A DNA stretch of 60,401 bases from Proteobacteria bacterium CAG:495 (GCA_000432275.1 HF995323.1:121957-182357), one strand, 5' to 3'. Counted from the first letter of the stretch, positions 1 through 60,401 are shown. Numbers and translations: made by a program. Notes: generated by a model from the sequence alone, not told the origin.

Positions 1-102
1 GGCGTGCGGCTGTGTATCCATTGCCAGGAAGAAGCCGATAAAGAACAAAAAGCCGTCAGTCTGTACAACCGCCGAGGTTCCAAAGACAGTCAACTCCGTT
101 AA
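1..102 (+). CDS. C-terminal fragment of a DksA/TraR-type zinc-finger protein (truncated by window edge)
   Basis: Frame +1 is open from base 1 and reads GVRLCIHCQEEADKEQKAVSLYNRRGSKDSQLR, with stop TAA at 100-102. The C-x-x-C followed by a charged tail resembles the second Cys pair of DksA/TraR proteins. Only 33 codons are visible. Confidence 0.3.
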   Translation, partial: GVRLCIHCQEEADKEQKAVSLYNRRGSKDSQLR

Positions 103-130
103 AAAAAGCTCCCGAAGGAGCCTTTTTTTA
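101..130. terminator. short hairpin between an A-run and a T-run, shared by convergent genes
   Basis: aaaaaaaGCTCCcgaaGGAGCcttttttt has a 5-bp GC stem and a tetraloop, flanked by A7 and T7. It lies between the + strand stop (100-102) and the - strand stop of the GT4 gene (132-134). Confidence 0.4.
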
Positions 131-131
131 T

Positions 132-1265
132 TTAATTGTCGGAAACAACCGCGTCAAACAGCTTTTCCCATTTTCCGATAATGACTTCCGGAGCATAAGC
201 TTTCATATCCGCAATCGCGTTCTGCCCCATACGAATGCGCAACTCTTTGTCAGACATCAGCTGTTTCAGTTTTTCAGCAAAATCATCCAAATTCTTTGCC
301 AAAAAACCGTTATGTCCGTCCACAATCACTTCGTTGACAGACAAAGCGTCGGCAAAACCGAGCGTCGGCAGACCGATGGCCATACCGTCGGCAATCGCCA
401 AACTGAATCCCTCGGCGCTGCTAGGAAAAGCGTGAATATCGGCACTGCGGTAGAGTTCATTGACATCCCGGGTATATCCCATAAGAAAGACATTGTTCTC
501 CAAACCGTTGGCTTTTATCAAATCCTGAATTTCCTTGTCATAATCGGGGTATTTCTGCAATCCCCAAATTTCAACCTTCCAATCAGGAAACTCCCGGCCG
601 ATTTTGGCAAAAGCTTCCACCAAAAGATGAGGACGCTTAATATGCTTTTCTATTCTGGTAACATAAATAATTTTCTTTTTCTCGTGCGTCAAATCAACCT
701 TTTCTTCATCTTTGAACTGATAAACGGCATTGGCTATCCGAACCACGTTTTTGGGCTCAAAATAAGGATTGATTTTGTCCATATATGAATCCATCAACAC
801 CTGAAAAGTATGCACTTTTTTGAAACTCTTTTTATAATACCAGCGAATAAACCACGGCTTGCGCAAATACTTGTCTAAAATAATTGGCGGAAAATGATGC
901 ACCATCTGAATAATCGGAATATTGTGATTCTGAAATCTGGTTACGTTAAACAAATCTACCGGAAAATAACAGACAATTACATCCGGACGTTCTTTTTCAA
1001 TCAGTTTTTTGAACCGAAAACAGCGCGGAAACAGTTTCCCTCTTATTTTCCGATATATGTTTTTTACCCAAGACGTCGTCTTGGCGTTAAGATTAACCAG
1101 CTTAATATGGTCATTCAGCTTATTGCCCTCGGCCAAAACGCCAAGCTTGCCGTAAGTATCGCAGGCAATGACCACGTCATGACCTCTCTCGGCCAGCAAA
1201 TTGGCATAAAAAACCAGCCAGTTGGTGTTTAATACGTTCCTGTCCCGAACCAGTAATATCTTCAC
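132..1265 (-). CDS. GT-B fold glycosyltransferase, family 4/1-like
   Basis: 377 aa. The C-terminal half carries the typical retaining GT4 signature FPSSAEGFSLAIADGMAIGLPTLGF....VIVDGHNGFL. Confidence 0.8.
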   Translation of the reverse strand: MKILLVRDRNVLNTNWLVFYANLLAERGHDVVIACDTYGKLGVLAEGNKLNDHIKLVNLNAKTTSWVKNIYRKIRGKLFPRCFRFKKLIEKERPDVIVCYFPVDLFNVTRFQNHNIPIIQMVHHFPPIILDKYLRKPWFIRWYYKKSFKKVHTFQVLMDSYMDKINPYFEPKNVVRIANAVYQFKDEEKVDLTHEKKKIIYVTRIEKHIKRPHLLVEAFAKIGREFPDWKVEIWGLQKYPDYDKEIQDLIKANGLENNVFLMGYTRDVNELYRSADIHAFPSSAEGFSLAIADGMAIGLPTLGFADALSVNEVIVDGHNGFLAKNLDDFAEKLKQLMSDKELRIRMGQNAIADMKAYAPEVIIGKWEKLFDAVVSDN

Positions 1266-1477
1266 TGTATAGCTCCCGTATAAGGTTTAAATTTCAACAA
1301 TACAGGTATCTTAAATGAAATTCATTAATATGCAAGCGCATAAATTTTTCCTTGTTTATTCCAATAAACCTCCACCTGCCCAATAGGTATGTCAACCGTT
1401 CAGAACCGCATTCTCCCTGCCCCGAAATAAGCAAGCCTGATACATAGAACGAAACCCAAACTTTTTATGCCAACCAT

Positions 1478-1505
1478 AAAAAAAGCTCTGCAATGCAGAG
1501 CTTTT
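1478..1505 (-). terminator. rho-independent terminator downstream of the 107-aa membrane protein gene
   Basis: aaaaaAGCTCTGCAaTGCAGAGCTtttc is a near-perfect palindromic hairpin flanked by A- and T-runs, 17 nt beyond the stop at 1522. Confidence 0.6.
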
Positions 1506-1521
1506 CACATCCGAAGCAAAA

Positions 1522-1845
1522 CTAACGACGACGTTTGACAATACCGCGGTTCCGGTGGGGAGGCAATGCCTCCTCTTCTTCAAAAACCAGCATCTCGGTT
1601 GTTTCTTCCGGCGGTAACGGTTTGTTCCTCTCGGCTTCTTCTTCAAGTCCGCATTCCTTGAGAAGCCAATTGCATTTCCAGTTGACTCTTCCCTTAAACA
1701 ACAGGGCAAATGTACAAAACGACAATAAAGCCATTATGTAAAACATTGCGGCATATATCTGTTCGGCCAGCGTCAGTGCCATACTGTTGATTGAAGCGCC
1801 GATAACCAGCGTCATCACCGTGATAATCAATAAAATAACTTTCAT
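1522..1845 (-). CDS. small membrane protein, two predicted TM helices plus an acidic/basic tail (hypothetical)
   Basis: 107 aa. AAGGAG Shine-Dalgarno about 7 nt upstream of the ATG at 1845. Hydrophobic segments VILLIITVMTLVIGASI and AAMFYIMALLSFCTFALLF. Tail EEEAERNKPLPPEETTEMLVFEEEEA...KRRR. Has its own terminator. Confidence 0.5.
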   Translation of the reverse strand: MKVILLIITVMTLVIGASINSMALTLAEQIYAAMFYIMALLSFCTFALLFKGRVNWKCNWLLKECGLEEEAERNKPLPPEETTEMLVFEEEEALPPHRNRGIVKRRR

Positions 1846-1924
1846 AACCTCTCTCCTTTGTAAATATCTCCCTTCTTAAATATGCACAAATCAGAGGTAA
1901 TCAAGCGGAGAAAACTCTCTAAAA

Positions 1925-2857
1925 TTATTTCTTGGTTAATTTCAATTTCTCACCCCAATACGCATCATAACTTTGAGGTTCAAAAAAATCACAGCCATTT
2001 CCTGGTGTTAAAGTAATCTCACCATAATAAAGTTTTCCATCTACATCATAAAAATCGGCTCGAACAAAATCAAAATTTTTTGCAATTTCAGCACCTATTT
2101 TCACCATCAAATCAAAAGTTTGAGGTTTCACAATATCATTACCTTTTCCATGAACACCCCAAGTAAAAGGCATTGGGTTCCAATTTTGATCATAAATATT
2201 CCTGATATTCTCACCTTCACGGTCTATGGAGCAATAAACAAAGCCAAGTTCTCCATTAAAAAAAGCTAATTTATAATCATTTGGTATTTTACCTTCTTTT
2301 GTCACCAGCAGTTTTTCAATTATAATCCAAGGCTCAATATTTTTATACTGAGGTTCCATCCCTATATAGTAATAGTTTGAATTCAGCCATCTCATACATT
2401 TTTTCTGAAGAGCATCATAGTCAACATCTTCCTTATTCCGTATAATCTCATACCAGCCGCTGCCATGATTAGCTTTAACAATACAAGGCTCATTCGGAAT
2501 ATTATCAGGACTTATATCCCGCCAATTTTGTGTTTTAAACAATAAAGGAATCAAATGTTCTCCACCAAAATTCTTTTCAAAAAATTCCCTCACAGCCAAC
2601 TTATCTGAGCAAATTCCCCAAAAATCAGAATTTTGACAATTAAGTTTTAACCACTGGATTTTTTCATTAAAGGTTTGAGGATTATCTAAATCCGGGTATT
2701 GTCCAAAAAACTTTTTATAATGCTCTCTAATTAAAAATTCCTGCCCAAACCTTTGTTCCGGTACAATATATTTCTTATAAAAATTTCGTTTATACAAACT
2801 TTCATGACGATTAATAAAGTCACTTTTGATTTTTTTTACAATTTTCTTTAAAGACAT
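1925..2857 (-). CDS. TupA-like ATP-grasp amidoligase
   Basis: 310 aa. Layout and motifs match the TupA-like ATP-grasp family: FNEKIQWLKL, DKLAVREF, IVKANHGSG, DYKLAFFNGE, DFVRADFY...GEITLTPG. Overlaps the upstream gene by 10 nt. Confidence 0.7.
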   Translation of the reverse strand: MSLKKIVKKIKSDFINRHESLYKRNFYKKYIVPEQRFGQEFLIREHYKKFFGQYPDLDNPQTFNEKIQWLKLNCQNSDFWGICSDKLAVREFFEKNFGGEHLIPLLFKTQNWRDISPDNIPNEPCIVKANHGSGWYEIIRNKEDVDYDALQKKCMRWLNSNYYYIGMEPQYKNIEPWIIIEKLLVTKEGKIPNDYKLAFFNGELGFVYCSIDREGENIRNIYDQNWNPMPFTWGVHGKGNDIVKPQTFDLMVKIGAEIAKNFDFVRADFYDVDGKLYYGEITLTPGNGCDFFEPQSYDAYWGEKLKLTKK

Positions 2858-4695
2858 GCCATTTCCTCCAAATTATATTTTTTTGCCCATTTGCTACCAT
2901 CCTTGTGACAAACAACCACCCCTTTGTCACACCACTTCAACATAGGCAAATCAGATAAACTATCACTAAACCCCACAATATTAGAAAACTTATTCTTATC
3001 AAAATACTGATCTAACAAAATAACTTTGTTTTTATTCATACAGTCTAAACCATTTAATTTTCCCTCGCACACACCGTTTTTAAACGAAATTTTACTGCTT
3101 ATGCACCCATCAAGATTATATTCCCGAACAAAATAGTGTAAATACACATCATATCCGCCGCTCAGAAGATAAATCTTATAACCTTGAGCCTTCAATTGCC
3201 GCATCTTGTCAACCACTGCCGGAATTAATGCCGGTTTTATTTTCGTCCGATAAAAACTCGATGCATAATAATCAACTTCGGATTGAGGTATCCCTTTCAA
3301 AAGCCACAAATACAACATCTTATTTAAAGGTTTTCCTGTCTTTCTTTCCAAAAACTGCAAAATTCCGCTCTTCATTAAAAGTTGACGTACAAAATTTTTA
3401 AATACAATTGAAGAACTACAGTGATTTCTTCTTAAAAATTTAACAAAAGCATTTGCAGTCTGAAAATTAACAAGTGTACCACAAAAATCAAACAGAGCCA
3501 ATTTACTTTGCTCTTTTTCGCCTTCAATACCAATAGAAGAAAAAAAATCACAAATAGCATTTAATACACGCTGCATCTGCTTTTGATTGCCTATCGTAAT
3601 CCTCACGCTGCTGCTTAAAATTGGACTTTGTGTTAACTTTCGAACATAAATATCTTGTTGAAGCAGATACTCAAATAACTGATTTTTTAATTCTACTGTT
3701 GCACATTTTAGAACAACAAAGTTAGCAAAGCTATTATACACCTTACACTCTGCCGCAAACCTTTTCATTTTTGTATAAAACCATTCTCTCGCTTTGCAAA
3801 CTTCTTTGACATAATTTTCCATATAAGGAATATCCGACAATGCGCCAATTACTGCTTCTTGTGCAAAAGTGGTAATATTTTTGGGATTACGTATTTTAGA
3901 AATTAGTTCTATATTATCAACACAAGAAAGCAGATACCCAAAACGAAAATTAGCAAGTCCAAAAGCTTTCGACATAGTACGAGAAACAAGAATATTTTTA
4001 TATTTTAAAACTAAATCCTTTACTGTCATTCCTGAAAACTCACAATAAGCCTCATCGAGCAAAAACATAGTATCAGAAAATCGTTTCAATAAACTTTCAA
4101 TATATTCGCGGGACTGATAATATCCTAAGGGATTATTGGGATTAACAATATAAACCAAAGACGGCCGTATTTTTTTCAAATCCCTAAGAAAGTTTCGCTC
4201 ATTAAAAGTAAAATCCTCATCCACCTCAGAAAAATAAACTTTTGCTCCACATGCCTCCGCGGTTAATCTAAAATTATCATATGATGGAGATTGAATAACT
4301 ACTTTTGTTCCTCTTCCTATAAAAATTTTAGCTATATACTCGTGCAAAGAATCAGAACTCGCAAAATATTGAATATTTTCACAAGGAAGCTTAACATACT
4401 TGGATAAGAGAGAAAGTAATTCACGATTTTCCGTAGATGGATATAAATTATAAAAATTTCCCTTTGTCACAAGTTTTCTTATCTGCTCATCAACTTTTGG
4501 TGATGGCAAAACAGTCGCTTCGTTCCAATCTAATTTCAATATTTTTTCTCTATCCTCCGCTGCAACACTCCATATCTTATGTGATGCTGTTTTATACGGT
4601 AGTATATTTTTTAGATATTCATTTACATATAACATATCCTTTGACACCCCTAAAAAATTTGTCAAATTTTCTCCGCTAACCTTTTTTACAATCAA
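2848..4695 (-). CDS. fusion protein: HisC-like class I/II PLP aminotransferase (N-terminal) plus HAD-IB hydrolase (C-terminal)
   Basis: 615 aa. The N-terminal roughly 390 aa carry NPNNPLGY, LDEAYCEF and SRTMSKAFGLANFRFGY (PLP-lysine motif). The C-terminal roughly 215 aa carry HAD motifs LALFDFCGTLV (motif I, with Cys at the D+2 position), YLLSGG and GFSDSLSDLPMLKW. The start is uncertain; an alternative Met lies 20 codons in. Confidence 0.75.
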   Translation of the reverse strand: MIVKKVSGENLTNFLGVSKDMLYVNEYLKNILPYKTASHKIWSVAAEDREKILKLDWNEATVLPSPKVDEQIRKLVTKGNFYNLYPSTENRELLSLLSKYVKLPCENIQYFASSDSLHEYIAKIFIGRGTKVVIQSPSYDNFRLTAEACGAKVYFSEVDEDFTFNERNFLRDLKKIRPSLVYIVNPNNPLGYYQSREYIESLLKRFSDTMFLLDEAYCEFSGMTVKDLVLKYKNILVSRTMSKAFGLANFRFGYLLSCVDNIELISKIRNPKNITTFAQEAVIGALSDIPYMENYVKEVCKAREWFYTKMKRFAAECKVYNSFANFVVLKCATVELKNQLFEYLLQQDIYVRKLTQSPILSSSVRITIGNQKQMQRVLNAICDFFSSIGIEGEKEQSKLALFDFCGTLVNFQTANAFVKFLRRNHCSSSIVFKNFVRQLLMKSGILQFLERKTGKPLNKMLYLWLLKGIPQSEVDYYASSFYRTKIKPALIPAVVDKMRQLKAQGYKIYLLSGGYDVYLHYFVREYNLDGCISSKISFKNGVCEGKLNGLDCMNKNKVILLDQYFDKNKFSNIVGFSDSLSDLPMLKWCDKGVVVCHKDGSKWAKKYNLEEMACL

Positions 4696-5284
4696 CTAAG
4701 CATCTATATTCCAACTGCTTAGGATCTTGTTTTGTCTGCAAAAATTTCTGCGCCAAACAATCCGTTGTTTTAATAAAACGAGCAGGATTTCCAGCCCAAA
4801 CTTCTCCTGAAGGAACATCTTTTGTAACAACGCTGCCTGCTCCGATAATTGAGTTATCACCAATGGTAACACCTGGTAACAATATAGAACGGCAACCTAT
4901 AAAACAATTATTTCCGATTTTGATTCGCCCGTATCTTCTCATGTCTTCACTACTGTTTATGTATTTGCTACAATTATACCATGCACCATCATGAGTTAAA
5001 AAAGATACACCAAAGGAAACAACAACATTATCACCAATTTCAATTAAATACGGCTCTGATCCAAAATCAGGAAAAGAAAAAGGATATGGATGAATAACAA
5101 ATTGAACATTTTTTCCAACAGTTACCCCCAGAGATCTTGCATATTCAGAAGAATCACAAACACGACTTAATTTAGATAAATAAGATAAACACTTAGAATT
5201 AGATTTCTTATATGAGAAAACAGGAATCCCAAACAAACAAATAGATCTTGTTCCGTCGAACTTTTTTATTTTTTTCAAAAACAT
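4676..5284 (-). CDS. left-handed beta-helix (hexapeptide repeat) O-acetyltransferase
   Basis: 202 aa. The hexapeptide tract IKIGNNCFIGCRSILLPGVTIGDNSIIGAGSVVTKDVPSGEVWAGNPARFI is typical of the MAT/CysE-like acetyltransferase family. Confidence 0.8.
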   Translation of the reverse strand: MFLKKIKKFDGTRSICLFGIPVFSYKKSNSKCLSYLSKLSRVCDSSEYARSLGVTVGKNVQFVIHPYPFSFPDFGSEPYLIEIGDNVVVSFGVSFLTHDGAWYNCSKYINSSEDMRRYGRIKIGNNCFIGCRSILLPGVTIGDNSIIGAGSVVTKDVPSGEVWAGNPARFIKTTDCLAQKFLQTKQDPKQLEYRCLVDCKKG

Positions 5285-5305
5285 ATCACTTATTCCGATA
5301 ATCCG

Positions 5306-8140
5306 CTAACGTCCAACCTTAATTTTTATCCTCAATCCTAAAAAATGAACAGTTTTATGAGATTTTTTTGCTTGAGATTTGTGAGTTTCAAATAAAAAGT
5401 TTCCTTTATTAAAACGTGCATTAGGAATACTAATATCTTTAACCGGTATTCCGTTTTTCCATAAAACATAAGAAAAAGACAATTGATCCCTCTTAGATAT
5501 ATCCCGGATACAATTCCACCAACTTTCCATCAAATTAATAATGGAACTTTCAGTATGTTTCCGATAAATTACATTAGTTTCATTTAAACCATAGTGCCTG
5601 GGCATTCCCTCTTTTTTCAAAAATGACAATACGCTATTGCAATTTTTCAAAGTATCTTTTTTACACTTTAAAACTTCTTCACACTCATCGTAAATATCAT
5701 CACGACTAAAATGATATGGTACAAGCAATGAACTATTTTTCTCTTTAATAATATCAAACAAATATGAACTTAAAATATCTCCGTTAGCATCAATCCAAAT
5801 ACTTTCTGACACCTTCGGAAACAAGACATGCGGGTGCGTTTTATGCCATCTGGCATTTTTAGTTCTATCCAATTCATCAAAGTACAAAGGGTATATTTTC
5901 CATAAACCCACAACCTCGCGCCGCAATAAATTTTTATTATCCGTAAAACAGACATATTTAAATTCAGAATCAGTATACGTATGGTCAATTAACCGATCAT
6001 AATCTCCGCTAATACAAGTATAAATAACGCCCCTGCACTCTCCAAGATCAGGAATTTTACAAATAAATATTTTTTTAGACACAACAGGGATTTTACAAAT
6101 TTTAATCAACAATTTTCCTGAATTAGTTATTTTTTTCTGAAACAAGAATGTCCGCCAATCAAAATGTCTGGCTGTTTTTATCTTTTTAGTACTCTTGTCT
6201 CTTCCTATAACCGTATGTGCAACTGTGGAGGCATAATAGCATTTGGAAATCGTTTTGTACTTTTCTTGAACATATTTTACAGAATTATAAAATCTTTCTG
6301 TAATATTTCCTCCCGAATAATGAACACATTTAAGCGGAATAACTTTTAATTTCACATCATATCTCTCACTAGCGTTAATGCAAAATTCCTCTACATAAAA
6401 ATCAAAAGTCAAATTTTCATCAAAACGAAGCTTATGCCTTTGAATTAAAGAAGAATGAACAATTAAACACTGACAATCAACGGTATCGGCAAACTCACCT
6501 CCGATACACACCTGACGCCCGACTACAATTCTATTCTTTCCTGTTTTGTCACATTGAACAATACGGCCGACAGGATGTATCAAATCATTTGGGGTACTTT
6601 CCTCATATCTCACTCCGATGCAACCGTACAAACAATTTTTATCTAAACCCTGCAGCTTCTTTTCGGGTTCTTCCAGAATTTGCCAATCTTCATGACAAAA
6701 AACAAACCAAGCTTCCCTTGAATATTCATAATCATCCAAAAATTCGTTATATCTCTGCGATATACCTTTATTTTCAACTCTGTTATCAATCGGATTTAAC
6801 TGAACATTACGGCAGAATTTATTTTGTCCGACACATTTATCATACATATCATAATCGCGAACAACACTGACAAATATCACTGATATATCTGTAGGATAGG
6901 ATTTCGCCTTAAAAAATTGTTTTAATTTTTTTCGCCAGGGAATAAAAGAAGCGGCAATTTTTAGTAGTCTTTCTGCCGTCAACGGTGCCGTTTTCGCCAA
7001 TCTTCTGTTATAGCTCTCCTGCGTATAAAGCTTCAAATATTCTTTAATAAACGTCTTGCCGTCAGATTTTCTCACATACCCGATTTTGCCTTCGTCAACC
7101 TGCAAACCATGCGCACGGCCAAATTGCGCAAGATTATCCGTAACCCCCAGCAACGCTGGACCCGCAGAATGCTCTATCGGAAACGGATTCATATTCGTTC
7201 CGATACAGTACCACTCTGCTTCTATCGCCTGATGTATCAATGCCTGTTCCTCTATCGGCGTGTCGCTCCGCTCCAAAATAATCGACTTGACACCTTGCCG
7301 CGCAAAAACCTCCATATGCGTCGCCGTACCGATAACCCCGGCAACCGTTTTCGCTCCCTTCAGATAAGCTATCTGCTCCCTCAAACTCATACTTTCAGGA
7401 TGCAAAATTTTAAAGCCGTTCTTACGAAACACATCTTCGACATAAGCCTCTCCCAAACAAAGCGTCCCTCCACGAAACTTTGTGCGCGAAAGATATATCT
7501 TTTCTGATGGCTGCGCCGTTACCTGGTCCGCCGCATACCGAAAAGGATGCAAAAACTTTTTGTTAAACGAATGATTGATTATATGACTTTCACCGGGAAC
7601 ATAAACTTTGCTAAACCTTGTCGGTTGGCTGATAAAATGAACCTTTTCCCGGGAAATCCCCAACAAATCCATAAATTCCCAAAACTGGGGAATAACCCTC
7701 TGCCTCTTGGCGTTCAAAAAGACAATGTCCAGATTTTTTTCTTTATTTTCAATCAAATACCAGAGCCTATTCGTACTTTCCATCAAAAAATGACCAAAAT
7801 GGTTGACGAATACCCCGCCGTACAATACTTCCTTAGGAACAATCTCGGCATCTTTTAGGGAAAAGTCATACCCCTCTGTTAATGAACCGCCTTTGCTTCC
7901 GCGCCAATGCCTCGACATTTCGACAAAAACACCGCAGCTGTCCGTTACCCCGCCTCTGAAATAGGATGTCCCGAAATCGTCAATACTCTTCTTCAGCGGT
8001 AATACAAAACCCTCCTCCACTTCTTCGCATTCTACCGAACAAACATCATAGTAATTCCGGCTCGTCACTCCTTCATAAACCGACTTTACCTCCTCTGCAA
8101 TATATAAACGCTTGCAGTATTCCTGACTTCGAATAGACAC
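5306..8140 (-). CDS. three-module glycosyltransferase: GT61/DUF563-like N-terminus, central GT-A-like module, DUF616-like C-terminus
   Basis: 944 aa. N-terminal FVNHFGHFLMESTNRLWYL and GVIGTATHMEVFARQG match the GT61/DUF563 signature. The central module carries ISVIFVSVVRDYDMYDKCV...FVFCHEDWQ. The C-terminal module carries IYTCISGDYDRL...FTDN...WKI...NARWHKTHPHVLFP...SIWIDANGDI, a DUF616-like pattern. Confidence 0.65.
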   Translation of the reverse strand: MSIRSQEYCKRLYIAEEVKSVYEGVTSRNYYDVCSVECEEVEEGFVLPLKKSIDDFGTSYFRGGVTDSCGVFVEMSRHWRGSKGGSLTEGYDFSLKDAEIVPKEVLYGGVFVNHFGHFLMESTNRLWYLIENKEKNLDIVFLNAKRQRVIPQFWEFMDLLGISREKVHFISQPTRFSKVYVPGESHIINHSFNKKFLHPFRYAADQVTAQPSEKIYLSRTKFRGGTLCLGEAYVEDVFRKNGFKILHPESMSLREQIAYLKGAKTVAGVIGTATHMEVFARQGVKSIILERSDTPIEEQALIHQAIEAEWYCIGTNMNPFPIEHSAGPALLGVTDNLAQFGRAHGLQVDEGKIGYVRKSDGKTFIKEYLKLYTQESYNRRLAKTAPLTAERLLKIAASFIPWRKKLKQFFKAKSYPTDISVIFVSVVRDYDMYDKCVGQNKFCRNVQLNPIDNRVENKGISQRYNEFLDDYEYSREAWFVFCHEDWQILEEPEKKLQGLDKNCLYGCIGVRYEESTPNDLIHPVGRIVQCDKTGKNRIVVGRQVCIGGEFADTVDCQCLIVHSSLIQRHKLRFDENLTFDFYVEEFCINASERYDVKLKVIPLKCVHYSGGNITERFYNSVKYVQEKYKTISKCYYASTVAHTVIGRDKSTKKIKTARHFDWRTFLFQKKITNSGKLLIKICKIPVVSKKIFICKIPDLGECRGVIYTCISGDYDRLIDHTYTDSEFKYVCFTDNKNLLRREVVGLWKIYPLYFDELDRTKNARWHKTHPHVLFPKVSESIWIDANGDILSSYLFDIIKEKNSSLLVPYHFSRDDIYDECEEVLKCKKDTLKNCNSVLSFLKKEGMPRHYGLNETNVIYRKHTESSIINLMESWWNCIRDISKRDQLSFSYVLWKNGIPVKDISIPNARFNKGNFLFETHKSQAKKSHKTVHFLGLRIKIKVGR

Positions 8141-8373
8141 CGACCCGACACCTTTGCTAATAAAACTTTATTGAAATAAAGCTATCACAGCGCAAAGATA
8201 TGAGTCAAACTATTTTTGGTTTTTAATAACAGATAAATAAAACCAACTATTCACAATACAAACTTAAATTTATTTAACTGACTTTGTCATGGGATACGCT
8301 TCCGGACGCTTAGCATCACCCAAAAATTCCAAATAACAATTTGGCTGAAAAAATGAAATTAAAAATACAGATA

Positions 8374-8400
8374 CAAAAAAACCACCTAATTAAGGTGGTT
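8374..8400 (-). terminator. rho-independent terminator downstream of tRNA-Val
   Basis: On the minus strand, AACCACCttaattaGGTGGTT is followed by TTTTTTT. It begins 7 nt beyond the tRNA 3' end. Confidence 0.6.
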
Positions 8401-8406
8401 TCAAAT

Positions 8407-8482
8407 TGGTGGGCGCTGAGAGGTTCGAACTCCCGACCCTCTCGGTGTAAACGAGATGCTCTTCCAGCTGAGCTAAGCGCCC
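8407..8482 (-). tRNA. tRNA-Val (anticodon UAC)
   Basis: The reverse complement GGGCGCTTAGCTCAGCTGGAAGAGCATCTCGTTTACACCGAGAGGGTCGGGAGTTCGAACCTCTCAGCGCCCACCA folds as a 76-nt cloverleaf. Anticodon stem TCTCG/CGAGA, loop TTTACAC, encoded CCA. Confidence 0.95.
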
Positions 8483-8685
8483 ATCTTGTTTACGAAAGAG
8501 TTTATACACTTATAAAAATAATTAATCAAGCAAAAAAATAAAAAAATTTGATATTTTTTTAGAAAATGCCTTTTATCAAAAGGCTAGACAATTTCTTTTG
8601 CAAACAGAGCCGCGGACTTTGCCAATGCGCCAATAAAAACGGGCTTCCGCAATGGGAAACCCGTTTTAAAGTGCTCTATAAACTT

Positions 8686-8708
8686 AAGGACTGGCGCAGC
8701 CAGTCCTT
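8686..8708 (-). terminator. hairpin downstream of hupB
   Basis: AAGGACTGGCgcaGCCAGTCCTT has a 10-bp stem and a 3-nt loop, and starts 8 nt beyond the hupB stop. The trailing T-tract is only moderate. Confidence 0.45.
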
Positions 8709-8715
8709 GCTTATA

Positions 8716-8988
8716 TTAGTTTACAGAATCTTGCAAAGCTTTACCAGCTTTGAATTTAGCCTGTTTGCGAGCCGGGATTTTGATAGCTGCGCCGGTGCGC
8801 GGATTGCGGCCGGTAGTAGCTGCACGTTTAGAAACGGCAAAAGTACCAAAACCAACCAAACGAACTTCATCACCTTTCTTCAAAGCGTTGGTGATGGAAG
8901 CAACAAATGCATCAAGAGCCTTAGCAGAATCAGTTTTGGTAAGGCCTGTTTCGCTAGCGATGCTAGCAATCAATTCGTTTTTATTCAC
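8716..8988 (-). CDS. hupB: nucleoid-associated DNA-binding protein HU
   Basis: 90 aa. MNKNELIASIA...GDEVRLVGFGTFAVSKRAATTGRNPRTGAAIKIPARKQAKFKAGKAL is a canonical HU/IHF fold sequence. It sits in the conserved lon-hupB-tRNA-Val neighbourhood. Confidence 0.95.
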   Translation of the reverse strand: MNKNELIASIASETGLTKTDSAKALDAFVASITNALKKGDEVRLVGFGTFAVSKRAATTGRNPRTGAAIKIPARKQAKFKAGKALQDSVN

Positions 8989-9294
8989 GGTGAGGACTCC
9001 CTCTAATATAAGTTATAAACCAATTGTGGAGAATAAATCTCTAACCACAAGAAAATTTAACCGCCAAAAAAATGATTAGTCAAACAAAATCAACGCTTGC
9101 AAACAAAAAAAGTGCATTTTCTGTTAGCAAAAAGCCTTTTTTCCCAGTTATTCACAGCTATGGTTAGAAAATTCCCGCTTTTAGAAGATTCGAAAACCGA
9201 ATTTTAACGTCCGTTTGCGATTCTTGTTGTATTTAATAGACACCCCAGTCAAATGATGCTATACTTTTATTTACATAAGGTTTGGGAGAACAAA

Positions 9295-10665
9295 ATGGAT
9301 GTGCAAAGCAAACTGCAAAAACTGAAAAAGAGGCTGGGACTGACTGCCGCACTGTCTATTGCCGCCATGAGCGCTTCCTCCGCAGAACAGCAGGATTCCA
9401 TACAAAACACTGCTTTCCCCGCAGCCAAAGAAACAAAAGTCAATACCTTTGCCGAAAATGACTCATCCCGACAAAATCAGGTAAAACAATATTGCAACTT
9501 TATAGAAATAGGGTCTTTGGAGGAACTGAACAGCCTTAACCGGCAAGCCGCCTGCTACAACCAGTACGCCGACGCCATCATCTACAACCAATATAAAATG
9601 TCTGACGCAGGCAAATCCGAACGCAGTCTGATTGAAGCTGTCAACAACCAGAATTACTCAGTCAGCACTGAAGCTCACGAAAAGCTGCATCGCCTTTTGT
9701 CACCCATCAGTCAAAAGCTCCACGACGGTTCCTGCATATTAAAAGTATCAGATCGTATCCGTGTTAAGATTATGGAAGAAATCTGCTGCCTTAAATCAGA
9801 AAAAAGACTTACTTCCATTACGGATGCCATTCAAAAATTTAAGGACCTCGACAGAATCACCTATTATTCCAACCATTACGGAGAAATCGCCGGAGAGCGC
9901 ATCGGCTCTGTTCTGATTGCCAAAACAGCGGAAGAAAAAACGCCGGAAAAAATCGACCTGGGATTTGAACGCTCTTCTCATTACAAACCGCTGCAAATCA
10001 ACGGGCAGGAATATATCGGCAGCCTTTATGTTTCTCGCGATAAGAAATATAAAACCTGGGCTCTGCATGACCTAAACGACCAAGTTGTTACATCAGTAGA
10101 GATTCTCTCCCAAAGTCCACTCGCCATCGGCGTTATGACCACGGCTGAGGGCAAGGATGTCAAAATGACGGATGGAAAAACGGTTCGCGCGGACTATCGG
10201 TGTGAAGCGAAAAACAACCATGGAGGCTGGGCCGGATACGCTGTTTTCAAAGTTGACAATTTCGAAAACCGTAAACAAGGATACGATTTTCACACGGCAC
10301 AACAGAATTTTGACAACATCTGCGGAGAATATGCTAACGCAACCGGCTTAACGGCACTTGAAGCCCAAACGCTCAAAGAATACGTTTCCTCAATGGACTG
10401 GCTTAACGCCTATGATTTGCAAGACAGCGAAATCAGAGACATTCGCGACAATTACAAAGACGTGCCTCTGCAAACGCTCGTAAATAAGCAGAAAAGCAAT
10501 TATGAACAGCTGGCCGACGCTGCCCGGACACGGTTTGAAAAAGAAACGCTGCCCCATCTGGTCAAAGTCCAGTCGCCATCGTCCCTCATCTCCGGTGCTG
10601 AGAAAAGCATAAAAACCGACGCTTTTAAAATCAAAGCAAACGGTAAAGAAAAAGACTGCCGATAA
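9295..10665 (+). CDS. hypothetical secreted protein, no recognisable domain
   Basis: The ORF is open from 9253. The likely start is ATG 9295, with a GGGAGA Shine-Dalgarno 6 nt upstream. N-terminal signal-peptide-like segment KKRLGLTAALSIAAMSASSAEQQ. I recognise no family motifs. Confidence 0.55.
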   Translation: MDVQSKLQKLKKRLGLTAALSIAAMSASSAEQQDSIQNTAFPAAKETKVNTFAENDSSRQNQVKQYCNFIEIGSLEELNSLNRQAACYNQYADAIIYNQYKMSDAGKSERSLIEAVNNQNYSVSTEAHEKLHRLLSPISQKLHDGSCILKVSDRIRVKIMEEICCLKSEKRLTSITDAIQKFKDLDRITYYSNHYGEIAGERIGSVLIAKTAEEKTPEKIDLGFERSSHYKPLQINGQEYIGSLYVSRDKKYKTWALHDLNDQVVTSVEILSQSPLAIGVMTTAEGKDVKMTDGKTVRADYRCEAKNNHGGWAGYAVFKVDNFENRKQGYDFHTAQQNFDNICGEYANATGLTALEAQTLKEYVSSMDWLNAYDLQDSEIRDIRDNYKDVPLQTLVNKQKSNYEQLADAARTRFEKETLPHLVKVQSPSSLISGAEKSIKTDAFKIKANGKEKDCR

Positions 10666-10690
10666 CAGCCTGTGCATCCTTTGCCGACAC

Positions 10691-10729
10691 AAAAAAATAC
10701 CGCCGACCAAATGTCGACGGCATTTTTTT
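10691..10729. terminator. bidirectional terminator between convergent genes (hypothetical 9295-10665 and lon)
   Basis: aaaaaaatACCGCCGACcaaatGTCGACGGcattttttt is an imperfect 8-9-bp stem flanked by A7 and T7. Confidence 0.55.
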
Positions 10730-10730
10730 A

Positions 10731-13103
10731 TCAGTTGACCGAAGCCTGCTCCGCTTTAAGCGGCTCGCAACGGCACAATTGTGTCAGCGGCTTCACTTCT
10801 CCGTTAAGCGCTATCTTCAAAACCTCTCCGACCTCTGAAACCGGAATGATTTTCAGGCCTTTTCTCACATTTTCCGGAATTTCCTTCAAATCCTTTTCAT
10901 TATCTTTAGGGATAATGACGGTTTTAATTCCGCCGCGCAAAGCCGAAAGCAGTTTTTCTTTCAGTCCGCCGATGGGCAGCACCCTGCCCTGCAACGTAAT
11001 CTCCCCGGTCATCGCAACATCTTTGCGAACCGGAATCTTCGTCAGCACCGAAACGAGAGTCGTATACATCGCTATGCCGGCGGAAGGTCCGTCTTTGGGC
11101 GTAGCCCCCTCCGGAACATGAACGTGAATGTCCGTTTTGCCGAAAACATCAGGATCAATCCCCAATTCCATAGAATGGGAACGAACCACGGAATACGCCG
11201 TCTCAATGGATTCTTTCATAACATCTCCCAGCTTTCCCGTTTGTTTGATGTTTCCCTTGCCCGGCATATCAACGGCTTCAATAAACAAAATGTCTCCGCC
11301 GACTTCCGTCCATGCCAGTCCGGTAGTAACGCCGACATGGTCTTCTTCTTCAGCTTCGCCATAACGGAATTTCTTAACTCCCAGATATTTGTCAAGATTA
11401 GCCGCTGCAACCGTAACCTTCTTTTCTTTGGAAAGCAGAATCTCCTTAACCGCCTTGCGGGCTATTTTTGCCAATTCGCGTTCCAAGTTACGAACTCCGG
11501 CCTCACGGGTATAATAACGGATGATGTCTCTGATAGCGTCTTCTTCTATCTTAAGCTCGTTTTCCTTGATGGCCATTTCCTTAAAGGTTTTGGGAATCAG
11601 ATGACGTTCGGCAATCTGTATTTTTTCATCTTCGGTATAACCTGACAATCGTATAATTTCCATACGGTCAAGCAGTGGACGCGGCATATCGAGAGAGTTG
11701 GCCGTCGTCACAAACATAACGTCAGACAAATCATAATCAACTTCCAGATAGTGGTCGTTAAAGCTTGAATTCTGCTCCGGATCCAAAACTTCCAACAGCG
11801 CCGAACTCGGATCGCCGCGGTAATCGTTGCCGAGTTTGTCTATTTCATCGAGCAGAAACAACGGATTAGACGTTGCCGCTTTTTTCATTCCTTTAATTAT
11901 TTTGCCCGGCATAGAACCAATATAAGTCCGACGATGGCCGCGAATTTCCGCTTCATCGCGCATACCGCCGAGAGAAGCGCGTACAAAACTGCGCCCGGTA
12001 GCTCTGGCTATCGACTTTCCTAAAGAAGTCTTACCGACGCCCGGAGGGCCGACCAGACACAAAATCGGACCTTTGACTTTGTCGGCCCGGGATTGCACGG
12101 CCAAATATTCGACAATGCGTTCCTTAACCTCTTCCAGTCCGTAATGGTCTTCTTCCAGAATTTCCATAGCCTTGCTCAAGTCTTTATTTACTTTGGAGCG
12201 TTTTTTCCAGGGAATGTCCAGCATCCAGTCCAGATAATTGCGGACAACCGTTGCCTCTGCCGACATTGAGCTCATAGATTTGAGCTTTTTAACTTCAGCC
12301 AGGGCTTTTTCCTTTGCTTCCTTGGACAGCTTGGTGTTCTCAATCTTTTTCATATATTCGGCGATTTCGGCATCGTCGTCTCCGTCGCCGAGCTCTTTCT
12401 GAATAGCCTTCATCTGCTCGTTCAGATAATATTCTTTTTGGCTTTTCTCCATCTGCTTTTTAACGCGATTCTTGATTCTGTTTTCCACCTCAAGCATCGT
12501 GATTTCCGCATCCATAAAGCCCAAAATCTGTTCAAAACGTTCGCTTAAGGTTGTCCCTTCAAGCAAAGCCTGCTTTTCCGGAATCTTTAATGCCAGATGA
12601 GAAGCGATGGTATCCGCCAGTTTGCTGTAATCTTCTATTTGGTTGACCGCCACCAAAACCTCGGGAGGAGTCTTTTTGGAAAGTTTGACATATTCCTCAA
12701 ACTGCGACAAAACGGCGCGAACCAAAGCTTCCAGCTCCTGATTGTTGTTTTCTATCTCCGGCAGAATGGTTACGTTTGCTTCCATAAAGGATTTGGTGTT
12801 GTAAAACTTGTCGATTTTAACCCGCTCCAACCCCTCAATCAAAACCTTTACCGTACCGTCAGGCAGCCGCAACAGCTGTAAAACCGTGCCGATGGTTCCG
12901 ACATGATAAACGTCACTGCTGGTCGGGTCTTCAATTGCGGCATCTTTTTGGGTGGTAAGGATAATGTTCTGATCCTTATCGACAACTTCCTGCAAGGCGT
13001 TAATCGACTTCTCCCGTCCCACAAACAACGGAACAATCATCTTCGGATATACCACAATATCGCGCAACGGAAGTACAGGATATTTCTCTTTCTTAGCAAC
13101 CAT
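10731..13103 (-). CDS. lon: ATP-dependent Lon protease
   Basis: 790 aa. N-terminal LON domain (VLPLRDIVVYPKMIVPLFVGR), Walker A GPPGVGKTS, and protease active-site motif PKDGPSAGIAM. Confidence 0.98.
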   Translation of the reverse strand: MVAKKEKYPVLPLRDIVVYPKMIVPLFVGREKSINALQEVVDKDQNIILTTQKDAAIEDPTSSDVYHVGTIGTVLQLLRLPDGTVKVLIEGLERVKIDKFYNTKSFMEANVTILPEIENNNQELEALVRAVLSQFEEYVKLSKKTPPEVLVAVNQIEDYSKLADTIASHLALKIPEKQALLEGTTLSERFEQILGFMDAEITMLEVENRIKNRVKKQMEKSQKEYYLNEQMKAIQKELGDGDDDAEIAEYMKKIENTKLSKEAKEKALAEVKKLKSMSSMSAEATVVRNYLDWMLDIPWKKRSKVNKDLSKAMEILEEDHYGLEEVKERIVEYLAVQSRADKVKGPILCLVGPPGVGKTSLGKSIARATGRSFVRASLGGMRDEAEIRGHRRTYIGSMPGKIIKGMKKAATSNPLFLLDEIDKLGNDYRGDPSSALLEVLDPEQNSSFNDHYLEVDYDLSDVMFVTTANSLDMPRPLLDRMEIIRLSGYTEDEKIQIAERHLIPKTFKEMAIKENELKIEEDAIRDIIRYYTREAGVRNLERELAKIARKAVKEILLSKEKKVTVAAANLDKYLGVKKFRYGEAEEEDHVGVTTGLAWTEVGGDILFIEAVDMPGKGNIKQTGKLGDVMKESIETAYSVVRSHSMELGIDPDVFGKTDIHVHVPEGATPKDGPSAGIAMYTTLVSVLTKIPVRKDVAMTGEITLQGRVLPIGGLKEKLLSALRGGIKTVIIPKDNEKDLKEIPENVRKGLKIIPVSEVGEVLKIALNGEVKPLTQLCRCEPLKAEQASVN

Positions 13104-13141
13104 ATTTTACCACCTTAAAAATTAACATCATTGTGTATTCT

Positions 13142-13170
13142 TATATAAGAAAACTTTCCGGCTTATGCAA
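13142..13170 (-). promoter_or_regulatory. putative sigma-70-type promoter for lon
   Basis: On the minus strand, TTGCAT (13170-13165), a 17-nt spacer, then TATATA (13147-13142), about 40 nt upstream of the lon ATG. Found by pattern match only. Confidence 0.25.
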
Positions 13171-13356
13171 TGCGGAACAGTAACTTTTTTGCCACAAACG
13201 CACTTTTTGGGCAATGCTTAAGTTTTTAATCCACAGCCCTGGCCGCGAAATCCAACTTTAACATGAATAAGTATTAATAAAGAATTTGCAGATTTAAAAT
13301 AATAATATATGATGCAATAAAAAAACAAACACCAGAAAACCCCATGGAGAAATTTG

Positions 13357-13608
13357 ATGGCCGCCGCAAAGAAAAGCGCACTTTCCAATGATGATATTAT
13401 GGTTGAAATTTCCGTCACGCTGGGAACCGCGGACCTCCGGGTCAACCAGCTGCTGAAGTTGGGACGCGGAGCCGTTGTCGAGTTGGACCGGGATATCAAC
13501 GACAACGTAGATATTTACGCCAATGACGTTCTTATCGGTCATGGCGAAGTCGTCATCACCGAAAACGAAACTATCGGCATCAGCGTAACCGACACAAATT
13601 CCAAATAA
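13357..13608 (+). CDS. FliN/SpoA-domain protein (flagellar or T3SS C-ring family), orphan
   Basis: About 83 aa. VEISVTLGTADLRVNQLLKLGRGAVVELDRDINDNVDIYANDVLIGHGEVVITENETIGISVTD matches the FliN/YscQ SpoA-domain consensus. GGAGA Shine-Dalgarno 6 nt before ATG 13357; the ORF track starts at TTG 13354. Confidence 0.7.
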   Translation: MAAAKKSALSNDDIMVEISVTLGTADLRVNQLLKLGRGAVVELDRDINDNVDIYANDVLIGHGEVVITENETIGISVTDTNSK

Positions 13609-13620
13609 GCAACCGTAACA

Positions 13621-14382
13621 ATGAACTTTAATCTGAAAAAAACACTGAAAAAATCCCTGCGCCGGATTACCAAGTCAGATTTTGTCATAAACCTGATTTC
13701 GTCAGCTATATATTGGTATGCCCGTCTCGTCGGCAAAACCACAAGCTGGGAGGTTCGCGGCATAGACAACTTCTATCGCGAATGGGATGACAATCGCGGC
13801 ATCATTCTGGTTGCCTGGCACGGACGAGCCCTTATGCTGCCTTATTTCTGGAACCGAAAAAAACCGCTTAATGCCCTGGTTTCATTACACCGGGACGGCA
13901 GAATGATAGCCGGCCTACTTGAAAAATTCGGTCTTGGCACCATCGGCGGTTCCAGCAACGAAAACGCCAGCGGCGCCGCGGTAAAACTGATGCACTCGCT
14001 CAAAGACGATACTGCCATCTGCATTATCCCCGACGGTCCCCGGGGACCCCGGATGCATATGGGACGCTCTCCTCTTTATTATGCGCAAAAAACCGGAAAA
14101 CCTATCGCCTGTATTTCGTACAGCATCGCCAACTCTTTCCGCATAACAAAATCCTGGGACCACATGATGATCCCCCTCCCGTTTTCCCGCGGCATTTGCA
14201 CCGTGAGCGAAGCGATGTCCGTTCCCGCCGACGCAGACAATAACGAATTGGAAACCTACCGCCTTCGTCTGGAAGAGCAGCTTAACCGAATAAGCCGGGA
14301 ATGCGATATCAAAATGGGACTGATTCCTGACGAACCCGGCGTCTGCAAAAATCAAACCGAAGAAAATGGACAACCGCGATGA
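13621..14382 (+). CDS. DUF374 family protein (lysophospholipid acyltransferase-like), commonly upstream of waaA
   Basis: 253 aa. Motifs LVAWHGRALMLPYFW, HRDGRMIAGLLEKFGLGTIGGSS and IPDGPRGPR are typical of DUF374. It overlaps the waaA start by 4 nt. Confidence 0.8.
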   Translation: MNFNLKKTLKKSLRRITKSDFVINLISSAIYWYARLVGKTTSWEVRGIDNFYREWDDNRGIILVAWHGRALMLPYFWNRKKPLNALVSLHRDGRMIAGLLEKFGLGTIGGSSNENASGAAVKLMHSLKDDTAICIIPDGPRGPRMHMGRSPLYYAQKTGKPIACISYSIANSFRITKSWDHMMIPLPFSRGICTVSEAMSVPADADNNELETYRLRLEEQLNRISRECDIKMGLIPDEPGVCKNQTEENGQPR

Positions 14383-15641
14383 TGTTTATGAAAATTTACA
14401 ACGCCTTGATTACCGTTTTATATCCTCTGGTTATCAAACGCTATATTAATAAGCGCAAAGAAAACGGCAAGGAAGACGTCAAAAGATTCAACGAACGTAT
14501 CGGGCGTCCCGCTCTCAAACGTCCCGAAGGAAAATTAATCTGGCTTCACGGTGCCTCTGTAGGCGAGTCCGTTTCCATGCTGCCTCTGATTCAAAAAATT
14601 TTGGACACTTACCCTCAGGCGCACGTTATGGTCACCACCGGAACCGTCACTTCCGCCGACGTAATGAGCAAACGGCTTCCCGAGCGCGCCTTTCACCAGT
14701 TTATACCCATTGACAACCCAACTTTCACCACCCGGTTTGTCAAATACTGGCATCCCGACGTCGCCCTCTGGTTTGAGTCGGAATTCTGGCCGGCAATGCT
14801 GTCGTCAATCAAACGTAAAAATATTCCGCTGATTTTAATCAACGGCCGAATTTCCAACAAAACCTTCAAACGCTGGCAGCAATTTGACTTTATCAGCAAA
14901 GAGCTGCTCTCCTGCTTCACCCTTTGCCTCGGACAATCGGAAGAAGACGCCTACCGCCTCGGCGTTTTGGGCGCGGCCAACTCCGTCTGCCTCGGCAATC
15001 TGAAATACGCCGGCCTGCCGCTGCCTATCGACCAGGAAAAGAAACAGGAACTGTTGCAACAAATCGGAACCCGCACTCTATGGCTGGCAAGTTCAACCCA
15101 CAATGACGAAGAACGCCGAATTGCCAAGATACACAAACGGCTCAAGAAAAAATTTCCTGACATTCTGACGATTATCGCCCCCAGACATCCCCAGCGCGGC
15201 CCCGAAATACAAAAAGAGATTCGGGAATTGGAGTTGCAAACGGCTTTACGATCGGCAGGAGAAGAAATAACCGGACAAACTGACATCTACATTGCAGACA
15301 CTATTGGAGAAATGGGCTTATGGTATGACGTTGCCAAAGTTGTGTTTATCGGCGGCTCCCTGATTCCGCACGGCGGACAAAACTTTATCGAACCCTCGCG
15401 GATGCGCGATGCGGTCATCGTCGGCCCCCATATGCATAACTTCACCGATGCGGTCAACCGTGCAAAAAAAGCAGATGCGCTGATACAGGTGACCGATACA
15501 CAGGAACTGGAAGAAACAATTGCCCATCTGCTCAGCAACAAAGATTTTTGCAATGCCAAATGCAGCCTCGCCTATAATTGGGCCGCCAGTGAAAATAAAG
15601 TGCTTGAAAACATTATGGATAAAGTTAAAGGTTTTATTTAA
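14379..15641 (+). CDS. waaA: 3-deoxy-D-manno-octulosonic acid (Kdo) transferase
   Basis: 420 aa. The N-terminal WLHGASVGES motif and the overall GT30 layout match WaaA. It sits between DUF374 and lpxK. Confidence 0.9.
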   Translation: MMFMKIYNALITVLYPLVIKRYINKRKENGKEDVKRFNERIGRPALKRPEGKLIWLHGASVGESVSMLPLIQKILDTYPQAHVMVTTGTVTSADVMSKRLPERAFHQFIPIDNPTFTTRFVKYWHPDVALWFESEFWPAMLSSIKRKNIPLILINGRISNKTFKRWQQFDFISKELLSCFTLCLGQSEEDAYRLGVLGAANSVCLGNLKYAGLPLPIDQEKKQELLQQIGTRTLWLASSTHNDEERRIAKIHKRLKKKFPDILTIIAPRHPQRGPEIQKEIRELELQTALRSAGEEITGQTDIYIADTIGEMGLWYDVAKVVFIGGSLIPHGGQNFIEPSRMRDAVIVGPHMHNFTDAVNRAKKADALIQVTDTQELEETIAHLLSNKDFCNAKCSLAYNWAASENKVLENIMDKVKGFI

Positions 15642-15642
15642 G

Positions 15643-16593
15643 ATGCGAACCCCAATATATTGGAAAAACAAAAATATTATATCTTCGCTGCTTTTGCCGT
15701 TGGGATGGTTGTACGGTCTGGCGACCGCTTTGCGTCTTGCCCTGACCAAACCGCAAAAAGTCAAGGCCAAAGTTATCTGCATTGGCAATATTACCGCCGG
15801 AGGCACCGGCAAAACGCCGGTATCCGTCGCCATAGCTGCCCTTCTGAAACAAAACGGCCTTAATCCCTGGTTCGTCACCAGAGGATATGGCGGAACTCGG
15901 CAGGATATTATTGTCAACCCGGCCGAACACGCAGCAGCCGAAGTCGGAGACGAACCGCTGTTGTTGGCCCGGGAAGCCTCCGTCGTCGTCAACAAACAGC
16001 GTTGGCTGGGAGCGCAAAAGGCCATCGCAAACGGTGCCGACTGTATCATTATGGATGACGGCTTTCAAAATCCCGCACTTCATAAAGATTTGTCGTTTAT
16101 CGTCATTGACGGGGCCATCGGTTTCGGTAATCGGCGCTGCATTCCTTCCGGTCCGTTGCGGGAATTTCTTTCTGCCGGCCTGAAACGGGCCGATGCTGCC
16201 ATTATTATAGGGCAAGACAAAACCAATCTGAGCGGATTGTTAAAAGACCTTCCCGTTTTTCACGGCAGCATAACGCCGGTTGAACCGTTGCGGGACAACC
16301 TCAACGTTATCGCCTTTGCCGGCATCGGACGACCGCAGAAATTTTACCGCTCATTACAGGAACTCAGCTTTAACCTTATAAAGACCGTAGACTTTCCCGA
16401 CCATCACTTTTATACGGAAGGAGAATTGAAACAACTGATTTCCGAAGCAGAGGAAAAACAGGCCGTCTTATATACCACCGCCAAAGATTACGTAAAAATT
16501 CCGGCTGCGCTGCGCAACCGTTTCCGTGTTTTGGAAATAACGATTACTTGGCGCGAACCGGAACTTTTAACCCAATTTCTGCTTAACACTTAA
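15643..16593 (+). CDS. lpxK: tetraacyldisaccharide 4'-kinase
   Basis: The start is taken at ATG 15643 (MRTPIYWKNK...), 2 nt after the waaA stop. P-loop GNITAGGTGKTP. The ORF-track start at 15520 would overlap waaA by 122 nt. Confidence 0.9.
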   Translation: MRTPIYWKNKNIISSLLLPLGWLYGLATALRLALTKPQKVKAKVICIGNITAGGTGKTPVSVAIAALLKQNGLNPWFVTRGYGGTRQDIIVNPAEHAAAEVGDEPLLLAREASVVVNKQRWLGAQKAIANGADCIIMDDGFQNPALHKDLSFIVIDGAIGFGNRRCIPSGPLREFLSAGLKRADAAIIIGQDKTNLSGLLKDLPVFHGSITPVEPLRDNLNVIAFAGIGRPQKFYRSLQELSFNLIKTVDFPDHHFYTEGELKQLISEAEEKQAVLYTTAKDYVKIPAALRNRFRVLEITITWREPELLTQFLLNT

Positions 16594-17519
16594 TTGGCTT
16601 CATCCCACAAATTGGCATAACTTCCGTTGGCAAAGGCGTCTCCGCTGATAAAACGATAATTTTTATCCAGCGTCGCAATTTTAGCCATATCTGCCTCATC
16701 CAGCTCAATAGCGAGAGAAGCATAGTTTTCCCGCAAATGAGCCTCATGAACCGACTTTGGAATAACGGCTACGCCGCGCTGCATCTGCCATGCCAGCACG
16801 ACCTGAGCCGACGTTGCCTTAATACGTTCCGCAATTTCCTGAATGACCGGATTTTCCAATACCGATTCCTGCCCTTCGTGAGGTTGTGACCCCAATGGTG
16901 AATAGGCCGTAACTTCAATATTGTTCTTATGGCAAAAATCTATCAAATCGTTCTGCTGCAGCAAGGGATGATTCTCAATTTGGTTAACCGCAGGAACAAT
17001 CTCGGCTTTTTCAATCAAATCGCCCAATTTCTTGGCCGTAAAATTAGAAACGCCGATACTTTCGACGGAGCCTTCCCCCTGAAGTTTCTCCATTGCGGCC
17101 CATGTAACCTCCAAGGGCAAATCGCTCAGCGGAATCAAGTCTTCCGCGCGTTGGGGAATACCGGTGCCTTTTTTCTGCGCTACCGGCCAGTGCATCAGAA
17201 ACAAATCCAGATAATCCAGTTGCAAATCTTTTAACGTCTGCTCCAACGCCGGTTTTACATCTTCCGGTGCATGCGCGTCGTTCCATAGTTTAGAGGTGAC
17301 AAACAATTCTTTGCGCTTAATGTCCCCTTCTCTGATTGCATCGTTTATCGCCTGCCCGATTTCGCCCTGATTGCCGTAAATCGGAGCACAGTCAATATGC
17401 TTATATCCCAGTTTTATAGCCCAGCGTACCGCCTGATAAGTCTCTCCCGGCTTAGACTGCCAGGTACCCATACCGATAATCGGCATTTCACTGTCGTTAT
17501 TCAGCTTAACATACTTCAT
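16590..17519 (-). CDS. aldo/keto reductase family oxidoreductase
   Basis: MKYVKLNNDSEMPIIGMGTWQ..., LFVTSKLWN and IPKSVHEAHLRENY are canonical AKR motifs. GGAGGAG Shine-Dalgarno about 9 nt upstream of ATG 17519. The longer ORF to 17585 starts at GTG within the leader. Confidence 0.9.
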   Translation of the reverse strand: MKYVKLNNDSEMPIIGMGTWQSKPGETYQAVRWAIKLGYKHIDCAPIYGNQGEIGQAINDAIREGDIKRKELFVTSKLWNDAHAPEDVKPALEQTLKDLQLDYLDLFLMHWPVAQKKGTGIPQRAEDLIPLSDLPLEVTWAAMEKLQGEGSVESIGVSNFTAKKLGDLIEKAEIVPAVNQIENHPLLQQNDLIDFCHKNNIEVTAYSPLGSQPHEGQESVLENPVIQEIAERIKATSAQVVLAWQMQRGVAVIPKSVHEAHLRENYASLAIELDEADMAKIATLDKNYRFISGDAFANGSYANLWDEAN

Positions 17520-17625
17520 GACAAACCACTCCTCCAACGAAAAAAATATTAAAATCAACCCTAATATAATCGTAAGAATTTCCACTTAAAGGAGCCGTAC
17601 GCGAAAAAAAGATTGCCATAAAACA

Positions 17626-17657
17626 AAAACGCAGCCCCCACACCTGACTGCGTTTTT
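17626..17657 (-). terminator. rho-independent terminator of the SNF2-like/ibrA/ibrB operon
   Basis: On the minus strand, AAAAACGCAG-13 nt loop-CTGCGTTTTT is followed by GTTTT. It lies 23 nt beyond the ibrB-like stop. Confidence 0.55.
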
Positions 17658-17679
17658 AAACAACTTGCAAAAAAATGAG

Positions 17680-18207
17680 TTATTTCACTTCCCAACTGCG
17701 GGAAAATTCTTCGTCCTTGAACAATGCGGCCAATCCGGTAACTTGTTTCATTCTGAGCAACTCGTCGGCCGACATACCGATATTCTTACAAATCCAGCTG
17801 TCGCTCTTGCCCATTTCAACTAACTCGGCAACAATATTACTCATCAAATCGACATTATGGCTGCCGCGAGCCCGGTTATGGCGAATAGTCGACGCCATCC
17901 GCTCTCCCAGCTCCTTATTGATTACCACGACGGGAATTTTACCGTGTTCACGGGCATAAATGCGATCGCTGGTCTTCATAATCGTATAACGGTGGAAACC
18001 GTCGACAACGATATATTTGTCAGCCTCTTTGTCATAATAACATACAATCGGCTGAGTAAACCCATCTTCCCAGATGGAAAGTTCCAGCAGTTTCATTTCC
18101 GGAGGTGCAACTCGGTTGGGGTTATAATCATTGGCCTGCACCTTCTCAACGGGCACGCCGATGACATTATAAACCGGACTAACAAACTCTTTCATATTTA
18201 ACCTCAT
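17680..18207 (-). CDS. ibrB: ParB/Srx-fold nuclease-like protein, IbrB-like
   Basis: 175 aa. VEKVQANDYNPNRV...PIVCYYDKEADKYIVVDGFHRYT carries the ParB-like nuclease DGxHR motif. 4-nt ATGA overlap with the upstream PAPS-reductase-family gene. Confidence 0.65.
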   Translation of the reverse strand: MRLNMKEFVSPVYNVIGVPVEKVQANDYNPNRVAPPEMKLLELSIWEDGFTQPIVCYYDKEADKYIVVDGFHRYTIMKTSDRIYAREHGKIPVVVINKELGERMASTIRHNRARGSHNVDLMSNIVAELVEMGKSDSWICKNIGMSADELLRMKQVTGLAALFKDEEFSRSWEVK

Positions 18208-19505
18208 AGTTTTTTATATTTTTCAAGTAACTCTTTTTCTCTTTGAGTCTGCTTTTTAGTCTGTGCAAATCCCATATACTTGCATAAATGGTCGTTTTTC
18301 AGAATACAGATGGCCATTCTTTTCCATGAAGGAATGTCAATGGTCGACTTAATGTCATCAGTGTCATCGGGTGTTCCCAAAAACTGAATCCGGTCTTTGT
18401 CTTTACTGTATCCGCTTTTGCCGTTATGCCGTATTCTGTAGTTACAGGCTTCAAGCTCTTTCAAAGCGTCATCACACACCACACCACCTTTCTTCCACCA
18501 AAAACGGATAGAAGTTTTAAATTTGGCAACATAATTTTCGCGGATTGAATCCGGAAGCGTCGCCAACAAAAATTTAACATACGAACGCCAGGTATGCCCT
18601 TTCGGCAAAGTAATCTTGCCGGCACCCATCAATTTTGAATTGCCGTACATCGCGGCAAAATTAGCCCCGTTTACGCGGGAAACCACTCTGGCCCATGTTC
18701 CCGGTTCCAAGACACGATAAAGGTTGAGGCTCTCTTTTGCATTTTCATGATAAGGGCTGGAAACCCGCATCTGATTGATAGACAGCCCGGCGCGGTAATA
18801 AAGGTCATAAATCTTGTTATACTCATAACCTTCTTTGCCGTTTGCAATCCATACGTCTTTAGTAGACCAGTCATACAACGGATAGGCGTTATAGAAATTC
18901 TTGCCCATTTTGGTTGTCCACTGCGAATTTTTCATCAATGTCTTGCGCGTATTGGCATAAGCCCGGTAACGGTTGATAGACTCATCGGCCCTGATGCCAA
19001 CCATACACAACGTGGTGCCCTCATGATGTCTGGCATACCAATGCCCAAACTCGGCATACAAATCCTCCTGAGCCATTTTATACTTATAAGTTTCAATCGG
19101 ATTGTTCTTCAGGTTAATAATATAGGGCATCGAGGGCATCGGACGCACCCACAGTTCTTCCTTTTCGTCATCCCAGGGGTACCAATACATTTGATAATTG
19201 CTGACGGCGCAGCGCGATCCCATCGGCAAACATACCCAATAAGGCTCAATATCGTCTATGTTGTCTTCAAACATCTTGGTAACATAGTCTGTCGTCAGCT
19301 GATACTGCGCCTCAAAATCCTGATGGAAAACACCGATTTTTTTCTGAATGTTATGTTTGCGTTTATAGTCAAGAACCATATTCAGCAGCAAACCGCTGTC
19401 TTTTCCGCCGGAGAAAGACACATAAATATTGTCAAAATTTTCAAACGCAAACTTAATTCTTTCCATCGTTGCGTCAAAAACATTCATGTCCTTATAAATC
19501 TTCAT
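18204..19505 (-). CDS. ibrA: PP-loop PAPS-reductase-family protein with long C-terminal extension, IbrA-like
   Basis: 433 aa. N-terminal PP-loop motif FSGGKDSGLLLNMVLDY. The roughly 200-aa C-terminal extension (...WRSYVKFLLATLPDSIRENYVAKF...) resembles the DUF3440 part of IbrA. 4-nt overlaps at both ends. Confidence 0.7.
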   Translation of the reverse strand: MKIYKDMNVFDATMERIKFAFENFDNIYVSFSGGKDSGLLLNMVLDYKRKHNIQKKIGVFHQDFEAQYQLTTDYVTKMFEDNIDDIEPYWVCLPMGSRCAVSNYQMYWYPWDDEKEELWVRPMPSMPYIINLKNNPIETYKYKMAQEDLYAEFGHWYARHHEGTTLCMVGIRADESINRYRAYANTRKTLMKNSQWTTKMGKNFYNAYPLYDWSTKDVWIANGKEGYEYNKIYDLYYRAGLSINQMRVSSPYHENAKESLNLYRVLEPGTWARVVSRVNGANFAAMYGNSKLMGAGKITLPKGHTWRSYVKFLLATLPDSIRENYVAKFKTSIRFWWKKGGVVCDDALKELEACNYRIRHNGKSGYSKDKDRIQFLGTPDDTDDIKSTIDIPSWKRMAICILKNDHLCKYMGFAQTKKQTQREKELLEKYKKL

Positions 19506-20755
19506 AGTTTCAAAGCCTCATCTCTTGACATAATATTACAAACGTTGCTCAATACGTTTTCCTTGCGGTTAAGATTATCCTTTATCAGACTTTCAAGCCT
19601 GGTTCCTACCCAAAAATTGTAGATATTCAAATTTATAACATCTTTATTATAAAAGCTAGTTAATGTTTGAATTTTATCCTTATAATCAAAAGTCTGTGTA
19701 AAATAAATAATATTGTTGCACCCTTTAAGGTTCAAACGCGGACTTTCGACCTTATACGTACAAATCATGATATCCACATTTTTCTCGAACCGGTTAAGAG
19801 CCTTTAGCTTGTTCGAATTTCCGGACATCACCACAAACTTTTTATCTCCGAAGCCTCCTGCTTCTTTGAAAAAACGCACCTCGCTTAAAAACTTGGTGTA
19901 AATAATAACCTTCTCCTTGCGTTCCAAAATCTCGCTGACCAATTTAAACAATGCATCAACCTTATGCTTGCATATGGTATAAAGATATTGAAAACGCTGC
20001 ACTACCTGCAAAAACGCCACTTGTTCCTTATCTTTCAGGAAATCTTCTTTTTCCAGTTGATAAACGGCGGCTTCCTGAGGCGTAAGCTCAAAATCGCTAT
20101 CATAATAGGTTATCTTAAGATTATCCTCAAAATCACAAGCAAGTAAATAGGGTTTTATCATTTTCACCAGCTTTGCTTCATTTTTTGGCGTCGACCACCT
20201 CTTCCACACCTCAAAATCATCCATATAAAACGGCAAAAAGCTGTGCATAAACTGCGTCTCCGTCATATTGAGGATTGCCGAGTCCATAAATTGCGTTTGA
20301 GAATACAGGTCAATCAGCCCCTGAGTCAACGGCGTTCCCGACAAAATAAGACGATATTTGAACTTATGCTTCATGGATAAAAGCCGTCTGGTTCTTCCCG
20401 CCTCCGTGTTTTTAATCGTAATGCTCTCGTCCACTACGCAAAAAATACGATATTTGTCAGCCAGATTATAAAGTTTCAAATACTGCCCGTCGTTCAGAGA
20501 AATGTTTTCAATCGAAAAAAAACATATCCGGTTAGATATTTCCCGAGCCACCGCCTTGATGTCATTGACATAGTCATCCGTGGCCAGATAGTTTGACGGC
20601 GCAATCCATACGATAAAATCGATATTTTTGCGAAAATGCCGGATAAGCCTGAACACTATTCGGATTTTTTCCATGCCGCGCTTCATAAACAGCGCACCCG
20701 AACTTAGCCCGGCAAACCGTTCGCAGATTTTTTTGTGGTCGAACTTTGCTCTCAT
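19502..20755 (-). CDS. short SNF2-family-like helicase core with degenerate ATPase motifs
   Basis: 417 aa. Motif II VVDESITIKN, motif III LILSGTPLTQGLIDLY, and a helicase-C-like segment VIIYTKF...MICTYKVESPRLNLKGCNNIIYF. GMEKI occupies the Walker A position instead of GxGKT, and I see no motif VI arginines. Alignment was done by eye. Confidence 0.55.
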   Translation of the reverse strand: MRAKFDHKKICERFAGLSSGALFMKRGMEKIRIVFRLIRHFRKNIDFIVWIAPSNYLATDDYVNDIKAVAREISNRICFFSIENISLNDGQYLKLYNLADKYRIFCVVDESITIKNTEAGRTRRLLSMKHKFKYRLILSGTPLTQGLIDLYSQTQFMDSAILNMTETQFMHSFLPFYMDDFEVWKRWSTPKNEAKLVKMIKPYLLACDFEDNLKITYYDSDFELTPQEAAVYQLEKEDFLKDKEQVAFLQVVQRFQYLYTICKHKVDALFKLVSEILERKEKVIIYTKFLSEVRFFKEAGGFGDKKFVVMSGNSNKLKALNRFEKNVDIMICTYKVESPRLNLKGCNNIIYFTQTFDYKDKIQTLTSFYNKDVINLNIYNFWVGTRLESLIKDNLNRKENVLSNVCNIMSRDEALKL

Positions 20756-21120
20756 GATACAAAACCCATTTTGATGACTAATTTTCAGATATCTAATATA
20801 TGTAATCGTTCATCTGTCGTTTCAAAGGAATTGTCGTCAAATATACCGGAAGCCCCATCACCAAAGAAGCCGTCATGCCTTAAAATATAATCCGGCCGCA
20901 GCCAAATGCTCCAAAAGTACTAACCAACAACCACATATACTAAAGTATATATACTTTTTATCTAAGGGCAAAAGAAATTCAGGATAATTAACATAAAAAA
21001 ATGCTTTCCGACCCGCAAAAACAACCGCAGATACAAGGCAATAGAACGATACTCGGAAAAAGCTGCACGCCAAAATAACAAATTTCGCCTTTACAACATC
21101 TGCATCAGTTCCGGACTATC

Positions 21121-21149
21121 AAAAAAGCCCGGAAAATTCCGGGCTTTTT
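21121..21149. terminator. hairpin/T-run immediately 3' of tRNA-Ser
   Basis: aaaaaaGCCCGGaaaattCCGGGCttttt has a 6-bp GC stem flanked by A6 and T5. It lies 3 nt from the tRNA-Ser 3' end. Confidence 0.6.
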
Positions 21150-21151
21150 AG

Positions 21152-21239
21152 TGGCGGAGAGTACAGGACTCGAACCTGTGCATCGTTATTCACGATGACG
21201 GATTAGCAATCCGCTGCATTACCACTCTGCCAACTCTCC
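21152..21239 (-). tRNA. tRNA-Ser (anticodon GCU), class II with long variable arm
   Basis: The reverse complement is GGAGAGTTGGCAGAGTGGTAATGCAGCGGATTGCTAATCCGTCATCGTGAATAACGATGCACAGGTTCGAGTCCTGTACTCTCCGCCA. Anticodon stem GCGGA/TCCGT, loop TTGCTAA, variable-arm hairpin CATCGTgaataACGATG, encoded CCA. Confidence 0.95.
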
Positions 21240-21364
21240 ATTTGTGGTACGGCATTATATGTATATTATCTTTTGGTTCAGGTCAACATCTTTTTATTAA
21301 ATTTACAAATTTATTTAACAGATATTTTGCCTGTCGGCACCTCTCCGCAAAAAATAAAACAAAT

Positions 21365-21405
21365 GCAAAAAAAAGCACCGTTTTTTCTTAGAAAAAACAG
21401 TGCTT
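21365..21405 (-). terminator. rho-independent terminator downstream of the micro-ORF / zupT-side transcript
   Basis: On the minus strand, AAGCACTGTTTTTTctaagAAAAAACGGTGCTT (one mismatch) is followed by TTTTTTTT. Confidence 0.55.
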
Positions 21406-21419
21406 CCGCAATTCAGACG

Positions 21420-21527
21420 CTAAAAGTTAGGCCATGTGTCATTCACATATCCGTCGTAGTCGCCGTTTTTGCTGCCGTCATGAGTGCCGAAAGTTTCGCC
21501 CACCCAATTCCAAAAAGCATCCCACAT
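21420..21527 (-). CDS. candidate 35-codon Trp-rich micro-ORF
   Basis: My own translation of the minus strand is MWDAFWNWVGETFGTHDGSKNGDYDGYVNDTWPNF followed by TAG. It forms a locally GC-richer patch inside an AT-rich spacer, and a terminator follows 15 nt downstream. No convincing Shine-Dalgarno. Confidence 0.25.
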   Translation of the reverse strand: MWDAFWNWVGETFGTHDGSKNGDYDGYVNDTWPNF

Positions 21528-21674
21528 ACCGAATGTTTTTTTAGTTATACAATCAAGTTAGCTCACTCTGCAAATAATTATCCGGATTACTCACATCGGT
21601 TAAAATGTACAATAAAACCAGAATAATTATTTGTCTTATTTTTATTTAATCCCAAAAACAGACGTTGTCAATTA

Positions 21675-22031
21675 TTACTCAAGCGTCTTTATAAACTTGG
21701 AATACCGAACTTTGCAGTCTTCACACTGTTTCAGGGCTACATCCCGCATAATTTTATTTTCATACAAGCCGATAAAATAATCACCTGCCGAAACCGTCAA
21801 TATTGAATCCGTCTCGTCATAACTCAGAGACAGACCGATTAGCGGCGCCTGATATTCGCTGCCGGACAACTGCTCGTAATACTCCTTGGCGATTTTAAAT
21901 TTAACCGCAACCGGAACATCTTTATTTCCTGCTTCCCGGTTGGCAATACATTTTGCCGCCGTTTCAAACCGAATATAGTTTCCGATTAAAATCGGTGAAA
22001 ATATATCATAAACCGGCCATGGCTCGCTCAT
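21675..22031 (-). CDS. hypothetical protein
   Basis: 118 aa. Strong GAGGAGGAGAG Shine-Dalgarno upstream of the ATG, 13 nt after the ZIP transporter stop. No family recognised. Confidence 0.5.
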   Translation of the reverse strand: MSEPWPVYDIFSPILIGNYIRFETAAKCIANREAGNKDVPVAVKFKIAKEYYEQLSGSEYQAPLIGLSLSYDETDSILTVSAGDYFIGLYENKIMRDVALKQCEDCKVRYSKFIKTLE

Positions 22032-22044
22032 ACTCTCCTCCTCT

Positions 22045-22821
22045 TCAGTCTAAAACAATACTGATATAAGTCATCGCGATAAAGCCGACAAAAACCGCTG
22101 CCGCCGACCGGTTGGTTTCCTTTTGGCCATAGGTTTCCGGCAAAATTTCATTAATCACCACAAACAGCAGCGTACCGCCGGCCAATGCCATGCCGTACGG
22201 CACAATGTTGAAACTGATGTCCATCAGCAGCAAACCGACAATCGCGCCCAACGGCTGAACCAGTCCGATAGCCAACGCAGTCAACGCCGCCCGCAGACGG
22301 GAGTTTCCTGCCGCTACCAAAGAAATCGCTATTGTCAGCCCTTCGGGAATATTATGCGCGGCAATCCCCACCACCAGAGACAACGGACTGATAATGTCCT
22401 CCGCACCGTAAGCAACGCCGACGGCCAAGCCTTCCGGCAATTTGTGCAGCGTAATGGCAATAATAAACAGCCAGGCCTTTTTCAAATCAAAATGCGGGCC
22501 GTGATGCCCCATTGAGTTATGCTCATGCGGAATCAGCAAATTAAGTATCCAAACCAGCAAAACGCCTGCAAAAACTGTCAATACATAACCCAGCGCTCCG
22601 CTGTAAATATTGCGCGAATCACGCACGATTTCATGCATCGACGGTACCAGCAGCGAAAAAAACGATGCCGCCAGCATCACCCCCGCCGCCAAATTCAGAA
22701 GCTGGTTAATTTCGGTTTTCAAATACCTTTTTTTCAAAAATATCATAAAACCGCCAATTCCGGTTACCAGTCCGGCCGCCAAAGCTGCCAATAATCCCTG
22801 CATAAAAACCTGATTCACCAT
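22045..22821 (-). CDS. zupT: ZIP family divalent metal (zinc) transporter, ZupT-like
   Basis: 258 aa, polytopic. Signature motifs HKLPEGLAVG and HNIPEGLTI. Confidence 0.85.
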   Translation of the reverse strand: MVNQVFMQGLLAALAAGLVTGIGGFMIFLKKRYLKTEINQLLNLAAGVMLAASFFSLLVPSMHEIVRDSRNIYSGALGYVLTVFAGVLLVWILNLLIPHEHNSMGHHGPHFDLKKAWLFIIAITLHKLPEGLAVGVAYGAEDIISPLSLVVGIAAHNIPEGLTIAISLVAAGNSRLRAALTALAIGLVQPLGAIVGLLLMDISFNIVPYGMALAGGTLLFVVINEILPETYGQKETNRSAAAVFVGFIAMTYISIVLD

Positions 22822-23399
22822 TTTGCATTCCTAATCTTTTTCATAATCCGATTGTAATACGGCAATACTCCGTCATCAGCACAATAATCTTTAACTTCGT
22901 CAAAACTAATCCAACGTACACCGGAATTTTCATCCGGTTTAGACATTATTTCTTCGGTTTCGTCAGCTTCCAGACAATAAACAACGTTATAATGTAAGTG
23001 CCGGGGAACAAAAACACCACGTTTGTAGTGATTATGCACGACCATCACATTCAGATCTATCGGTTCGTCAACCAAAGCACTGACCTCCTTCAACGAGGTT
23101 TCTTCCTTGGTTTCTCTCAACGCCACCGCCAACAAATCAGCTTCACGGTCACTGTGTCCGCCCACCCAGGCCCAGGTTTTGAACATATTATGATAAATCA
23201 TCAAAACCTTGTTTCGCTCTTTGTTAACAATCCAACAAGAGGAAGAAAAATGCCCGACCAAATTTTCTCTGTCAAAAACCTTATTCCCATACGCATCAAC
23301 GAACTGCCTGAAAGATTGCCGTTCAGCCTCTTCTTCCTCGTCTGCTGAGCGATAACGCTCCAAAAACATTTTCAAGCTCTGTAAATCAACAATTTTCAT
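22815..23399 (-). CDS. NUDIX hydrolase
   Basis: 194 aa. Nudix box GGHSDREADLLAVALRETKEETSL. Confidence 0.85.
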   Translation of the reverse strand: MKIVDLQSLKMFLERYRSADEEEEAERQSFRQFVDAYGNKVFDRENLVGHFSSSCWIVNKERNKVLMIYHNMFKTWAWVGGHSDREADLLAVALRETKEETSLKEVSALVDEPIDLNVMVVHNHYKRGVFVPRHLHYNVVYCLEADETEEIMSKPDENSGVRWISFDEVKDYCADDGVLPYYNRIMKKIRNAKW

Positions 23400-23410
23400 C
23401 TTAAGCCTTT

Positions 23411-25249
23411 TTATCTGTCAAACAGCTTGGCAATATCCTTAATCTTCAGTTCCACATACGTCGGACGGCCGTGATTACATTGTCCGGAATGCGGCGTCTT
23501 CTCCATATCCCGCAACAGACGGTTCATTTCGTCAACATTAAGCCTGCGCCCTGCCCGCACCGAACCGTGGCATGCAATAGTGGCACACACCAAATGAAGC
23601 TTTTCGGTCAGTTCAAAACCGGTACCCCATTCTGCCATTTGCTCTGCCACGTCGCGAATAAGGGCTTTAACGTCGCAATCCCCTAGCAGTGCAGGCGTTT
23701 CGCGGACGAGCACCGCGGTGGAACCAAACTCTTCCACAACCAACCCCAGCTTGGCCAGTTCGGGAGCTGCCGACAGAATGCGCCCTTTCTCTGCCATATC
23801 TAAATCCACGATTTCGGGAATCAACAGCATCTGTGACGCAACACCGCCTTTTAACAACCCGTCTTTTAACTTTTCCATCACAATTCGCTCATGAGCCGCA
23901 TGCTGGTCCACAATAACGATGCTGTCTTCGTTTTGCGAAATAATGTAAGTGTCGTGAAACTGCGCCTTGGCCAGTCCGAGCGGACCGATATCGCTGCGCT
24001 CGACAACGTCTTCAACATTTTCAACCCTCACCGAAAATTTGCGTTCCAATTCCGGCAGTTCCGCTTGCCGGCGGCCGGCAGTGTTCATCGACTGATAAAG
24101 CCTGTTAATCTGCGGTGTCGGCTGATAACTGTGTTCTCTCAGCCCCATAAAGGTTTCTTCTTCTCTGACCGTTGACGGCTTGGCGTTGTCAAAGTCGGGA
24201 ATGCTGTCATGCACCAGTTCCTCCAGACTGACAGTCTGCGAACTGCGATTGGCGTGCATATTCAGACCGTTGCGAATGGCACTGACCAGCAGCCCCCGAA
24301 CCAAAGCCCCGTCATAAAAACGAACTTCGGCTTTGGCCGGATGCACATTGACGTCCACATACCGCGGATCTACGTCAAAAAACAACGCGCACAAAGGATA
24401 ACGCCCTGAGGCCAGCACATCCTGATAAGCGCCCCGGATAGCTCCCAAAAGCAATTTGTCGCGAACCGGACGATTGTTGACAAACAAAAACTGCGATAAG
24501 GAATTGGCCTTATTTAAAGTCGGCAGTGAGACATAACCGCTGATGCGCACACTTTCTCGCTCGGCATCGATTAAAATGGAATTTTCGCCAAACTCTTTTC
24601 CCATAACGGCCGACAACCGTTCAAGACGGGCATCAAACAAATCCCCGTTGCAGGCCGGCAGTGCAATTTTTTTCTTTTCGCCGTCGTACAGATAAAAGGC
24701 TACCCCCGGGTTAGCCAACGCAATGCGATGCAAAATATCCACACATTGCGTCGTTTCGGCACTTCCCGTTTTCAAAAACTTTAAGCGCGCCGGCGCGGCA
24801 TAAAACAAGTCTCGAACCTCAATTCTTGTACCTTGCGGATGCGCCGCCGGAACCGGTTGGCTTTTCTCGCCGCCGTTCACCTCTATTTTCCAGGCGCTGT
24901 CGCTGTCCTTTGCCCGGCTGGTAATGCTCAGACGCGCAACCGACGCGATGGAGGGCAAGGCTTCTCCGCGAAACCCCAGAAAATTTATATTAAACAAATT
25001 GTCGTCCGGCAGTTTTGAAGTTGCATGGCGTTCCACCGCCAGCTCTAACTCTTTTTCCGACATCCCTTTGCCGTTGTCTGTAATCGTAATCAGACTTTTA
25101 CCGCCGTCGACCAAACGAACCTCGACCGAAGTGGCTCCGGCGTCAATAGCATTTTCAACCAATTCCTTAACCACCGATGCCGGCCGCTCAACAACTTCGC
25201 CGGCCGCGATTTGATTAACCAGATTAGAGGGTAAAATTCTGATGGGCAT
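23411..25249 (-). CDS. mutL: DNA mismatch repair protein MutL
   Basis: 612 aa. N-terminal GHKL ATPase IAAGEVVERPASVVKELVENAIDAG and a C-terminal dimerisation domain. Confidence 0.97.
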   Translation of the reverse strand: MPIRILPSNLVNQIAAGEVVERPASVVKELVENAIDAGATSVEVRLVDGGKSLITITDNGKGMSEKELELAVERHATSKLPDDNLFNINFLGFRGEALPSIASVARLSITSRAKDSDSAWKIEVNGGEKSQPVPAAHPQGTRIEVRDLFYAAPARLKFLKTGSAETTQCVDILHRIALANPGVAFYLYDGEKKKIALPACNGDLFDARLERLSAVMGKEFGENSILIDAERESVRISGYVSLPTLNKANSLSQFLFVNNRPVRDKLLLGAIRGAYQDVLASGRYPLCALFFDVDPRYVDVNVHPAKAEVRFYDGALVRGLLVSAIRNGLNMHANRSSQTVSLEELVHDSIPDFDNAKPSTVREEETFMGLREHSYQPTPQINRLYQSMNTAGRRQAELPELERKFSVRVENVEDVVERSDIGPLGLAKAQFHDTYIISQNEDSIVIVDQHAAHERIVMEKLKDGLLKGGVASQMLLIPEIVDLDMAEKGRILSAAPELAKLGLVVEEFGSTAVLVRETPALLGDCDVKALIRDVAEQMAEWGTGFELTEKLHLVCATIACHGSVRAGRRLNVDEMNRLLRDMEKTPHSGQCNHGRPTYVELKIKDIAKLFDR

Positions 25250-25263
25250 TAGGCTTAAAGTCC

Positions 25264-26919
25264 TTATTTTCTGAGACGTTTGATGATATCAATCAAATGC
25301 GTCGTCGAACTGTCGTGACGAATGCCCGAAGCATTGCTTTGTAATTCCGGCAAAATGCTTAATGCCATTTGCTTGCCCAACTCAACGCCCATTTGATCAA
25401 AAGAGTCTATATTCCAAATAATGCCCTCAACAAAAACTTTGTGTTCGTACATCGCTATCAACATACCCAGAGCATAAGGGTCTATTTTCTTAAACACGAA
25501 AGTGTTGGAAGGACGATTTCCCGGAAAACTCTTAAACTTTTTCAAAAATTCAGTTTCTTCCTTGCTCTTTCCCGCTTTTCTGAGTTCCTCGGCAGCCTCT
25601 TTTACGGTTTTTCCGCGCATTAGCGCTTCACCTTGAGCCAATACATTCGCTACCAGGATTTCATGATGGTCACCCACTTCATTATGCGAAATGGCAGGAA
25701 TAATAAAGTCGCACGGCACAATGGACGTTCCTTGATGCATCAACTGGAAAAAGGAATGCTGAACATCGGTACCCGGTCCGCCAAACAAAACCGGAGCCGT
25801 ACAATATTTAATATACTCATTGTTGTTGGAAACAAACTTGCCGTTGCTTTCCATGGACAACTGTTGCAAATAAGCCGGAACATACTGCAAATATTGGTCA
25901 TAAGGAATAACGGCAACGCTTTTCATTCCGAAAAAGTTATTGTACCAAATTTCCAATAAGGCCAAAATGACCGGAATATTTTGAGAGAACTCGGTGTTTT
26001 TGAAATGCATATCCATCTCATGCGCACCGTCAAGCATCCGTTCAAAATTGTCCATACCGATAACAATCGCTATTGAAAGGCCGATTGCGGACCACATCGA
26101 ATAGCGGCCGCCGACAAAATCCCAGAATTCAAACATATTTTCAGGATTAATGCCGAATTTTTCAACCTCTTTGACATTGGTTGAAACCGCAACGAAATGT
26201 TTGGCAACCGCATGTTCGCCCAAAGCGTCGACCAGCCATTTGCGGCAGGTTTTGGCATTGGTCAGCGTTTCAATCGTTGTAAAGGTCTTTGATGAAACGA
26301 TAAACAGGGTTGTTTCCGGATCGACTTTGTTCAAAACTTCGCAACAGGCAGTTCCGTCAATGTTGGAAATGAAATAACAGTTAAAGTCTTTTCCCCAATA
26401 TTTGCGCAATGCTTCGGTTGCCATTTTCGGCCCCAAATCAGATCCTCCGATGCCGATGTTTACGATATTCGTCAGCTTCTTGCCGGTCTGCCCCGTAAAC
26501 TCTCCCAACCGCACGGCTTCCGAAAACTTGCGCATTTTAGCCAATACCGTATTGATTTCCGGCATCACGTCCTTGCCGTCGACATAAATCGGTGTATTGC
26601 TGCGGTTACGCAAGGCAACGTGCAGAACCGGGCGATGTTCGGTAATGTTAATTCGTTCGCCGCGAAACACCTCTTCGATTTTCTCATCAAGTTTGCGCTC
26701 TTTGGCCAAAGCCAGCAAATATTTCATGGTACGGTCATTGATACGGTTTTTGGAGTAATCCAGCATTAATCCTTCCAGATTTATGCTGTATCTCTCTGCA
26801 CGCTGCGGATCCTTGCGAAACATATCGCGCATTTCCACTTTGCGCATGCTTTTGTAATGATGCTCCAATCGTTTCCAGGCCCTTGACTTGTTAATTTCTT
26901 TTTTTCCGAACATTTCCAT
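25264..26919 (-). CDS. pgi: glucose-6-phosphate isomerase
   Basis: 551 aa. IGIGGSDLGP and the overall PGI family pattern. Confidence 0.97.
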   Translation of the reverse strand: MEMFGKKEINKSRAWKRLEHHYKSMRKVEMRDMFRKDPQRAERYSINLEGLMLDYSKNRINDRTMKYLLALAKERKLDEKIEEVFRGERINITEHRPVLHVALRNRSNTPIYVDGKDVMPEINTVLAKMRKFSEAVRLGEFTGQTGKKLTNIVNIGIGGSDLGPKMATEALRKYWGKDFNCYFISNIDGTACCEVLNKVDPETTLFIVSSKTFTTIETLTNAKTCRKWLVDALGEHAVAKHFVAVSTNVKEVEKFGINPENMFEFWDFVGGRYSMWSAIGLSIAIVIGMDNFERMLDGAHEMDMHFKNTEFSQNIPVILALLEIWYNNFFGMKSVAVIPYDQYLQYVPAYLQQLSMESNGKFVSNNNEYIKYCTAPVLFGGPGTDVQHSFFQLMHQGTSIVPCDFIIPAISHNEVGDHHEILVANVLAQGEALMRGKTVKEAAEELRKAGKSKEETEFLKKFKSFPGNRPSNTFVFKKIDPYALGMLIAMYEHKVFVEGIIWNIDSFDQMGVELGKQMALSILPELQSNASGIRHDSSTTHLIDIIKRLRK

Positions 26920-26927
26920 GTTTCTCC

Positions 26928-28349
26928 TTAGTCTCTTCCCTTAAAACTGCCAATGCTCACACTGACCAGCTTATCCTTATTAAAATACTTACGGGCAGCG
27001 TTGTTAACTTGTTCCTGCGTTACCTGCTGCACATAATCGTTTCTTTTTTGCAAAAAATCCAGTCCTAAATTATATTTTTGCATGGCGGTTAAAATGTCCG
27101 CAATGCTCGCAATCGAAGCAAAACGCAAATTATACGAAGCCACCAGATAATCCTTGGCCTGGGCAAGCTCTTCCGCAGAAACGCCGTTCTTGCCGAAATT
27201 CTGCCACTGTTCCGCAAACAGCTCTTCTGCGCGAGCATATTTGTCGGCTGTTGATGAAAAGCTGGCCATAATCACCGGAGCTTTGTCATCCAAAACCAGA
27301 TAGGAATAAACCCCGTAAGTCAGCCCTTCCTTTTCCCTGATGGCTTGAGACAACCGCGAACTCAGTCCGGAACCGCCCAGAATATGGTTGGCCACAAACA
27401 ACGGATAAAAATCCTCATGGTTGCGTCCGACGCCCGCAGCCGCCTTCATCACAATATTCTGTCCCGCCGGCATCTCGATTGTTCTGCTTCTTCCGTTAAA
27501 GTCAAGCTCCGCCTCACGTACAAAATTCACGCGACCGCTCTCTGCCAAAACACCGAACACGCTGTCCAGCATCTGCTCGGCCTCAAACGGGGTAATGTCG
27601 CCGGCTATTCCGACCAAGAGATTTTGCCGGCTGAAATAATCCGCCATAAAAACCTGCAGTTTTCCCTTGTCGACTTTGAGGATGTTTTCCGCAACGCCGA
27701 TGGGGTTGCGTGCATAAGGATGCTTTCCGTACAATTCTTTGGAAAATTCCAGTCCCAGAATGCTGCCCGGATGCTCTTTCTGCCGTTTCAGACTTTCCAG
27801 AAGCTCGGCCTGAACCCGGCGAATGTCATCCGCGTCAAAACGCGGCTCGCTCAAAGCGAGACGCAGCAGCTCATAGGCCTTCTTCTGATTGTCTTTGGTC
27901 GTCAGAAGCGCCCCGCTGAAATCGTCTTTGCCCGCAGAAAAGGAAATCCCTATTGCGTTGCTCTCCATTTCTTCCTTAAAGGCCTGGCTGTCCAAATCTC
28001 CTGCGCCATCCGTCAACAACGAAGCCATCATATTCGCAATCCCCTGTTCATTGGGGTTATCGCTTGCATAACCGGCGTTTTTAAATAAAAAGCTCACGCT
28101 GATAATCGGATTGCTTTTGTCCTCAAGCAAATAAGCCTGTATCCCGTATTTTGGGGAACGGATTTCCTGAACCGGAATAGAAAAACTGCGATTGTTCAAA
28201 ACCGAATTTTCAACCAGCTCCTGAGGATGAAATACCATTTTCTTTTGATAAAAATAGTATAATCCGGCACCGACAAGCAACAATGCCAGCAATACTTTAA
28301 AACCGCAGTTCGAAGATTTGCGACTGTACAACGGACGATGTCCCATCAC
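26928..28349 (-). CDS. M16 family peptidase, non-catalytic-type partner subunit
   Basis: 473 aa with an N-terminal TM/signal segment and the M16 fold pattern. No HxxEH zinc motif is visible. 4-nt overlap with the upstream M16 gene. Confidence 0.8.
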   Translation of the reverse strand: MMGHRPLYSRKSSNCGFKVLLALLLVGAGLYYFYQKKMVFHPQELVENSVLNNRSFSIPVQEIRSPKYGIQAYLLEDKSNPIISVSFLFKNAGYASDNPNEQGIANMMASLLTDGAGDLDSQAFKEEMESNAIGISFSAGKDDFSGALLTTKDNQKKAYELLRLALSEPRFDADDIRRVQAELLESLKRQKEHPGSILGLEFSKELYGKHPYARNPIGVAENILKVDKGKLQVFMADYFSRQNLLVGIAGDITPFEAEQMLDSVFGVLAESGRVNFVREAELDFNGRSRTIEMPAGQNIVMKAAAGVGRNHEDFYPLFVANHILGGSGLSSRLSQAIREKEGLTYGVYSYLVLDDKAPVIMASFSSTADKYARAEELFAEQWQNFGKNGVSAEELAQAKDYLVASYNLRFASIASIADILTAMQKYNLGLDFLQKRNDYVQQVTQEQVNNAARKYFNKDKLVSVSIGSFKGRD

Positions 28350-29683
28350 CGGCCTCCTTTCTTTTCCGGACGCAAAATACCGGTAATCTGAGCAGATTCT
28401 TCCGTAAGCTTCTGTGCCGCCTTGCGAACGTCAGCCAGCTTTACGGCTCTGATTTTTTCTTCCTGAGCCTCAATTTCCTGCAACGGCATACCGATAACGG
28501 CCAAAGAACCCGCAATGTTTGCCGCATCATTAGGATTGTCTTTCAAATAAACCAACCCCGCCAGCATTTTCTGCTTAACTTTTTCCAGCTCGGCATTATC
28601 CAGCTGAACCAAAGCTTCTGCCCAGGCTGCGTCAACCGCTTCAAGCAGTTCCTCCGGCGACACCCCTTCTTGCGGAATGGCAGAAATCGTGAAAGTTCCG
28701 TAACTTCTCGCTGCCGGATCATATGCCGTGCCGACCGTCAGCGCCTTGCGGTCCTCAAGAACCAGCTTTTTATAAAGCTTCGAAGTCTCCCCTTCTCCCA
28801 TATAAGCTGACAAGACGCTCAAAGCATAAATATATTCTGGTGCCGTATTATATGACGGAGCCGCAAAATTACGGCTGACGCGAACACCTTTAATCTGAGG
28901 CCTGGACATCTCAATTCTCGAACGCTGGCTTTCTTCAAGCTTCGGCATTTCCAAACGTTCGGGCGTTTCTCTTCTTTTCAGCTTGCCGTAATATTTTTCC
29001 GCCAGCAGTTTTGCCGTTTTAACGTCTATGTCGCCGGATAACACCAAAACGGCATTGTTGGGAGCATAAAATTTGTTATAAAAGGCTTCAACGTCTTCTT
29101 TGGTCAACGCTAAAATTTCTTCCGGCATACCGGTTACCGGACGGGCATACGGATGGTCCAGCCACAGGCTGCGGCGCAAAGCCTCGCCGAAATAAGCCGC
29201 GGGATTGTTGTCAATCCGCTGTTTGCGCTCCTGAAATACAATATCGCGTTCCAAAGCAAAATCTTTGTCGCTGATTTCCAGATTCTGCATCCGGTCAGCT
29301 TCCAAAAACATTGCCAGCTCCAACCGGCTGATGTCCAATCCCTGATGATAGGCCGTCATGTCCGTACTGGTAAAAGCGTTGCTCTCGGCGCCGTTAGCTT
29401 CCATAATTTCATTAAAACGGTTGCCTTTGATTTTTCTGGTGCCGCGAAACATCAAATGCTCAAGCAAATGAGCCTCACCGCCTTTTCCCAACGGTTCGTC
29501 AATGCTTCCGGCCTTATACCAAACCATATGCTTAACTATCGGAGCACGGTGATTGGGTATAACAATCACCCTCAAACCGTTGTCCAGATAAAACTCTTCT
29601 CCATTAAACAACTTTGCTTGCGCGGAATTTCCAAACGCAAGCATCGTCAACAGGAACAATATGTTAATTAACTTCTTTTGCAT
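28346..29683 (-). CDS. M16 family zinc peptidase (insulinase/pitrilysin-like), catalytic-type subunit
   Basis: 445 aa. Signal peptide MQKKLINILFLLTMLAFGNSAQA and inverted zinc motif HLLEHLMFRGT. Confidence 0.85.
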   Translation of the reverse strand: MQKKLINILFLLTMLAFGNSAQAKLFNGEEFYLDNGLRVIVIPNHRAPIVKHMVWYKAGSIDEPLGKGGEAHLLEHLMFRGTRKIKGNRFNEIMEANGAESNAFTSTDMTAYHQGLDISRLELAMFLEADRMQNLEISDKDFALERDIVFQERKQRIDNNPAAYFGEALRRSLWLDHPYARPVTGMPEEILALTKEDVEAFYNKFYAPNNAVLVLSGDIDVKTAKLLAEKYYGKLKRRETPERLEMPKLEESQRSRIEMSRPQIKGVRVSRNFAAPSYNTAPEYIYALSVLSAYMGEGETSKLYKKLVLEDRKALTVGTAYDPAARSYGTFTISAIPQEGVSPEELLEAVDAAWAEALVQLDNAELEKVKQKMLAGLVYLKDNPNDAANIAGSLAVIGMPLQEIEAQEEKIRAVKLADVRKAAQKLTEESAQITGILRPEKKGGR

Positions 29684-29689
29684 GTATGC

Positions 29690-29947
29690 CTAATTTTTGC
29701 TTTCCAGTTGTGAAATCAAACCTTGTTCCGCTTCCGATAACCCGGCGCTGTTGTCTTCCTCGGGCTGAGGATCGACGACCGGCCTCAAGTCATATTCCGG
29801 CGGCAGTGACAGCGGAGCCCGCGGTACGACCAAAAATTCGTTCGGAGCCTTCTTCGTCAGCCCAAGCTTTTCTTTGGTAGCGGTAGAACATGCTGCCAAA
29901 GCCATACAGGCAGCGCTTAGTCCAAGAATAAACAGTTTATTCATCAC
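29690..29947 (-). CDS. small lipoprotein, DUF3035-like
   Basis: 85 aa. Lipobox LSAACMALAAC|S, then KKAPNEFLVVPRAPLSLPPEYDLRP. It overlaps the lspA stop by 4 nt, a usual neighbourhood in alphaproteobacteria. Confidence 0.6.
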   Translation of the reverse strand: MMNKLFILGLSAACMALAACSTATKEKLGLTKKAPNEFLVVPRAPLSLPPEYDLRPVVDPQPEEDNSAGLSEAEQGLISQLESKN

Positions 29948-30417
29948 TTCACCTCGTTTTTCTTCACTACATTAAATAAACTCTGCATAATCAATATTGT
30001 AGCCCCGATGCAGATAAAACTGTCGGCAACATTGAAAGCCGGCCAGTGGCTTTCGCCGATGTGAAAGTCCAAAAAGTCAAAAACCGCCCCCAGACGAATA
30101 CGGTCGATAACGTTTCCGACGGCGCCGCCGATAATCATTCCCAGAGCAACCTGTGCCAGCTTGTCCTTTTCCTGATACAGCCAATATACCAAAAACACAA
30201 CTATCACCCCGGCAATAACGGAAAGCAAAATTGCCCCCAAATTGCCGTAATTGTTAAACATTGAAAAACTGACCCCGGTATTCCAGGCGCGAACGACGTT
30301 AAAAAACGGCGCATATACAATCATCGCCTGCTCGCCCAGCAAATGGTTCAAAACCCAGAACTTGCTCAACTGATCGGCTACAATAACGACTGCAGCAATA
30401 ATTAAACCCGATAACAC
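29944..30417 (-). CDS. lspA: lipoprotein signal peptidase II
   Basis: 157 aa with four hydrophobic segments. Motifs WNTGVSFS and FNVADSFICIG. Confidence 0.9.
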   Translation of the reverse strand: MLSGLIIAAVVIVADQLSKFWVLNHLLGEQAMIVYAPFFNVVRAWNTGVSFSMFNNYGNLGAILLSVIAGVIVVFLVYWLYQEKDKLAQVALGMIIGGAVGNVIDRIRLGAVFDFLDFHIGESHWPAFNVADSFICIGATILIMQSLFNVVKKNEVK

Positions 30418-30521
30418 TTAAATTTTCTCCGTATTTATCCAAATTACCTGCATTATAAACCATAATCGGCAAATAAAAAGCCTAATATCGCAGATATACA
30501 GATGTTTTAATCTCTTGCGCC

Positions 30522-31949
30522 TCAAAACAACAGCAGTTTGGCCAGTCCCAAAAAGACAAAGAAACCGCCGGAGTCTGTAATTGCAATCAGGAAAACCCCC
30601 GAAGATATCGCCGGGTCGGCCTTCAGACGGTTAAGCGTCAACGGTACCAAAATTCCGGCCAGACTGGCTATGGTAAGCTCAATAAACATGGCTATGGCAA
30701 TAATGACGCTGATCATAATATACTGTGGAAACAACAGATGGGTAATAAGTCCGATTAGTCCGGCAAACAACATTCCGTTTGTAAAACCGACTAAAAACTC
30801 CTTGACAATCATCCGGATTGTATTGCGGGAAGTCAGCTCCTTGGTTGCCAGTGCACGAACCACCACTGCCAACGTCTGGTTTCCCGTTGTTCCGCCCATT
30901 GAAGCAACAATCGGCATCAACACCGCCAAAACCGAAACCTGGGCTATTACGTCCTGAAAGTTGCGCACCACCGTGGAAGCCACCAGCGTCGCACCCAAAT
31001 TGGTTATCAGCCAGGCCACCCGGGACTTGAAAATCGAAAAAACCGATTTGTATACGTCGCCTTCCTCGGCACCGGACAAGTGCATAATGTCCTCGGAGGC
31101 TTCCTCGTGAATAACATCAACTACGTCGTCAATCAGAATAACACCGACCAAATGTCCTCTGGCGTCAACCACCATAGCCGACATCCAGCCGTATTCTCTG
31201 AACATATGGGCGACTTCCTCCTGATCCGTCATCACGTCAATCGGAACAATTTCGCCGTCCATAACGTCAAATAACTTTTGCGACGGTTTGGCCCGCAGCA
31301 ATTTGTCCAGAGCAATCTGCCCGGTCGGATGAAATTTGTCGTCTGTCAGAAAGATATCGTAAAAATCTTCCGGCAATTCTTCGTTTTTCAACAGATATTC
31401 TTTGGCTTCCTTTACCGTCCACCAGTCCGGCATACTCACAAACTCGCGTGACATGATACGGCCGGCGGAATCCTCGGGATATCCCAAAGAAGACTGAACC
31501 TGATATTTCAGTTCCGGATCGAGCTGCTTGATGATGCTTTCCTGCTCAGCTTCATCCATATGCTCCAAAATTTCGACGACTTCGTCGGAATCCAACTCAT
31601 TGGCAATTTTAACGATTTGCGGCTCGTTCAAACTCTCAATGACCTGTTCCTGAACCACGTCGTTCAGTTCGGGAAAAACGTCCGGATTGATTTTATCGCC
31701 CAGAATTTCAATCAACTGTCTTCGGGAGTTCAGATCCAAAGCCTCAATCAAATCGGCCAGGTCATACTCGGACAACCCTTCGACGATTTTACGAACATGG
31801 ATGTCATCGCCTTCTTTGAGAGCAATGTTGATGGAATCTATCATTTTCGGTCCCAAACCCAGTTGGTAACCGTCGAGACAAGATAAAGTTTTCTTCTTTT
31901 TTTTGAGTTTAGCCTTGGGAAGCAGGTCGCGTTTAAATCTTTTGCTCAT
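30522..31949 (-). CDS. mgtE: magnesium transporter MgtE
   Basis: 475 aa. MgtE N-domain, a CBS pair, and a C-terminal 5-TM domain with GGTTGNQ and ITDSGGFFVFLG motifs. Confidence 0.95.
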   Translation of the reverse strand: MSKRFKRDLLPKAKLKKKKKTLSCLDGYQLGLGPKMIDSINIALKEGDDIHVRKIVEGLSEYDLADLIEALDLNSRRQLIEILGDKINPDVFPELNDVVQEQVIESLNEPQIVKIANELDSDEVVEILEHMDEAEQESIIKQLDPELKYQVQSSLGYPEDSAGRIMSREFVSMPDWWTVKEAKEYLLKNEELPEDFYDIFLTDDKFHPTGQIALDKLLRAKPSQKLFDVMDGEIVPIDVMTDQEEVAHMFREYGWMSAMVVDARGHLVGVILIDDVVDVIHEEASEDIMHLSGAEEGDVYKSVFSIFKSRVAWLITNLGATLVASTVVRNFQDVIAQVSVLAVLMPIVASMGGTTGNQTLAVVVRALATKELTSRNTIRMIVKEFLVGFTNGMLFAGLIGLITHLLFPQYIMISVIIAIAMFIELTIASLAGILVPLTLNRLKADPAISSGVFLIAITDSGGFFVFLGLAKLLLF

Positions 31950-32077
31950 AAATCCCCTCCCTTAATTACCGGCTATTGAGAATGGCTATTCAAATGAATA
32001 GGAATCAGAATATGATATAGTCTAAAATGCCAAGCATCTCCACATACACAAAAAGCTTTATTCGGGCAATTCAAAAG

Positions 32078-32164
32078 TGGTGCGGCCAAAAGGACTTGAA
32101 CCTTCACGGGAGTGCTCCCACAACCACCTCAAGGTTGCGCGTCTACCAATTCCGCCATGGCCGC
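32078..32164 (-). tRNA. tRNA-Leu (anticodon GAG), class II
   Basis: The reverse complement is GCGGCCATGGCGGAATTGGTAGACGCGCAACCTTGAGGTGGTTGTGGGAGCACTCCCGTGAAGGTTCAAGTCCTTTTGGCCGCACCA. Anticodon stem CAACC/GGTTG, loop TTGAGGT, long variable arm, encoded CCA. Confidence 0.95.
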
Positions 32165-32269
32165 ATATTGCCAATAAAGCTGTGCTTAGATTTATAGCAC
32201 AATCCAAAAATAATCAAGCATTTTTTTCAGGATTTGTGAAAAAATTTTCCGCTGTCCCGCCGGCTGTCG

Positions 32270-32296
32270 AAAAAAGGCGCTTTGCAACGCCTTTTT
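32270..32296 (-). terminator. rho-independent terminator downstream of the DUF502 gene
   Basis: On the minus strand, AAGGCGttgcaaagCGCCTT is followed by TTTT. It lies 14 nt beyond the stop at 32310. Confidence 0.5.
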
Positions 32297-32309
32297 CATC
32301 CTGTGGACA

Positions 32310-33017
32310 CTATCTTCTTTTGTTCTTTTTCAGCTGATCCGGCTCAACCAAACCGCCGGATATGACAAACTTGATTCCGTCCTCCACTTTCATATCCAGC
32401 TCTATCGTGTCTTCCTTGGGTACAAAAATCAAAAAACCGGAAGTCGGGTTCGGCGTCGTCGGAATAAAAACATTCAGCATCTCACGGTCAAACCTATCCC
32501 TTACCTCGCCTCTGAGCTCTGAACTCACAAAGCCTAAAATCCAGATTCCCTTGCGCGGATACTCCAGCATAACAACCTTGCTAAAAGCTTGTGTTTTACT
32601 TGAGAAAAATGTTTCAAATATTTGTTTTAGAACAGAATATACGCTCGAAACCAAAGGTACTTTATAAACAATCCATTCTCCCAGACGCAGGAAGAAACTG
32701 CCCAAAAACCCAGCGGCAAACATCCCTACCAACGTCAGAGCCACGATTAAAATAACCAAACCCAGCCCCGGAATTGTAAACGGCAGATAATTGTCCAGCT
32801 GATATTGCGGCGGAATAAGCTGATTGACAAAACGGTCAACCCACAGAATAAACTTATATGCCATATAAAAAGTAATCGCGACCGGCGCCGTGACCAAAAT
32901 ACCGGTAAACAGATAAGCGCGAAGCTTTCCGCCCAGTTTCATAAAAACGGCCTTCTCTCGTTCCAAACGAATTCTTTTAATGTTCAGTGCCCGCTTTTTT
33001 ACTTCTTCATCAGCCAT
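32310..33017 (-). CDS. DUF502 family membrane protein
   Basis: 235 aa. TM segments followed by the characteristic FIPTTPNPTSGFLIFVP motif. Confidence 0.75.
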   Translation of the reverse strand: MADEEVKKRALNIKRIRLEREKAVFMKLGGKLRAYLFTGILVTAPVAITFYMAYKFILWVDRFVNQLIPPQYQLDNYLPFTIPGLGLVILIVALTLVGMFAAGFLGSFFLRLGEWIVYKVPLVSSVYSVLKQIFETFFSSKTQAFSKVVMLEYPRKGIWILGFVSSELRGEVRDRFDREMLNVFIPTTPNPTSGFLIFVPKEDTIELDMKVEDGIKFVISGGLVEPDQLKKNKRR

Positions 33018-33071
33018 ATTTTTTCCCTTTTGTCCTGTTTATAACCCCACATAAACCGCTTTATCCTGCCA

Positions 33072-34844
33072 TTATGCGCATTTTCTGACGTCGTCGATAA
33101 TAAACTGTACCGAATTTCGCCCGCCCCAGGTATCTTTGCGCAAAACGCCCACAACGTCAAAGGCTTCGCCTCTCGACTTCAGCAGCGCCTGGCCGATTTC
33201 GTTATCGGCGGAGCGGAACGCCATCGCTTTCAGATTTCCGCCGTTGTCTGACGTCAATACACAACGGACATGTCCGACCCCTACCAACCCGGGCTTAACC
33301 ACTTTGACGTTTTTTAACATCAGCTTAGGCTCGCTGTTACCGGCGCCGAACGGTTCCAGCTTTTCCAGACAATCAGCCAGTTCAATGCTTGCTCCCGCCG
33401 CATCCAGGGTCGCATCAATGTCTATCACCGGGGTAATAGCCTCCCCGCCGATTTTATCAACCACATATTTACCGACAAAATCGCGGAATTCCTCAATTTT
33501 ATCTTCATTCAGCGAAAAACCCGCCGCCATGGTATGACCGCCGCCTTTGGTCAGGATTCCTTTTTCCTTGGCGGCAATAATCAAAGCGCCCAAATCGACT
33601 TGAGGAATAGAACGGGCCGAACCTTTGACCTCGTCGCTTTCAATCGACATCACAAAGGACGGAACGTTATAACGCTCTTTAAGCTTGCCCGCCACAATGC
33701 CGATAACGCCCTGATGCCAGTCCCTCCCGTATACGAACGCAATTGGATAAGTCTGTGGCGTTCCCTCCAGCGTTTCTATCGCCGAAAGCATAACATAAGC
33801 CTCAATATCTTTACGCTGAATGTTAAATTCATTAAGCTTATCGGCCATCAGCTCGGCCTGATAGCCGTCTTTGGTACATAACAATTTATGTCCCATATGC
33901 GCTTCGCCCACACGGCCGCAGGCGTTAATACGCGGTCCCAAAACATACCCGAGATGAAAAGCCGACGGTGCGCTGGTAATGCCGGCCTTGTCAATCAAAG
34001 CCGTCAAGCCGAGATTATTCCGGTTGCCCATAATTTTGAGCCCCTGCCGGACATAAGCCCGGTTCAAACCCTTAAGCGGCACCACGTCGCACACGGTTCC
34101 CAATGCCACCAAATCAAGCCACTGCATCAAATTCGGCTCCTGCCGCTCTGCCGTATAAAACGCCGCGGCACGGAGTTCGCGGTTAATTGCGACGATTGTC
34201 ATAAAAACAACTCCGACGGCCGCCATGTAACGCAAATAAGGATAAGTGTTGTCTTCATCCAAACGCTTGGGATTAACCACCGCAAAAATTTTGGGCAGTC
34301 GAACTTCCGCTTCGTGATGGTCAATGACAATAACGTCCATTCCCTGCTCTGCGGCATATTCCAAAACATCGAATGCGGTCGTCCCGCAGTCAACCGTAAT
34401 CAGCAGTTCCGCTCCCTGAGCCTTAAAGTCGTCAACCGCCTGCGTACTGGGCCCGTAGCCTTCATCCCGTTCGGGAATATGAATTTCCGGCATACAGCCA
34501 ACCGATTCCAAAAACAGCTTCAATACTGACGAAGATGTTGCGCCGTCAACGTCATAATCGCCGATAACCGCAACTTTTTGCTGTTTAACAATCGCTTCGG
34601 CAATCCGTTTGGCTGCCTTTTCCATATCCTTCAACACAAACGGATTCGGCATCAGATTTTGAATCTTCGGGTCAATAAAACCGGCCACCTCGTCAACGCT
34701 CACGCCGCGCAACGTCAGTATTCGCGCCACAATATACGGCAGATTGTACTTTTGAACAATCAATTCCGCCGCGCGTTCGTCCGCTTCAGCCGTCTTCCAC
34801 AAATTTCCGCCCAGAGATTTTATATTGTCTGTTTGGTTGTCCAT
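33072..34844 (-). CDS. recJ: single-stranded-DNA-specific exonuclease RecJ
   Basis: 590 aa. DHH motifs VAVIGDYDVDGATS and VIVIDHHEA, and the DHHA1 motif GGGHTMAAGFS. Confidence 0.95.
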   Translation of the reverse strand: MDNQTDNIKSLGGNLWKTAEADERAAELIVQKYNLPYIVARILTLRGVSVDEVAGFIDPKIQNLMPNPFVLKDMEKAAKRIAEAIVKQQKVAVIGDYDVDGATSSSVLKLFLESVGCMPEIHIPERDEGYGPSTQAVDDFKAQGAELLITVDCGTTAFDVLEYAAEQGMDVIVIDHHEAEVRLPKIFAVVNPKRLDEDNTYPYLRYMAAVGVVFMTIVAINRELRAAAFYTAERQEPNLMQWLDLVALGTVCDVVPLKGLNRAYVRQGLKIMGNRNNLGLTALIDKAGITSAPSAFHLGYVLGPRINACGRVGEAHMGHKLLCTKDGYQAELMADKLNEFNIQRKDIEAYVMLSAIETLEGTPQTYPIAFVYGRDWHQGVIGIVAGKLKERYNVPSFVMSIESDEVKGSARSIPQVDLGALIIAAKEKGILTKGGGHTMAAGFSLNEDKIEEFRDFVGKYVVDKIGGEAITPVIDIDATLDAAGASIELADCLEKLEPFGAGNSEPKLMLKNVKVVKPGLVGVGHVRCVLTSDNGGNLKAMAFRSADNEIGQALLKSRGEAFDVVGVLRKDTWGGRNSVQFIIDDVRKCA

Positions 34845-34983
34845 AATTCTCTCTTTTTCTGTTACCTGATATACAAAAAACGCGAAACGTCGAAACCCCG
34901 GTATGCCTCAAGGGCACAGTAAGTCTCAAATACCGCCTCGCGTTTCGAATTGCCTCATTCAAACCAGACTCAGCACTTTTGGC

Positions 34984-35748
34984 TTAGTAGGAGATATAAA
35001 CCTCAGCTCGTCTGTTCAAACGCTCGCCTTCCGGCATAACTTCCAAATAAGCGGGAGCCGTGTCGGAAAGTGCTTCAACCGTAATTCTCGAAGCCGGCAG
35101 CCCTGCCCGTCTCAATGCGGCCGCGACGCTCTCGGCCCGAGCCAGCGAAACCCTGAAGTTTGCCATTTTATGGCTGACCACATCAGTATTGCGGGTTCTG
35201 CTCGAAGCATAACCGTACACGGTAACCGTAGCGTTGTTAGCCTTGGCTTCTTTAACGATTTTACGAATATTGCCGTTATACTCGCTGTCCAAAACCGAAC
35301 TTCCGTCGGCAAAATAAAACGTATCCAAACGATAGCTGACGCTGGGAGCGCTGCTTTCCGTCAGGATGCTCATATCGGAAACGGAAACTGCGGGAGTTTC
35401 GGCAGCTTTCGCCGTCTTGCCGCTTTCCTGCTTCGGAGCAGTTTTTTCTTCGCTCAAAACCGGTTTGGTTTCAACGGCGGCAACGCTCTCGTCTTTTTCA
35501 ATAATCTGCTCTACACTGTCATTAGCCGGAGTTTCTGACTCTTCTTCGCCTTCGTAAGCCCTGTTCGCTTCGTCGGCTTTAAGGCTGTTTCCTTCTTTAG
35601 GCAGGGTTCTGACCACACGGCCGCCTTCGCCGACCGTAATTTCCTCTTCGTCCTCAATCTCCGGAAAAACGGCATTTGCACAGGCATTCAGAAGCAGAAC
35701 CGCACTGCAGATTCCGCACAAAACACTTACTTTCTTAAGCAAAAACAT
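34984..35748 (-). CDS. OmpA-family peptidoglycan-binding lipoprotein
   Basis: 254 aa. Lipobox-like LLLNAC, an acidic linker, and a C-terminal OmpA-like domain TVYGYASSRT...NFRVSLARAESVAAALRRAGLP...NRRAEVYI. Confidence 0.8.
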   Translation of the reverse strand: MFLLKKVSVLCGICSAVLLLNACANAVFPEIEDEEEITVGEGGRVVRTLPKEGNSLKADEANRAYEGEEESETPANDSVEQIIEKDESVAAVETKPVLSEEKTAPKQESGKTAKAAETPAVSVSDMSILTESSAPSVSYRLDTFYFADGSSVLDSEYNGNIRKIVKEAKANNATVTVYGYASSRTRNTDVVSHKMANFRVSLARAESVAAALRRAGLPASRITVEALSDTAPAYLEVMPEGERLNRRAEVYISY

Positions 35749-35933
35749 CGACTATTCCCTATAAAACTAGTAATTCTTTTGCTTGAAGATATTATATTTA
35801 TCCCTATAACACAAGAGCAAAAACAGACTTTTAAGCAAATTAATTATGGTTGATTATTTATGAATATTTATTTGTAATTATCCGCACATATATTATAATG
35901 CAGATAGTTTTTACAATTTCTGAGGAAAAAGCA

Positions 35934-36500
35934 ATGTCTGTACCCGCAGTAAATTCAGCTCTGGATGTCGCCAATTGGTTTTTCAAACAGGCTGAACGGG
36001 AAGAAATTTACCTCGAAAACGAAAAAGTCCAGCACTTGCTGTTTCTGGCACAGGTTCACTACGCTTTGCTCAATAACAAAGACTACCTGAGCCCGAGCCT
36101 GTTCATCTGCGACGACAACGGTTTTACCGAGCCCAATCTGGCCAAAACCCTCTCCTTCGGACGGCCGTTGATGAACCGTCCGGATTTTCCGACCCAGTTA
36201 AACAGCTTTTTGACTCTGATTTGGAAAAAATATTCGCCGTTAAGCATCCGGGATCTTTCTTCTTTCATCAAGAACTCCCCGACTTACCTTGACAACTACC
36301 GGATGGGGCAAAAAAACATTGTCGACGTGACATCCGATTCCGCCCAGTTCAAAAACCACCTGACCCCGGCCAAATTCAGCCAGGCAGAAGACGGTCCCCT
36401 CAAAAAAGTTCTGATTTCACAAAACGGTCCTGTCGTCGTATCCAAATGGCAGCCCCGTAAACTTAACTCCCATAAACCTAAGGAGAATTTTAATGTTTAA
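35934..36500 (+). CDS. Panacea/DUF4065 (SocA/GepA-like) domain protein
   Basis: The start is taken at ATG 35934, with a GAGGA Shine-Dalgarno upstream. ALDVANWFFKQA....KVQHLLFLAQVHYALLNNKDYL...FICDDNGFTEPNL....LTLIWKKYSPLSIRDLSSFIKNSPTY follows the DUF4065 pattern, with divergence at the usual W..GPV positions. Confidence 0.45.
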   Translation: MSVPAVNSALDVANWFFKQAEREEIYLENEKVQHLLFLAQVHYALLNNKDYLSPSLFICDDNGFTEPNLAKTLSFGRPLMNRPDFPTQLNSFLTLIWKKYSPLSIRDLSSFIKNSPTYLDNYRMGQKNIVDVTSDSAQFKNHLTPAKFSQAEDGPLKKVLISQNGPVVVSKWQPRKLNSHKPKENFNV

Positions 36501-37239
36501 ATACGCAAAATTATTTTTAGCCGTACTGCTGCTGGTCGGCTGTACCAAAGAACCCGAACCTCGTCCGACAACGCCGCTGATTGTCAAAACCGGCACCGGC
36601 GACGTCCGTTTTTCCGTTGAGGTGGCCAAAACCCCCGAAGAACTGAAAACCGGCTTGATGCATCGCTCAACTCTGGCTTTCAACAGCGGTATGATTTTCA
36701 ATATCTACCCCGTTCGTCCGACCGCCATGTGGATGAAAGACACCAAAATCTCTTTGGATATGCTTTTTGTCGGCCCGGACGGTTCAATCATCAAAATCGT
36801 CGAAGCGACAAAACCGATGTCGGAAAACCTGATTATCTCCGAAGAACCGGTACGCGCCGTCATTGAACTCAATGCCGGTCAGGTCAAACGCCACAACATC
36901 AAAATCGGCGACAAGGTCAACCATATGCTCATAAATAATCTGCAGGACATCAAAACCCCCGGACCGGAAGCCCAGAACACACCGGCTGCAAATGCAGCGC
37001 CGGCAGCGCCCAAAGCAGACATTCCGGTTCCCGAACTGCCGGCAGAACCCAAAGCGGCAGCAGCTGCTACCCCGGATTTGGACAATTCGGATATTACCGC
37101 CAATGAATTGGAAAACCTGATTAACCCTCAGGCCAAAGTTGCTCCGGCAGCACCTAAAGCAGAAGACGGCGCGGCTCCCCAAGCAGCAGAAACACCTGCG
37201 GCTCCGGCCCCCAAACTTCCTGTCCCGGCACCGATGTAA
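36493..37239 (+). CDS. DUF192 domain lipoprotein with Ala/Pro-rich C-terminal tail
   Basis: 248 aa. Lipobox LLLVGC. DUF192 core FSVEVAKTPEELKTGLMHR....GMIFNIY.....MWMKDTKISLDMLFVGPDGSI....AVIELNAG. The C-terminal roughly 95 aa are Ala/Pro-rich with an APAAPKA(D/E) repeat. 8-nt overlap with the upstream gene. Confidence 0.75.
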   Translation: MFKYAKLFLAVLLLVGCTKEPEPRPTTPLIVKTGTGDVRFSVEVAKTPEELKTGLMHRSTLAFNSGMIFNIYPVRPTAMWMKDTKISLDMLFVGPDGSIIKIVEATKPMSENLIISEEPVRAVIELNAGQVKRHNIKIGDKVNHMLINNLQDIKTPGPEAQNTPAANAAPAAPKADIPVPELPAEPKAAAAATPDLDNSDITANELENLINPQAKVAPAAPKAEDGAAPQAAETPAAPAPKLPVPAPM

Positions 37240-37255
37240 TCCGTATGTTCAAAAT

Positions 37256-37285
37256 AAAAAGCCCCTCAAACGAGGGGCTTTTTAT
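37256..37285. terminator. bidirectional rho-independent terminator
   Basis: aaaaaGCCCCTCaaacGAGGGGCttttt lies between the convergent DUF192 gene and the 359-aa gene. Confidence 0.7.
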
Positions 37286-37319
37286 TTAATTGTCTCAAAC
37301 TGTCGCAAAGCGGAAAAAA

Positions 37320-38399
37320 TTATAAACTAACCCGAAAGGGCGTCAGCTTTTCAACAATCAAATCGCTCAAAGCCTGTTTCAGCCCCTCAGGATCCGACAA
37401 TTCAGCCTCATAAATCATATATTTTTCACTTGTTCGCCGAAACCTGCCGTACTGTCGGAATAATGCATCAGCCGCCCCCATTACCGTGACCACGTCATAA
37501 AGGTTGAAGTAACGGATTTTAGGCCAAATTTCTTCAAAACTCTCACGGCCGCTTATAACCCTGCTGGAAATCTTGTAATCCTTTCCCATAAACACCTTGG
37601 CAAAACGGCGAATGTCAAAATGCGAATAGTCTCCGCGGCGAATTGCATTCCACAGATTCTCCAGGCAAAGCTTATTGGCTGCCGCTATCAGCTTGGCAAG
37701 AGGCGATGACAGCTTTTCAAGACGGTCATAAAATTCCCGCCCCAGCTGCATCTGATAAATCACGTCTTTAGGTACAAACATCAACCGTACCCCTTTTTCC
37801 TGCGCCACCCGATAAAGTTCTTCGGCTCCCTGCATACAAACCACATTGTTATAAGAACTGCTGTCGGGAACGGCCGGATTTTCATCGTTTTCCCGCGGAG
37901 CATACGCCCCCATAACGATAATTCGGGCAAATTTTTTCAGATTTTTAGCGCCGGCTTCCCGCAAATAGGCGGCAACGTCAGACATCTGGGCATTTGCCAC
38001 AATCGTCAGGCTTTTGTCTTCTGCCGCATTCACACAGGAATGAAACAGTCGCAACACATTGCGCTCCACAACCACACCCTTGCGTTCAACCGCCTCGCTC
38101 AAAGGATGGCTGAGATAAAAATTGTCAGCGTCGCCGTTGCGCCTCGGATAGTCAGCCCCGACCGCCACCTTCAAAAACGGATACCCCAGTTCAATAAAAC
38201 ATCCTTTGCTGAACATGGCCCGGCGCAAACGCGTCATCATTTCTCCGCCGGTGGCGACTACCCCGCCGAGTTTAAAATAACCTTTGTCAGCCAGAACTGC
38301 GGCCATAACAAAACTGACCAAATCGTCAACATCCGAATTTGGATCGCTGATTAAGATAAGTTCCGGTGTAACGGGAGCTTTTTGTTTCTTTTTGCCCAT
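37320..38399 (-). CDS. hypothetical protein, possibly divergent nucleoside-hydrolase-like fold
   Basis: 359 aa. N-terminal LILISDPNSDVDDLVSFVMAAVLA resembles the Asp-rich DxDxxxDD calcium/ribose motif of IU-nucleoside hydrolases. LTIVANAQMSDVAAYL....IIVMGAY resembles their central strands. Assignment by eye only. Confidence 0.35.
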   Translation of the reverse strand: MGKKKQKAPVTPELILISDPNSDVDDLVSFVMAAVLADKGYFKLGGVVATGGEMMTRLRRAMFSKGCFIELGYPFLKVAVGADYPRRNGDADNFYLSHPLSEAVERKGVVVERNVLRLFHSCVNAAEDKSLTIVANAQMSDVAAYLREAGAKNLKKFARIIVMGAYAPRENDENPAVPDSSSYNNVVCMQGAEELYRVAQEKGVRLMFVPKDVIYQMQLGREFYDRLEKLSSPLAKLIAAANKLCLENLWNAIRRGDYSHFDIRRFAKVFMGKDYKISSRVISGRESFEEIWPKIRYFNLYDVVTVMGAADALFRQYGRFRRTSEKYMIYEAELSDPEGLKQALSDLIVEKLTPFRVSL

Positions 38400-38539
38400 T
38401 TGCTATTTCAAGACTTTCTGCAACTTAATTCTAAAGATGGCCTAATGCCGCGGCTGAAATTCTCTGACGGCAGTAAAAGCTTTTCGGCCAACACTGGCTC
38501 CAAAGCTTTTACGCCGCATAAAACAGCCACAAACACACG

Positions 38540-39997
38540 CTAGGCGAGTTTTTTCTTCAACAGTTCGTTGACGACGCCCGGATTAGCCTTTCCGCCGGAA
38601 GCTTTCATTACCTGCCCGACAAACCACCCCATCAGAGCAACTTTGCCGGCGCGGTAAGCTGCCGTATTGTCAGGATTAGCCGCAATCACGCTGTCAATTA
38701 CAGCTTCAATGGCAGCGGTATCGGTAACCTGCTTCAGCCCCTTTTCCTCAACGATTTTCTCAGGATTTTCCCCGGTTTCCGCCATAATTGCAAAAACGTC
38801 TTTTGCCGTTTTGCCGTTAATTACGTTTGAAGTGACCAGTTCTACCAGTTTACCCAGATTTTCGGCGCTGACCGGACTTTCTTCCAACGGAATTTTCTTT
38901 TCGTTCAGCATTGCGAAAAAGTCACCCATCATCCAGTTGGCTACTTTCTTGGCATCATGCCCCTTAGCCGCCTTTTCAAAAAATTCGGCAACTTCGCGGT
39001 TTTCGCACAAAACGCCGGCATCATAGGCCGTCAGCCCGAGGTCTTTGACAAAGCGTGCTTTTTTGGCATCGGGAAGCTCAACCAAATCCGCCTTTACTTC
39101 ATCGATAAACGCATCACTCAACACCAACGGCAATAAATCCGGCTCCGGAAAATAACGGTAATCGTGAGCAAATTCCTTTTTGCGCATAACCTTGCTGGTA
39201 CCCGTCGAAGGATCAAACTGCCGGGTTTCCTGGGCTATATCGCCTCCGGCCTCATAAACCTCAACATGGCGTTTCGCCTCGGATTCAATCGCCTGCATCA
39301 CAAATTTTACCGAATTCACATTTTTCATTTCACAACGGGTACGATACCCCTCTTCACCGGCCTTGCGAACCGAAACATTAACGTCACAGCGCATAGAACC
39401 CTCATCCATATTTCCGTCACAGGTCCCCAGATAACGAACGATTGAACGCAGCTTGCGCAAAAACGCCCCGGCTTCTTCCGGCGAACGAAAATCCGGTTTG
39501 GTGACGATTTCCATCAGCCCCACGCCGGCTCTGTTCAAATCGATAAAACTCTTGTCCGGAGAAATGTCATGAATGGATTTTCCGGCATCCTGTTCAATAT
39601 GCAGCCGCTCAATCCCGATGTCTTTGGTTGTTCCGTCACTCAAATCGACCGTTACATGTCCTTCTCCCACAATAGGATATTTAAACTGGCTGATTTGATA
39701 CCCCTGCGGTAAATCGGCGTAAAAGTAGTTTTTGCGCGCAAACTCCGAATATTTGTTGATTTTTGCATTCAAGCCGAAACCGGTCTTAACCGCCTGACGA
39801 ACGCACATTTCGTTTAAAGTGGGCAGCATACCGGGCATACCGGCATCCACGAAAGACACATTTTCATTAGGATCAGAACCATAGTGTGTCGACGCCCCCG
39901 AAAACATTTTGGACTTGGAAATAATCTGGCAATGAATTTCCAAACCGCAGATAACTTCCCATTTGCCGCTTTTGCCTTCAATAATCATCCCCGTCAT
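38540..39997 (-). CDS. gatB: Asp-tRNA(Asn)/Glu-tRNA(Gln) amidotransferase subunit B
   Basis: 485 aa. The N-terminus [14 protein letters not shown] and the C-terminal GatB/YqeY domain are canonical. Confidence 0.97.
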
Positions 39998-41457
39998 TAT
40001 TTCTGTCCTCTCTTAAAATCTGCATCCTTTTCCAGCGCGCTTGCGGTTTTAAATACGCTAGCCTCGTCAAAAGCCCGGCCGATAAGCTGCATACCCAGCG
40101 GCAGCCCGTCTTTCGACAGCCCGATAGGCAGGCTCATTGCCGGCAGGCCGGCGAGCGATACCGAAACCGTAAAAATATCGTTCAGCCACATTGTAATCGG
40201 ATTCTCCTGCATTGACTTGTCGCCAATCGGAAAAGCCGCCGTCGGCGCCGTCGGCGTCAAAATAACGTCGCATTTTTCAAAAGCCCTGACAAAATCGTCG
40301 CGAATTAAGCGGCGGACTTTCTGCGCTTTAAGATAATAAGCGTCGTAATACCCAGCCGAAAGGACATAAGTACCTATCATAATCCGGCGTTTGACTTCTT
40401 TGCCGAAACCTGCCGTACGCGAATTTATGTACATATCGTCCAAATGCTGCCCGTTGACCCGGTTGCCGTAACGCAAACCGTCATAACGCGCCAGGTTGGA
40501 CGATGCTTCTGCCGGAGCAATGATATAATACGTTGCCAATGCATATTTGGTATGCGGCAAAGAAATATCGACAATCTCCGCCCCCCGGGCTTTGAGCATT
40601 TCCGCAGCCTTGTTCCAATAGCCGAGGATTTCTTCATTCATCCCCTCAACCCGATACTCCTGCGGAATACCGATTTTCATTCCCTTGATGTCTTGCCCCA
40701 AAAACTTTTCAAAATCAGGAACCTCAACCTTGGCGGAAGTTGCATCCTTGGCATCATACCCCGCCATTGTTTTAAGCATAATTGCACAATCACGAACATC
40801 TTTGGCAATTGGTCCGGCCTGGTCCAATGACGATGCAAATGCAATAATCCCGTAACGGGAGCAGCGGCCATACGTCGGCTTTATGCCCGTCACACCGCAA
40901 AAAGCAGACGGTTGACGAATTGACCCGCCGGTATCGGTACCGGTTGCCGCGGCGCACATTTCGGCTGAAACAGCGGCTGCCGAACCTCCGGAAGAACCGC
41001 CGGCAACCAGGGGCGTATTCGCACTCCACGGATTGACGACCGGGCCGAAAGCTGACGTTTCATTACTGCCGCCCATTGCAAATTCGTCCAAGTTCAGCTT
41101 GCCCAAAAAAACGGAGCCGGCATTCAGCAGTTTTGCAGTCACGGTAGATTCATAAGGCGGAACAAAACCTTTTAAAATGTTGGAACAAGCGGTTGTCGGT
41201 ATGCCTTTGGTACAAAACAAGTCTTTAATTCCGAGCGGAATTCCCTCTAATTCTCCTGCTGTGCCATTGTCATATTTCATCTGACTGGCTTTGGCCTGTT
41301 CCAAAGCTTTTTCCGGTTCTTCACAGACATAAGCGTTATAATTGCGGCCGGCATCCATCTTTTTAATATAAGCCTCCGTCAGTTCCGGCGCCGTAAATTC
41401 TTTCTTGCGCAATCCCTCGCGCGTTTCCGCTATGGTTAATTTAGTTAAATCTGTCAT
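39997..41457 (-). CDS. gatA: Asp-tRNA(Asn)/Glu-tRNA(Gln) amidotransferase subunit A
   Basis: 486 aa with the amidase signature [11 protein letters not shown]...[16 protein letters not shown]. Confidence 0.97.
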
Positions 41458-41603
41458 TTTTTTCTCTCTCTTTTTTTAAACTTCTCAGGCTCACCCCAAT
41501 AACTCGGATGCTGTGCGGATAATAAGAAGTAACAAAACGTACAAAGAAATACGTAAGGACGCTTTCCTCCCGCAATTTCCGTATCAGGCACCAACCAAAA
41601 GGG

Positions 41604-41891
41604 TTATTCAACAACTTTAGGCACTGCAAAATACCCGTATTCTTTCATCGGCGCATTGGCCAGCACGGCGTCGGCCTGATTGCCTTCGGTAACTTCGTCG
41701 GCACGCAGGGTCAAATTGTTTTCATTGACGGATATCAGCGGTTCAACCTCATCGGTATTCACCTCTTTGAGCTGTTCAACCCATTGCAAAATTTTGTTAA
41801 ATTCTTTTTCCGTCGCTTCTATTTTGTCGTCATCCACGCGCAACCGGGACAAAAATGCTATCCTTCTTACAATTTCCTTATCAATCGCCAT
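41604..41891 (-). CDS. gatC: Asp-tRNA(Asn)/Glu-tRNA(Gln) amidotransferase subunit C
   Basis: 95 aa. IAFLSRLRV...EFNKILQWVEQL..VNT..VEP is typical of GatC. It lies upstream of gatA-gatB. Confidence 0.9.
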   Translation of the reverse strand: MAIDKEIVRRIAFLSRLRVDDDKIEATEKEFNKILQWVEQLKEVNTDEVEPLISVNENNLTLRADEVTEGNQADAVLANAPMKEYGYFAVPKVVE

Positions 41892-41903
41892 TGTCTTTTT
41901 CCT

Positions 41904-43718
41904 TTAGTATTTCATTACAAACGGCAGTAACACTGCATCATATTGCATTCTTTTTAGCACAGTTAAACTTTCAATATCAAGCCCTAAATCGGCCTTAACC
42001 TTTTTAGCGGCTACCATTGGTGCCGTACCGAGGACTTCGCTGATTTTTTCCTGCAAAGTCTTCTGTTTCGGATAATACGCAATGGTAAATTTGTCTTCCG
42101 GTTTGATGCCCGCCAGTTCTTTGGCTATACCCAAAGCCTTGTTAAAGCCGCCGATGTCGTCAATCAAACCGTTTTTCAATGCCCCCGAGCCGGTCCAAAT
42201 TCGCCCTCTTGCCAGTTCGTCCATTTTTGCCGCATCAATTTTCCGGGCTTGCGAAACTTTTAAAGTAAAATCTTCATATATGTTATCTAATGATTTGTTA
42301 AATATGTCTTTTTCGCTTTCAGAAAAACCCGTATTCATACTCAATATTCCGGCGTTGCTGCCAAAACGCAAAGCCTCCCAATTGATGTCAAGCTTTTGCC
42401 ACAAACCGTTCAAAACCATTTTTCCGCCCAACACGCCTATTGATCCCGTAATCGTAGAAGGTTCGGCAATGATTTTATCTCCCGGCAATGCAATAAAATA
42501 TCCTCCTGATGCAGCATAATTGCCCATCGAAACAACAACCGGCATTTGGCGTTCTTTCTTCAATTTGTTTAAGGCATACCAGATTTCGTTAGAGGCGGCA
42601 TAACTTCCGCCCGGAGAATTTACCCGCAGCAGCAAAGCTTTGACGTTTTTATCCCGCGCAATCTCGTTTAACTGCTCCGTTACCGTCGCAGCGCCCACGG
42701 TAGCCTCGCCCTGCAAAGGATTGTCAATGCTTTTTCCTTCATTGATAACGCCGTCTGCAACCAAAACGGCAACTTTCGGAAGCCCTTTGCGGCCGTCACG
42801 AATAACCGAAGCATAGTCGCTTATCTCCACAACCTCTCCCGAAACAGTCTTTTGAATTTCGTCAAACAGCTCCGGCTCATATCCTATCCGGTCAATCAAT
42901 TTGGCCTCCAAAGCCTCGGCCGCAAACAACGGTGCCCGGTTTATCAGCCGGTTGACGTCTTCCTCGCTTAAACCGCGGGCCGCACTGATGTCGCTGACCG
43001 TTTGAACCAAAATCGTTCCGCCCAAACGAAGCATCTCCTGTCGAAACGGCTCAGACATCCGCTCGTCCAAAACGGAAGCCATTGCGTTCTTATATTCATG
43101 TCGGGCGTAAAATTCCGGCTTAATTCCGACTTTATCCAGCAACTTCCGGAAAAAAGGAACCTCCATGGCAATTCCGGTCAATCCAAGGTCCGTGTTGGGC
43201 TGCATCCAGATTTCGTCAAAGGCTGAAGCCAGATAATACTCGGAAGTACCGCCGCCGAAACTGCCAAATCCGGCGGAAAAGATATAGGCTTTTTTGCCTT
43301 TGGAACGAAAAGTCGCCACCGCCTGCCGCAATTCCTGAATTTGAGCCAACCCAAGCGGAGAATTGCCCACTCTGCCGACCAAAACCTTAACCCGGTCGTC
43401 AATTGCCGCTAAATTGATGGCCTTGACCAAATCGTAAAACGACAACGGAGACACCTCGCTGATTTCCGTCAGCAGATTATCGCTGCGCACCTCCCGGTAA
43501 GCCTCGTCAAAATTGATTTTAAGCACTGTTTGCCGGGGAATTGTCGTCGCCCGTCCCGGCTCCTGCCGCAACAGTCCCAAAATAACCAGCAACAGCAAAA
43601 TAAACAGTATGCCGAAAATTGCGAATGCATAAACCAGTGATTTGATTAAAATTCTCACGGCCAGCTTTTTCTTTCTTTTTGCAGTATCCTTAGGAAAAGG
43701 CGTAAGCTTCTCAGACAT
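41904..43718 (-). CDS. sppA: signal peptide peptidase SppA, 67K type (two S49 domains)
   Basis: 604 aa. N-terminal TM anchor and duplicated S49 domains, the second with MGNYAASGGYFIAL. Confidence 0.9.
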   Translation of the reverse strand: MSEKLTPFPKDTAKRKKKLAVRILIKSLVYAFAIFGILFILLLLVILGLLRQEPGRATTIPRQTVLKINFDEAYREVRSDNLLTEISEVSPLSFYDLVKAINLAAIDDRVKVLVGRVGNSPLGLAQIQELRQAVATFRSKGKKAYIFSAGFGSFGGGTSEYYLASAFDEIWMQPNTDLGLTGIAMEVPFFRKLLDKVGIKPEFYARHEYKNAMASVLDERMSEPFRQEMLRLGGTILVQTVSDISAARGLSEEDVNRLINRAPLFAAEALEAKLIDRIGYEPELFDEIQKTVSGEVVEISDYASVIRDGRKGLPKVAVLVADGVINEGKSIDNPLQGEATVGAATVTEQLNEIARDKNVKALLLRVNSPGGSYAASNEIWYALNKLKKERQMPVVVSMGNYAASGGYFIALPGDKIIAEPSTITGSIGVLGGKMVLNGLWQKLDINWEALRFGSNAGILSMNTGFSESEKDIFNKSLDNIYEDFTLKVSQARKIDAAKMDELARGRIWTGSGALKNGLIDDIGGFNKALGIAKELAGIKPEDKFTIAYYPKQKTLQEKISEVLGTAPMVAAKKVKADLGLDIESLTVLKRMQYDAVLLPFVMKY

Positions 43719-43740
43719 GTTTCACCCGGTAAAAAAATAA

Positions 43741-43772
43741 AGACCATTAAACAATGGTCTTTATTCTAAACT
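43741..43772 (-). terminator. rho-independent terminator downstream of fabI
   Basis: On the minus strand, AAAGACCATTgtttAATGGTCTTT is followed by ATTTTTTT. Confidence 0.6.
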
Positions 43773-43826
43773 TTTTCAGTTTTTTAACAACTTTTAATTC
43801 GGTTTTTCACCAAATTTCTGTTGATT

Positions 43827-44654
43827 TTACTCACTCAGCATTGCTGCTGTTTCGGCAGCGTTATCCAAGCACAACATACCCTGAATATGATAGCCGCAGT
43901 CCACGTGGATAACTTCTCCGGTAATGCCGGTGCCGCAGGGAGACAACAAAGCCATCGTGGTCATACCGACTTCCTCTTGGGTAACATTGCGGTGCAGCGG
44001 ACAGTTTAATTCGTTCCAGTGCAAGATTTTGCGGAAATCGCCGATGCCAGAAGCCGCAAGCGTCTTAATCGGACCGGCGGAAATAGCGTTAACCCGAACG
44101 CCCTGCTTGCCCATATCCATGGCGGCATAACGAACCGAAGCTTCCAAGGCGGCCTTGGCAACACCCATAATGTTGTAGTTTGGCAAAACCCGTTCGCTGC
44201 CCATATAGGTCAGAGTAACGATGGAACCGCCTTCGTTCATAATCGGAGAAGCATATTTGCAGGCTTCGATAAAAGAAAAGCAGGAAATTTCCATGGTCAT
44301 TTTGAAATTGTCGCGGGTCGTGTCGATTGTACGGCCTTTGAGCTGATTTTTGTCAGAAAAACCGATAGCGTGAACCAAAAAGTCGATTTTGCCCCACTTT
44401 TCGCCGAGTTCTTTGAAACAAGCTTCAACACTGGCAGAGTCCGAAACGTCGCACTTAATCAGCAGCGGCTCTTTGTCCAGTTGGGCGGCCAGAGGCTGAA
44501 CCCTTTTTTCCAGAGCCTCGTTCTGATAAGAAATCGCAATCTGAGCACCCTGAGCATTCAAAGCCTGAGCTATGCCCCAAGCGATTGATTTGTCATTTGC
44601 AAGGCCCATAATCAGACCTTTTTTTCCAGCCATCAAAGCTGCAGTTCCAGTCAT
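43827..44654 (-). CDS. fabI: enoyl-[acyl-carrier-protein] reductase (NADH), FabI
   Basis: 275 aa. GKKGLIMGLANDKSIAWGIA and the SDR catalytic region Y..MGVAKAALE. Confidence 0.95.
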   Translation of the reverse strand: MTGTAALMAGKKGLIMGLANDKSIAWGIAQALNAQGAQIAISYQNEALEKRVQPLAAQLDKEPLLIKCDVSDSASVEACFKELGEKWGKIDFLVHAIGFSDKNQLKGRTIDTTRDNFKMTMEISCFSFIEACKYASPIMNEGGSIVTLTYMGSERVLPNYNIMGVAKAALEASVRYAAMDMGKQGVRVNAISAGPIKTLAASGIGDFRKILHWNELNCPLHRNVTQEEVGMTTMALLSPCGTGITGEVIHVDCGYHIQGMLCLDNAAETAAMLSE

Positions 44655-44784
44655 AACGTCTTCCTTTACTTCTTTATCTTTACTCTTTGGTAAGATTAAC
44701 AGTTTATTTAATTAACTTGAAATCTATGGTAGATTTCTATAAAATTAAACCGAATTTGTAAACAATTTTTTTCATAGGTGCAGA

Positions 44785-45747
44785 ATGTATCTGAATAAGT
44801 ATCTCCGTTCCGGAATCTCCCGCCTGCGGCAAACAGCTTCCGGCGCAGGGAATTTCATCGTTTTCCTTATGCGCAGAGCCCAAAGCGACACTATATTCCG
44901 GGTTGCGGCTTCCTTAAGCTATACGTCTCTGATTGCCATTGTTCCCCTGCTTGCCATCGGATTGGCCATTTTCTCGGCTTTTCCCGTCTTTCAGGGGGCC
45001 AAAGAACAACTGCAGGAAATCATCCTGCAAAACTTTGTTCCCAACATCGAACAGGAAATCAGCCAATATTTCGCCGATTTTATTAATGCAACGGCTCAAT
45101 TGACCGCCATCGGTGTCATCGGCATCGCCGTCACCGCCATTTTGATGCTCTCCACCATTGAAAACAGCCTCAATTTCATATTTAAGGTATATAAACCCCG
45201 CAACATCAAAACTAAAATCACCCTCTACTGGACCGTAATCACCCTTGGGCCTCTGCTGCTCGGTACCGCGCTCTCTCTGCGCGGATACGTCTATACGCTG
45301 CAAAAATTTATGCCGGAAGACATCATCAGCTCCCAGTTTTACCTCAGCACGCTGATTCCCAGCCTGTTCACCACCTTGGCGCTGGTTCTGCTCTATGTTT
45401 TGGTGCCCAACAAAAAAGTACGCCTCTCCAATGCGGTTATCGGCGCTGTGGTTGCCATGATGATGTTTTTCCTGCTCCGCAAGTTCTTCGGTTTGGCCAT
45501 CTCGGCCAGCGCCACCTACAAGACCCTTTACGGTGCCATGGCGACGCTTCCTATCCTGCTCATTTGGATTTATTGCTCCTGGGCGGTAGTCATCTTCGGT
45601 GCCGTTGTCACCGCCGCAATCGGAGAATATCGCGAACGCGAGGCTTTCTCTTCCGAAGAAAATGCCGAAGATTCTTATGTTTCCCGCCGTAGTCGCAGAA
45701 AAAAACGCTATTACGCAAAAAAGTTCTTGCCAAAAGAACAAAAATAG
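44785..45747 (+). CDS. YihY/BrkB (virulence factor BrkB / 'RNase BN'-named) family membrane protein
   Basis: 320 aa. AASLSYTSLIAIVPLLAI and six hydrophobic segments typical of the YihY family. Basic C-terminal tail. Confidence 0.8.
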   Translation: MYLNKYLRSGISRLRQTASGAGNFIVFLMRRAQSDTIFRVAASLSYTSLIAIVPLLAIGLAIFSAFPVFQGAKEQLQEIILQNFVPNIEQEISQYFADFINATAQLTAIGVIGIAVTAILMLSTIENSLNFIFKVYKPRNIKTKITLYWTVITLGPLLLGTALSLRGYVYTLQKFMPEDIISSQFYLSTLIPSLFTTLALVLLYVLVPNKKVRLSNAVIGAVVAMMMFFLLRKFFGLAISASATYKTLYGAMATLPILLIWIYCSWAVVIFGAVVTAAIGEYREREAFSSEENAEDSYVSRRSRRKKRYYAKKFLPKEQK

Positions 45748-45854
45748 AACATATTACTTTTCATAGGGATAACTGAGAGTCGGAAATTGTATTTTTCTGC
45801 TGCCGGTTTATAACAAAACCATTACTAACATCTAACTTACAAGGTAACTGTCAA

Positions 45855-46886
45855 ATGGATAAAGATAAAGCGCTTGATGCGGCACTAAGCCAAATTGAAA
45901 AAGCCTTCGGAAAAGGCTCCATTATGAGACTCGGACAAGATAACGCCCATGCTGACATTGAAGCCATCTCCACCGGCTCCCTCGGTTTGGACCTGGCCCT
46001 CGGTATCGGCGGTATGCCCCGCGGCCGTATTGTCGAAATCTACGGTCCGGAAAGCTCCGGTAAAACAACTTTGGCTTTGAGCGTCATCGCTCAGGCTCAG
46101 AAAAAAGGCGGTACCTGCGCATTCATCGATGCCGAACACGCTTTGGACCCTTCTTATGCAAAGAAAATCGGCGTGGATATTGAGAACTTGCTGATTTCTC
46201 AGCCGGATGCCGGAGAACAGGCTCTGGAAATCACCGACACTCTGGTCCGTTCCGGCGCTGTCGACGTTTTAGTCGTTGACTCCGTTGCCGCTTTGGTTCC
46301 CAAGGCCGAACTTGAGGGCGAAATGGGCGATTCCCACATGGGGCTTCAGGCTCGTTTGATGAGTCAGGCTTTGCGTAAACTGACCTCAACGGTTTCCCGT
46401 TCCAATACCCTCATCATCTTTATCAACCAAATCCGTATGAAAATCGGCGTAATGTTCGGCAACCCCGAAACAACCACCGGCGGTAACGCATTAAAGTTTT
46501 ATGCCTCGGTACGCATTGATATCCGCAGCATCGGAAAAATTAAAGATAAGGAAGATATCATCGGCAGCCAGACTAGAGTCAAAATCGTCAAAAACAAAGT
46601 GGCTCCTCCGTTCAAAATCATCGACTTTGACATTATGTACGGCGAAGGTATCTCCAAAACCGGAGAATTGCTGGATCTCGGAATTAAAGCAAACGTTGTC
46701 GAAAAATCCGGCTCCTGGTTCGCCTATAACGGAGAAAAACTCGGCCAAGGCCGCGAAAACGCCAAGATTTTCCTGAGAGACCACCCTGATGTCGCTCTTG
46801 AAATCGAAAACAAAATCAAGGCTGATGCCGGACATTTGACCTCCGAACTCATTGGGGACGACAATATCGTCTCTGACGAAGAGTAA
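45855..46886 (+). CDS. recA: recombinase RecA
   Basis: 343 aa. [19 protein letters not shown], Walker [10 protein letters not shown], and the L1/L2 loop regions are all canonical. Confidence 0.99.
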
Positions 46887-46910
46887 ACACCAGCGTTTTT
46901 TATCTGCCCT

Positions 46911-46947
46911 CCCCGGTTCTGAACATTCAGACCGGGGATTTCTTTTT
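46911..46947 (+). terminator. rho-independent terminator downstream of recA
   Basis: CCCCGGTTCTGAAcaTTCAGACCGGGG (one bulge) is followed by ATTTCTTTTT. Confidence 0.65.
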
Positions 46948-47104
46948 GCAGAATTTAGTCCACCTGCTATAACAGAGCATTGACATTTTACTGATGATAA
47001 ACTAAAATTTTTTGGGTCTCGGGTTCAAAAATTTTGAGCGGCATAACGTCTGTCTCAGTCAAATTTACACATCACACCGACTTTTTGAACCCGTCTCGCC
47101 CAAA

Positions 47105-47983
47105 TTAGATTTTCAACGTCGCATCCCTGATGCACTCTATCAAAACTTTAACTTCCGGACGCTGAACATAATCTTTGCGCGTAGCAATCCAAAAGTCATG
47201 TTCCTCTTCATATCCCAGTTCAGAAAGGAATACCAAATCTTTTTCCCTGCTGGCAGAACCGATTGGATGCAGGCTGACTCCGTTGCCGTCACGGATTAAA
47301 CTAAGCAAAACAGCCGTAGCGTTCGTTGAAGCCACCACATTTTGCGCTCCGTCCAGAATCTCTTTCCACCTCGGCCAAACCGACGCAAAATTATCTCTGG
47401 TGCAAATTTTATGATTCTTTTGCAAATCTTCAATGCTTTTGGGGCGTCCAAACACCGACAAATAATCCAGAGAAGCAAACAACCCGAATTTCAGCCGTCC
47501 TTTAAAAACAGTTGTCATATCCGCTCCCGGCTCCTCATAAATGATGCAAATATCCATTTTATCAAGATTTTTTGGCCGTTCCAAACTGCAAACCATATCT
47601 ACGCTTATTTGTGGATATTGCAAATAAAAGTCTGACAAACAAACGGACACATAGCCGGCACCCAATCCGTCGCTTGTCCAAAGTCTCACGGTTCCTTGCA
47701 GGGTGTTGTTCTGTCGTTTGTAGTTTTTCACGTCATACATAATACGGTCAAATCCCATTATGTAATTGAGAATGTCCTTGCCTGCCGCAGTTAACACCAT
47801 CTTGTTTTTAATCCGGTTAAACAACTGCAAACCCAGATTCGCTTCCAAGTCTGCAATACTGGCTGACACATTTGACTGTTTCATACCGTTATCGTCCCCG
47901 GCTCTGCTGACGGTTCCCTTTGCACAGACCTCCCGGAAAACCCTCAATTGTCTATATGTAATAGCATCATCTTTTATACCCAT
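47105..47983 (-). CDS. LysR family transcriptional regulator
   Basis: 292 aa. N-terminal wHTH YRQLRVFREVCAKGTVSRAGDDNGMKQSNVSASIADLEANLGLQLFNR and a C-terminal substrate-binding domain. Confidence 0.9.
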   Translation of the reverse strand: MGIKDDAITYRQLRVFREVCAKGTVSRAGDDNGMKQSNVSASIADLEANLGLQLFNRIKNKMVLTAAGKDILNYIMGFDRIMYDVKNYKRQNNTLQGTVRLWTSDGLGAGYVSVCLSDFYLQYPQISVDMVCSLERPKNLDKMDICIIYEEPGADMTTVFKGRLKFGLFASLDYLSVFGRPKSIEDLQKNHKICTRDNFASVWPRWKEILDGAQNVVASTNATAVLLSLIRDGNGVSLHPIGSASREKDLVFLSELGYEEEHDFWIATRKDYVQRPEVKVLIECIRDATLKI

Positions 47984-48101
47984 TTTATATACCTCCTATA
48001 TGAAATCAGATAGTTATTTATAATCATTTTATGAAATACAATGACATACGTAAAATAAAATTACCACCTTAAAATTCTACTTATCAAGAGGGACTATCGA
48101 T

Positions 48102-48302
48102 ATGAAGAAGAAAAACAATACTTTGGCGGGCTTCGTTGCAGATGACAACGCTCGTGAAATTAGCCGCATCCATTATCAATTTGAAGATTTAAGACACAAT
48201 ATGCTGCACCGGGGTCTTAACGACGCCGAATTCTATATTAGCGTTGCATATCTTCTTTTTACGAGAGACGTGGATAAAAAATTAAAACAGTCGAACCGCT
48301 GA
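48102..48302 (+). CDS. hypothetical small protein
   Basis: 66 aa. AGAGGGA Shine-Dalgarno-like sequence about 8 nt upstream. Divergent from the LysR gene. Its stop is 1 nt from the stop of the convergent XRE gene. No family recognised. Confidence 0.3.
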   Translation: MKKKNNTLAGFVADDNAREISRIHYQFEDLRHNMLHRGLNDAEFYISVAYLLFTRDVDKKLKQSNR

Positions 48303-48303
48303 T

Positions 48304-48684
48304 TTATTTAAAATATGAACGAAACAAAGGAATAATATCTAACAGAAAATCAAGAGTTTTGCTGTTTAGCGCCTTTATCTCCTCATAAAGTTTAAGCTCC
48401 TTGGCTATTCTTGCCGGAGACTTGTTTGAAATACTCTTAAGTTCCAGCATATCGTCAACACTGGCGTTAAACTTTTGTGCAATACTCCGAAGCATTGTCA
48501 AATCGGGAACCACCAGGCCGCGTTCCAAATTGGAAATGGTACGCCAGCTAACGCCGCACTCTTCAGCCAGCTGCTCCTGAGTCAGCTTGGCTCGCTCGCG
48601 CATAATTTTGACCTTAAGTCCCATATGTTTTTTCACTGCTTCTTCCATATCGTTTTTATACCCGCAATGCAAACAATTCGCCAC
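48304..48684 (-). CDS. XRE-family helix-turn-helix transcriptional regulator
   Basis: 126 aa. HTH_3 core IMRERAKLTQEQLAEECGVSWRTISNLERGLVVPDLTMLRSIAQKFNASVDDMLEL, preceded by a short CLHC-containing N-terminus. Confidence 0.8.
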   Translation of the reverse strand: MANCLHCGYKNDMEEAVKKHMGLKVKIMRERAKLTQEQLAEECGVSWRTISNLERGLVVPDLTMLRSIAQKFNASVDDMLELKSISNKSPARIAKELKLYEEIKALNSKTLDFLLDIIPLFRSYFK

Positions 48685-48915
48685 GAAACTCTTTACATAA
48701 TAAAACGTTTAAATGAATTACATTTCATAGCCTTATTATAAGTTGAGGTAATACACGTTTAACAAATTTCAAGTGCAAAAACTAAAGTGAACTTTATTTC
48801 AGATTTATTTATTGAATATACAATGAGTTGGATAACACCCAAAAAAGAGCTCCCAAATTAAGCAACCTCAACAGCACATAACATATTATATAAAGCCCAG
48901 ATTATAAAACAATGA

Positions 48916-48950
48916 TATACTTCTTATAACCCAAGGTTATAAGAAGTATA
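48916..48950 (-). terminator. 16-bp perfect hairpin downstream of the APC permease gene
   Basis: TATACTTCTTATAACCcaaGGTTATAAGAAGTATA lies 35 nt beyond the stop at 48985. The stem is AT-rich and the minus-strand tail is T-rich but interrupted. Confidence 0.45.
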
Positions 48951-48984
48951 AATCCCATTATCTCCAGAGAATTTACCCGCTCAA

Positions 48985-50181
48985 TCAAGCCTCAATGACC
49001 AGGCTTGCCATAAAGGCCAAAAAGATGAAGAGCATCAGGCCGATACCGATAACAATCATTGTCGGCGAAGATTTGGTCTCTCGGCGCAAAATCCAGTTTG
49101 CCGAAAAAACGGCAAGATAACTGATAAGATAAGCGGCACTGGACAGATTGACGATCTGATTAAAATCAAACCACAGCGTTGCCGCCAGCATCAGCAACAC
49201 AGTGAGCAGATTTCCCCAAGTTCCCCGTTGCCAAAACCGACGGTGATAAAATTCCGGAAGAATATGTTGCTGGGATAAGGCATATGAGATTCGAAAAATG
49301 CTGAAATAAGTTGCCCCGATTCCGGAAATAAAAGCAATAACCGCCGTTATATACATCAAAGCATACCCCCAGTCTCCCATCAGACGATTCGCCGCCACCG
49401 CAACCGCAATATCCGCGTTCGCCATAAGTTCCTTGGCCGGAATAAAGTGCAAAGCGACAAAAGCCAGAGCAAGATACAAGCCAATAACGATAAGAATAGT
49501 CAAAAAAATGCCCCAGGTGATAGTCCGCTGCGGATTTTTTACGTCTCCGGCAGCATTGGTAATAACACCGTAACCGGCAAAGGCAAAAAACGTCACGCCG
49601 ATACTTCCCATAAACTTGACTTCGTTAAACGGAATGGTTTGCATTTTCTCGGCAATGTCATAATGAATTAAAGCGGCAATAATCAAACTCAACAAAATTC
49701 CCATCTTGATGGAGACCATCACAATCTCGGTGTTGCCGACGTCTTTGGAGCGCTGCATATTTAAGGCCGCCAGCCCTACAATCAAAAAGCATGCTGCAGC
49801 GTTAATAAAAAAATTTGTATCTTGCACATGAGGAAAAAGTTTTACGGCATAAATGCCAAACGATTTTGCCATCATACAAATGGAAACGGCTGACGTCATC
49901 ATATAAATAAGAGAAAACGTCCCTACGACCCACCGTTTTTTGAATGCAATATGAAAATAATCGGTCAGTCCTCCGGAATCTGGATATGCGGCGGCCAGCC
50001 GGGAATAAGAATATCCCGAAAACAAAGCGGCAACCCCGGCGATGATAAAAGCGTAATAAGTCTGGTCTCCGGCCATCATGATGACCTGTCCCAAAAGTGC
50101 AAAAATACCGGCACCGACGACGGAACCGATACCCAATGCCGTAACGCTGATAAGATTTAAACCATATTTTTTCAATTGCAT
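48985..50181 (-). CDS. APC superfamily amino acid/polyamine permease
   Basis: 398 aa with about 11-12 hydrophobic segments. The N-terminus ISVTALGIGSVVGAGIFALLG is typical of APC transporters. Confidence 0.85.
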   Translation of the reverse strand: MQLKKYGLNLISVTALGIGSVVGAGIFALLGQVIMMAGDQTYYAFIIAGVAALFSGYSYSRLAAAYPDSGGLTDYFHIAFKKRWVVGTFSLIYMMTSAVSICMMAKSFGIYAVKLFPHVQDTNFFINAAACFLIVGLAALNMQRSKDVGNTEIVMVSIKMGILLSLIIAALIHYDIAEKMQTIPFNEVKFMGSIGVTFFAFAGYGVITNAAGDVKNPQRTITWGIFLTILIVIGLYLALAFVALHFIPAKELMANADIAVAVAANRLMGDWGYALMYITAVIAFISGIGATYFSIFRISYALSQQHILPEFYHRRFWQRGTWGNLLTVLLMLAATLWFDFNQIVNLSSAAYLISYLAVFSANWILRRETKSSPTMIVIGIGLMLFIFLAFMASLVIEA

Positions 50182-50360
50182 CTCACCCTCACCTTCCTCG
50201 ATACATTTAATTAATGCTCACCAGGACATTTTCAAGCGAGATTCACTCTCAAATCCAGACAAAATTATTTTGAAGATGATTCATCACGAACACTAAATGC
50301 TTCGTAATTAAAAATAATTACTTAACTTCCCATATCTTCAAATTGCTGAGTTTTATAGAC

Positions 50361-51359
50361 TTAAAGATTAGTATTCTTCAAAGCGATTTGTTTAAATCTT
50401 TTTTTATAATATTTTAGTAGAAATAAATGTTTGATTACGTTTACTATGGATTTTTTATACGGTAATTGTAAAAGGTTAAACTTTTTACCAATTAAGTAGC
50501 ACAATTTTTCAATAAATGGATGTCTGTATATGCCGCCACTACGCGTCATAGTGCAAATACCGTTATAACGTCTCTTATATTCATAATTTCCACCTAATAG
50601 ATAGGCTATCTTTTTGTGGTCATTTATCCAACTTTCAATGATATTATGGTAAAGAATCATTCCTATAGAATACTTTGAATACTTAGAATCGTAAGAAAAG
50701 TTTTCAAAATATACATTTTCTTTGCTTGTTTCAACATCAAATCCAATCGCTATAATGGTATTGTTTGTCTTCAATAAATATGCGTTAGATACGCAAAAAT
50801 CTTTTAAATAAGATGTCTTTTCATAAGAAAATTTATGCGAATCTTTTTTCCATAATAAATACAAATCCACAACATCTTGAGAAATTGAATCTCTGTTTAT
50901 TTTTTCAAAACTGATGTTTCCAACTTCATTTAATAATTTTTTGGCATAATATTTACAATGTTGTCTCTCTTTCGCTGATAACAAACCATCAAATTCTTCA
51001 ATCGTATCTGGCAATTCAATATGCCAATGCGATGCAACAGACAGAGTGGCTATATCCGTTAAAGTATGCAGCACGCTAACAACCTGAAGTTTTTTATGTG
51101 TCTTAAATAAATAATTAACAAATTTTTCAAAAAGACATTTATCTATTTTGCGCATATAGCACCCGAGTTCGCATGAAGTATTGTTGAAAAAAACGGGAAT
51201 ATATGTTTTTTGCATATTATTTTCTATACAATATAAAGTGTACCCCCCCCTATTTTCAACCACAGAGTGTAACACATCAAAGCGGTTTTTGATGACATCG
51301 GGAAAGACGTTTAATTGAAGTATTTTATCTTTGTTGTCAGTAATTTCTGTTATCTTCAT
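50361..51359 (-). CDS. hypothetical protein, possibly GNAT-fold (BioF2/CelD-like) acyltransferase
   Basis: 332 aa. The C-terminal FSYDSKYSKYSIGMILYHNIIESWINDHKKIAYLLGGNYEYKRRYNG resembles the ...YSPG....G...YK..F ending of CelD/BioF2-like GNAT proteins. It is the last gene of the AT-rich operon. Confidence 0.4.
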   Translation of the reverse strand: MKITEITDNKDKILQLNVFPDVIKNRFDVLHSVVENRGGYTLYCIENNMQKTYIPVFFNNTSCELGCYMRKIDKCLFEKFVNYLFKTHKKLQVVSVLHTLTDIATLSVASHWHIELPDTIEEFDGLLSAKERQHCKYYAKKLLNEVGNISFEKINRDSISQDVVDLYLLWKKDSHKFSYEKTSYLKDFCVSNAYLLKTNNTIIAIGFDVETSKENVYFENFSYDSKYSKYSIGMILYHNIIESWINDHKKIAYLLGGNYEYKRRYNGICTMTRSGGIYRHPFIEKLCYLIGKKFNLLQLPYKKSIVNVIKHLFLLKYYKKRFKQIALKNTNL

Positions 51360-51366
51360 TGTTTCC

Positions 51367-53472
51367 TCAAAACTTCAGATGACGCAAATGCCACCAAAAA
51401 GAATGATGTTTGCTTTTCGCTGCCAATTTATGCAGTTTTTTGCATAATCTGACATTATTTTTCGCAGTTTTTTCAAGATTATGTTTCAGCCATTCCAGCC
51501 CTTTTTCTTTTTCAGCATTTATGATTTGATTTATGCTGTCCCAATCTGTATCTGCGCCCAAATTATCATAATCAAGCCCGAATGTATTAAACAAAGAAGA
51601 AAATCTTGAATTTCCTCTCATTTCATTGCCAAACGTTCTGAACGGTTTGTTAAAAATAATGGCAAAGCAGGTTCCGTGAAAAGAATCCGTAATAATTGCC
51701 TTAGCGTTCAGAAAATAGGCCATAAACTGTTCAACACTCAAATTTTCCTTAGCAATATTAACGTACTTGTTGCCATATTTTCGGATCAAATTCTTAATAT
51801 CCTCATTTTCATCAAGAACATATCCGACCACCATATCCGTGGGAACATTGATACCTTCAGCCAAATCCTTAAAAATTCTGCTGTCTGCCAAAAATACTGG
51901 ATCCAAAATATGCTTGCCGTCCGGATAGTTATGTTGCCTTAAGATATTCAGTCCGTCATCTTCTCTTACGGAAACAGCATCAAACGCTGCCAAAAATTTA
52001 TCAGCATATCTTAATTTAAAAGTATCTTTGCCAAAACTTGCGGATATTGCAATCCTTTGTTTGTCCGGATCGGCAAACGCCAACAAATATATCCCTGGTA
52101 TGTGCCTGATATAGTCATCGCGAAAAACCTGATCCGAGCCGACGATAAATCCGTTTCTTACAATTTTATTGAGTCCTCTGAAATCTTTGTAATTATAATA
52201 TTGTCTGGTCTGGTGCAGATATTTGCGGGCAAATTCATCCGTAAAACTACCATCAAATTTATCTTTCACATGGTCATATCTGTAATCTATGTGCGCGTTC
52301 GTATATCCCAAACTTTCCAGAACGGTCTGGAAAGCATAAGCCGTCAAAACAGCACCATAGTTTAATGATGTCCAAAAATTAAGGCACAAATAATCATATT
52401 CCAGATTATCGTCAACCGCTGTATGCAAGGTTTTATTAATGTCTTTAAAAAATTTATCCCGATTGCCGTGGTGCTTTCCAGAAATATGAATTGTCGGATT
52501 ATAGGGTAAGATGGCATCAAAATCGGCTTGCTCAAAAATTTTAAACTGGGCTTCGCACTCTTCTAACAATCTTCCACCTTTGTCAGTATTGACTAAAACT
52601 TCGCTAAGCCCCCTTTCATCATTTAACTCTTTATTGATTAAATCTATTCCCCAAAAATCACCCAATGTTAAATCTCCCTGTCTTGGCAAACTATTAAATA
52701 AGCAAGCTCCACAGGTTTTTCTTAAACATAAATTATTTAGAAAAGCACGCATATAATCATCAGTCGCTGCCATACGTGATGTCGTTGAAATAGTAGTAGT
52801 CGTCGTGATTATGAGCTCCGGAGACCATCCTTTTTGCTTATCTCTGAAATTAGTCGCAACAAACGTTTCATTAGGAAAATTTTCGTTAATATATTTTTTA
52901 AATACCGCTGGAGACGGCACACCGTGACAAACGATATCCAACAGATACAAATTTGGATAATCTTTTTTCAAAAACGATTTAATACCGGCAACTTGACAAG
53001 GGGTGCCGCAAAATAAAAGTTTTCTGTTTTTTTCCAAAATGTCTTTTATCGGTTTATAAATACCGGAAACATCACTTTGTAAATATTTTGAACCTTGAAG
53101 TTTGCAAAGCTCATTTGCATCTTCTATTATAATGTGGCACACACATGTATTATCAAAACTCGCACCACAAACAGCTCCGCCTTGCTCTAAAATATGTAGT
53201 GCTAATACTGAAAATACACCACCACTTGAACTGTTCTTACGGATTTCATCAGATGCCGCTACAGCATAACATAACGGATTGTCCTTTTTTATCTTATGAT
53301 AATTGATAACGGGACATACCTGTTTACACAAATGACAGCCAACACATTTTACAGTGTCTATATGCGGATATAAAAAACCTTCGTCGTTCTCTTGCATTGA
53401 AATAGCTCCAACTGGACATCTATTAAAACAAGCTGCACATCCGGTACAGTTTTTACATATAATTTTATCCAT
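51367..53472 (-). CDS. fusion: 2x[4Fe-4S] ferredoxin plus F420-hydrogenase-beta (FrhB)-like domain plus polysaccharide pyruvyl transferase
   Basis: 701 aa. CKNCTGCAACFNRCP and CVGCHLCKQVCP cluster motifs, an FrhB-like middle region (FCGTPCQVAG), and a C-terminal pyruvyl-transferase-like half (GSDQVF....ITDSFHG). Confidence 0.7.
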   Translation of the reverse strand: MDKIICKNCTGCAACFNRCPVGAISMQENDEGFLYPHIDTVKCVGCHLCKQVCPVINYHKIKKDNPLCYAVAASDEIRKNSSSGGVFSVLALHILEQGGAVCGASFDNTCVCHIIIEDANELCKLQGSKYLQSDVSGIYKPIKDILEKNRKLLFCGTPCQVAGIKSFLKKDYPNLYLLDIVCHGVPSPAVFKKYINENFPNETFVATNFRDKQKGWSPELIITTTTTISTTSRMAATDDYMRAFLNNLCLRKTCGACLFNSLPRQGDLTLGDFWGIDLINKELNDERGLSEVLVNTDKGGRLLEECEAQFKIFEQADFDAILPYNPTIHISGKHHGNRDKFFKDINKTLHTAVDDNLEYDYLCLNFWTSLNYGAVLTAYAFQTVLESLGYTNAHIDYRYDHVKDKFDGSFTDEFARKYLHQTRQYYNYKDFRGLNKIVRNGFIVGSDQVFRDDYIRHIPGIYLLAFADPDKQRIAISASFGKDTFKLRYADKFLAAFDAVSVREDDGLNILRQHNYPDGKHILDPVFLADSRIFKDLAEGINVPTDMVVGYVLDENEDIKNLIRKYGNKYVNIAKENLSVEQFMAYFLNAKAIITDSFHGTCFAIIFNKPFRTFGNEMRGNSRFSSLFNTFGLDYDNLGADTDWDSINQIINAEKEKGLEWLKHNLEKTAKNNVRLCKKLHKLAAKSKHHSFWWHLRHLKF

Positions 53473-53483
53473 TTAGTGGTATC

Positions 53484-54242
53484 CTATAGTGGTATTTTAT
53501 AATTTTTATTCAAATAATTATTAACGCTATCAATATAAAAGGCTTCGGCATATCCTGTCGGCAAATTTGCCTGTGTTCCGCGATACCGGTTTAACCCTTG
53601 AGTTATATCAGCATATTGAAACAAAATATGAGCTGTTTTATACAAACGTAAAATACGAATTTTCTTCTCAATCACATGAGAGATATCTATGAAAGTATTA
53701 GGATTTGGAATAAGCGACCAAACTTCATAAAAAACTATCTTTAAATTTTTTTTGTAGCCATTTTTTTGCAAAATACGCTTAAATAAATTATTGGTAATAT
53801 AACCATGATCCGGATGTCGATCGTGTGGAACCGGTAAAAATATATATTCATAATTTTGAGTATTTAATATTTCTGAATATTGTGGAAAATAATTTTCCAT
53901 TTGTTCAATACCCCGAACACCTAAGGTCTGAAAAATATAATGATTTTTAATACCCAAAGCAGCCATAACATTATTAAATTCTTCCGTACGCATTTTCGCG
54001 TGATCAGCAGCTTTTCGTTCTTTATAATCCGTACCACTTGCCCCCATAACAATAACATCAAAATTATCCGGCCAAAGAGATAAAACACCACCACCGCCGA
54101 TCATTTCATCATCAGGATGTGGCGCAACAAACAAACATCGCGTATTCGGCTTTATCAAAAACTCGGGTTTAGCATAATAGTTTTTACGTAATCTATGACG
54201 TAACTTTTTGTTGGGAATTAAGTTAATAAAAAATTTATTCAT
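53484..54242 (-). CDS. PIG-L/LmbE family N-acetylglucosaminyl deacetylase
   Basis: 252 aa with the signature VAPHPDDEMIGGGG and downstream HPDH. Confidence 0.85.
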   Translation of the reverse strand: MNKFFINLIPNKKLRHRLRKNYYAKPEFLIKPNTRCLFVAPHPDDEMIGGGGVLSLWPDNFDVIVMGASGTDYKERKAADHAKMRTEEFNNVMAALGIKNHYIFQTLGVRGIEQMENYFPQYSEILNTQNYEYIFLPVPHDRHPDHGYITNNLFKRILQKNGYKKNLKIVFYEVWSLIPNPNTFIDISHVIEKKIRILRLYKTAHILFQYADITQGLNRYRGTQANLPTGYAEAFYIDSVNNYLNKNYKIPL

Positions 54243-56157
54243 ATTTTTCTCTGCTCTTAATATGATGATCTTGCATAACTATACCTAAATAAAGTTTTTT
54301 GATATCATTAAGCGTAATCTTCAACTTTTTATAAAACTTATACTGCTTTTCATAAACCATTGCTTTAAAGAATGGTTCACACGGCATAAAATTTACGGTC
54401 TTGTTAGCCAGCAAATATTCACCATGCCAGGCAGCTTCACAACTTACGGTTTTAATAAGTTCTGATGCATTATACTTTTCATCTAATTCTTTACAAACCT
54501 CATTGGAAAACATAATAGGTGTGGTTAAAAATCTATAGTTTTTGCCTTTACGCCCAAAAAATGAGCGTACCGTTTGTTCTTTGGAAAACATATCAGAATT
54601 ACCACATTTGTTGTTAATCAGTTTAGCATCTTTACCTTCACGACAAACAATATACGGCGTTGTTTCATCATACATAAAATCTGAAACATAAAAGTTTTTG
54701 ATAAAATACGAATCACTATCAATCATCAAATAGAAATCACATACATTTGCTTTATAAAACCGTAACTTAACAATTTGCTGATTTAACCACCCGTCATTTA
54801 ATGTATCTTCTCCCAAAAATTCTTCATCCGAGAAAAACTGTATATTATAACTTTCTTTTCCCGTAAGGATGCTTGATTGTATCAATGCAATATCATTTTG
54901 AGGAGCGACAATATAAAAAGGAATATCGTCCTTATTATATTCATCAATACTCTGCTTCAAAGTTTTTAAACGCAATAAATTGCGACGATACGTTTTACAC
55001 ATCAATGCCATTTTACTGTTATTTTTTTGCTTACACTTTGATAAATTTATTGCTTGTTCTAAATCACCTAAAGATTGTTTATAGATGTTATCCGCCAATT
55101 CAGAGAGATTTGACTGCATCCTATCATAATCGGCAACGGCCATATTATAGGCATCGGTCATTACTTTTCCCAAAGCGTTGCCATTATAAAGAATAGCTGT
55201 CTTATCTGAAAACTCATAATGTGTGCCAAAGATAGAATTTATGATTAACGGTTTCCTAAACCCTAGAGATAATTGTACAATACCGCTTGCTTGCCCATTT
55301 AGATAGCGATGATGCTGCAAATTATTTATATCCATTAACCCTAACAGAAAGTCCGTCTTTTCAATCGCATCATACATATCCGGAAAGTTTAGCCGACCGC
55401 GCATTTCAATATATTGCTGTAAATTTTGAGGAATTTCTAACTTTCCCGAACCGATAACAACAATCTTAAAATTAGTAATCCCTTGCTTTAATAAAACTTG
55501 AATACCATCAAATAGCATTTGATGATTTTTAACAGATGAATCTATCACACCGACAGCTGTAAAAATTATAGTATCCTTATGTTTTGACGTAATTTTAATA
55601 TTCCCAAAATAATGAGGATTAAGCCTCGGAATCCCTTGAATATCAGATAACACAAAGAGTCTATTTTCCGATAAAGCCTCATTAATTTCAGGAAAGATTG
55701 CACAATTTTTAGATAAAACATCATGCTCAACACCTAAAAAACCATATTTCGCAGATACAATTTTCTTAAATTTATTAAAGATATTTGTTCCACACTTATA
55801 GGTACATGAGTTGAAAAAAATAAAATCATATTGTGATAATATTTTAAAAGATCCCCACTTTTTTAATTCATTTTCTGTCCCCACAAAAACCCTCGGCGGA
55901 TTTATTATATAACGGCACAATGGATATTCTTTAAAGTTTTCAAAATGCATAAAGACGTCAACATTATATCCCAAATCCGAAAAATATTTACAATGTCCGG
56001 CAATGGTTTCTGCGTGGTATGGATTCAGTTCAATAATAAGTACAGACTTTTCTTTTATAACTGTGTTTTTATTAAATGTAATTGCACTAAAACATTCTTT
56101 ACGTAATTTTTTTACAGCAATTTTCTCTTTGATTTTTCGTTTTAGTTTCTTAAACAT
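54235..56157 (-). CDS. putative two-domain glycosyltransferase (GT-B-like N-terminal half, uncharacterised C-terminal half)
   Basis: 640 aa. The N-terminal half ends with RGRLNFPDMYDAIEKTDFLLGLMD....SGIVQLSLGFRKPLI, which is GT-B C-lobe-like. The C-terminal half has FYIVAPQNDI...LMIDSDSYF, an acidic GT-A-like motif. Weak assignment. Confidence 0.4.
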   Translation of the reverse strand: MFKKLKRKIKEKIAVKKLRKECFSAITFNKNTVIKEKSVLIIELNPYHAETIAGHCKYFSDLGYNVDVFMHFENFKEYPLCRYIINPPRVFVGTENELKKWGSFKILSQYDFIFFNSCTYKCGTNIFNKFKKIVSAKYGFLGVEHDVLSKNCAIFPEINEALSENRLFVLSDIQGIPRLNPHYFGNIKITSKHKDTIIFTAVGVIDSSVKNHQMLFDGIQVLLKQGITNFKIVVIGSGKLEIPQNLQQYIEMRGRLNFPDMYDAIEKTDFLLGLMDINNLQHHRYLNGQASGIVQLSLGFRKPLIINSIFGTHYEFSDKTAILYNGNALGKVMTDAYNMAVADYDRMQSNLSELADNIYKQSLGDLEQAINLSKCKQKNNSKMALMCKTYRRNLLRLKTLKQSIDEYNKDDIPFYIVAPQNDIALIQSSILTGKESYNIQFFSDEEFLGEDTLNDGWLNQQIVKLRFYKANVCDFYLMIDSDSYFIKNFYVSDFMYDETTPYIVCREGKDAKLINNKCGNSDMFSKEQTVRSFFGRKGKNYRFLTTPIMFSNEVCKELDEKYNASELIKTVSCEAAWHGEYLLANKTVNFMPCEPFFKAMVYEKQYKFYKKLKITLNDIKKLYLGIVMQDHHIKSREKYE

Positions 56158-57463
56158 TTACTTTACTCCATTTATTTAATATCCACGAAGATGAATTAGC
56201 TTTATTCTCCCCTCCAACACCAAAAGCTAAATCCACTCCGCATTCTATACAAGTAGAGCACTCTGGAATATTCTCTTTTCCCCGATCACCTCCGTTTGCA
56301 AATACTAAGTTTGCTTCAGGATATCTTTCTCTGACTTTTTTTATTCCATCATTAGCTGAACCATCCGAATCATCAAATTCAAGGACATCAACAACACCTT
56401 TTAAATTTTCTAAAATCGATTTACGTGTTTTCATTGAATGAAAATTTTTACCTTTTTTACGACATAACCACTTATCAGAATTAACTAAAACTATTACGCC
56501 ATCTGATGCCTGTGCTGAAGCCTTGATCATCTCAATATGACCTTCGTGAATAGGATCAAAACCACCGGACACAATGTAATATGTAGGAGTATGTTCAACA
56601 ACACTATTACAAAAATACAAAAAGGGCTTTGCGATATTTTTATCAATAAACTTGCTTTTATATACTGTAATGCCCAATATTTTTATCCGCCGGCAATTAT
56701 TCTTGACGTTATTTCGGTAAAAAATTTTAATAAACTTACAATATAAAATTGCCCAAAGACGCATTTTAGGATGATATCTTTGCAGCAAAGTATCTTTATA
56801 AAGCCGTCTTTCTCTCAATTCTTTTTTGAAATAGTTTTTCCATAAAGATTCTTCCTGACTTTTAGTACGATAAAAAAATAAAACTTCTGGCAAACGTATC
56901 ATTGGAAGATTATTATCTACATAATTGAGCCAATAATCCATATCATCGCCGCTATAACCATTAAAATCTATTTTATATCCTCCAAATTTTTCAAAATCTT
57001 CTTTATAAAATAGAGCCGAGATAACACAGCATTCATGCCTACCATACATTTCATATTTTGTAAATTTGGGCTGATAGAAGAAACCACAACATTTTCCAAA
57101 CATCCAAACCTCACTTGCAACAACACGATTATTGGTTGTGGATATAATATGATACAATCTTTCCAAACATGTTGGTGCTATTTTATCATCCGCATCTAAA
57201 GGATAAATATATGTCCCCTGTGCTTGCTTTATCGCATTATTACGAGCGACAACAACACCCTGATTTGCTTGCCGTATCAACCTTATATTTTTATTATGTT
57301 TTACATATTCATTTACAATTTCAGCAGAATCATCCGTTGAACCATCATCGATTACGATAACTTCATAATCTTTAAATGTTTGGGAAACCAAGGAATCAAG
57401 ACATTCTTTAATGTATTTTTCCTGATTATAGCAAGGAACAATAACACTTATTTTACAAACCAT
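56150..57463 (-). CDS. fusion: GT2 glycosyltransferase (N-terminal) plus cytidylyl/adenylyl-transferase-like nucleotidyltransferase (C-terminal)
   Basis: 437 aa. ISVIVPCYNQEKYIKECLDSLVSQTFKDYEVIVIDDGSTDDS and YPLDADD identify GT2. The C-terminal roughly 140 aa carry IVSGGFDPIHEGHIEMI (HxGH nucleotidyltransferase motif) and ANGGDR. Confidence 0.75.
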   Translation of the reverse strand: MVCKISVIVPCYNQEKYIKECLDSLVSQTFKDYEVIVIDDGSTDDSAEIVNEYVKHNKNIRLIRQANQGVVVARNNAIKQAQGTYIYPLDADDKIAPTCLERLYHIISTTNNRVVASEVWMFGKCCGFFYQPKFTKYEMYGRHECCVISALFYKEDFEKFGGYKIDFNGYSGDDMDYWLNYVDNNLPMIRLPEVLFFYRTKSQEESLWKNYFKKELRERRLYKDTLLQRYHPKMRLWAILYCKFIKIFYRNNVKNNCRRIKILGITVYKSKFIDKNIAKPFLYFCNSVVEHTPTYYIVSGGFDPIHEGHIEMIKASAQASDGVIVLVNSDKWLCRKKGKNFHSMKTRKSILENLKGVVDVLEFDDSDGSANDGIKKVRERYPEANLVFANGGDRGKENIPECSTCIECGVDLAFGVGGENKANSSSWILNKWSKVNV

Positions 57464-58310
57464 ACTGGTCTCCTTTTTCTTTCATTCCCAATAACGGAAT
57501 TTTACCAAACAAATAAACTGAATATTTGTTGTTTTTTAATGTAACAGTCAAAAAAGGAACCAGCTTAAATAGCCTAATACACCATACCCTCTTTCTCGTA
57601 TTCGTATAATAAGCAAAAAACGCAGGATATTTATTTCGCATAATTGCGTGAATTTCTTCCGTGACTTCTCTCATTGTCTTTTTTTGTAAAACAGAAGTCC
57701 TGTGATCATGTGAACGATATCTAAACAAAACTTCAGAAATGTTATAAAACCGAGTAAATTCCATTAAGGAACACCACAATTTATAATCCTCCGCCGGAGA
57801 ATATTCTTTCTCGTACCTGATTTTATTTTCAATTAAAACAGATTTTCGAAGCATTGATGAAGGGTGAACCACTGCACATATATTCATCATTAAAGACTTG
57901 ATTTTAAAGTCATCTGAAGGAAAATATAACCCTTTATTATCAGGAAAAACATCTGTCCAACACCCAACAACGCCAACATCAGGATGAGCATCTAAATAAT
58001 CTACCTGTTTTTCCAATCACTCCGGCAAAGAAACATCATCATGATCCATTACTGCCAAATATTCTCCCCTCGCCATATCAACTAATTTGTTACGAGATTC
58101 TGAAATTCCCATATTCGTTTCATTTCTCAAATATTTAATACGACGGTCTTTATATGATTTAACAATAAGTTCTCTATCGTCTTCTAGACAATCATCCAAA
58201 ATCAAAAACTCAAAATCACTATATGTTTGCGCTAAAATACTTGAAATTGCCTCTCTCAAATACTCTTCGTTCGTCCGATACACCGGCATTAATACAGAAA
58301 CCCTAACCAC
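57453..58310 (-). pseudogene. GT2 glycosyltransferase paralogue interrupted by one in-frame TGA (two ORF fragments, 58017-58310 and 57453-58016)
   Basis: The minus strand reads ATGGATCATGATGATGTTTCTTTGCCGGAG TGA TTGGAAAAACAGGTAGATTAT. The fragments together align end to end with the intact neighbour (58329-59228). The TGA falls where the neighbour has Arg: DHDDISLTDRFKMQAAYLDAHPD versus DHDDVSLPE*LEKQVDYLDAHPD. Confidence 0.6.
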
Positions 58311-58328
58311 AAGCAGCTCCCTGTTTCA

Positions 58329-59228
58329 TTACAATTTAAGCTTGGCTGAAACCTTGGAATAAGTTTCGGCTATTGGTAAAAAACCAAACAAATAATACTT
58401 TGTCGTTGCACGGAAGCGTTTGATTTTCAAAACAGGTATGCCAAATATTTTAACTTTGACAAAACATGGATACTTGGACTGAACCTTATCCCACAATGCC
58501 CGATGCTCTGACTGGAGGTACCCAAACACCCTCTCCTCTATTGACCTGATTTGACGCGTTTCCTTTTTGGTTGTATTACTCTCGTGTTTCCTGTACAAAA
58601 ACAACACCTCCGGCAAACAACCAAAACGCGTCTTGCCAAGCAGATGTAAATACAGATTATAATCTTCCGTCGGAAAATATTCCTTGTCATACCGCAAACC
58701 GCTTTTCTCCAAAACCGACTTGCGCATCATAGTCGTCGGATGAAGCAAGGCGCATCCGAGCATCATCGCCTCTTCTATTCCCTCGTTGTCCTCCGGCGGA
58801 ATAACCAGCTTATTCTTGGGTATTTCCCTATGTGCCGTACCCAATACGCCAACATCAGGATGTGCATCAAGATAAGCCGCCTGCATCTTAAAACGATCCG
58901 TAAGTGAAATGTCGTCATGATCCATTATTGCCAGATATTCGCCTCGAGCCAAATCCATCAGTTTATTCCGCGTTTCCGAAATTCCCTGATTATGATCGTT
59001 TTTGTAATATCTGATACGCGCATCGTCATAACTTTTAATAACCTTTTCCACTCGCTCATCAGTAGAGGCGTCATTGATTATTATCAGCTCAAAATCGCCA
59101 TAACTTTGCCGCAAAATACTTTCTATACATGCACGAAGATAAGCTTCCTTTGTATTATATACCGGTAAAAGAACAGAAATTTTCGGCATTTTTTTATTTC
59201 CAGTCACCATGCGTCCAAACACCCTCAA
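58329..59228 (-). CDS. GT2 family glycosyltransferase
   Basis: 299 aa as tracked from a TTG start. Alternative ATG starts lie at 59210 and 59189 (MPKISVLLPVYN...). Motifs ISVLLPVYNTKEAYLRACIESILRQSYGDFELIIINDASTD and MDHDD. Confidence 0.85.
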   Translation of the reverse strand: MRVFGRMVTGNKKMPKISVLLPVYNTKEAYLRACIESILRQSYGDFELIIINDASTDERVEKVIKSYDDARIRYYKNDHNQGISETRNKLMDLARGEYLAIMDHDDISLTDRFKMQAAYLDAHPDVGVLGTAHREIPKNKLVIPPEDNEGIEEAMMLGCALLHPTTMMRKSVLEKSGLRYDKEYFPTEDYNLYLHLLGKTRFGCLPEVLFLYRKHESNTTKKETRQIRSIEERVFGYLQSEHRALWDKVQSKYPCFVKVKIFGIPVLKIKRFRATTKYYLFGFLPIAETYSKVSAKLKL

Positions 59229-59623
59229 TACTTTCCCATCTCCGTCTGAGAGATAAGTTTGACCTGTTCGTAAAGGAACTTTAGTTTTTCCGGACTGTAC
59301 TGATTAATGGAAGCCAGAATAAAATCAACCATGTCATTACGCACACGGTCTTTTGAATAGGCTTTCTTTTCAACCCTGTCCCTGAAAAATTCTTCATTGT
59401 CCGCAAACAAATCCAAGTAAGAAACGCCAAGAACCTCCGCTATTGACAGCAGCACCGACAAGTCAGGATTATACAACGCCCGCTCCAGATTCGAAATCGT
59501 TGCTATCCCCACATGGCTCTCTTCCGCCAGCTCCTTTTGTCCCATATGACGTGCCTGTCTCAGGCGTTTGATATTCGCCGCTACCAATCCCCGGTAATAT
59601 AGTGTCTTATCCTTTTCCGTCAC
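59225..59623 (-). CDS. XRE-family helix-turn-helix transcriptional regulator, first gene of the glycan operon
   Basis: 132 aa, GTG start. HTH_3 core IKRLRQARHMGQKELAEESHVGIATISNLERALYNPDLSVLLSIAEVLGVSYLDLF. Its stop overlaps the first possible start of the downstream GT2 gene. Confidence 0.8.
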   Translation of the reverse strand: MTEKDKTLYYRGLVAANIKRLRQARHMGQKELAEESHVGIATISNLERALYNPDLSVLLSIAEVLGVSYLDLFADNEEFFRDRVEKKAYSKDRVRNDMVDFILASINQYSPEKLKFLYEQVKLISQTEMGKY

Positions 59624-59663
59624 ATCAAAACCTTTGTCGTTCTTATCTTTATTTATGTTTTGT

Positions 59664-59693
59664 AATCTAGCATAATAAATTATTATTCGTCAA
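59664..59693 (-). promoter_or_regulatory. putative sigma-70-type promoter for the XRE-led operon
   Basis: On the minus strand, TTGACG (59693-59688), an 18-nt spacer, then TAGATT (59669-59664), about 40 nt upstream of the GTG start. Found by pattern match only. Confidence 0.25.
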
Positions 59694-59798
59694 ATAATAT
59701 TTATATGCCTGCGACAAAATCCATTTTCCAGATTTTGCTCGGCCAATCAAACAATACCCATACATTCGCAAACGCCGCTTATGTGTCAGAAATTTAAT

Positions 59799-59842
59799 AA
59801 AAAAAAAGAGATTGGCCTTTTTGAAAAAGGGCAATCTCTTTA
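59799..59842. terminator. long hairpin between an A-run and a short T-run in the non-coding tract
   Basis: aaaaaaaaAGAGATTGGCCtttttgaaaaaGGGCAATCTCTtt forms 10 of 11 base pairs. It could insulate the XRE operon from the upstream region. Confidence 0.4.
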
Positions 59843-60340
59843 AATAAATGATACTTACTAATTTAAAGCATCATACGGAGCGGAACACTAAACATGGCCA
59901 TTTGCCTAAAAGACTGAGTCCTTAAGCTGCAAATACAACCACGCCGTTAACGATGATTAAAATTGTTGTTAACATACTACAGCAAATTTTAATGGTTAAT
60001 AACTGTGTTAATACTCTCTATGTTAGTCGATAAACGAATAACCATAAAAAAAACATCTGATAGACATAATACTCTAATTTCGGAAATAACCTATAGACAC
60101 CTTTAGCCTAAGAGTCAAGCATAATATTTCATACTTAAACATTCCGCATCAACAGAAACAACAAACAGACAGTTTGCAAATTAAAAAAAATCTTTAACCA
60201 CGACTTAGCATATCAATTTAAATTTTCGAAAAAAAAACACCAATTTATTTGCAATACATTACCGGGACTCACGCCGAAAGATTGGAGAAATCTCTTTAAA
60301 AATCACAAAAAAATTCCCTTCCGCATGGGAGGAGGATTTT

Positions 60341-60401
60341 ATGGTGGGCCCAGATGGACTACTCTGCGCTCCGCTTGAAGTTGCACGGGCGCTCGTTCGC
60401 T
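60341..60401 (+). CDS. 5' end of an unidentified CDS (truncated by window edge)
   Basis: GGGAGGAGGA lies 4-5 nt upstream of ATG 60341. The open frame reads MVGPDGLLCAPLEVARALVR... to the window end. Composition rises sharply in GC relative to the preceding 700 bp. Confidence 0.3.
   Translation, partial: MVGPDGLLCAPLEVARALVR

Follow-up and report, generated by a model that had tools for sequence, protein, structure and literature searches.

A conserved IbrAB-type operon with a degenerate SNF2-like partner next to tRNA-Ser(GCU) in a gut alphaproteobacterium

Gene content and organisation of the locus

The window analysed here is a stretch of 60,401 nucleotides from Proteobacteria bacterium CAG:495 (GCA_000432275.1 HF995323.1:121957-182357), in which three genes encoding an SNF2-like protein (SNF2L), an IbrA-like PP-loop protein and an IbrB-like protein are flanked by tRNA-Ser(GCU) on one side and an aldo-keto reductase gene on the other (Table 1). 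Consistent with the initial annotation, which was made from the sequence alone, the ORF listing gives three co-directional minus-strand ORFs with 4-nt overlaps at both junctions (19502-19505 for SNF2L/IbrA and 18204-18207 for IbrA/IbrB). The hairpin and T-run proposed as the block's own terminator are also present (-16.4 kcal/mol, z = -3.0 by folding), although a consensus terminator scan with a loop limit of 3-8 nt did not list them. tRNA-Ser has a terminator hairpin of its own (~21120-21148; -18.7 kcal/mol, z = -3.6) inside the AT-rich region that separates the tRNA from SNF2L, and this region presumably also holds the operon promoter. The AT-rich leader of about 400 bp described earlier is found in the window, but in relatives the same gap measures about 90-360 bp and is not conserved in length, and no conserved motif or DNA site that could serve as an operator was found upstream of the operon.

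Table 1. Features of the SNF2L-IbrA-IbrB locus in window coordinates
Feature	Coordinates	Strand	Description	Evidence
SNF2L	19502-20755	-	417 aa	ORF listing
IbrA-like	18204-19505	-	433 aa	ORF listing
IbrB-like	17680-18207	-	175 aa	ORF listing
Operon intrinsic terminator	17626-17657	-	13-bp stem then T-run	Read from sequence, fold energy
AT-rich UTR, tRNA-Ser to SNF2L gene	20756-21151	-	37.6% GC	
tRNA-Ser(GCU)	21152-21239	-	Slot boundary, outside operon	ARAGORN; Rfam 62 bits

The Pfam context agrees that the neighbours on both sides are housekeeping genes. GC content is 39.2% in SNF2L, 42.5% in IbrA, 46.0% in IbrB and 51.7% in mutL. A low GC had previously been estimated for the SNF2-like gene relative to mutL (~37% against ~50%), but because the window as a whole averages 42.8%, the compositional contrast is weak.

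Inferred protein functions

SNF2L matches the SNF2-rel_dom family (PF00176, E 8e-11), with the alignment confined to the latter half of lobe 1, as well as Helicase_C below the cut-off (E 8e-4) and phrog_62 (E 9e-40). In Foldseek its AlphaFold model (pLDDT 79) aligns with full SWI2/SNF2 cores, among them SSO1653, ISW1 and INO80, at probability 1.0, and the solved relatives of this fold are dsDNA translocases. The SNF2-like core noted at the outset is thus supported in fold and by a retained DESI motif, but the annotation had overlooked a degenerate Walker A (RGMEKIR in place of GxGKT) and a motif VI without arginines (TSFYNKD). Walker A and the motif VI arginines are absent from 59/59 alphaproteobacterial copies, whereas Walker A is kept in 105 of 112 full-length representatives of the family. 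Among 24 viral SNF2 partners, Walker A is canonical in 23 (GTAKT in the other), DES is present in all, and RxxRxGQ occurs in 23, the remaining copy ending in GN. With both Walker A and the arginine fingers missing from every alphaproteobacterial copy, SNF2L should be unable to act as an ATP-driven tracking motor here, and the DNA-tracking role first suggested for it is abandoned in favour of a predicted ATPase-inactive DNA-binding scaffold or adaptor. Premature stops occur in 2 of 21 strain contigs, so strains may be able to do without this subunit, at least over short periods.

The middle gene had been assigned to the PAPS-reductase-family PP-loop proteins with the C-terminal extension typical of IbrA. 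This is borne out by Pfam matches to PAPS_reduct (E 7e-12) and DUF3440 (E 9e-77), by a match to phrog_2302 (E 5e-111) and by homology to E. coli YbdN (31% identity, E 7e-67). The PP-loop, which reads SFSGGKDS, is invariant in the alignment together with GxRxxES and YPxxDW; no invariant cysteine was found. Foldseek recovered CysH, CysD, TtuA, TilS, NcsA and FAD synthase as neighbours of the N-terminal domain only, while no structural relative of DUF3440, a part of the model with low confidence, was found. The protein is predicted to be an ATP pyrophosphatase or adenylyltransferase; no biochemical activity of any IbrA or IbrB homologue was found in the literature searched. Although CysH and CysD share its N-terminal fold (Foldseek probability 1.0), the gene is not one of sulfur assimilation: the protein reaches 19 bits with the CysH model TIGR00434, whose cut-off is 165, the C-terminal redox cysteine is missing, a DUF3440 region of 190 aa is added, the partners are ParB-like and SNF2-like, and the IbrA family is spread over phages and plasmids. 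A DndC-type Fe-S enzyme was likewise rejected (TIGR03183 17 bits, cut-off 290; no cysteine dyad or Fe-S ligands).

The proposed ParB/Srx fold and IbrB architecture of the third product also held up, with matches to phrog_2159 (E 2e-79) and E. coli YbdM (51% identity, E 2e-55), while Pfam ParB_N itself (E 3e-5) scored under its gathering threshold. The protein contains DYNPN, VDGFHR and RHNRARGSH, and DYNPN, VDGFHR and RHNxARGxH are invariant across IbrB proteins from E. coli through phages. Its second-best PHROG, phrog_498, consists of ParB domains fused to phage DNA methyltransferases, and weak NCBIfam matches to SerK and SbnI were also observed. It is predicted to be a nucleotide-binding, DNA-associated partner of IbrA. 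The IbrB of other viral loci carries a fusion to an EctC-type cupin or an uncharacterised 'SCEH' domain, and this variety points towards a system of several enzymatic parts rather than a simple transcription factor.

The PP-loop relatives TilS and TtuA act on tRNA, so that an RNA substrate is conceivable, and the operon might serve RNA (tRNA) modification, for example TilS- or TtuA-like base modification, or the adenylation of a small molecule such as a nucleotide-linked metabolite, in either case without DNA. In keeping with such a role are the structural neighbours of the IbrA N-terminal domain, the small-molecule kinases among ParB/Srx-fold proteins with the SerK and SbnI matches, the ectoine-synthase-type cupin of some viral IbrBs, and the adjoining tRNA gene. 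However, the recurrent partner has the SWI2/SNF2 fold, for which the structurally solved relatives work on dsDNA, the next-best PHROG of IbrB leads to phage DNA methyltransferases, an invariant cysteine for thiolation is lacking, and tRNA-Ser adjacency is missing from the other four or more chromosomal contexts of the triad. We regard this reading as improbable.

Distribution and selection in gut Alphaproteobacteria

Across some 60 species-level gut alphaproteobacterial genomes, a count that comprises every genome with enough DNA at the locus, the triad is intact and constant in order. Together with its occurrence at 24 of 80 viral IbrA loci, this establishes the three genes as a recurrent unit. 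Within the species, each strain contig that extends to the locus has them. They occupy at least five chromosomal contexts, in which the annotated neighbours are housekeeping genes and not defence or mobility genes. The upstream tRNA-Ser is conserved in syntenic species. Presence or absence in relatives beside this tRNA was seen between species, the slot being empty in one (L180) and holding other cargo in another (L202), but not between those strain contigs that extend to the locus. An unrelated integrase element sits at tRNA-Ser in some strains (L082, L177); no integrase or att repeat was found at the triad.

Synonymous divergence is saturated, with pS about 0.75 for IbrA and IbrB, equal to MutL and WaaA. 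Mean pN is 0.08 for IbrB, 0.10 for IbrA, 0.14 for WaaA, 0.16 for MutL and 0.40 for SNF2L, which makes IbrA and IbrB the most conserved genes of the neighbourhood, evolving more slowly than MutL. In unsaturated pairs, dN/dS is 0.01-0.03 for IbrA, 0.02-0.13 for SNF2L, and at most 0.06 in 17 of 18 pairs for IbrB. SNF2L is thus under purifying selection despite its lost motifs, a combination that makes a passive DNA-binding or adaptor subunit most likely.

These values bear on whether the operon is a non-functional remnant of a decayed prophage at a tRNA attachment site, as might be suspected from its position beside tRNA-Ser, an integration site of other elements, from the loss of SNF2 catalytic motifs and from the nonsense alleles in two strain contigs. 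Some 60 species nevertheless preserve full-length ORFs although synonymous sites are saturated, dN/dS is low in all three genes, and translational coupling and the terminator have been kept. The selection analysis effectively refutes this interpretation, to which we give almost no credence.

Relatives on phages, on plasmids and in E. coli

IbrA relatives are found mostly on phages and plasmids. IbrB adjoins IbrA in 76 of the 80 viral IbrA loci, the remaining four being cut by contig ends, and the survey of these neighbourhoods did recover a recurrent SNF2 partner, whose gene immediately precedes the IbrA-IbrB pair in roughly one third of them. Cultured phages with the triad include CR28 (Lactobacillus), Pika (Streptococcus) and FCL-2 (Flavobacterium), and one prophage (L096) carries it beside an integrase/ImmA module. 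The three genes are shared by cassettes of Lactobacillus (CR28, phiAQ113), Streptococcus (Pika, CHPC877, D4276) and Flavobacterium (FCL-2) phages (PHROGs 62, 2302 and 2159; E-values against the window 9e-40 to 5e-111). Those of CR28 and Pika have the gene order of the window and overlapping genes, and IbrA of CR28 and the Streptococcus phages is 44-46% identical to that of the window. A second type, represented by FCL-2 and L073, differs in its order (SNF2-IbrB-IbrA) and in a short IbrA of about 376 aa. Unlike SNF2L, the phage SNF2 proteins have an essentially intact Walker A and DExx, and their motif VI arginines are in place. Existing annotations of the cassettes name solely a helicase, a PAPS reductase ('auxiliary metabolic gene') and ParB. 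The history of the SNF2 part is discordant with that of IbrAB, and the pair occurs without SNF2 in E. coli K-12 (ybdNM) and on three inspected plasmids (Klebsiella, Vibrio, Subdoligranulum).

E. coli IbrA/IbrB (ECOR-9 island) and K-12 YbdN/YbdM resemble the window in that a PP-loop and DUF3440 gene is followed by an overlapping ParB-like gene, and all catalytic-type motifs are common to both. The E. coli pairs lack an SNF2 gene, their IbrB-type proteins have an N-terminal extension of ~40 residues relative to the window IbrB, and YbdN lacks a ~35-residue insert found in DUF3440 of the window IbrA. E. coli IbrAB is reported to activate eib prophage genes (Sandt et al. 2002), and we know of no other reported phenotype of this pair. 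The database family name, 'co-activator of prophage gene expression', traces to this reported activation.

Such a name invites the view that IbrA and IbrB are transcriptional co-activators, IbrB binding DNA in the manner of ParB or KorB, IbrA helping with no covalent chemistry, and the dead SNF2 protein being a DNA-bound cofactor. Proteins of the Asgard virus HeimV2 have been described as IbrA/IbrB-type prophage transcriptional regulators (PMC8813620), E. coli ybdNM is under tight CitR repression (PMC9068703), and strong conservation at a fixed chromosomal place would fit a housekeeping regulator. Yet the catalytic-type motifs of the IbrA PP-loop and of the IbrB ParB/Srx domain show no variation at all across E. 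coli and phage proteins, implying enzymatic turnover. Phage versions add further parts, such as a putatively active SNF2 motor or an EctC-type cupin, which would be odd for a simple activator, and the upstream region yielded no conserved operator. We consider pure co-activation unlikely.

Comparison with DNA-modification and defence systems

ParB-superfamily proteins are paired with DNA-modifying enzymes in the case of DndB/DndC and DpdB, and the inactive SNF2 module of DndH is a proposed DNA binder (PMC10853773, PMC12839542). In Dnd, Ssp and type 4 BREX, the PAPS-reductase-superfamily PP-loop enzymes (DndC, SspD, BrxP) together with ParB-superfamily DndB recall IbrA-IbrB, but no DndA, DndD, DndE, PglZ, BrxC or BrxL is encoded near the window triad, and DUF3440 stands where those enzymes have DUF4007 or the DndC C-terminal region. 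The Dpd 7-deazaguanine system (DpdA, DpdB, SNF2-like DpdE, DpdJ) includes SNF2-family members and a ParB-like NTPase, DpdB, that aids the DNA-modifying enzyme (PMC12839542). These ParB-like and SNF2 parts are shared with the window, but its operon lacks the tRNA-guanine transglycosylase DpdA, DpdC and preQ0 genes, and its DpdE match reflects the generic SNF2 core (19 bits).

The locus had initially been read as a nucleic-acid modification or restriction-type conflict module, possibly anti-phage. Modification is a reasonable inference; a restriction or anti-phage function is unsupported at this locus. In an anti-phage or anti-plasmid system, the task of IbrA and IbrB would be to label the cell's own DNA or to detect foreign DNA, with the complex then restricting invaders or aborting infection. 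The domain set does recall Dnd (DndC and DndB), Dpd (DpdB and DpdE) and type 4 BREX (BrxP and a helicase), temperate phages carry the cassette at the 'moron' position by the lysogeny module, a frequent site of prophage defences, and the slot downstream of tRNA-Ser varies between species. Furthermore, defences based on nucleoid proteins have a PAPS reductase, alone or with Arc- and ParBc-domain proteins, among their candidate effectors (bioRxiv 10.64898/2026.04.06.716658). PADLOC, however, returned only weak generic matches to ZorD, DpdE, DndC and BrxP in the window, with no dedicated model matched and no match at all for IbrB, and no nuclease, restriction or effector component was found in the operon. 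The annotated neighbours in at least five contexts are housekeeping genes, and every strain contig reaching the locus has the triad. Constraint above that of MutL at saturated synonymous divergence is the reverse of what patchy, fast-evolving defence islands show, and the locus does not lie in one. The SNF2 ATPase is predicted to be inactive here, and since lytic phages carry the same cassette, a function of benefit to the phage fits at least as well. A defence role appears quite unlikely.

Proposed function and domestication

We posit, with roughly even confidence, that the locus is an old, domesticated and chromosomally fixed IbrAB module of phage or plasmid type that acts on DNA and has an inactive SNF2 partner. 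Its core would be the IbrA-IbrB pair, and the three proteins would form a complex acting on double-stranded DNA. Contact with the DNA would be made by IbrB (with NTP) together with the SNF2 protein, in phages probably also with ATP-driven translocation, and IbrA would adenylate a substrate with ATP. The outcome would be either covalently modified DNA or some change bound to the DNA that affects gene expression. Such chemistry would fit the reported activation of prophage genes by E. coli IbrAB. Weighing against this reading are the search for structural relatives of DUF3440 and that for a conserved site upstream of the operon, both of which came back empty, the tRNA substrates of TilS and TtuA, the premature stops in SNF2L, and the discordance between the SNF2 and IbrAB histories.

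In gut Alphaproteobacteria this module would have been domesticated, the SNF2 partner having lost ATP hydrolysis while being retained as a likely passive DNA-binding or adaptor subunit, and IbrA and IbrB having become among the most constrained genes of the region. Domestication from phages is suggested by the polarity of the motifs, intact outside the clade and lost inside it, and by the distribution of the family, rather than by a rooted phylogeny. The locus would then represent a cassette normally found on phages that has turned into a chromosomal operon, now fixed and very highly conserved among gut Alphaproteobacteria that are themselves abundant.

Operon organisation

Relative to the known IbrA-IbrB pair (IbrAB; YbdN and YbdM in E. 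coli K-12), what appears from sequence comparison to be new in the triad is an SNF2 partner added to that pair, together with a domesticated, putatively ATPase-dead form of this partner in gut Alphaproteobacteria. We hold this structural and evolutionary description of the triad with high confidence. The ORF listing reproduces exactly the positions that the initial annotation had claimed for the genes encoding the SNF2-like protein (SNF2L), IbrA and IbrB, which overlap by 4 nt at each of the two junctions. The operon terminator is absent from the consensus scan because its hairpin loop is long, and tRNA-Ser(GCU) has a terminator hairpin of its own (-18.7 kcal/mol, z = -3.6). A search for regulatory RNA in the leader between tRNA-Ser and SNF2L detected the tRNA alone, the upstream regions of the operon in 41 non-redundant species share no conserved parS-like or operator motif, and the surroundings of the locus show no evident prophage target. 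The low GC content noted earlier holds in comparison with mutL (51.7% versus 39.2% in SNF2L, 42.5% in IbrA and 46.0% in IbrB), but the contrast is weaker than stated since the whole window reaches only 42.8%.

Features of the triad locus and its flanks in the window
Feature	Position	Strand	Description
SNF2L	19502-20755	minus	417 aa, ORF listing
IbrA-like	18204-19505	minus	433 aa, ORF listing
IbrB-like	17680-18207	minus	175 aa, ORF listing
tRNA-Ser(GCU)	21152-21239	minus	same strand as triad
Operon terminator	17626-17657		13-bp hairpin + T-run, -16.4 kcal/mol, z = -3.0
AKR ORF	16590-17585		extendable to GTG at 17585 (331 aa)
118-aa ORF	21675-22031		between zupT and tRNA-Ser
NUDIX hydrolase gene	22815-23399		between mutL and zupT

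Some observations concern the flanking genes. The extended aldo-keto reductase (AKR) ORF has a hydrophobic N-terminus, its true start is uncertain as gene callers give 298-350 aa in other strains, and the operon terminator lies ~40 bp from its longest start. The 118-aa ORF has no Pfam, PADLOC, NCBIfam or PHROG match; apart from the window's species, it was detected in just two of the closest relative species (L011, L012). The NUDIX gene shows strain-level presence/absence polymorphism, many same-species strain contigs retaining only a remnant (117 bp, ~20% of the protein).

IbrA and IbrB family assignment

Profile searches bear out the assignment of the second gene product to the IbrA/YbdN family: the N-terminal domain matches PF01507 (PAPS_reduct, 7e-12) above the gathering score, the C-terminal domain matches PF11922 (DUF3440, E 9e-77) over its full length (profile positions 1-181 of 182), the protein matches phrog_2302 (E 5e-111), and a co-directional ParB-like gene is adjacent. 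The PP-loop SFSGGKDS is invariant in the IbrA alignment, the superfamily motifs GxRxxES and YPxxDW are kept alongside it, and an invariant cysteine is absent. Structure comparison matches the N-terminal fold to CysH and CysD, and the fold relatives are ATP-pyrophosphatase-type enzymes (CysD, FAD synthase, TtuA, TilS); together with the motifs, these relatives point to substrate adenylation as the probable chemistry of IbrA. The DUF3440 fold has no PDB match beyond the PP-loop domain and its model is of low confidence at residues 248-296; a search of the IbrA sequence against the PDB gave zero matches. Two 'long IbrA' proteins in the collection (P0241 and P0242) are internal duplications, probably assembly artefacts.

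The ParB/IbrB call stood on family homology rather than on Pfam, with ParB_N falling below its gathering score (3e-5; 24.4 versus 26.3 bits) while phrog_2159 (2e-79) and E. coli YbdM (51% identity, E 2e-55) match strongly. The protein has a ParB N-terminal-type domain with the DGxHR motif, in which VDGFHR is invariant, and the ParB/Srx catalytic-type motifs DYNPN, VDGFHR and RHNxARGxH are retained from E. coli to phages. Its second-best PHROG match is a ParB-domain DNA methyltransferase family.

Loss of ATPase motifs in SNF2L

The proposed SNF2-like core is supported at the level of fold, whereas the Pfam SNF2-rel_dom match (8e-11) covers only half of lobe 1. The AlphaFold model (pLDDT 79) has the two RecA lobes of the SWI2/SNF2 fold and matches the complete cores of SSO1653, ISW1 and INO80 (Foldseek probability 1.0, TM ~0.65 to 1z63, ISW1 and INO80), and profile matches include INO80 and Fft3. 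Solved relatives with the SWI2/SNF2 fold are dsDNA translocases.

The window's SNF2L was first aligned with phage and mobile-element homologues, and the motifs were then tabulated for every copy. In the window, RGMEKIR stands at the position of Walker A (GxGKT/S), and TSFYNKD at that of the motif VI arginine fingers (RxxRxGQ), which read HRIYRTGQ in phage. Walker A is degenerate and the motif VI arginines are missing in all 59 alphaproteobacterial chromosomal copies; Walker B is DESI in the window, its glutamate being replaced (DD, DG or DN) in ~20 clade members. The 24 SNF2 partners on viral contigs, by comparison, all carry DES, and 23 of them carry canonical Walker A (G[TS]GK[TS]; the remaining one reads GTAKT) and 23 motif VI (R-x-x-R-x-GQ; the other ends GN). 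All motifs are intact in four phage or mobile-element copies (from contig L073 and phages FCL-2, CR28 and Pika) and in a single Arcobacteraceae copy (L060). Searched exhaustively against 1.84 billion cluster representatives, the SNF2L family proved small (33 clusters at E <= 1e-30, 370 at E <= 1e-10), with Walker A kept in 105 of 112 full-length representatives and four of the seven exceptions belonging to the alphaproteobacterial clade.

The possibility that the SNF2 gene lost its 5' end locally and left remnants in the leader was ruled out because homologues form a family of fixed length (~413-420 aa) that aligns from residue 1. A pseudogene or prophage remnant is likewise ruled out by dN/dS, which for SNF2L is 0.02-0.13 in genome pairs with unsaturated synonymous sites. 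Among 21 strain contigs from the window's species, two have premature stops, which are independent: one lies at codon 227 (C679T, strain contig L002, in which IbrA and IbrB are still called full-length) and the other at codon 233 (L176). From its motifs, SNF2L is thus predicted to be catalytically dead in the alphaproteobacterial clade, yet it is not decaying.

Distribution and alternative partners of IbrAB

The SNF2L profile, run against a single genome for each species, gave 64 loci, 63 of them from uncultured gut Alphaproteobacteria (human, deer, chicken and mouse samples), including some labelled Azospirillaceae and two Candidatus Scatocola (Rhodospirillales). The order SNF2L-IbrA-IbrB is constant in every locus with enough DNA (about 60 genomes), and a ParB-like gene adjoins IbrA in about 60 of 60 genomes. 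Human gut assemblies contain the window's species in great abundance; an identical IbrA sequence occurs in 2,209 blocks of the collection.

Outside the alphaproteobacterial clade the triad is found on mobile elements. It occurs in the cultured Lactobacillus phage CR28, where overlapping genes encode a helicase (389 aa), a 'PAPS reductase' (433 aa) and a 'co-activator of prophage gene expression' (173 aa), in Streptococcus phage Pika and relatives, in Flavobacterium phage FCL-2, and on L073, a metagenomic phage- or ICE-like contig. In prophage L096 the cassette lies between lysis-side genes and an integrase/ImmA module, a classic moron position. In a set of 80 viral contigs selected for IbrA, 76 carry IbrB next to it, and contig ends truncate the remaining four loci. 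An SNF2 gene lies immediately upstream of the pair in 24 of the 80; the order is SNF2-IbrA-IbrB in each, and all of their IbrAs are at least 41% identical to that of the window. This survey, with about 60 of 60 gut Alphaproteobacteria, upholds the expectation of a recurrent SNF2 partner for IbrA.

The pair itself is far more widespread, with at least 7,000 matches to IbrA/IbrB-type pairs and IbrA homologues on 721 plasmids (including Klebsiella and E. coli) and in 223 deposited phage records. It occurs without an SNF2 gene in E. coli K-12 (ybdN-ybdM) and on Klebsiella IncFIB, Vibrio and Subdoligranulum plasmids. Since the pair occurs without SNF2, and SNF2 only in some loci, IbrAB forms the core, with the SNF2 protein as an optional third part. 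The histories of the two are discordant: the closest outside SNF2L (L073, 47% identical) is paired with a distant IbrA (31%), and the closest outside IbrAs (prophage L096 and locus L097, 56-59%) with the most distant SNF2Ls (22-23%).

Other accessories accompany IbrAB in viral loci. A domain of ~140 aa with the motif W..SCEH..LT..NR.AW.G (the 'SCEH' domain), which has zero Pfam or PHROG family matches, is found with IbrAB in SNF2-less viral loci, as a free protein in 29 (L100 and 28 others) and fused to the IbrB C-terminus in four (L143, L154, L166, L169). A free copy of the DUF3440 C-terminal tip (~80-100 aa, IPSWKR...ILKND, phrog_15645) is encoded in L100 (5060-5461) and 12 other viral loci, so that the tip acts as a mini-domain in its own right. 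An ectoine-synthase-type cupin (PF06339, E 1e-36) is fused to the IbrB N-terminus on viral contigs L112, L126, L130-L134 and L144, an unexpected enzymatic accessory for a ParB-like protein.

Conservation and history of the locus

The syntenic group comprises about 20 species with the order mutL-zupT-tRNA-Ser-triad-(AKR)-lpxK-waaA. Within it, mean pN is lowest in IbrB (0.08) and IbrA (0.10), followed by WaaA (0.14), MutL (0.16), LpxK (0.25) and SNF2L (0.40). Recent horizontal spread as the source of the high IbrA/IbrB identity was ruled out: synonymous sites are saturated in both (pS ~0.75), as in the flanking genes MutL and WaaA, and the identity therefore reflects purifying selection over long divergence. 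Close pairs give a dN/dS of 0.01-0.03 for IbrA; for IbrB the ratio does not exceed 0.06 in 17 of the 18 pairs. Between two syntenic loci, L043 and L065, flanking genes have pS of 0.20-0.27 (WaaA 0.48) and dS is 1.2-1.7 in SNF2L and IbrA and 0.36 in IbrB, a pattern that suggests allele replacement by recombination within the operon.

The triad occupies at least five chromosomal contexts, each common to several species. Annotated neighbours across these contexts are housekeeping genes (flagellar genes, HD hydrolase, CitMHS transporter, nitroreductase, BOF protein, MnmA, LysR) with no recurrent defence or mobility gene among them. One non-syntenic context (L074) has an N6/N4 DNA methyltransferase gene (8162-8953) ~1 kb upstream of the triad on the opposite strand, which was not seen in the other annotated contexts. 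In another, represented by L024, L025, L028, L030, L035, L038 and L072, contigs always end 2-3 kb downstream of the triad, hinting at a repeat or other assembly-breaking element there.

An unbiased sample of the slot, anchored on ZupT, and the strain contigs together qualify the anticipated presence/absence variation: occupancy varies between species, while within the window's species no strain contig that extends to the locus lacks the triad. In relative L180 (ZupT 85%, MutL 77% identity) the order is zupT-tRNA-Ser-(one lipoprotein gene)-AKR-lpxK and the triad is absent; in L202 and L203 the slot holds an HD-like gene, msrB and msrA. In some strains (L082, 9757-15883; L177, about 11700-18100) a 6-7 kb element separates tRNA-Ser/hyp118 from SNF2L, at the site corresponding to window ~20756-21151. 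This element encodes two integrases, one of them of DUF6538 type, along with REP_ORF2-G2P, DUF6626 and a resolvase; tRNA-Ser is thus in active use as an attachment site by elements that have no relation to the triad. Variable occupancy among relatives is thus a feature shared with tRNA-linked islands, but in the window no integrase lies between tRNA-Ser and the AKR gene and no att-like direct repeat of the tRNA 3' end flanks the triad. Our reading is that the triad was acquired long ago in a variable slot beside the tRNA and was then passed on vertically, with several relocations.

The initial annotation had framed this tRNA-side locus as a candidate DNA-modification or anti-phage system, a restriction-type conflict module. 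Variable slot occupancy accords with an island; the framing as a defence or restriction island is not supported at the locus, given the housekeeping neighbours, the presence of the triad in all same-species strain contigs and a constraint on IbrAB exceeding that on MutL, and we regard an anti-phage role as unlikely.

Comparison with known systems

Membership in the Dnd, BREX, Dpd and Zorya systems was rejected, with scores far below cut-offs and partner genes absent. The DndC model TIGR03183 scores IbrA at 17.4 bits against a cut-off of 290 (PADLOC DndC 24 bits, partial), and no Dnd partner genes of phosphorothioation lie by the triad. For type 4 BREX, PADLOC BrxP gives 19.6 bits over 32 residues, and PglZ, BrxC and BrxL are absent from the neighbourhood. 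Dpd is represented by weak matches to DpdE (a generic SNF2) alone, with no PADLOC match for IbrB and no TGT gene nearby. The Zorya ZorD match (52 bits) covers the SNF2 core only (positions 565-827 of 908), and neither a nuclease domain nor ZorAB was found. Sulfur assimilation was also rejected, as IbrA matches neither the CysH model (TIGR00434, 19.2 bits; cut-off 165) nor the CysD model, and the redox cysteine is absent. Without an invariant cysteine, IbrA does not belong with the CysH-type reductases or with the DndC-type Fe-S enzymes.

Proposed function

The recurrence of SNF2 as a physically coupled third partner suggests that the module acts on double-stranded DNA. We posit that IbrA and IbrB may form a DNA-bound enzyme complex, based on their motifs, the SNF2-fold partner, the methyltransferase PHROG match and parallels with Dnd and Dpd. 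In phages an active SNF2 motor would drive this complex along DNA, and in gut Alphaproteobacteria the pseudo-SNF2 subunit would merely tether or target it. The complex could modify DNA covalently or exert a regulatory effect while bound to DNA. The second outcome would be compatible with the activation of prophage genes, reportedly the only phenotype of E. coli IbrAB. The chances that IbrAB has a DNA-acting enzymatic mechanism seem to us evenly balanced.

Comparative analyses describe superfamily pairings on DNA, such as DndC with DndB and DpdB assisting DpdA, and have proposed inactive SNF2 modules as DNA binders (PMC10853773, PMC12839542). Literature searches on the biochemistry of DUF3440, IbrA/IbrB, ybdN/ybdM or the combination of PAPS reductase, ParB and SNF2 gave annotations only, and those on prophage-gene activation by the IbrAB family yielded only database names and secondary citations; the nearest functional statement concerns the repression of ybdNM by CitR (PMC9068703).

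Two features go beyond the first reading, namely an SNF2 partner that appears dead yet is conserved, and a pair more constrained than MutL. With the triad fixed and the putatively dead motor maintained, they argue that the core activity is valuable to the cell and that translocation is not needed. More speculatively, and rather doubtful in its full extent, IbrA-IbrB could be the catalytic core of a new and widespread DNA-directed chemistry (covalent modification or a nucleotide-dependent switch) with interchangeable accessories in phages and plasmids (an active SNF2 motor, an EctC-type cupin, the 'SCEH' domain), which was captured in gut Alphaproteobacteria as a near-essential host function with the pseudo-SNF2 as a fast-evolving specificity or adaptor subunit.

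The triad, fixed in an abundant human-gut lineage with a seemingly dead but maintained motor, represents a natural experiment, and its proteins are small targets (175-433 aa) for biochemistry and DNA-modification mass spectrometry. IbrA and IbrB routinely go under the wrong labels 'PAPS reductase, auxiliary metabolic gene' or 'ParB partition protein'; if their chemistry is new, thousands of phage 'cysH-like AMG' annotations would have to be re-read.
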